Virus record (IMG/VR): IMGVR_UViG_2534681766_000009
Location: 1-7,461 of that record
From: a virus
Lineage: Duplodnaviria > Heunggongvirae > Uroviricota > Caudoviricetes
Length of the DNA: 7,461 bases
Reading direction: 5' to 3' (one strand)
The translations under genes and the position numbers were made by a program. The notes under the pieces are model-generated. The model saw only the letters and a program-made list of their open reading frames with translations. It had not been told where the DNA came from and did not search any database. This document shows, piece by piece, positions 1 to 7,461 of the stretch; within the stretch, counting starts at the first letter, position 1; every line of letters begins with the position of its first letter.

Positions 1-1224
1 ATTGAATTAGTTAAATCTTCAGAAAAAAGAATTGAACCAACGACGACTAAATTAGATAAAATTAAATATATTTGGGAAAAAACATTACCTCACCGAGAGC
101 TTGTTTTAGGCGGTTTAACAATTCAAACACGAGCAAAAGGAAATAACGAGGCTGTCTATAACCCCTCGGAAATGAGCGACGGTGAGCGAGTTATTTTCTA
201 TCTGATTGGGCAATGTCTTGCAGCACCCGAAAATGGAATTATTGTCATAGACGAGCCTGAAATTCATCTTCACAAATCTGTACAAGTTCCATTATGGAAG
301 GATATAGAAAAACTCCGACCTGATTGCCTGTTTGTATATATGACTCATGATACTGATTTTGCTGCAGCACTGCATGATGCAAAGAAAATCTGGTTAAAAA
401 GTTATGATGGTTCCAGTTGGGATTGGGAAGATGTTCCCGATGTCGAAGGCCTACCAGAAAGTTTATTAATTGAAATATTGGGTAGTAGAAAACCAATTGT
501 TTTTGTTGAGGGGGAAAATGGAAGCTATGATGTATCCCTTTATCGTGCTGTGTTAAATAGTTATCTAGTGATACCATCTGGTTCTTGTAGTCAAGTAATA
601 CAAAATGTTAAAGCTCTAAGAGCCAGTGAAAAACTCCATTATATGGAAGTTTTTGGTATTATTGATAGGGATAGACGTGTTGAAAATGAAATTCAATCGC
701 TTCTGGAATACGGTATTTATACTCTAAGCGTGGCTGAAGTCGAAAATCTCTTTTGCGTTCCGGAAGTTATAACTTTAGTTAGCGAACGATTAGTCAGGAA
801 TCCAGATAAAGATCTACAATCAGTTAAAGATTTTGTGTTCCGTAAAATATCCTCAGAGCTGGATACTCAGATTTCACTGCGTGTGGCTGGCGAAATTAAA
901 TTCATGCTTAATTGTTTTGATGAAAAAGCAAAAGGGGTCGATGCTCTTAGTAGAGCTCTTGAGTTGTTGACGTCACAAATTAATGTTAAAGAGCTTTATG
1001 ATGAAAGTTTATCTCTGTTTAATAATGCAGTTGAGAAACGTGATTATCTTCTTGCATTAAAACTTTATAACAGGAAAAGCCTTTCATCCCAAGTAAGTAA
1101 GCATCTGGGGCTGGCTAATGGACAGCTTGCTGAATTAGTGGTCAGGATGGCTAATAATGAAAGTGGAGAGTCAATGAGAAATGCTCTCAGACCATATTTT
1201 GGTGAGTTTTCGGGTAAAATATAG
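1..1224 (+). CDS. 5-prime-partial CDS (about 407 codons in window): C-terminal half of an ABC-type ATPase (AAA_21/OLD-like) fused to a Toprim/DUF4435-like nuclease domain; candidate anti-phage protein (OLD-family or PARIS AriA-AriB-fusion-like)
   Basis: Frame 1 is open from nt 1 to the stop at 1222-1224, so the gene starts upstream of the window. ATPase motifs in order: signature-like SEMSDGER (nt 166-189), Walker B IIVIDEPEIHLH (D at 250-252), H-loop-like YMTHDTDF (about nt 340-360). Downstream Toprim-like motifs: IVFVEGENGSYD (E at 508-510) and GIIDRDRR (661-678), i.e. a Glu then DxD about 50 aa later. AT-rich composition contrasts with the phage block. Walker A is not visible (outside window). 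Confidence 0.7.
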   Translation: MELVKSSEKRIEPTTTKLDKIKYIWEKTLPHRELVLGGLTIQTRAKGNNEAVYNPSEMSDGERVIFYLIGQCLAAPENGIIVIDEPEIHLHKSVQVPLWKDIEKLRPDCLFVYMTHDTDFAAALHDAKKIWLKSYDGSSWDWEDVPDVEGLPESLLIEILGSRKPIVFVEGENGSYDVSLYRAVLNSYLVIPSGSCSQVIQNVKALRASEKLHYMEVFGIIDRDRRVENEIQSLLEYGIYTLSVAEVENLFCVPEVITLVSERLVRNPDKDLQSVKDFVFRKISSELDTQISLRVAGEIKFMLNCFDEKAKGVDALSRALELLTSQINVKELYDESLSLFNNAVEKRDYLLALKLYNRKSLSSQVSKHLGLANGQLAELVVRMANNESGESMRNALRPYFGEFSGKI

Positions 1225-1376
1225 TTATACAGAGTGCATAATACTTATCGTGACTGTGGTTGGATGATGTGTGTGGTTCATGTGTCTGCTCCTCGCTCAC
1301 AGCAGGCTGTCAGATTTGATAGCGTTTGGGCTATGTAAATTGTCAGTTGGAAAATGAGTGAGTGCAAGTCAGGACA

Positions 1377-1405
1377 GGCGGGCGAATTGCCCGCCTTTTC
1401 TTTAT
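1377..1405 (+). terminator. Rho-independent terminator (7-bp GC stem GGCGGGC / GCCCGCC, 5-nt loop GAATT, then TTTTCTTTAT)
   Basis: Perfect inverted repeat 1377-1383 / 1389-1395 followed directly by a T-rich run; lies between the cargo gene and the FI promoter region. Confidence 0.6.
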
Positions 1406-1480
1406 CTGTTGTTTCATCCACTGACCAGACAGGTCAAATAGCGTCTCAGGCACTGCCCAATAGAAAATAGTTGCACCCAT
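1406..1480 (+). promoter_or_regulatory. Putative Ogr-dependent late promoter (P_F-like) upstream of the tail sheath gene, containing a TGACC-N5-GGTCA dyad
   Basis: Position directly upstream of FI start (RBS GGAG at 1487-1490). Perfect palindrome TGACCAGACAGGTCA at 1422-1436. An imperfect TGT-N12-CCA at 1410-1427 resembles the TGT-N12-ACA late-promoter element as I remember it. No convincing -35. -10 and TSS not determinable by eye. Confidence 0.3.
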
Positions 1481-1499
1481 TAACCACGGAGTTAAACGG

Positions 1500-1934
1500 A
1501 TGAGTGACTATCATCACGGCGTGCAGGTGCTGGAGATTAACGACGGCACCCGCGTCATTTCCACCGTATCCACTGCCATTGTCGGCATGGTCTGCACGGC
1601 CAGCGATGCGGATGCGGAAATCTTCCCCCTCAATAAACCGGTGCTGATTACCAATGTGCAGAGCGCAATTGCAAAGGCCGGTAAAAAAGGCACGCTGGCG
1701 GCATCGTTGCAGGCCATCGCCGACCAGTCAAAACCGGTCACCGTTGTCGTGCGCGTGGAAGACGGCACCGGCGAAGACGAAGAAACGAAACTCGCGCAGA
1801 CTGTTTCCAATATCATCGGAACCACCGACGAAAACGGTCAGTACACCGGACTGAAAGCCCTGCTGGCGGCGGAGTCGGTACCCTGGACAATCCGGTCAAG
1901 CGTGGTGAGCAGGTCATCGAACAGGTCACGCTGA
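1500..1934 (+). pseudogene. FI: Truncated tail sheath protein gene (P2 FI family): about 127 native N-terminal codons followed by an out-of-frame 17-codon tail
   Basis: N-terminus [40 protein letters not shown]... matches the P2 tail sheath FI N-terminus as I recall it. Sheath proteins of this family are about 396 aa; here the frame runs into E-derived sequence read out of frame ([17 protein letters not shown]) and stops at 1932-1934. Confidence 0.8.
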
Positions 1935-2286
1935 TGAAACCCAATGCCGGGACGCTGCGCGGTGTCAGTCTGGCTGCGGTCGCGAACTCCGAAGTCGATG
2001 CACTGATTAAGGTGCTGCCGCGCATGACGGCACCGATGCTGACCGAGCAGGAAGTCGCCGCGCTGGAACTGCCTGACCTTGTGGCGCTGGCCGGTAAGGT
2101 GGTCGGTTTTTTGTCGCCGAACTCGGTGCAGTGACGTTCCCGAAAAATCTGTCGGTCGATGACCTGATGGCGGATGTGGCAGTGATATTTCACTGGCCGC
2201 CATCAGAACTATATCCCATGAGCCTGACCGAACTCATCACATGGCGCGAAAAGGCGCTCCGGCGAAGCGGAAACACGAATGAGTAA
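1880..2286 (+). pseudogene. E: N-terminally truncated tail assembly chaperone E with its -1 frameshift extension E' (P2 E/E' family); no native start codon
   Basis: Frame 2 reads [24 protein letters not shown]...GFLSPNSVQ to the stop at 2132-2134 with no ATG before the internal Met at 1934. Slippery T_TTT_TTG at 2107-2113; the -1 frame then stays open to TAA at 2284-2286, overlapping the T start, as in P2 E/E'. Confidence 0.7.
2107..2113 (+). other. Programmed -1 ribosomal frameshift slippery heptamer T_TTT_TTG (E to E+E')
   Basis: Heptamer in the 0-frame of E, seven codons before the E stop; the -1 frame is open for about 58 codons after it. This is the conserved chaperone frameshift arrangement of P2-like and lambda-like tail operons. 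Confidence 0.7.
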
Positions 2287-4726
2287 CAATGTAAAATTAC
2301 AGGTATTGCTCAGGGCTGTTGACCAGGCATCCCGCCCGTTTAAATCCATCCGTACAGCGAGCAAGTCGCTGTCGGGGGATATCCGGGAAACACAAAAATC
2401 ACTGCGCGAGCTGAACGGTCAGGCATCCCGTATTGAGGGATTTCGCAAGACCAGTGCACAGCTCTCCGTGACTGGTCATGCACTTGAAAAGGCACGGCAG
2501 GAGGCCGAAGCCCTTGCCACACAGTTTAAAAACACCGAACGTCCGACCCGTGCTCAGGCGAAAGTGCTGGAATCCGCAAAGCGGGCGGCGGAGGACTTAC
2601 AGGCGAAATATAACCGCCTGACGGATTCCGTTAAACGCCAGCAGCGGGAACTGGCCGTTGTGGGAATTAATACCCGCAATCTTGCACATGATGAGCAGGG
2701 ACTGAAAAACCGTATCAGTGAAACCACCGCACAGCTTAACCGTCAGCGTGACGCGCTGGCGCGTGTCAGTGCACAACAGGCAAAACTTAACGCAGTCAAA
2801 CAGCGTTATCAGGCCGGAAAGGAACTGGCCGGAAATATGGCCTCAGTGGGCGCTGCCGGTGTGGGGATTGCTGCTGCGGGAACGATGGCCGGTGTTAAGC
2901 TGCTGATGCCCGGTTATGAGTTTGCGCAGAAAAACTCAGAATTGCAGGCTGTGCTCGGTGTGGCAAAAGACTCCGCCGAAATGGCCGCGCTACGCAAGCA
3001 GGCGCGCCAGCTCGGCGACAATACCGCCGCCTCGGCAGATGATGCAGCCGGGGCGCAGATTATTATTGCGAAAGCCGGTGGGGATGTTGATGCCATTCAG
3101 GCGGCAACGCCGGTCACGCTGAATATGGCGCTGGCGAACCGTCGCACGATGGAAGAAAACGCCGCCCTGCTGATGGGGATGAAATCCGCCTTTCAGCTTT
3201 CAAACGATAAGGTCGCTCATATCGGGGATGTTCTCTCCATGACGATGAACAAAACCGCCGCCGATTTTGACGGCATGAGCGATGCGCTGACCTATGCCGC
3301 ACCTGTGGCAAAAAATGCCGGTGTCAGCATTGAAGAAACCGCCGCAATGGTCGGGGCGCTGCATGATGCAAAAATCACAGGCTCAATGGCGGGGACGGGA
3401 AGCCGTGCCGTGTTAAGCCGCTTGCAGGTACCGACGGGAAAAGCATGGGATGCTCTCAAAGAGCTTGGAGTGAAAACCTCAGACAGCAAAGGAAACTCCC
3501 GGTCAATATTTACCATTCTGAAAGAAATGCAGGCCAGTTTTGAGAAAAACCGGCTCGGTACTGCCCAGCAGGCTGAATACATGAAAACTATTTTCGGGGA
3601 GGAGGCCAGCTCAGCCGCCGCTGTGCTGATGACTGCCGCCTCAACCGGAAAGCTGGACAAACTGACCGCTGCGTTTAAAGCCTCAGACGGGAAGACCGCA
3701 GAGCTGGTAAATATCATGCAGGACAACCTCGGCGGTGACTTTAAGGAGTTTCAGTCCGCTTATGAGGCGGTAGGGACAGACCTGTTTGACCAGCAGGAAG
3801 GCGCACTGCGTAAGCTCACACAGACGGCCACAAAGTATGTGTTAAAACTCGACGGCTGGATACAGAAAAACAAATCACTGGCGTCAACCATCGGCCTCAT
3901 TGTCGGTGGTGCACTGGCGCTGATTGGTATCATCGGTGCCATTGGCCTCGTAGCCTGGCCGGTTATCACCGGCATCAATGCCATTATCGCAGCAGCAGGC
4001 GCAATGGGGGCAATCTTCACGACGGTTGGCAGTGCCGTTATGACGACTATCGGGGCGATTAGCTGGCCGGTAGTGGCCGTGGTGGCCGCCATTGTCGCCG
4101 GGGCGTTACTTATCCGTAAATACTGGGAGCCTGTCAGCGCATTTTTTGGCGGTGTGATTGAAGGGCTGAAAGCGGCATTTGCGCCGGTGGGGGAACTGTT
4201 CACGCCACTTAAACCGGTGTTTGACTGGCTGGGTGAAAAGTTACAGGCCGCGTGGCAGTGGTTTAAAAACCTGATTGCCCCGGTCAAAGCCACCCAGGAC
4301 ACCCTGAACCGTTGCCGTGACACGGGCGTCATGTTCGGGCAGGCACTGGCTGACGCGCTGATGCTGCCGCTTAATGCGTTCAACAAACTGCGCAGTGGTA
4401 TTGACTGGGTACTGGAAAAACTCGGTGTTATCAACAAAGAGTCAGACACACTTGACCAGACCGCCGCCAGAACTCAAGCCGCCACGTATGGCAGCGGTGG
4501 TTATATTCCGGCGACCAGCTCTTATGCAGGCTATCAGGCTTATCAGCCGGTCACGGCACCGGCTGGCCGCTCTTATGTGGACCAGAGTAAAAACGAATAT
4601 CACATCAGCCTGACGGGTGGTACTGCACCGGGGACACAGCTTGACCGCCAGTTACAGGATGCGCTCGAAAAATACGAGCGGGATAAACGTGCGCGCGCCC
4701 GTGCCAGCATGATGCATGACGGTTAA
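2279..4726 (+). CDS. T: Tail tape measure protein (P2 gpT family), 815 aa, apparently intact
   Basis: Single 815-codon ORF, the length I recall for P2 gpT. Coiled-coil-like Q/R/A-rich N-terminal third and a long Gly/Ala/Ile-rich hydrophobic segment (about nt 3880-4110) typical of tape measure proteins. Start ATG 2279 overlaps the E' stop (ATGAGTAA). Confidence 0.9.
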   Translation: MSNNVKLQVLLRAVDQASRPFKSIRTASKSLSGDIRETQKSLRELNGQASRIEGFRKTSAQLSVTGHALEKARQEAEALATQFKNTERPTRAQAKVLESAKRAAEDLQAKYNRLTDSVKRQQRELAVVGINTRNLAHDEQGLKNRISETTAQLNRQRDALARVSAQQAKLNAVKQRYQAGKELAGNMASVGAAGVGIAAAGTMAGVKLLMPGYEFAQKNSELQAVLGVAKDSAEMAALRKQARQLGDNTAASADDAAGAQIIIAKAGGDVDAIQAATPVTLNMALANRRTMEENAALLMGMKSAFQLSNDKVAHIGDVLSMTMNKTAADFDGMSDALTYAAPVAKNAGVSIEETAAMVGALHDAKITGSMAGTGSRAVLSRLQVPTGKAWDALKELGVKTSDSKGNSRSIFTILKEMQASFEKNRLGTAQQAEYMKTIFGEEASSAAAVLMTAASTGKLDKLTAAFKASDGKTAELVNIMQDNLGGDFKEFQSAYEAVGTDLFDQQEGALRKLTQTATKYVLKLDGWIQKNKSLASTIGLIVGGALALIGIIGAIGLVAWPVITGINAIIAAAGAMGAIFTTVGSAVMTTIGAISWPVVAVVAAIVAGALLIRKYWEPVSAFFGGVIEGLKAAFAPVGELFTPLKPVFDWLGEKLQAAWQWFKNLIAPVKATQDTLNRCRDTGVMFGQALADALMLPLNAFNKLRSGIDWVLEKLGVINKESDTLDQTAARTQAATYGSGGYIPATSSYAGYQAYQPVTAPAGRSYVDQSKNEYHISLTGGTAPGTQLDRQLQDALEKYERDKRARARASMMHDG

Positions 4727-4740
4727 GGAGGTGACGAAAA

Positions 4741-5220
4741 ATGATGCTCGCGTTAGGTATGTTTGTTTTTATGCGCCAGACGCTGCCACACCAGACCATG
4801 CAGCGTGAATCAGATTATCGCTGGCCGTCAAATTCCCGTATCGGTAAACGGGATGCCTACCAGTTTCTCGGCGTTGGTGAGGAAAACATGACGCTTGCCG
4901 GTGTGCTTTATCCCGAACTGACCGGCGGCAAGCTGACGATGACCACGCTCAGACTGATGGCAGATGAAGGCCGGGCGTGGCCGTTGCTGGATGGTACCGG
5001 CATGATTTACGGCATGTATGTCATCAGCAAGGTGAGTGAAACAGGGAGTATTTTCTTTGCAGACGGCACACCCCGAAAAATTGATTTTACGCTGTCGCTC
5101 ACCCGCGTTGATGAATCACTGGCCGCGCTTTATGGCGATATCGGTAAACAGGCGGAATCGCTCATTGGTAAGGCTGGCAGTATGGCGACTAAATTCACGG
5201 GTATGACGGGGGCGGGATAA
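4741..5220 (+). CDS. U: Tail protein U (P2 gpU family), 159 aa, apparently intact
   Basis: 159-codon ORF, the length I recall for P2 gpU, N-terminus MMLALGMFVFMRQTLPHQ. Strong SD AAGGAGG at 4725-4731 about 9 nt upstream. Stop TAA 5218-5220 overlaps the D start (TAATG). Confidence 0.88.
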   Translation: MMLALGMFVFMRQTLPHQTMQRESDYRWPSNSRIGKRDAYQFLGVGEENMTLAGVLYPELTGGKLTMTTLRLMADEGRAWPLLDGTGMIYGMYVISKVSETGSIFFADGTPRKIDFTLSLTRVDESLAALYGDIGKQAESLIGKAGSMATKFTGMTGAG

Positions 5221-6381
5221 TGCTGGATGCGCTGACATTTGATGCAGGCAGTACGCTGACGCCGGATTACATGCTGATGCTCGACAGCAGGGATATTACC
5301 GGCAATATCAGCGACCGTCTGATGAGTATGACCCTGACGGATAACCGGGGCTTTGAGGCTGACCAGCTTGATATTGAACTGAACGATGCCGACGGGCAGG
5401 TCGGGCTGCCGGTTCGTGGCGCTGTCCTGACGGTGTATATCGGCTGGAAAGGTTTTGCCCTGGTATGCAAAGGGAAATTTACCGTTGATGAGGTAGAACA
5501 CCGGGGCGCGCCGGATGTGGTCACCATCCGCGCCCGGAGTGCAGATTTTCGCGGGACGCTCAATTCCCGCCGGGAAGGCTCCTGGCATGACACCACGCTC
5601 GGTGCGATTGTTGAGGCGATAGCCTCCCGTAACAGGCTGGAAGCCAGTGTCGCTCCGTCACTGGCCGGAAATAAAATCCCGCACATCGACCAGTCGCAGG
5701 AGTCTGATGCGAAATTCCTGACCCGTCTTGCAGAACGCAACGGCGGTGAGGTGTCGGTAAAAATGGGAAAACTGTTGTTTCTCAAAGCGGGGCAGGGGGT
5801 GACGGCCAGCGGTAAAAAAATCCCGCAGGTCACCATCTCCCGCAGCGACGGCGACCGTCATCATTTTGCGATTGCTGACCGTGGAGCCTATACCGGCGTA
5901 ACGGCAAAGTGGTTACACACCAAAGACCCGAAACCGCAAAAGCAGAAGGTAAAACTGAAACGCAAAAAGAAAGAGAAACACCTGCGCGCACTGGAGCACC
6001 CGAAAGCGAAACCGGTCAGGCAGAAGAAAGCGCCTAAAGTACCGGAAGCGCGCGAAGGTGAATACATGGCCGGTGAGGCTGACAACGTTTTTGCCCTGAC
6101 CACGGTATATGCCACGAAAGCGCAGGCCATGCGCGCCGCTCAGGCGAAGTGGGATAACTGCAACGGGGGTGGCGGAGTTCTCCATCAGCCTGGCTACCGG
6201 TCGGGCAGATATTTACACGGAAACACCGGTCAAAGTGTCAGGCTTTAAGCGCGTCATAGACGAGCAGGACTGGACAATCACTAAGGTGACACATTTTCTG
6301 AATAATAGCGGCTTCACGACGTCCTTGGAGCTTGAGGTCAGGCTTTCTGATGTGGAGTACGAAACAGAAGATGATGAGTGA
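5220..6381 (+). pseudogene. D: Tail protein D (P2 gpD family) interrupted by a +1 frameshift in a G5 run at 6165-6169; would be 386 aa if one G were removed
   Basis: Frame 3 ORF 5220-6248 (MLDALTFDAGSTL...) continues as frame 1 ORF ending at 6381 (GVAEFSISLATGRADIYTE...EDDE). Removing one G from GGGGG joins them as ...KWDNCNGVAEFSIS..., close to the 387 aa I recall for P2 gpD. Could be a genuine pseudogene or a homopolymer sequencing error. Confidence 0.8.
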
Positions 6382-6399
6382 TGTTTTTGTTTTATCTGT

Positions 6400-6428
6400 T
6401 TGTTTTATAAGGACAAATTAACTAAAAT
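6400..6428 (+). promoter_or_regulatory. Putative sigma70 promoter of ogr: -35 TTGTTT (6400-6405), 17-nt spacer, -10 TAAAAT (6423-6428)
   Basis: Hexamers with canonical spacing in the D-ogr intergenic region, about 34 nt upstream of the ogr ATG at 6462; RBS GAGGTG just upstream of the start. Confidence 0.4.
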
Positions 6429-6461
6429 GGCACCATCAACAAACCGGAAGAGGTGCTCGCG

Positions 6462-6679
6462 ATGTTTCATTGTCCTTTATGCCAGCATGCCGCACATGCG
6501 CGTACAAGCGCTATATCACTGACACGACAAAAGAGCGTTATCACCAGTGCCAGAACGTGAATTGCAGCGCCACGTTCATCACTTATGAGTCGGTACAGAG
6601 ATACATCGTGAAGCCGGGAGAAGTCCACGCCGTAAGACCGCACCCGTTGCCGTCAGGGCAGCAAATTATGTGGATGTAA
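6462..6679 (+). pseudogene. ogr: Late transcription activator Ogr (Cys4 zinc-finger, P2 Ogr/Delta family) disrupted by a 1-nt deletion near 6508-6511; would be 72 aa if restored
   Basis: Frame 3 from ATG 6462 reads MFHCPLCQHAAHARTS then diverges and stops. Frame 2 carries the rest: ...RYITDTTKERYHQCQNVNCSATFITYESVQRYIVKPGEVHAVRPHPLPSGQQIMWM to the stop at 6677-6679. Inserting one C (AGCGCT to AGCCGCT) restores a 72-codon ORF with the C-X2-C-X22-C-X4-C pattern. No single frame currently has all four Cys. Confidence 0.8.
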
Positions 6680-6690
6680 TTACAAACAGG

Positions 6691-6720
6691 AAGCCCCTCA
6701 GTCGAGGGGCTTTCTGTTTT
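6691..6720 (+). terminator. Rho-independent terminator after ogr (9-bp stem AAGCCCCTC / GAGGGGCTT, 4-nt loop, then TCTGTTTT)
   Basis: Perfect inverted repeat 6691-6699 / 6704-6712 followed by a T-rich tract, 12 nt after the ogr stop. Confidence 0.7.
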
Positions 6721-6819
6721 GGGGAATATTCTTCATTAAAAGTAGTGGATCACGTTTAATAAACTATGTTTATCATATACTTAAAAGTAACTTTTTAAAG
6801 TTGGACAGGTTGGTGGAAA

Positions 6820-7461
6820 ATGGAAAAAGTTATAATTGAGCTTGATAATCGTTGGGAGTTAGCTGATTTCGCGGTCTTAACGAAAGAGTATTTGCAGCTA
6901 TATGGTTTTTTTTATGGCCTAAAAGGAGGATCAAGAGGATATTCAACAATGCCTTGGGAGGGTGGGCACAGTGTAGTGAACTTTTTTAGAGGGGCTTACA
7001 GTGCGACTCCACCAGATTTACGTCCTGTAGTGAAAAAAATTCAGTATGCCTCTCCTGGCTTTATTGAATTGTCTGCTCTTATTGATATCTCTTGGCAGAT
7101 TGCTGAGTTAGTTACTGCTGTTGGTGGAAGTATTCTGGCTGCCAACAAAGTTTACGATCAGGTGATGCGTACATATCGACAAAGAGAATGGGCAAAGTTG
7201 AAATCAGAGAAGCTGCGTATACAGAATCAAATTAAAGAGATTGAACTTGTTTCTGACGCAGTTAAATCACTTGAATCTGTGATGGCACTTAGTGAAGAAC
7301 AACGTAAAAACTTGGTTCAACTATCGGGGGCAGATGAACTGGTTCAGTTAAAGATACTTTTGGCTGTTTACCGACGGTTATCTCCTCTTGTTGAGTTGCA
7401 AAACAGCGGGAAAGCTAATTTTTCTGCAGGGAAAAATAAAAATTTAAAAGCGTCCGATTAA
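6820..7461 (+). CDS. Hypothetical protein, 213 aa, AT-rich gene of unrecognised family; C-terminal half looks coiled-coil-like
   Basis: Complete ORF from ATG 6820 to TAA 7459-7461 (the last base of the window). GGTGG RBS-like motif at 6806-6810. Possible -10 TATACT at 6776-6781. Composition and codon usage differ from the phage block. No catalytic motif recognised. Confidence 0.65.
   Translation: MEKVIIELDNRWELADFAVLTKEYLQLYGFFYGLKGGSRGYSTMPWEGGHSVVNFFRGAYSATPPDLRPVVKKIQYASPGFIELSALIDISWQIAELVTAVGGSILAANKVYDQVMRTYRQREWAKLKSEKLRIQNQIKEIELVSDAVKSLESVMALSEEQRKNLVQLSGADELVQLKILLAVYRRLSPLVELQNSGKANFSAGKNKNLKASD

Follow-up and report, generated by a model that had tools for sequence, protein, structure and literature searches.

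A Probable Fused Single-Gene PARIS (AriAB) at the Z/fun Hotspot of a P2-like Escherichia coli Prophage

Results and Discussion

Reading Frame and Full-Length Form of the Gene

The window analysed here is the whole 7,461-nucleotide stretch of viral DNA (IMGVR_UViG_2534681766_000009:1-7461). Read from base 1, frame 1 of its plus strand ran through 407 codons before a TAG stop at 1222-1224, and the ORF listing gave only the ATG-initiated portion (172-1224). This frame was the 3' 1224 nt of ariAB (1-1224, plus strand; codons 131-537 and the stop). Window positions 1-1224 were 100% identical in nucleotide sequence to positions 14001-15224 of locus L001 in E. coli 09-00049, where the complete gene has 1614 nt and encodes a protein of 537 aa, WP_032170940.1, annotated as 'DUF4435 domain-containing protein'. 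The window fragment therefore holds the C-terminal 407 residues of the 537-aa protein, about three-quarters of the gene. The first 390 nt, Walker A included, lie upstream of the window. The Walker A motif GANGSGKS (residues 29-36) and the Q-loop Gln58 were read from the 100%-identical L001 copy. The first-pass annotation had described the frame as a fragment of an ABC ATPase-Toprim/DUF4435 fusion with a Walker A core to be sought upstream. The open frame, the profiles and the predicted fold all agreed with this description, and the Walker A core was indeed present in the full-length copy.

Window 1-1500 was found at 100% identity in three complete E. coli chromosomes and at 99.8-99.9% in three others, and ariAB was carried by 6 of the 5426 complete E. 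coli genomes. No support was found for the antisense ORFs 115-285 and 245-577. In addition, no Rfam family, tRNA, ncRNA or repeat was detected in the ariAB region or elsewhere in the window.

Position at the P2 Z/fun Hotspot

The GC content was 0.34-0.42 over positions 1-1200 (about 0.36) and 0.51-0.61 (about 0.55) over most of the phage backbone, in agreement with the AT-richness noted at first pass. In L001, ariAB was the sole annotated ORF between G (tail-fibre assembly; ends at 13348) and FI (sheath; starts at 15500), and no partner gene was found in this P2 slot. The coding frame was followed by a cargo-specific 3' untranslated tail (1225-1284, plus strand), and the right junction with the conserved P2 backbone lay at about 1283-1285. 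In 956 E. coli genomes and 61 phages without the gene, matching began at 1283-1292 in all cases, and the junction was also set by alignment to P2 (AF063097). Beyond the junction, the backbone contained a G+C-rich hairpin followed by a T-run (1376-1396, plus strand; L001:15376-15396), which is kept in P2. This hairpin likely serves as the terminator for ariAB and for upstream read-through, ahead of pF. The Ogr activator binding region of pF (1404-1432, plus strand) aligned to the annotated site of P2 at AF063097 17555-17583. It contained TGT-N12-CCA at 1410-1427, as does P2, and the exact TGT-N12-ACA Ogr box had no match. By alignment to AF063097 17626-17628, the pF transcription start is expected at about 1474-1476. 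The alignment of window 1285-1500 with P2 extended to the FI start codon, the ATG at 1500.

The annotated P2 genome has fun(Z) in this slot, with the V-operon terminator on one side and the pF activator site on the other. The P2-like phages matched only the G-side and pF-side flanks, with other inserts in between, and ariAB itself was found in none of 50,697 phage records. Previous studies described the Z/fun locus as the second defence hotspot of P2-like phages (PMC9519451, PMC13586616). The proposal that the gene is cargo at this hotspot, upstream of the FI late promoter, was thus in agreement with the P2 alignment. Like P2 fun(Z) and other cargo of the locus, ariAB lies between the G or V-operon end and pF, is AT-rich, and would be non-essential and of the lysogenic-conversion type; defence systems are already known from this locus (PMC9519451, PMC13586616). 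However, ariAB encodes a protein unrelated to fun(Z) and lies on the plus strand, co-directional with the late operons, whereas fun(Z) lies on the opposite strand.

State of the Prophage

The gene does sit upstream of the sheath gene, as first annotated, but the sheath gene is truncated here. Compared with every relative, the window carried a 1417-bp deletion at 1880/1881. It left FI codon ~127 and E codon 7 joined in different frames, with most of the sheath gene and the whole tube gene lost. Furthermore, four 1-nt deletions were found in D, in ogr and in the spacer before ogr. These lesions may be real, in which case the prophage is defective, or they may stem from assembly errors.

The defects raise the question of whether ariAB is a decaying or domesticated remnant, a passenger in a defective prophage with no present defence activity. 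The FI-FII-E deletion and the frameshifts in D and ogr would fit such a state, as would the rarity of the gene among complete E. coli genomes. Moreover, a promoter scan of the 262-bp intergenic region upstream of ariAB in L001 found no sigma-70-like promoter. However, window 1-1880 showed neither indel nor substitution against the intact copies in three genomes, every catalytic residue was intact, and the same protein was intact in a far more degraded P2 remnant. In defective P2 elements, defence genes are also reported to remain almost identical to their counterparts in intact elements (PMC13586616). Decay of ariAB is accordingly considered highly improbable.

A further ORF, at 6820-7461 and downstream of the ogr terminator, was PD-T4-10B-like (PADLOC, E=1.3e-34) and is a second candidate cargo gene. 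PD-T4-10B belongs to a toxin-antitoxin defence system, in which it is the toxin (PMC9519451), and nothing like PD-T4-10A was visible beside this ORF.

Family Assignment by Profile Searches

The Pfam family DUF4435 (PF14491) scored 75.3 bits (E=7.9e-21) for the fragment encoded in the window and 75.0 bits for the whole protein, with a cut-off of 27. For AAA_21, which also has a cut-off of 27, the corresponding scores were 32.4 bits (E=1.3e-7) and 41.7 bits. By contrast, AAA_15 reached 27.6 bits, under its cut-off of 32.1, and Toprim_OLD had no match at E<=1. Of the profiles that the first-pass annotation had named for searching, DUF4435 and AAA_21 were therefore recovered above their cut-offs, as was AriAB strongly (below), and AAA_15 and Toprim_OLD were not. 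PARIS is detected by AAA_15 or AAA_21 plus DUF4435 (PMC9122126, methods). Since DUF4435 and AAA_21 were both above their gathering cut-offs, the protein falls under this published rule.

The strongest PADLOC match was the fused-PARIS AriAB model PDLC02982. The full protein scored 620.9 bits (E=5.2e-187), with residues 3-534 aligned to positions 25-568 of the 570 in the profile, and the window fragment alone gave E=3.5e-156. The longer fused model PDLC02981 scored 61 bits, the AriB model 63.5 bits and the AriA model 52 bits. In PHROGs, the protein matched phrog_25246, a moron family labelled 'ABC transporter', with 891 bits. No NCBIfam family reached its cut-off.

Several other ATPase-containing systems were considered and rejected. 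The PADLOC models of GajA, PtuA, AbiL (AbiLi), MADS (mad3) and HEC-01 (HEC-01A) scored 25-42 bits, over the ATPase core only. For Gabija, in which a GajB helicase gene adjoins GajA, the GajA model gave 34 bits over the ATPase region alone, and there was neither a conserved neighbour in 69 loci nor a second gene in the P2 slot.

AriA and AriB are fused in some cases (PMC9122126, PMC11464382, PMC12409363), and the PARIS phylogeny contains two 'merged' ariAB clades with a single origin from the two-gene clade 9 (PMC11464382). The gene is very likely a fused single-gene PARIS (AriAB) of the 'merged' AAA_21+DUF4435 type and a moron of the P2 Z/fun locus, and it would work by the mechanism proposed below. 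Compared with the fused family (PDLC02982; AAA_21+DUF4435 merged in DefenseFinder), it matched end to end, as a single chain of about 540 aa encoded by a stand-alone gene, and nothing distinguished it apart from being an E. coli member at P2 Z/fun. That family is bioinformatically defined. The family, the fused form and the hotspot have all been described already, and the gene is a further E. coli member. PADLOC and DefenseFinder would already label it PARIS, so that little is new biologically. The earlier suggestion that the variant may be uncharacterised has to be narrowed in the same way. PADLOC and DefenseFinder already list the fused clades, and the PARIS phylogeny includes them (PMC11464382), but no published test was found: our literature search for a tested fused AriAB returned phylogenetic or bioinformatic mentions only.

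Conserved Motifs and Active Sites

Every motif reported at first pass was located on the plus strand, namely the ABC signature, Walker B, the H-loop, VEGENG and DRD. The ABC signature SEMSDGER occupied window aa 56-63 (full-length 186-193, nt 166-189), and Walker B, IIVIDEPE, occupied window aa 80-87 (full-length 210-217, nt 238-261). The H-loop His, in THD, was at window aa 116 (full-length 246, nt 346-348). In the nuclease part, the Toprim Glu in VFVEGENG was window E170 (full-length E300, nt 508-510), and the DRD motif was at window aa 222-224 (full-length 352-354, nt 664-672). Two further acidic sites, beyond those noted earlier, were also found on the plus strand: the Asp at window D177 (full-length D307, nt 529-531) and the ExE of AEVEN at window E246 and E248 (full-length E376 and E378, nt 736-744).

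Conservation was assessed in an alignment of 132 fused AriAB homologues with 33-52% identity to the query. The sole invariant columns among these homologues were E192, D214, E215, P216, H219, E300, D352, D354 and E378. Walker A (K35), Q58, the signature (S186-R193), H246, D307 and E376 were at least 90% conserved. All of the ATPase motifs (K35, Q58, S186-R193, D214/E215 and H246) were intact in the protein. Because the ATPase and Toprim residues were invariant or at least 90% conserved, both active sites are strongly constrained. The lowest conservation was seen in the N-terminal 25 residues, in the insert (especially ~80-100 and ~125-145) and in the C-terminal helical domain, and the 15-residue linker helix was conserved well.

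The two-metal site of AriB consists of five acids, E26, D30, D88, E90 and E122 (PMC11464382). The residues E300/D307/D352/D354/E376-378 of the fused protein parallel E26/D30/D88/E90/E122 of AriB, a correspondence matched by order and spacing and not by superposition.

Predicted Structure and Similarity to Solved Proteins

Two domains were assigned in the window, both on the plus strand. Positions 1-447 encode the C-terminal half of the ABC ATPase domain, as judged by the AAA_21/AAA_15 matches, the motifs and the ATPase heads found by Foldseek. Positions 448-1221 encode the AriB-like nuclease module, in which a helical domain follows the DUF4435/Toprim core. The AF2 model of the full-length protein, with 37 homologues in the input, was confident, at a pLDDT of 88.9 and a pTM of 0.75. 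Its top Foldseek match in the PDB was 6p74, the class 1 OLD nuclease from Thermus scotoductus (E=5.4e-7), and GajA, PtuA and SMC heads came next. The full-length TM-score to 6p74 was only 0.30, and the match came from the common ATPase head. The C-terminal module was modelled alone because the full-length search was swamped by ATPase heads and was silent on the nuclease.

The C-terminal 258 residues (window 448-1221), modelled alone with AF2, also gave a confident model, with a pLDDT of 91.7. The top Foldseek match of this module was AriB of the PARIS complex, 8ux9_A (E=1.4e-3, probability 1.00, TM only 0.41), and the E-value of the runner-up was about 60-fold worse. The Toprim domain of RNase M5, 6z2b, was lower in the list, with a probability of 0.66. 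In the model, the C-terminal module is thus predicted to have the AriB fold, a Toprim domain with a C-terminal helical domain. The Toprim/DUF4435-like character claimed for this domain at first pass was borne out by the 75 bits of DUF4435 and by AriB as the top Foldseek match. Among the structures then put forward for comparison (Old, GajA and AriA/AriB), AriB was the best for the nuclease module.

Direct sequence comparison with solved chains gave far less. A phmmer search with the full protein returned nothing from the PDB at E<=0.01. The profile search against the PDB gave only weak matches to ATPase cores, such as a retron PtuA-like chain at 8.7e-5 and AriA at E=0.12, and AriB was undetected. 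With similarity to solved chains this marginal, membership of the family rests on the family profiles and on the fold comparison.

The structural data also bear on a class 1 OLD-family nuclease (P2 Old, Vibrio/Thermus OLD), which would nick or degrade DNA and sense, for example, inhibition of RecBCD, and would not be a PARIS-type tRNase. The P2 Old and Thermus scotoductus (6p74) proteins likewise are single chains with an ABC ATPase and then a C-terminal Toprim domain, in the identical order, and 6p74 and GajA headed the full-length Foldseek list. The prototype old gene is moreover native to P2-like phages, a P2-borne precedent, although its location, between A and Q, is a different P2 hotspot from Z/fun. 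In the protein studied here, however, the Toprim is of the DUF4435/AriB type with an AriB-like helical domain, and DUF4435 scored 75 bits where Toprim_OLD had no match. The PADLOC GajA and ATPase-Toprim models reached 27-34 bits against 621 for AriAB, and the match to 6p74 had a low TM-score and was driven by the shared head. A class 1 OLD nuclease is therefore unlikely. PARIS has also been classed as 'class 4 OLD-like' (PMC11464382), so the OLD alternative is partly a difference of label, and the substrate is the real question.

Distribution and Neighbourhoods of the Fused Family

The fused AriAB family comprised 2087 clusters (50% identity) at E<=1e-10 and 1207 at E<=1e-30. The best 150 matches were mostly 510-607 aa in length and aligned to the query near full length, and 18 of them were shorter (291-476 aa) and aligned partially. 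Species-representative genomes with the fused gene belonged to Gamma- and Betaproteobacteria, Cyanobacteria, Bacteroidota, Clostridia and Planctomycetota. The gene was also present in Deinococcota, Campylobacterota, Chlamydiae, Saccharibacteria and other phyla, in a patchy distribution. Fused AriAB proteins form a very large, ancient and compact family, with at least 1207 clusters at 50% identity and a range that takes in Proteobacteria, Firmicutes, Bacteroidota, Cyanobacteria and CPR bacteria.

No conserved partner gene emerged: among 69 loci from a wide range of phyla, no family of neighbours within 3 kb recurred in more than 5. The neighbourhoods were mobile or defence-related. The Enterobacter homologue lay in a prophage tail-fibre region, the Thiorhodovibrio homologue had transposases and HsdR fragments nearby, and four genomes of Firmicutes had the homologue nested between type III mod and res. 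Such nesting in type III restriction-modification operons fits sensors that guard restriction systems against anti-restriction proteins.

The same data were weighed for a non-defence ATPase-nuclease, with a role in RNA processing like that of RNase M5 or in DNA repair. RNase M5 (6z2b) has the same Toprim fold, and one OLD-family ATPase of archaea acts in the cell cycle and is apparently not antiviral (PMC12796447). Nevertheless, the family was patchily spread over many phyla, and the gene was missing from all but 6 of the 5426 complete E. coli genomes. Family members occupied variable AT-rich prophage cargo sites, had transposase neighbours or lay inside restriction-modification operons, and there was no conserved housekeeping neighbourhood. 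A function outside defence is extremely improbable on these grounds.

Proposed Mechanism and Comparison with Two-Gene PARIS

In canonical PARIS, AriA assembles into a hexamer by contacts between heads and between coiled-coils, and three AriB monomers are sequestered on the ATPase heads. The site at which Ocr binds AriA was placed at the coiled-coil interface by one study and at the central or radial pores by the other. AriB is then set free, dimerises and cuts the anticodon stem-loop of tRNA-Lys and of further tRNAs, and translation stops (PMC10802264, PMC11464382, PMC12409363).

For the fused protein, a related scheme is proposed. The N-terminal ABC ATPase would act as the infection sensor and the C-terminal AriB-type two-metal Toprim nuclease as the effector. 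In the uninfected cell, the nuclease would be silenced in cis on its own ATPase head via the conserved short linker. A trigger encoded by the phage may shift the ATP-dependent head-to-head state; by analogy, it would be an anti-restriction protein or some other anti-defence protein. Two nuclease modules could then pair into an active dimer, which would cleave host tRNA anticodon stem-loops and cause translation arrest and abortive infection. The outcome would be protection of the lysogen and its prophage against competing phages. In this scheme, the defence phenotype, the class of trigger, tRNA as the target and the requirement for a dimer are presumed from the literature on two-gene PARIS, and we ourselves infer that activation would proceed without effector release. 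The view of the gene as a probable defence gene has thus gained AriAB membership and a hotspot position, and the phenotype is still argued from two-gene PARIS.

The fused protein differs from the two-gene PARIS of E. coli B185 (AriA and AriB; 8ux9, 8v45, 8v46) in several respects. It is one polypeptide with both modules at 1:1, compared with AriA6:AriB3, and has no release step. Indeed, fusion imposes the 1:1 stoichiometry, and release of AriB is impossible unless the chain is proteolysed. Sequence similarity to the two-gene proteins was marginal, with AriA at E=0.12 and AriB undetected by sequence. Furthermore, the ATPase insert was about 175 aa shorter, and most of the hexamer-forming, Ocr-binding coiled-coil was absent. 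Walker A and Walker B were 180 aa apart in this protein and 160-201 aa apart in 130 members of the family, compared with 354 aa in AriA (K39 to E393; PMC11464382), and the longest insert helix in the AF2 model had 25 residues. In AriA, the insert is the site of Ocr binding and hexamer assembly (PMC10802264). With most of the AriA coiled-coil insert missing, neither the hexamer nor the Ocr trigger can be assumed for the fused protein.

HEC-04 is a tested single-chain ABC-Toprim system (bioRxiv 10.1101/2024.01.29.577857). It was not among the 25 best PADLOC matches listed, from a release that may not include a HEC-04 model.

The compact fused AriAB may depart materially in mechanism from published PARIS, and we consider the chances of this to be roughly even. 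There would be no AriA-type hexamer and no effector release, and the heads would gate the pairing of covalently attached AriB-type nucleases in the manner of class 1 OLD. The trigger would perhaps not be Ocr and might be sensed via the hypervariable insert (~80-100, ~125-145) or the variable C-terminal helical domain. The 537-aa protein is a member native to E. coli and could offer a tractable model for how a one-protein PARIS stays silent and then switches on.

Possible Degradation of the Prophage Genes

Compared with all intact relatives, the window lacked 1417 bp at 1880/1881, corresponding to 15881-17297 of L001, the E. coli 09-00049 locus with a full copy of the fused PARIS gene ariAB. 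The deletion fused codon ~127 of the sheath gene FI to codon 7 of the tail gene E out of frame; two-thirds of FI and the whole of the tube gene FII were lost, leaving a shortened FI ORF (1500-1934) and, 3' of the junction, an E remnant (1934-2134). TA microhomology was present at the junction, which had no match in the GTDB representative genomes. If the deletion is real, tail production by the prophage would be impossible.

The region from 1879 to 6713 was 99.69% identical to that of E. coli 700481, with four single-base deletions in the window: at ~6157 and ~6169 in the late gene D, at ~6443 in the spacer, and at ~6507 in ogr (codon ~16). Both D and the activator gene ogr were frameshifted by such deletions, and D was split into the ORFs 5220-6248 and 6109-6381. 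No such single-base deletions were found in the ariAB stretch (1-1880). The four deletions reflect either pseudogenisation or long-read assembly errors.

The window from 6714 onward was compared with L001 from 22137 onward. The left part of the window matched P2 prophages inserted beside yegQ/trhP, and the flank past ogr matched those inserted beside fieF. Among complete E. coli genomes, none spanned the entire window unbroken (best coverage 90%).

Retention and Possible Transcription of ariAB

The P2 remnant of E. coli 700481 (NZ_CM129038, 4513-20648) was heavily degraded, with partial terminase, V and J genes and fused fragments, and still contained an intact ariAB, whose product was identical to WP_032170940.1. 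The result was in agreement with a previous study, in which defence genes in defective P2 elements remained intact (PMC13586616). In L001, a 262-bp AT-rich intergenic region (13349-13610) lies 5' of ariAB, beyond the window; simple scans of it detected no terminator and no sigma-70-like promoter. Transcription of ariAB may arise by read-through from the V-W-J-I-H-G late operon or start at a non-consensus promoter.

A Candidate Second Defence Gene

Directly 3' of the ogr terminator, an AT-rich ORF (6820-7461, + strand, 213 aa, GC ~0.40) matched PADLOC PD-T4-10_B (E=1.3e-34), with no match in Pfam or PHROG. PD-T4-10B serves as the toxin in a TA-type system of two genes that acts against T4 (PMC9519451); the 140 bp 5' of the ORF left no room for a PD-T4-10A-like ORF. 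In E. coli FLI21, the same gene (WP_000416606.1) was located between ogr and fieF. It is possible that this ORF, at the ogr-att end of P2, represents a second piece of defence cargo.

ariAB Homologues in Type III R-M Operons

At four loci from Clostridia/Faecalibacterium genomes (L042, L043, L046 and L049), a fused ariAB homologue was found between the methylase gene (N6_N4_Mtase) and the restriction subunit gene (ResIII) of a type III R-M operon. This nesting is consistent with a proposed role of PARIS-type sensors in guarding restriction systems against anti-restriction proteins.

Follow-up and report, generated by a model that had tools for sequence, protein, structure and literature searches.

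The window analysed here, the first 7,461 nt of contig APXD01000154.1 in assembly GCA_000356325.2 of Escherichia coli 2730350, very probably bears a natural deletion of 1,419 bp in the late F operon of a P2-like prophage that was defective beforehand, with the ends of the gap joined at a 2-nt microhomology, TA. The feature is ordinary prophage decay, of wider interest solely for the position of its left end at a recurrent breakpoint. A literature search with the accession APXD00000000 returned no match.

The best relative of the window is a defective P2-like element of E. coli 700481 that adjoins trhP (yegQ) and ogrK, and in which FI (396 aa), FII (172 aa), E (91 aa), E', T, U, D, and ogrK are all intact. 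In a base-by-base comparison, window positions 1 to 1880 corresponded to positions 3001 to 4880 of this locus with 0 mismatches, and the window from position 1879 onward corresponded to the locus from position 6298 onward with a single mismatch as far as window position 5837 (the first ~3.9 kb); over the whole 4.8-kb right flank, 11 substitutions and 4 one-base gaps were counted. Relative to 700481 exactly 1,419 bp are absent from the window, encompassing FI codons 128-396, FII in full with the intergenic region on either side of it, and the first seven codons of E. An earlier sequence-only reading had proposed a deletion that fuses a 5' fragment of FI to E with loss of the FI C-terminus, FII and the start of E, and this is what the comparison shows; the gene lengths that it had given (396, 172, and 91 aa) agree with the annotations of both P2 and 700481, and its estimate of ~1.3 kb missing holds for the loss itself, the size being corrected to 1,419 bp. 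Since an intact, near-identical version of the same locus exists in 700481, a native arrangement in which a short FI gene directly precedes E is ruled out.

The alignment with an intact FI-FII-E region that the sequence-only reading had suggested also fixed the breakpoints. FI nt 381 is joined to E nt 23, FI being kept through codon 127 (GTA, window 1878-1880), while E codon 8 (ACC) is restored across the junction. Comparison of the register with the 700481 locus placed the junction at positions 1879-1880, where the FI parent reads GGTA/ACC and the E parent ATTA/CCC, and neither inserted DNA nor an att site or long repeat was found at the join in this comparison. Both flanks are thus colinear with the intact relative and meet at a short microhomology. 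Moreover, in a megablast search against 5,426 complete E. coli genomes and phage records the region splits at window position 1879, to the right of which the identity to E/E'/T of P2-like phages is 98-100%. As the ends are joined at the 2-nt microhomology TA, the pattern points to illegitimate, microhomology-mediated end joining and not to homologous or site-specific recombination.

FI (tail sheath) codons 1-127 occupy positions 1500-1880 (plus strand) with 0 mismatches to FI of 700481, and are identified as FI by their N-terminal sequence match and by their position behind the late promoter PF. They are followed at 1881-1934 (plus strand) by E DNA that contributes 17 codons in the FI frame and then a TGA stop (1932-1934); the FI frame enters E out of frame because the two genes use different frames and the 1,419 bp lost are divisible by three. 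The earlier description of an FI frame that is native-looking and then runs out of frame into E-derived DNA was therefore accurate, with native sequence up to codon 127. The resulting open reading frame (1500-1934) encodes 144 aa, consisting of 127 FI residues and a 17-residue nonsense tail, and GenBank entry ENA76305.1 is exactly this fusion protein. Its only Pfam domain is Gp18_domIII_N (E 2.7e-14), whereas intact FI homologues have all three domains, and the ORF is not a full-length P2-type sheath (~396 aa, with Phage_sheath_1, PF04984, and the C-terminal PF17482). The window contains neither a full-length sheath gene nor a tube gene. The earlier prediction that neither structure can be made is correct, although phage production is unaffected by this in an element that was already defective.

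The PF region was mapped by aligning P2 positions 17499-18059 with window positions 1347-1907, using the P2 annotation. The stretch aligned to the P2 activator (Ogr) binding site of PF, at 1407-1432 (plus strand), is partly conserved, and the position equivalent to the transcription start of the P2 F operon, assigned by alignment only, falls at 1474-1476 (plus strand). A search of the window found no sigma-70 consensus promoter, as expected for an activator-dependent promoter, and 0 matches to TGT-N12-ACA, a putative and possibly wrong consensus for the Ogr site. The FI fragment would thus appear to lie still behind an Ogr-dependent PF promoter region, from which it would be transcribed only when Ogr is made.

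The E remnant (1880-2134, plus strand) consists of codons 8-91 and the stop, equals the 700481 locus from position 6299, and matches the Pfam family Phage_TAC_7 (E 1.4e-11). It is not a complete gene for the 91-aa protein, having neither a start codon and ribosome-binding site of its own nor codons 1-7. As had been noted earlier, the E frame is start-less ahead of the ATG at 1934, there being no ATG, GTG, or TTG upstream of Met26 (1934-1936); the NCBI annotation of the contig starts E at a CTG at 1883. The slippery heptamer TTTTTTG, read from the sequence at 2107-2113 (plus strand), is predicted to cause the -1 frameshift that makes E+E', and the annotated P2 frameshift position (19685, E nt 256) maps to window position 2114, directly after the heptamer. 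It is accompanied by the overlapping E' extension frame (2131-2286, plus strand; the GpE family part of E+E', PF06528), so that the Phage_TAC_7 domain, the slippery heptamer, and the E' frame together mark the remnant as derived from the gpE/gpE+E' chaperone gene. Downstream in the same operon as the FI and E remnants, the tape measure gene T (2279-4726, plus strand) is intact.

The stop codon of the FI fragment overlaps the ATG of Met26 in TGATG (1932-1936), which had been singled out as an arrangement compatible with translational coupling. The overlap is present and the stop and start codons do form a potentially coupled pair, but the motif does not stand out, as 40 copies occur in the window, and it is simply the native CTG-ATG of E (Leu25-Met26), unchanged from intact E, so that the overlap gives no sign of being a selected feature. 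Because a weak Shine-Dalgarno-like AGGT, read from the sequence, precedes this ATG by 8 nt, re-initiation at Met26 is conceivable; translational coupling at TGATG is a speculative possibility. Any E product could come only from such re-initiation, and would be made without about a third of the chaperone domain. With 25 of the 91 residues missing, and with Phage_TAC_7 covering residues 1-78 of the 84-residue remnant, a product initiated at Met26 would probably be non-functional, and nothing suggests that it is under selection.

The deletion struck an element that was already a remnant. On a long contig that carries the same junction, the element has the replication protein A gene of P2 on one side and trhP (yegQ) on the other, and its D (387 aa) and ogr (72 aa) genes are intact. 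Upstream, the junction carriers and 700481 retain only the portal and W genes, a gene for tail-fibre assembly, and pieces of the terminase, V and J genes, and the element is consequently defective, without a complete head or baseplate module. Compared with the P2 late F operon (FI, FII, E/E+E', T, U, D, PF), the window is colinear at ~95-99% identity to P2-like phages, sharing the gene order, the PF-like region, FI codons 1-127, E codons 8-91, TTTTTTG, E', T, and U. It differs from P2 by the missing 1,419 bp and by the frameshifts in D and ogr, and most head and baseplate genes are absent from the element. Behind the 144-aa ORF, the gene order in the window is E remnant, E', T, U, frameshifted D, and frameshifted ogr.

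The same element carries defence cargo. Immediately before FI lies a gene with a match to the fused PARIS protein AriAB (E 5e-187), a 738-aa gene of the element matches the candidate defence system PDC-S06, and the ORF at 6820-7461 adds a match to PD-T4-10_B (E 1e-34). Single-gene AriAB fusions exist (Rousset et al., PMC9122126). As in the defence hotspots of P2-like prophages, the AriAB fusion of the window occupies the position of the variable Z/fun locus of P2, where the remnant of strain LR-28 has DarTG; here, in contrast, the cargo is carried by a dead prophage whose tail genes are being lost. The cryptic P2 remnants at yegQ/ogrK, such as those of NCTC9100 and LR-28, are close counterparts, since other carriers of the window junction lie at the same chromosomal site and the late genes have likewise been lost stepwise through internal deletions. 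The junction of the window is nevertheless private, FI being broken at nt 366 in NCTC9100 and at nt 357 in LR-28, and the window type keeps T and U, other carriers having intact D and ogr as well. E. coli K-12 presumably keeps only a D fragment and ogrK at the yegQ site. The junction represents one more step of prophage decay, and it provides a handy clonal marker of one E. coli lineage.

The left end of the deletion coincides with a breakpoint in the P2 sheath gene that has been used repeatedly, to the exact nucleotide. With FI nucleotides numbered as the window coordinate minus 1499, the recurrent breakpoint zone spans window positions 1856-1880, corresponding to FI nt 357-381 that are kept here, and extends to nt 382 in intact genes. 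Within FI nt 357-382 at least 10 different deletions end, five of them at nt 381/382; the junctions were gathered from members of the fusion protein's cluster and from three anchored surveys. Within the 90% cluster of the fusion protein, further members likewise leave FI right after AAESV. The five that keep FI to nt 381 or 382 comprise, besides the window type in its yegQ remnant (FI to nt 381, E codon 8, TA), a yegR/yegQ remnant with int-C-cox joined to T codon 213 (L017, TA), an IMG/VR contig joined to FI nt 710 (L101, TA), a food metagenome contig joined to FII codon 17 (L277, TA), and a remnant adjoining pflB-focA, found on at least 24 contigs and joined to the 3' part of FII (L013, AA). 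Further to the left, FI is joined from nt 366 to E codon 72 in NCTC9100 (CTG), from nt 367 to FII in L319 (GG), from nt 368 to T codon 764 in L240 (TGGC), and from nt 357 to the T-U spacer in LR-28, with about 1 nt of microhomology. One deletion runs leftward, fusing V to FI sequence that resumes at about nt 380 (L351). Moreover, two insertion sequences (IS) have entered the zone: an IS66-family (ISEc43-like) element at FI nt 375-382 with the 8-bp duplication GTCGGTAA, its two sides being represented by two loci (L077 and L354), and a 2.6-kb IS21-family-like element at FI nt 360-364 with the duplication CCTGC (L185).

The deletions are independent events. The FI fragment of the window is identical to that of the intact 700481 gene and differs by 5-15 substitutions per 363 nt from all other alleles examined, and the eight deletion alleles that were compared each lie on a different FI haplotype. 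Nesting of the NCTC9100 deletion in the window type was considered and rejected, as the haplotypes differ at 7 of 363 nt and that of the window equals intact 700481. In an IMG/VR survey anchored on FI nt 1-29, the first of three that did not select for the breakpoint, 92 of 119 loci were intact and the distinct internal events lay at nt 51 (questionable), 364 (IS), 381, 699, 871, and 907. A metagenome survey anchored on nt 328-363 retrieved 120 loci, 98 of them intact, with real breaks at nt 367, 368, 381, and 1034; one further apparent break was a Nextera adapter. From the opposite side, with an anchor at nt 385-404, 115 of 120 IMG/VR loci were colinear back to the FI start and only three breaks were found (nt 360, 375, and about 380). 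Against a uniform distribution the binomial values were 5e-5, 7e-3, and 3e-4 for the three surveys in this order, and the pooled value was 2e-9 (7 of 12 events within 26 of 1,191 nt), figures that have to be read in light of a zone first suggested by biased finds and widened by the later find of LR-28, and of database contigs that form a non-random sample. Disrupted alleles are rare among complete genomes, in which a 120-nt probe centred on the breakpoint zone matched 1,623 records, all but 6 of them over its full length. A search with the full-length FI protein yielded full-length homologues only and is unsuited to a survey of truncations, and pattern searches of IMG/VR with 16-17 nt gave nearly all chance matches, the one real match being L077.

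Insertion of an IS element followed by IS-linked loss of DNA is our best guess for the most likely trigger of the breaks, albeit a tentative one. An IS would have landed at FI nt 375-382 and would later have been lost together with the DNA to its right, the ends being joined at microhomology. In another P2-like prophage an IS66-family element is inserted exactly there; as its 8-bp duplication covers nt 375-382, FI nt 382 is the last nucleotide of its left flank, and the five rightward deletions that keep FI to nt 381/382 use the terminal TA or AA as microhomology, which is the outcome expected of end joining after removal of an IS at that place. Excision of IS elements can entail the loss of neighbouring DNA, from a few nt to more than 40 kb, in a manner dependent on transposase and IEE, a protein that has microhomology-mediated end-joining activity and acts on elements of the IS1, IS3, and IS30 families (PMC9943667); IS loss leaves microhomology scars of 2-4 bp (bioRxiv 10.1101/2023.06.07.543989). 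The FI deletions resemble the IS-excision deletions described for transposase and IEE in pathogenic E. coli in having one end fixed at the boundary of an IS insertion that is known from another lineage, a variable other end (hundreds of bp to several kb away), 2-4 nt of microhomology and no IS left behind. They differ in the elements concerned, which at the FI site are of the IS66 family, with an IS21-family element nearby; IEE is not known to act on the IS66 family. Since the compared deletion alleles differ in FI haplotype, the IS model requires repeated insertion at the same nucleotide, and the IS66-family insertion is rare at the site (one metagenome, 0 of 5,426 complete genomes); the 700481-type haplotype of the window yielded no intermediate with an IS. 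Moreover, FI in L319 extends at least 1 nt beyond the point that the left flank of the IS21-family element would permit, which counts against the IS step. ISEc12 of strain E302 was rejected as a source of the breaks, as it sits at FI nt 418-422 and not at 381.

A broader proposition is that FI nt 357-382 constitutes an intrinsic, lineage-independent weak point with an ori-like heptamer, which would attract IS elements and breaks, repeatedly cost the prophage its sheath and tube, and channel P2 prophages into immobile carriers of defence genes; we regard this as doubtful. Unlikely, too, is the rival to the IS trigger in its narrower form, an intrinsic fragile site at FI nt 357-382 that may for example be nicked by the P2 initiator A at an ori-like sequence, with the ends rejoined at microhomologies and IS elements landing there for the same structural reason. 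The heptamer CGGAGTC (window 1870-1876, plus strand; FI nt 371-377) has the same sequence as the core around the P2 ori nick site (GCGCCTCG^GAGTCC), and its position is on the same strand, in the gap between the two clusters of breakpoints. In the carrier remnant the A gene is intact and the true ori is still present, two IS families and at least 10 deletions fall within 26 nt, and the different haplotypes of all compared deletion alleles fit a cause intrinsic to the site. According to work ascribed to Michel and Ehrlich in 1986, nick sites of rolling-circle replicons are reportedly known as deletion end points. However, the match to ori is just 7 nt long, the predicted nick at nt 372/373 does not coincide with the actual ends at nt 357-368 and 381/382, and the sharpest recurrence, at nt 381/382, coincides with the flank of the IS66-family element and not with the nick. 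A literature search on the specificity of the P2 A protein gave nothing usable.

Several other local causes were tried and set aside. A 7-bp inverted repeat (nt 344-350/383-389) brackets the zone, but the predicted fold is no better than that of shuffled sequences (z = -0.3). A GGTNACC restriction site at nt 378 overlaps the hot spot, but the sites at nt 237, 591, 823, and 1167 are unbroken. Guarding of the left end by the Chi-like octamer GCTGGCGG (nt 363-370) is made unlikely by the unbroken copy at FI nt 195 and cannot account for the leftward deletion in L351, and inspection by eye found no canonical I-E or I-F PAM by the fixed end, as self-targeting by type I CRISPR would require. If the hot spot holds in a large survey, prophage decay at the FI locus is non-random. 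The locus would in that case be a natural setting in which to study how IS elements, or a phage nickase, give rise to deletions that are fixed at one end, and would illustrate the stranding of defence genes (PARIS, DarTG, and others) in dead prophages.

It is far less probable that the truncation has been selected for a function, with FI residues 1-127, alone or with a coupled E(26-91), blocking the assembly of tails by superinfecting P2-like phages. Many independent remnants keep ~119-127 FI codons behind the PF region and otherwise carry defence genes, as such a role would imply, but the tails that follow codon 127 differ and are nonsense, and selection for the fragment explains neither the leftward deletion and the IS insertions at the same site nor the nucleotide-exact recurrence.

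The junction itself is real, rare, and recent. The exact 144-aa protein is present on 11 contigs, and the identical 30-nt junction was recovered from seven loci, comprising the source contig, three further NCBI assemblies, and three Logan run assemblies, with flanks of the carrier loci 99.97-100% identical to the window; the survey of related strains that had been recommended thus found it in independent assemblies. The junction was absent from all 5,426 complete E. coli genomes, and exact-junction and anchor searches of one-genome-per-species contigs retrieved no carrier and only two intact relatives. We propose that the deletion, once formed, spread clonally. An assembly artefact, i.e., a collapse or mis-join in a draft genome, had been named as a possible refutation and is hardly credible, because seven independent assemblies from different projects and assemblers share the same FI-E junction, and because the 2-nt overlap at the join is too short for a graph mis-join. 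The point in its favour lies elsewhere on the contig, which looks hybrid farther right: at ~6100 the window would appear to switch from a yegQ-type to another, fieF-type P2-like element, and four private 1-nt deletions occur in the right-hand part.

The hexamer GGTACC, a KpnI site at positions 1877-1882, had been remarked upon as coinciding with the junction. It is present, but not beyond chance, with three copies in the window against ~1 expected, and it is a by-product of the join: it was made de novo from GGTA of FI and CC of E, the left parent reading GGTAAC and the right parent TTACCC. An engineered deletion via KpnI, or a designed KpnI site, can practically be dismissed despite the exact position of the hexamer on the junction, as neither parent has a KpnI site that would permit cutting and ligation, no linker or other bases were added, the junction carriers are isolate and sequencing-run assemblies, and L101, an unrelated deletion, independently makes GGTACC from the same FI end.

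Towards the margins of the window, positions 1-1224 hold the 3' part of a 537-aa gene, a terminator-like hairpin is found at 1376-1396, and the ORF at 6820-7461 is AT-rich.

The heptamer CGGAGTC is located at window 1870-1876 in the tail sheath gene FI, in the middle of the zone where many deletions end (FI nt 357-382, numbered as the window coordinate minus 1499), and is identical to the heptamer that forms the core of the nick site annotated in the P2 replication origin. The origin copy (2392-2398 of L369, the P2 ori region, corresponding to P2 29891-29897) is present on the same strand as the FI copy. Moreover, the 32 nt holding every left breakpoint found are flanked by a 7-bp inverted repeat, ACACCGG/CCGGTGT, the arms of which lie at window 1843-1849 and at nt 383-389 of intact FI (4843-4849 and 4882-4888 in L004, the intact FI-FII-E locus of E. 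coli 700481). The right arm has been lost in the window's deletion, and the folding energy of the repeat region displayed nothing unusual.

Among the other P2-like remnants, FI nt 366 is joined to codon 72 of the chaperone gene E in NCTC9100 (L001), where a further deletion extends between T and D. In LR-28 (L373) the join links FI nt 357 with the T-U spacer, and in GPEC1240 (L002) it links FI codon 191 with the 3' part of FII. In or near the breakpoint zone FI is also interrupted by IS21-family elements, namely ISEc12 at FI nt 418-422 in strains E302 (L012 2139-4715) and Ecol_542, and an apparent member of 2.6 kb in the IMG/VR contig L185, whose termini read TGCGTATT...AATACGCA and whose 5-bp duplication lies at FI nt 360-364. 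An apparent FI break at nt 774 in the metagenome contig ERZ1026903 NODE-4362 (L284) is followed by CTGTCTCTTATACACATCT, a Nextera adapter, and is an artefact of untrimmed reads in this publicly available assembly.

The locus L010 (ERR054673) represents a sub-lineage with an identical FI-E junction, in which a second deletion of approximately 2.76 kb, with its limits at the start of T and within the end of U (equivalent to window 2435-5192), is an additional decay step.

At the right end of the window the identity of the contig changes. Up to approximately position 6100, the sequence matches the yegQ-adjoining remnant encountered in other carriers of the junction, and from approximately 6700 onward it matches another P2-like prophage at its right end, one that adjoins fieF-pfkA as it does in strain E302. 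Between the two lie four private 1-nt deletions (window 6156, 6169, 6441, and 6509), by which D and ogr are frameshifted, and these were absent from every other assembly checked. The switch (window 6100-7461) is probably an assembly chimera or the product of a poor consensus, and possibly a real recombinant.

Upstream of FI, a PARIS defence protein is encoded as a single polypeptide, i.e., an AriAB fusion (PADLOC E 5e-187; Pfam AAA_21 and DUF4435). The window includes only the last 407 codons of this gene (1-1224), and the complete gene is found at 8112-9725 of L005, another carrier of the junction. In phage P2, the position taken here by the fusion gene is the variable Z/fun locus, where LR-28 has DarTG, consisting of DarT and a macro-domain gene. 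At the prophage end, 3' of ogr, an AT-rich ORF of 213 aa (window 6820-7461), in which no Pfam domain was found, is a candidate defence gene on the basis of its match to the PADLOC model PD-T4-10_B (E 1e-34). In other carriers the remnant retains replication gene A at full length, together with the true ori (L005 1-4732), and the same region encodes a 738-aa AAA_13 protein whose match (E 1e-254) is to PDC-S06, a candidate defence system.

Follow-up and report, generated by a model that had tools for sequence, protein, structure and literature searches.

The tail gene D of a P2-type prophage remnant in Escherichia coli changes its reading frame near the 3' end, and the locus raises the question of whether the bacterium has lost the gene or whether the frameshift was introduced when the sequence was assembled. 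The stretch of DNA that was analysed, referred to here as the window, is 7461 nucleotides long and, according to an exact-protein look-up, corresponds to bases 1–7461 of the draft contig APXD01000154.1 of the ETEC strain E. coli 2730350. The strain is listed in Table S1 of the publication as an ETEC of ST23 from Bangladesh, with the accession APXD00000000 and the reads SRR446753 (PMC5469772). The sequencing was performed on a HiSeq 2000 with 100-bp reads, which were assembled with Celera Assembler (PMC5469772). A first-pass annotation of the window placed the shift in D exactly at a run of five guanines and ascribed it to one extra G, which could reflect either inactivation of the gene or a homopolymer artefact. 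The distinction was held to decide how the element is interpreted.

The window contains the distal tail module of a P2-type prophage

In the window lies the distal tail module of a prophage remnant of the P2 type (Peduovirus), with a low-GC cargo gene on either side. The following features are referred to in the text:

1500–1934, plus strand: FI', a truncated sheath ORF of 144 aa (ORF list and protein look-up)
1879–1883, no strand: junction of a 1414-bp deletion, GGTA joined to CCCTGG (alignment)
1934–2286, plus strand: remnant of E with the E+E' extension; slippery TTTTTTG at 2106–2112
2279–4726, plus strand: T, tape-measure gene, 815 aa
4741–5220, plus strand: U, tail gene, 159 aa, intact
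5220–6381, plus strand: D, P2-type tail gene (baseplate hub, 'late control D'), 1162 nt versus 1164 nt
6101–6713, no strand: 613-bp stretch with a haplotype other than that of copy A, the yegQ-type remnant
6153–6158, plus strand: first missing base of D, GAT AA^CTG, frame 3 to frame 2 (orthologue alignment)
6165–6169, plus strand: G5 run, with a T or C lost between 6168 and 6169, frame 2 to frame 1 (orthologue alignment)
6437–6440, plus strand: intergenic AAA, which is AAAA in most relatives; a natural allele
6462–6679, plus strand: ogr, late-gene activator, 218 nt versus 219 nt
6686–6712, plus strand: ogr terminator hairpin, AGCCCCTC..GAGGGGCTTT (sequence comparison)

The order T-U-D-ogr of the P2-type operon is kept, FII is absent, and FI and E are truncated by the 1414-bp deletion. 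The TTTTTTG site of the P2 E/E+E' –1 frameshift (2106–2112) is retained despite the loss of the N-terminus of E.

The first cargo gene (1–1224), inside which the contig begins, encodes a fused PARIS defence protein; the C-terminal 407 of its 537 aa are present. The protein matches PADLOC AriAB (E = 5e-187) and the Pfam families AAA_21 and DUF4435. The gene occupies the P2 Z/fun cargo slot, which lies between the tail-fibre assembly gene and FI, and it is complete in the sibling remnant of GCA_049981305.1 (8112–9725 of locus L007). The minus strand of the same sibling locus (2516–4732), at the P2 old/tin cargo position and outside the window, encodes a 738-aa AAA_13 ATPase that matches the PADLOC candidate system PDC-S06 (E = 1e-254) and has a PrrC-like C-terminus. 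The presence of AriAB-like and PDC-S06-like genes in the sibling indicates that the dead prophage keeps two defence-type cargo genes.

The second cargo gene (6820–7461) is an ORF of 213 aa with a GC content of 38% and no Pfam match. Its product resembles the C-terminal two-thirds of PADLOC PD-T4-10_B (E = 1e-34), and no partner gene is visible. In strains whose cpxP/fieF site is occupied by a P2-like element, the ORF separates the ogr terminator from fieF. In strain TW14425, two copies of IS66 are located at the start of the ORF (approximately 6820/6843 of the window).

Gene D lacks two bases at positions 13 nucleotides apart

D starts at position 5220 in frame 3 and is closed by a stop codon at 6246–6248, which results in a product of 342 aa (5220–6248). 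The product scores 69.4 bits against Pfam PF05954 Phage_GPD (cut-off 30.1; E = 3.9e-19), and the gene has approximately 98% nucleotide identity to D of P2 and P37. The D region occurs in about 2,100 of the 5,426 complete E. coli genomes. The native C-terminus of D (GVAEFSISL...EDDE) is encoded in frame 1 and ends at 6381, within an orphan frame that spans 6109–6381.

Intact D is 1164 nt long (387 codons) in P2, in phage P37, and in E. coli prophages, whereas D of the window has 1162 nt. Base-level alignment resolves the difference into two separate losses of one base, 13 nt apart. At the first site, GAT AAA/G CTG is changed to GATAACTG (6153–6158), and the Lys codon AAA/AAG (6156–6158) is one base short. 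Among the orthologues, this site reads GAT AAA CTG in 72, GAT AAG CTG in 20, and GAC AAA CTG in 12. The second site reads GGGGGTG instead of GGGG(T/C)GTG: one base is lacking between 6168 and 6169, for which 27 of 104 orthologues have T and 77 have C. The intact form of the region is GATAA(A/G)CTGCAACGGGG(T/C)GT. The G5 run exists because the pyrimidine that interrupts GGGG.G was lost.

The run of five guanines at 6165–6169 is present, as the first-pass annotation stated, and translation confirms that deleting one G opens a continuous frame of 386 codons. The start and end frames of D were also assigned correctly. However, the gene does not change directly from frame 3 to frame 1 by one extra G at GGGGG: it passes through frame 2, in which the native LQRG is read. 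As written, D is split over frames 3, 2, and 1, and it is colinear with the 387-aa gpD of P2 only after two bases are added. The product of the two-base repair has 387 aa, is identical to D of the sibling remnant except for T207S, and differs from P2 gpD in six residues. In contrast, the removal of one G yields 386 aa, in which the non-native DNCNG replaces the conserved DKLQRG. The removal of one G, although the obvious edit to restore the frame, would thus create a non-native protein.

An expansion of the run from G4 to G5, whether by a read error or by replication slippage, would account for the presence of the run and for the frame that opens when one G is removed. Nevertheless, this explanation is contradicted by the orthologue alignment and highly improbable. 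All 104–110 orthologues examined have GGGG(T/C)G rather than four guanines followed by T. Moreover, D is two nucleotides short and not one nucleotide long, the one-G repair produces the non-native peptide, and the Illumina platform has no marked homopolymer bias. The comparison with orthologous D genes, which had been proposed as a check, does not reveal a G4-to-G5 change, and the expectation that reads supporting G4 would indicate an intact gene was mis-specified: an intact gene contains GGGGTG or GGGGCG, together with an additional A or G in the upstream Lys codon. Of the two possibilities raised at the outset, an artefact is the likelier, but not one of the homopolymer kind, as the orthologues contain no G4 run that could slip.

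Programmed ribosomal frameshifting, by which full-length D would be made from two frames, has a precedent in the –1 shift of P2 tail operons. However, that shift is in E/E+E', at the TTTTTTG site described above. In D, two shifts 13 nt apart would be needed across an in-frame TAA, no slippery site is conserved, and the orthologues all have D in one continuous frame. The probability that D is expressed in this manner is negligible.

A third base is missing from ogr

The gene ogr lacks one base after 6508 (T in 37 and C in 67 of 104 loci), which changes AAG(T/C)CGC to AAGCGC and results in a stop after 32 codons. When the base is restored, the gene encodes the common 72-aa OgrK. The lesion has the same character as those in D, as it affects a polymorphic synonymous site and is unique to the contig. 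The strings with the deleted forms of the D and ogr sites are GATAACTGCAACGGGGGTGG, GATAACTGCAACGGGGGTGGCGG, and CAAGCGCTAT.

The spacer between D and ogr is also one base short, after 6440. The A3 form is present in 12 of 110 loci, and it is a natural allele and not a signal of error. The sequence common to the P2-like copies ends with the ogr terminator, and from 6714 onward their flanks diverge.

The element is defective, and the ends of the contig match two loci in relatives

The deletion between FI and E removed 1414 bp, comprising the C-terminus of FI, the tube gene FII, and the N-terminus of E, with a microhomology of 2–4 nt at the junction. The 144-aa FI' product is encoded on at least six contigs, including Logan assemblies. 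Its occurrence in at least six independent assemblies shows that the deletion is real and that the element is truly defective. The deletion was found in none of the complete E. coli genomes of the collection, and the siblings that carry it were identified only through an exact-protein look-up. Most head, lysis, and baseplate genes are missing from the sibling loci. The element is therefore defective regardless of the state of D, and the distinction between a broken and an intact D does not decide how the element is interpreted.

The sibling locus of GCA_049981305.1 has the identical FI-E deletion, together with a D of 387 aa and an Ogr of 72 aa, and it is flanked by yegQ/trhP, parDE, and baeSR. 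The loci of strain 700481 and of a Sanger-Institute ETEC run are also intact at the site of the lesion. In the Sanger-Institute run (logan:ERR054673), codon ~52 of T is joined to the end of U at 4470–4472 of the locus, which skips approximately 2.76 kb (2434/5193 of the window). Either the strain has undergone an additional deletion, or the join is an artefact of the assembly path.

Positions 1–6100 of the window differ from the yegQ remnants in two to three bases, whereas 6101–6713 contain nine substitutions and four length differences. The haplotype thus switches at approximately 6101. From 6714 onward, the contig sequence corresponds to the flank that adjoins P2-like elements located between cpxP and fieF. 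It is identical to the fieF-site flank of ETEC TW14425 over 6714–6820 and 6843–8000, and the 9.4 kb from 6843 to 16248 contain four substitutions and no gaps relative to that strain. The remnant at the fieF site of TW14425 has intact D and ogr. Since the left part matches the yegQ remnant and the right part the fieF flank, the two ends of the contig correspond to two loci in relatives. TW14425 is the closest complete genome by backbone and was considered as a model of a strain with both copies, but it was rejected, as it lacks the remnant bearing AriAB.

The deletions are unique to one contig and coincide with polymorphic sites

The broken 342-aa product of D is encoded on a single contig among approximately 15 billion proteins, as determined by the exact-protein look-up. 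The lesion in D is present in none of the 1410 complete E. coli genomes that cover 6115–6210, in which the best identity of 98.0% corresponds to the two gaps. Exact-pattern scans of IMG/VR did not identify either of the deletion alleles of D or that of ogr, whereas the intact motif, which served as the positive control, was found in at least 120 viral contigs. Neither the 185,579 species-representative genomes nor the JGI metagenomes contained the signature of the double deletion.

All four length differences are located within 354 bp, and there are none in the other approximately 15.6 kb of the contig that were compared, including 4.2 kb of upstream tail genes and about 9.5 kb of downstream chromosome. 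The probability of such clustering within the window is approximately 5e-5. The base lost in each of the three coding deletions occupies a third codon position with common synonymous alternatives (AAA/AAG, GGT/GGC, and AGT/AGC), as counted in 104–110 independent P2-like loci. About 5.5% of sites are equally polymorphic, and the probability of the coincidence is approximately 2e-4, or 9e-4 when ambiguity in the placement of the deletions is included.

Seven differences in 6101–6713 were considered private to the contig. The population check identified three of them, 6440-A3, 6599-A, and 6637-A, as natural alleles, which leaves only the three coding deletions and 6414-C. The idea that private differences in general are confined to the putative multi-copy part was rejected, because the backbone has four substitutions relative to TW14425; the contrast holds for indels only.

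As the main alternative to an artefact, it is possible, if doubtful, that the deletions are genuine, and that a real hybrid remnant at fieF is undergoing neutral decay in which one base was lost twice in D and once in ogr. The FI-E deletion and the gene losses of the siblings are evidence that the remnant is already decaying, and genuine frameshifts in D and ogr would be unremarkable in such an element. The rest of the contig has no indel problems, Illumina reads seldom give indels, and the pattern of substitutions in 6101–6713 resembles a natural haplotype. However, none of the three coding deletions occurs in any independent sequence. Three random deletions would all have had to fall on common synonymous polymorphisms, and at the end of a repeat, whereas the equally unselected upstream tail genes have none.

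Pseudogenization would also require a hybrid element, in which a yegQ-type left part was joined to the D-ogr end of the fieF site by recombination or gene conversion. P2-like D-ogr regions are naturally mosaic. However, the relatives have the remnant at yegQ, in an orientation inverted with respect to the fieF site, and a reciprocal exchange between yegQ and fieF would be expected to invert approximately 1.9 Mb, asymmetrically around the origin.

The coincidence of the deletions with polymorphic sites, and their position directly after the switch from copy A to the other haplotype at approximately 6101, could alternatively reflect a scar of recombination. Real deletions would then have formed at mismatches in the heteroduplex, or through error-prone synthesis during repair, when copies with a divergence of approximately 2% recombined. 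We know of no established outcome of mismatch repair that removes the mismatched base. Furthermore, a consensus of mixed reads predicts the same coincidence, the deletions have no support from independent sequences, and the problem of chromosomal topology is the same as for pseudogenization. The explanation is accordingly given little credence and ranks well below neutral decay. If it were true, ectopic recombination between prophages could delete a mismatched base and inactivate the genes at the junction. Real deletions that fall exactly on polymorphic sites at a recombination junction would be a minor curiosity of mutagenic recombination.

Two assemblies of the same reads disagree, and one of them ends within gene T

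The reads SRR446753 were also assembled in the Logan collection. The resulting contig covers 540–4076 of the window and stops there. A Logan contig of a sibling ends at 4076 as well, and two NCBI assemblies of siblings end at 4123. Both end points, from four independent assemblies of the remnant, fit a branch of the de Bruijn graph near 4047, inside gene T, for k = 31 and k = 77. Contig ends near 4047 suggest that another P2-like copy shares the sequence from this point onward.

A private T at 2465 of the GenBank contig results in A63S in the tape measure protein. The Logan assembly and all siblings have G at this position, and the corresponding variant of the T protein exists only in the GenBank contig. 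Two assemblies of one set of reads thus disagree at a 'private' site. The rare alleles 2465-T and 5838-T were evaluated as markers of a second copy, but they co-occur in no close natural haplotype.

Copy A and the TW14425-type copy differ at only one of the three deletion sites, 6168; for the other two sites, polymorphism is documented only at the population level. Alternation of A-type and B-type alleles in 6101–6713 was considered as a signature of a mixed consensus, but when 66 natural haplotypes were used for comparison in a minimum-switch mosaic test, the cost of the pattern, 6, was ordinary, with 42% of the haplotypes at or above this value. The ordinary pattern of switches indicates that, apart from the deletions, 6101–6713 may be a faithful copy-B haplotype. 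An intact D with the S207 allele was not found in the protein collection, including Logan; its absence from the collection is uninformative.

The frameshifts are probably errors of a repeat consensus

The three coding deletions, which lie within the last 613 bp of a putative multi-copy repeat, are probably errors in the consensus of a collapsed or chimeric repeat, and D and ogr are probably intact in strain 2730350. The frameshift in D is most likely not a real feature of the bacterium. Both the collapse or mis-joining of the repeat and the omission of the bases by the consensus step are inferences, and may have come about as follows. The strain would contain two or more P2-like elements with the 3' part of T, U, D, and ogr in common. 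One of them would be the heavily deleted remnant, which is located at yegQ/trhP in relatives, and the other would adjoin the 213-aa ORF and fieF. The overlap-layout-consensus procedure of Celera may have proceeded from the unique left part of the remnant through the shared repeat into the fieF flank. Over the final ~600 bp of this repeat, where the copies would differ by about 2%, the consensus may have mixed reads of the copies or switched between them. It would have dropped a base at three sites that have alternative synonymous bases in P2 lineages. D would thereby have acquired two gaps of a single base each, the second of which gives rise to the G5 run, and ogr a third.

Several points count against this reading. 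Illumina reads rarely contain indels, coverage was high in this sequencing project, and a simple majority consensus normally selects one allele of a single-nucleotide polymorphism and does not drop the base.

The call of D and ogr as pseudogenes in E. coli 2730350 probably reflects the building of a contig through a multi-copy prophage repeat, and is unsuitable as evidence of a stepwise decay of tail genes. Biologically, the question of D is inconsequential, as the P2-like remnant is dead either way. The locus contains no new biology: D is a typical P2 gpD in a typical defective P2-like remnant.

Comparison with known systems

D of the window resembles gene D of P2 (gpD, PF05954), which is part of the FI-FII-E-E'-T-U-D-ogr operon, in its nucleotide sequence and in the gene order T-U-D-ogr. 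It differs from the P2 gene in that it is two nucleotides short and distributed over three frames, and the element as a whole lacks the C-terminus of FI, FII, and the N-terminus of E.

The P2-like remnants at yegQ/trhP, such as those of strain 700481 and GCA_049981305.1, are the closest relatives of the left part of the window, from which they differ in two to three bases over 6100 positions. The FI-E deletion is identical in GCA_049981305.1 and in several draft and Logan assemblies. However, D and ogr are intact in these remnants, and their flank is yegQ, whereas the contig of the window exits to the 213-aa ORF and fieF. In K-12, a smaller remnant, yegZ'-ogrK, occupies the yegQ site.

The –1 frameshift of P2 E/E+E' belongs to the same tail operon as D, and its TTTTTTG site is conserved in the window. 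It affects a different gene and is kept in all relatives, whereas the lesion in D is limited to one contig. The E/E+E' frameshift is the only programmed one of the operon, and it is unrelated to the lesion in D.

The lesion can also be compared with the errors of collapsed or chimeric repeats in short-read drafts. The loss of a base at a polymorphic site is not the textbook outcome of a majority consensus. In other respects the window resembles such cases: the private deletions are confined to that end of a putative multi-copy repeat at which the copies diverge, the two flanks match two loci in relatives, and other assemblies, one of them from the same reads, break within the repeat.

Follow-up and report, generated by a model that had tools for sequence, protein, structure and literature searches.

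A one-base gap in the ogr gene of a P2-like prophage remnant of Escherichia coli 2730350, probably a consensus artefact over two collapsed copies

Cryptic P2 remnants with a working ogr gene beside yegQ/trhP are known in Escherichia coli K-12 and B, and these remnants were reportedly described by Slettan et al. (1992) and by Barreiro and Haggard-Ljungquist (1992). It is also known that collapsed repeats in short-read draft assemblies give rise to consensus errors. The Ogr protein activates the P2 late promoters PP, PO, PV and PF and contains a C4 zinc finger with the motif CX2CX22CX4C (PMC3931495). The ogr locus analysed here is part of a stretch of 7,461 nucleotides, referred to as the window, which is identical to positions 1-7461 of the draft contig APXD01000154.1 (28,721 nt; E. 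coli 2730350, GCA_000356325.2). Features marked (+) are located on the plus strand of the window.

In an alignment with the annotated P2 record the gene occupied the place typical of P2: it follows D, has a promoter of its own and precedes a terminator. It shares this place with the genes of P2 Ogr (NP_046785.1) and OgrK (WP_000468308.1), to which it is 97-99% identical on the DNA level. In contrast to both, the reading frame in the window is split after codon 16 and no single ORF comprises all four native cysteines. Like the remnants of K-12 and B, the element is what remains of a P2-like prophage and has retained its D-ogr end, and its copies in strain 700481 (L003) and in the relative L005 are found at trhP/yegQ, as is ogrK in K-12. 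Unlike them, it is much larger and reaches from portal to ogr, interrupted by internal deletions; it also contains a fused PARIS gene, and in the window it adjoins fieF-type DNA instead of trhP. The evidence presented below favours, with a probability of roughly 70%, that the bases missing in ogr and D are a consensus artefact over two collapsed P2-like copies and that both genes are intact in the cell.

The prophage remnant and its flanks

The window covers the right end of a decayed P2-like prophage with the end of the PARIS gene, a cut sheath gene, the tape-measure gene, U, D, ogr and a terminator; the tape-measure and U genes are intact. The contig begins inside a gene and beyond the window runs into fieF, pfkA, sbp, cdh and tpiA. 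Positions 1-1224 encode 407 aa, which form the C-terminal part of a 537-aa protein, whose whole gene is present in L005 (L005:5112-6725). This protein matched the PADLOC fused PARIS model AriAB with E = 5e-187, as well as the Pfam families AAA_15/AAA_21 and DUF4435. The fused PARIS gene, within which the contig starts, has the tail-fibre assembly gene on one side and the sheath gene on the other, an interval known as the cargo hotspot of P2.

BLAST against the remnant of strain 700481 placed the junction of a 1,417-nt deletion at 1880..1881 (+). It extends from within the sheath gene, whose 3' end is lost, across the whole tube gene into the tail-assembly gene homologous to E, whose 5' end is lost. 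The resulting 144-aa sheath product (ENA76305.1) was also encountered on 11 contigs from other assemblies, and at least ten other assemblies share the deletion. Since the product recurs in this way, the deletion is regarded as real and as an old lesion of the remnant lineage. With a truncated sheath, no tube gene and a tail-assembly gene without its 5' end, the remnant is incapable of building a tail. The sister remnant L010 (Logan ERR054673) has a further deletion of ~2.76 kb, equivalent to window positions 2435-5192, which removed most of the tape-measure gene and U and shows that the remnant lineage is still decaying.

The homology to P2 and to the relatives at the trhP locus stops at 6713. 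This position is the end of the rho-independent terminator of ogr and the F operon (6691..6713, +), which was found as a stem-loop and is homologous to the annotated P2 terminator. It is followed by an AT-rich flank (6714..7461, +; GC 0.38) with a 213-aa ORF (6820-7461). The flank is of the fieF-adjacent and not of the trhP/yegQ-adjacent type. It is normally situated 3' of full P2-like prophages, and the remnant adjoins trhP/yegQ in every relative with a visible flank, including strain 700481 and L005, where intact genes encode a D of 387 aa and an Ogr of 72 aa. At 6713/6714, exactly at the end of the repeat common to all P2-like prophages, the trhP-type remnant is joined to the fieF-type flank, a combination that was absent from 5,426 complete E. 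coli genomes. Either the contig is chimeric, or the join reflects a real, large-scale rearrangement involving two prophages.

The 213-aa ORF (WP_000416606.1) is conserved next to P2-like prophages at fieF, and is located here between the ogr terminator and fieF. It matched PADLOC PD-T4-10_B with E = 1e-34 over only the C-terminal 60% of the profile. No Pfam or PHROG match was obtained for it, and no partner A gene was detected in the window or in L014.

Reading frames of ogr and the missing base

The ogr promoter was transferred by alignment from the annotated P2 record, with the -35 element TTG at 6400-6402 and the -10 element TAAAATG at 6423-6429 (+); a consensus promoter scan of the window did not recover it independently. 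Direct reading of the sequence revealed a Shine-Dalgarno motif, GGAAGAGG, at 6446-6453 (+), eight bases ahead of the ogr start codon ATG at 6462-6464, which aligns with the start of the P2 ogr CDS. At 6440, the leader reads AAA in place of the AAAA of most relatives. This gap was considered as a fourth error and rejected, as strain L725 has AAA as well and the site is thus a natural 5' untranslated variant.

From the start codon, frame A (6462..6560, +) encodes Ogr residues 1-16 with C4 and C7 (MFHCPLCQHAAHARTS), followed by 16 out-of-frame residues (AISLTRQKSVITSART) and a stop codon at 6558-6560, which yields a product of 32 aa. Ogr residues 17-72 with C30 and C35 are encoded in frame B (6509..6679, +), whose translation runs from RYITDTTKERYHQCQNVNC to ...IMWM and ends with the stop codon at 6677-6679; possible starts of this frame are TTG 6470 and ATG 6479. 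Alignment with P2, phage 720R8 and five E. coli loci revealed a single gap column between G6508 and C6509 (+), where the window reads AAG-CGC and the relatives read AAGTCGC or AAGCCGC. The column affected by the gap is therefore itself T/C polymorphic among the relatives. Addition of one C restored a 72-aa protein with cysteines at positions 4, 7, 30 and 35, identical to WP_000468308.1, the OgrK of strains 700481 and L725. Apart from the gap, all differences between this ogr and those of its relatives are synonymous, which indicates that the gene has not decayed further.

A preliminary description, made from the sequence of the window, had proposed a one-base deletion within 6500-6515 that splits ogr, with C4 and C7 in one frame and C30 and C35 in the other, and had stated that one restored C would give a 72-aa Ogr. 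The alignment, the translations and the restored product bear this out. The same description assumed that the downstream frame starts at an ATG at 6470 and lacks C4 and C7, and in this it was mistaken: 6470 is a TTG, the first ATG of the frame is at 6479, and the product from there begins with MPACRTC and has cysteines at positions 4, 7, 24 and 29. The MPACRTC stretch corresponds to the +1 frame of the ogr 5' end (6479-6499), a chance CxxC that the deletion put in frame with C30 and C35. The bases underlying it are invariant in three aligned sequences (window, P2 and phage 720R8).

The profile searches reflected the split of the gene. Against Pfam Ogr_Delta (PF04606), frame A scored 21.8 bits over profile positions 1-15, which is below the gathering score of 26.3, and frame B scored 45.5 bits, above the gathering score, over positions 14-47 only. 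The Ogr with one restored base reached 76.9 bits over positions 1-47 and matched PHROG 603 with E = 1e-28. As deposited, neither frame gave a full-length Ogr_Delta match above the gathering score, and the CX2CX22CX4C motif is distributed over two polypeptides. A search for solved structures of the Ogr family found none, its sole weak match being the NrdR zinc ribbon (E = 0.039).

Gaps on polymorphic columns and the allele mosaic

The window was compared to a panel consisting of the strains 700481, L725 (L012), 22AR0750 (L013) and FLI21 (L004) and of P2. Positions 1-1880 are 100% identical to strain 700481, and within 1881-5837 a single site differs. Downstream of the deletion junction, 4.8 kb of sequence contain 11 substitutions and four one-base gaps relative to strain 700481, and 13 of these 15 differences are located within 5838-6683. 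Unique to the window among the panel are two substitutions, at 2465 and 5838, and three one-base deletions, of which ogr has one and D the others. Gene D (5220..6381, +) is broken by its unique deletions at 6155-6157, where AA(A/G)C became AAC, and at 6168/6169, where GGGG(T/C)GTG became GGGGGTG. With both bases restored, a D protein of 387 aa was obtained whose only difference from that of strain 700481 is T207S.

Both unique substitutions change an amino acid, namely A63S in the tape-measure protein (2465) and the T207S in D (5838). They could be real or further consensus errors, and 5838 lies next to a polymorphic site. The Logan contig L011 (SRR446753), which carries the same remnant and stops at 4076, has a G at 2465, where the window has a T, and gave no link to E. 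coli 2730350.

All three unique gaps fall on columns with natural substitution among the relatives (A/G at 6157, T/C at 6168 and T/C at 6508), and the neighbouring columns are invariant. Of all single-base deletions that are possible, only 3-4% can be assigned to a site at which strains 700481 and L725 differ, and ~8% can be assigned to a site at which strain 700481 differs from at least one of the four other panel sequences. In a probability test devised after the pattern had been seen, the chance of finding three out of three on such columns was 3e-5 for the first set of sites and 5-6e-4 for the second. A consensus formed from two copies would give gaps on sites at which the haplotypes differ, whereas real mutation offers no reason for this placement.

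The alleles around the gaps were assigned to haplotype A, the type of strain 700481, or haplotype B, the type of strain L725. Between 5839 and 6713, the window has no allele other than A or B. The haplotypes differ at 27 sites, of which 24 carry an A or B allele and three are the dropped columns. Their order begins with eight A alleles, B at 6101, the dropped columns at 6157 and 6168, A at 6185 and B at 6231; it continues with five A alleles (6327-6390), four B alleles (6407-6440), the dropped column at 6508 and another four B alleles (6550-6683). This order amounts to five switches between A and B within ~600 nt. From 6407 to 6713, the window is the exact haplotype of strain L725 except for the gap in ogr. 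The mosaic was present in no complete E. coli genome, the best match to positions 5950-6420 being 98.9% identical. The deleted and the intact forms can be told apart by k-mers, which are ACAAGCGCTATATC for the deleted form and ACAAGCCGCTATATC and ACAAGTCGCTATATC for the intact alleles. Further k-mers of deleted forms are GATAACTGC, versus the intact alleles GATAAACTGC and GATAAGCTGC, and CGGGGGTGGCGG, versus CGGGGTGTGGCGG and CGGGGCGTGGCGG.

Over 11.8 kb, the comparison with strain 22AR0750 yielded four gaps, all of them between 6155 and 6508. Relative to this strain, the single-copy host DNA that follows 6714 was free of indels over 7 kb, and the host genes are all intact. Low overall assembly quality was ruled out as the cause of the gaps, given the zero indels in this flank and in window positions 1-1880. 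Four other assemblies of the same remnant end within the tape-measure gene at the recurring points 4076 and 4123. Such breaks are typical of a repeat boundary and suggest, as judged from the contig ends, that a second P2-like element is common in the lineage.

The deletion in ogr was not encountered elsewhere. A 40-mer centred on the ogr junction, for which match seeding was possible only where the deletion is present, had no matches in 5,426 complete E. coli genomes, ~2,070 of them with ogr. Likewise, a 36-mer across the junction had no exact matches in the GTDB representative genomes or in IMG/VR, and the frameshifted ogr peptides were absent from a collection of ~15 billion proteins. In the same collection, the truncated D was found on APXD01000154.1 only. 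The deletions were already contained in the GenBank record, as the D protein of NCBI, ENA76287.1, is the truncated product of 342 aa. This record also ruled out that ambiguity codes were lost in the present data pipeline; their removal before submission is a possible source of the lost columns.

Origin of the missing bases

The window shows the pattern of a collapsed repeat, with errors only where the copies differ, a consensus of mixed alleles, an exit into the flank of the other copy and clean unique sequence on both sides. In the present case, the collapse is proposed from this sequence pattern. We infer that E. coli 2730350 has a second copy of the T-U-D-ogr segment and that a consensus error over the two P2-like copies removed the bases. 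The first copy would be the old remnant, situated elsewhere next to trhP/yegQ, and the second would belong to a P2-like element next to fieF. The assembler would have run through the repeat, so that the contig enters it from the left side of one copy and leaves it into the right flank of the other. At positions that differ between the copies, the consensus would have taken either one allele or the other. At three positions, the alleles may have been placed in separate gapped columns, or an ambiguity code (R/Y) may have been removed later, and in either case the column would be lost. Ogr and D would then be intact in both real copies, the former as a 72-aa protein that activates the P2 late promoters and has a C4 zinc finger.

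Alleles are not mixed in the T and U genes, which are purely of the type of strain 700481. The second copy would consequently have to match the remnant from ~4.1 kb to 6.1 kb and could not be of the L725 type throughout. As a further counterpoint to an artefact, the remnant is already decaying by real large deletions, and another real frameshift in it would not be surprising.

This leads to a possible, though in our judgement unlikely, alternative in which the deletion is real. The codons AGC CGC would have suffered a recent loss from CC to C that turned ogr into a pseudogene, and together with two real frameshifts in D this would be part of the decay of a P2 remnant. The element is indeed a true remnant with real, shared large deletions, and the losses of the sister L010 are still greater, both of which point to a relaxed selection on the tail genes and the activator; the Ogr of the window nevertheless shows no amino-acid change besides the gap. 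The deletion stands in the deposited record and was annotated accordingly, with a truncated D and an ogr gene that was not called, yet a search of other assemblies did not recover it. The single-copy DNA next to it is free of errors, which makes a random sequencing error unlikely and to this extent speaks for a real lesion. Against it stands the location of all three unique deletions on substitution-polymorphic columns, with a chance between 3e-5 and 6e-4. Moreover, three unique indels versus two unique substitutions in 4.8 kb are far from the usual ratio, and the deletions are surrounded by the allele mosaic with its five switches in 600 nt and no match in a complete genome. If the deletion were real, only the 32-aa peptide with the first CxxC would be made, and no activator would be available unless another P2-like or P4-like element supplied one. 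It would then represent an ordinary step of prophage decay in a remnant already unable to make a tail. Nothing new is involved under either of these two main readings, and the restored gene is simply P2 Ogr/OgrK.

With the consensus artefact as the preferred explanation, two claims of the preliminary description have to be revised. It had considered a sequencing error in ogr, as in D. The evidence favours an error, namely an artefact of consensus calling or assembly across two prophage copies rather than a random read error. It had also concluded that the late genes are silent for want of Ogr. This conclusion is not supported, because the deletion is probably absent from the cell, because the remnant is unable to build a tail with or without Ogr, and because the strain probably has a second P2-like element, which would supply Ogr in trans. 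To name ogr and D pseudogenes, or to infer silent late genes, is probably wrong for E. coli 2730350. In general, frameshifts in prophage genes of draft assemblies can originate from the collapse of two related prophages into one consensus, and the warning sign in the present case was that every gap fell on a site where the copies differ.

Other origins of a real deletion appear very improbable. All three deletions could have been caused by patchy mismatch processing in a heteroduplex that arose by recombination between two diverged P2-like copies, where a base removal targeted to mismatches would also leave the A/B mosaic; in a lesser variant, a real deletion would have allowed the MPACRTC stretch from ATG 6479 to rebuild a shortened Ogr with four cysteines.

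Hardly any credence can be given to an ogr that is functional as deposited, either by a -1 frameshift at AGC/GCT or through the 66-aa ORF from ATG 6479 (CX2C-X16-CX4C). Programmed frameshifting was ruled out, as the junction ACAAGCG contains no slippery X XXY YYZ heptamer and the arrangement in two frames occurs in none of the ~2,000 ogr-bearing relatives, which excludes a conserved recoding site. The product of frame B keeps Ogr residues 17-72, has four cysteines and scores above the Ogr_Delta gathering threshold, but this match leaves the new CxxC unaligned, and ATG 6479 is located 25 nt past the native GGAAGAGG without a Shine-Dalgarno motif of its own. The spacing of its cysteines also departs from the family motif, which is fixed as CX2CX22CX4C (PMC3931495). 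A single-sequence AlphaFold2 model of the frame B product, which is weak evidence, had a mean pLDDT of 57.6, with residues 31-40 below 50. In the same type of prediction, the A13T Ogr variant P0005 had a pLDDT of ~80 for residues 1-45.

A search of the window for the Ogr-responsive dyad TGT-N12-ACA yielded no exact copy. The sequence TGTTTCATCCACTGACCA at 1410-1427, located 73-90 nt upstream of the sheath ATG, has one mismatch to this dyad and is probably the PF late promoter element.

Follow-up and report, generated by a model that had tools for sequence, protein, structure and literature searches.

What does a lone, AT-rich gene at the very end of a P2-like prophage do, and does it belong to the phage or to the chromosome beside it? 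The question is raised by the right-hand end of the window, the 7,461-nucleotide stretch of a Caudoviricetes virus (IMG/VR record IMGVR_UViG_2534681766_000009) analysed here. A preliminary description, made from the letters alone, had reported a complete gene of atypical composition just after the ogr terminator, with the window ending exactly at its stop codon, and both points hold. The ORF runs on the plus strand from an ATG at 6820 to a TAA at 7459–7461, the last base of the stop codon being the final base of the window, and its 213-aa product begins with MEKVIIELDNRWELADFAVLTKEYLQLYGFFYGLK. GC content is 0.38–0.42 along the gene (~0.40) as compared to 0.52–0.61 in the P2-type tail genes T, U, and D. 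The features at this end of the window are:

6462..6679, plus strand: ogr (late-gene activator), the final backbone gene ahead of the cargo; Pfam Ogr_Delta, E 8e-12, profile positions 14–47 only
6684..6719, no strand assigned: ogr hairpin terminator, an inverted repeat (16-nt arms in the intact copy) forming a terminator-like site
6714..6819, plus strand: AT-rich leader of the 213-aa gene, with an SD-like GGTGG just 5′ of the ATG
6820..7461, plus strand: 213-aa CDS, a stand-alone homologue of the PD-T4-10B C-terminal domain; RefSeq WP_000416606.1, "hypothetical protein"

To judge from its conservation, the ORF is a real gene and not a chance reading frame, since its homologues are numerous, share its start, and are under strong purifying selection. 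They form 118 clusters at 90% identity, the protein's own cluster holding 165 member sequences, and an exhaustive profile search recovered 795 domain-bearing representatives after clustering at 50% identity. The start position is kept across the aligned homologues. The sole homologue pair with unsaturated dS gave an omega of ~0.10; dS was saturated in the other pairs (dN 0.13–0.33), including the pair with the closest homologue (77% amino acid identity, dN 0.13).

Whether the gene is phage or host DNA is answered by the attachment site. The preliminary description had placed it beyond the prophage end, and the comparison of att boundaries with empty sites that it proposed locates the gene inside the element instead. 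A 47-bp direct repeat, GACACCATCCCTGTCTTCCCCCACATGATGTGGGGGTTTTTTTTATC, occurs just after cpxP and again 82 bp 3′ of the gene's stop codon. Its copies in a complete prophage are:

10522–10568 and 42246–42292 of the strain 504239 locus (L003): the two 47-bp att repeat copies, flanking int...ogr-gene

The complete element in 504239 thus reads cpxP, then int-C-cox ... D-ogrK-gene, then fieF, and strains 504239 and M10 both carry the order tail genes, D, ogrK, 213-aa gene, fieF, pfkA. The cpxP–fieF interval is the documented attachment site of the P2-like prophage Wphi1 in E. coli W (PMC3032704). Site occupancy was assessed in 5426 complete E. coli genomes with a 207-bp query running from the gene's stop codon to fieF. 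Every one of the 5426 matches from query position 83, the first base of the core, and 785 also match the phage arm, mostly from query position 13; by this sequence criterion, those 785 genomes carry a P2/WPhi-like prophage at cpxP–fieF. An identical 782-bp segment (99.9%) with the 213-aa gene is found in 158 of the 5426, that is, in 158 of the 785 same-site prophages, and about 627 same-site prophages therefore go without it. In BW25113 and about 4600 other genomes the site is empty, with cpxP, core, and fieF in succession and nothing between, and the comparison found the gene absent from cpxP–fieF wherever the mobile element is absent. Because the att core lies 82 bp 3′ of the stop codon and empty sites match from the core only, the gene is phage-borne. 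Host DNA or an adjacent island is thereby ruled out, and the gene is not a housekeeping host gene. A partner gene hidden past the window edge, which the preliminary description had left room for, is likewise not there: past the stop codon the attP arm continues for 82 bp, with only the core and then the host gene fieF after it, and no ORF of more than 40 aa besides the 213-aa gene was found between ogr and fieF.

Both ends of the insertion can be placed. Homology to gene-less P2-like prophages stops at ~6713, inside the ogr terminator, where the megablast matches of 2000+ genomes end (query position 314, window 6713), and this marks the left boundary of the cargo. In two gene-less prophages (L014 and L015), alignment of the junction shows the ogr terminator running directly into GATGTGGACGCTATGTGGACAG, then the core and fieF. 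From P2 biology we infer that the pair of TGTGGAC repeats in GATGTGGACGCTATGTGGACAG represents Int arm-type sites; these putative sites directly follow the gene in occupied prophages. The cargo is a clean ~760-bp insertion that begins at window ~6714 and extends 12 nt beyond the stop codon. Taking position together with the identity established below, we are highly confident that this insertion is a moron with a single gene, lodged between the ogr terminator and the putative Int arm-type sites of attP, a slot in which the gene therefore travels with the phage. Within E. coli this slot appears binary, being either empty or filled by the 213-aa gene, and not highly variable. In L026, where phage and host have both diverged, a gene for a 77%-identical protein lies in the same gpU-gpD-Ogr-gene-arm-core-fieF slot, so the tie between gene and slot is old. 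A tblastn search of 50,697 sequenced phage records gave no match to the protein, and a plasmid collection gave two, a 100%-identical Salmonella copy and a Vibrio homologue. The Salmonella copy lies at 72202–72840 of the 80,314-bp Salmonella enterica record NZ_CP092913.1, which was deposited as a non-mobilisable plasmid and may be an episomal or mis-binned P2-like element.

Few expression signals accompany the gene. No strong sigma-70 consensus was found in the leader (6714..6819), where a promoter scan did not exceed shuffle expectation, and alignment of the regions upstream of homologues revealed no conserved promoter or motif. A weak 9-bp inverted repeat (6788–6796 and 6824–6832) brackets the SD and start codon. 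In strain AR202.2 (L013, NZ_CP043946.1, 2605–3974) an IS150 lies between ogrK and the 213-aa gene, cutting off read-through from ogr and leaving the gene intact. The stop codon lies within an inverted repeat of 11 nt, AGCGTCCGATT / AAACGGACGCT (L003 42151–42172), whose left arm is at window 7449–7459 and whose remainder falls just beyond the window; the repeat ends 3 nt short of the right boundary of the cargo, is followed by no T-run, and may be an RNA 3′-end or stability element or a relic of insertion. Scans for an RNA antitoxin gave no Rfam match and no tandem-repeat array of the type III kind.

The prophage in the window is itself damaged. A deletion of ~1.4 kb has removed FII (tail tube) entirely, together with most of FI (tail sheath) and the 5′ end of E, with a junction at ~1879–1880: window 1374–1880 is the 5′ part of FI, and the sequence from 1879 onward lies inside E, about 1417 bp later in an intact prophage. 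The window prophage is therefore tail-defective. D is present as two overlapping ORFs (5220–6248, 342 aa; 6109–6381, 90 aa) as compared to a single 387-aa D in intact prophages, probably reflecting a further frameshift. A 1-nt deletion (a missing T) at ~6508 of ogr gives ACAAG-CGC as compared to ACAAGTCGC in intact copies, and only 32 codons can be read from the ATG at 6462 before a stop; ogr is therefore a pseudogene here, or the record contains a sequencing error. At the other end, window 1–1224 (plus strand) holds the 3′ ~408 codons of a fused PARIS-type AriAB ATPase–DUF4435 gene that runs off the left edge (PADLOC PDLC02982, E 3.7e-139; Pfam DUF4435 and an AAA_21 tail; GC ~0.36). This AriAB-like PARIS fusion sits upstream of FI, at the Z/fun hotspot, and is absent from the similar 504239 prophage. 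Both cargo genes, the fusion and the 213-aa gene, are intact in the defective window prophage.

The protein had been described as unrecognised, which is true of most databases and not of all. Profile searches against Pfam, NCBIfam, PHROGs, and PDB sequences returned nothing significant, and no fold relative was matched. The PADLOC profile PD-T4-10_B (PDLC04024), in contrast to these, matches at E 1.3e-34 over profile positions 139–346 of 353, followed by the B profiles PDLC04025 (7e-23) and PDLC04026 (3e-19); the PADLOC models for this system are PDLC04023–04026, of which PDLC04023 is A. PD-T4-10 consists of two overlapping ORFs from E. coli ECOR65 that form a validated toxin–antitoxin-like abortive infection system (Vassallo et al. 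2022, Nat Microbiol; PMC9519451). PD-T4-10B is toxic and is neutralised by A, B is needed for abortive-infection defence against T4, defence is reported against T-even phages, and neither protein had a predicted function (PMC9519451).

The domain shared with PD-T4-10B occurs in two architectures. In short forms (~205–250 aa) it makes up the whole protein; long forms (~320–400 aa) carry an N-terminal extension of 81–191 aa before it and match the full-length PD-T4-10_B model, with Pfam DUF6575 at the N-terminus. Among the best matches, short forms number 97 and long forms 35 of 132 full-domain representatives. Sixteen positions are conserved alike in the 97 short and 35 long forms (W12, Y28, P45, W46, G48, G49, S51, F55, Y76, S78, P79, G80, Y112, K178, R185, and R186), and the same molecular, effector-type activity is therefore presumed for the short form. 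What differs is the surrounding apparatus. Pfam DUF6575 has no match in the 213-aa protein. An overlapping ORF of ~145 aa matching PD-T4-10_A lies 5′ of the long form in all three long-form loci (L017, L018, L020; PADLOC E 2e-34 and 1e-18, and E 9e-30 for an uncalled copy in L017). Searched with the A profile, the window, the entire prophage of 504239, and ten loci with short forms gave no match (best E 1.9), the search taking in ±5–6 kb around each locus or, in L003, the ~31-kb prophage. Between ogr and the 213-aa gene there are only 140 bp, which include the ogr terminator. Because the match is partial and both DUF6575 and PD-T4-10A are absent, the 213-aa protein is, on homology, the C-terminal module (~200 aa) of PD-T4-10B alone.

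The stand-alone form does not look like an accident of one locus. The clade that holds the 213-aa protein in a neighbour-joining tree has 61 short-form members and one long-form member, the latter with a dubious start, and the short architecture is kept full-length from Enterobacterales to Vibrio and Pseudomonas. By these sequence comparisons the short forms make up a clade that is old and widespread and is subject to purifying selection. A 5′-truncated PD-T4-10B was considered and rejected, given a short length kept across genera, the deep clade, and the presence of only the ogr terminator 5′ of the gene. A classical type II toxin was also set aside, no adjacent co-transcribed antitoxin ORF having been found.

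The predicted structure is well defined and offers few mechanistic clues. The protein contains the conserved motifs LDxRW (8–12), PWxGGxSVVNFF (45–56), and IQYASPGFIEL (74–84), a hydrophobic helix (~85–110), and KILLxxYRR (178–186). An AlphaFold model built on a 46-sequence alignment (pLDDT 86.8) has an N-terminal alpha/beta part (strand 2–8, helices 14–35 and 49–61, hairpin 70–86) and a C-terminal part of helices 88–103, 105–154, 159–169, and 173–195, the last three of which fit the coiled-coil-like C-terminal half noted from the letters; the protein has no solved relative. The helix after the SPG motif is hydrophobic family-wide, with a median of 1.57 for the best 19-aa Kyte–Doolittle window and values of at least 1.6 in 63 of 132 members. 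In the window protein, which is basic (pI 9.1), the value is 1.35, below the usual transmembrane threshold of 1.6, so the membrane idea is weak and a transmembrane toxin was not affirmed. The family has no conserved Asp/Glu/His/Cys catalytic set, its invariant residues being Trp, Tyr, Gly, Ser, Pro, Lys, and Arg; a Ser–Lys dyad hydrolase (S51 or S78 with K178) was considered as a candidate.

Relatives of the gene recur in mobile and defence-associated settings. An Enterobacter homologue sits at the edge of an Ogr-containing remnant adjoining gapA, and a Pectobacterium homologue at the edge of a phage-like region. In Pseudomonas sp. GM80 (L006 6661–7668) a short form fills a prophage moron slot between the early operon and an S24 repressor, with a DUF4917 gene (PADLOC PDC-S21, SIR2-like) 28 bp 3′ of it; the pair may be a two-gene defence islet or a lineage-specific functional pairing. 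On an enterobacterial contig a homologue shares an island with Shedu (SduA_C) and a Schlafen/AlbA_2 protein. One Vibrio locus holds a solitary homologue; in other Vibrio loci a 47%-identical homologue is a one-gene chromosomal-integron cassette between attC-like repeats (~120–136 nt, at least 14 copies in 9.6 kb). Across the ten short-form loci no neighbouring gene recurred. In a Siccibacter locus (L025 3196–4844) and an enterobacterial contig (L027 4197–5848), a homologue lies directly 3′ of the same conserved block of three genes, whose products are 79 aa, ~128 aa, and 421 aa long, the last being a Y-family polymerase (IMS/umuC-like). The domain is also found behind TRADD-like-N (+ EAD1) adaptor domains (P0233 and P0212), and the P0233 gene lies directly 3′ of an EAD1–trypsin-like protease, beside an MmeI-type RM enzyme and a Cas4-like nuclease. 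In the published framework for such adaptor-tagged (EAD1/TRADD-N) proteins, the C-terminal module is the effector.

With no antitoxin gene beside a gene for a toxin domain, the locus is therefore probably one-gene phage-exclusion cargo. The reading we modestly favour is of a prophage-borne, self-contained PD-T4-10B-type effector, encoded by one gene, that serves the lysogen in exclusion or abortive infection. Its parts carry different weight: identity and position are held with high confidence, and the functional part, taken alone, is close to an even call. The earlier expectation of accessory mobile-element cargo of the defence type agrees with the gene's absence from empty cpxP–fieF sites and with a phage-defence toxin being its only recognisable relative. 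The defence-gene neighbours of short forms (PDC-S21/DUF4917; Shedu with Schlafen–AlbA_2) are consistent with it, as is the survival of an intact copy alongside damaged FI/FII, D, and ogr in the window prophage. Counting against it are the promoter scans, which turned up nothing convincing, the lack of any match in the 50,697 phage records, and the fold searches, which gave no relative that would support a mechanism.

We infer anti-phage function, toxicity, trigger, and biochemical mode for the 213-aa protein along the following lines. A P2/WPhi-like temperate phage would integrate at cpxP–fieF and bring the gene with it as a one-gene moron. The short form would keep effector activity and dispense with the regulatory layer of the long form (the DUF6575 domain and PD-T4-10A). 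At lysogenic expression levels the effector would be harmless; low expression or intrinsic auto-inhibition are the obvious ways in which a toxin-like protein might be tolerated with no antitoxin. Upon infection by a competing phage, it would arrest or kill the cell. Its action may perhaps be non-enzymatic and oligomerising, directed at the membrane or a macromolecule, a mode favoured because of the missing catalytic set, the types of invariant residue, and the hydrophobic helix followed by one of ~50 residues. If the DUF6575 domain were the toxic half of PD-T4-10B, the short form would not be the effector. We also entertain, tentatively, a possibility that turns the relationship around, in which the short form is a minimal one-protein abortive-infection system of new fold that both senses infection and executes arrest, and PD-T4-10 is the derived system, having added DUF6575 and the antitoxin.

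Other readings fare less well. That the gene is cargo for something other than defence, such as an envelope-acting lysogenic-conversion factor or a helper of phage lysis or integration, is unlikely. Its place abutting the putative Int arm-type sites, next to attP, would suit such a helper, and the basic character and hydrophobic helix of the protein also speak for such cargo. The sole detectable homology, however, is to a defence toxin, homologues also occur far from any att site, and the 627 of 785 same-site prophages that do without the gene show that it is not needed for integration.

It is also improbable that the 213-aa protein is half of a split system whose partner, be it a PD-T4-10A-like antitoxin, a DUF6575 protein, or another regulator, comes from another part of the genome or from the host. 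The related long form does need A for tolerance (PMC9519451), and the antitoxin search was bounded by the ranges given above. Against this, the domain travels between genera in single-gene units, an integron cassette in one case and a moron in the other, which makes reliance on a specific unlinked partner unlikely, and the ten loci share no recurring neighbour.

We regard as quite doubtful an anti-defence decoy, a truncated homologue that would enter assemblies of PD-T4-10B-type proteins, or sequester the signal that activates them, and so, as a dominant negative, aid phage establishment in PD-T4-10-positive hosts. In favour of a decoy, the gene is phage-borne, its protein retains the conserved core as well as long helices through which oligomers could form, and 158 genomes evidently tolerate it with neither the N-terminal domain nor the antitoxin. 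A decoy is nonetheless hard to reconcile with short forms exceeding long ones (97 to 35 among the best-matching representatives), with their presence in non-phage settings (integron cassettes, islands beside Shedu, solitary chromosomal loci), with a deep, diversified clade that looks autonomous and unlike repeated decoy capture, or with PD-T4-10 defence being reported against T-even and not P2-like phages. Finally, a decaying remnant or selfish orphan toxin fragment, now functionless, might be suspected in a decaying prophage from a protein equal to only part of a characterised toxin, but it is very improbable and largely refuted by the selection and distribution data, namely the intact ORF with its 165-member cluster, the low omega, the deep short-form clade, and the full-length conservation across orders.

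The protein stands close to several known systems and apart from each. As in PD-T4-10, it comes from E. coli and a mobile-element context, and the whole protein is homologous to the C-terminal ~200 aa of PD-T4-10B, with the same invariant residues; unlike PD-T4-10B (~340–370 aa), it has no N-terminal DUF6575-type domain (~120–160 aa), and there is no overlapping upstream PD-T4-10A gene, so PADLOC-type rules requiring A and B would not call it. Like old, tin, and fun(Z) of P2, it is AT-rich, non-essential cargo, variably present in syntenic P2-like prophages and plausibly protective of the lysogen, although it belongs to an unrelated family. Its position between the ogr terminator and the attP arm is a third one, distinct from the P2 hotspots described next to cos (Rousset 2022) and at Z/fun (Vassallo 2022); the latter study covers the cos-adjacent and Z/fun hotspots only (PMC9519451), and the former makes no mention of ogr or att. 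The C-terminal, effector-position domain and defence-island setting are shared with EAD1/TRADD-N-tagged effectors of NTPase-centred conflict systems (Pfam PF19955, PF20694), whereas the 213-aa protein is free-standing, with no adaptor domain and no associated NTPase. The one-ORF cassette of the 47%-identical homologue, with its attC-like repeats, recalls the single-gene defence cassettes of Vibrio chromosomal integrons, although here the vehicle is a temperate phage. Since the family is tied to a known defence system, the protein is not categorically new. In the literature searched, neither the stand-alone, antitoxin-less form, its dominance in the family, nor the att-adjacent P2-like slot is described; PD-T4-10 itself is named in only three papers there, and WP_000416606 is not mentioned.

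The gene considered here is unannotated, is present in some 3% of complete E. coli genomes on a prophage type that is common, and points to an attP-adjacent cargo site of P2-like phages that falls outside both hotspot surveys. Of the best-matching full-length representatives, about three quarters consist of the domain alone, and the form that has been studied is the minority long form with an antitoxin. If the solo domain defends alone, it would provide the PD-T4-10 effector module in isolated form for studies of mechanism, and system-calling rules that require A plus B would be missing most of the family. Were the gene instead to block PD-T4-10, it would be a case of a phage borrowing a defence domain as counter-defence. 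If the one-protein-system reading is true, P2-like phages would have a third, att-adjacent defence slot, and the reuse of the domain behind EAD1/TRADD-N adaptors and in integron cassettes would be explained.
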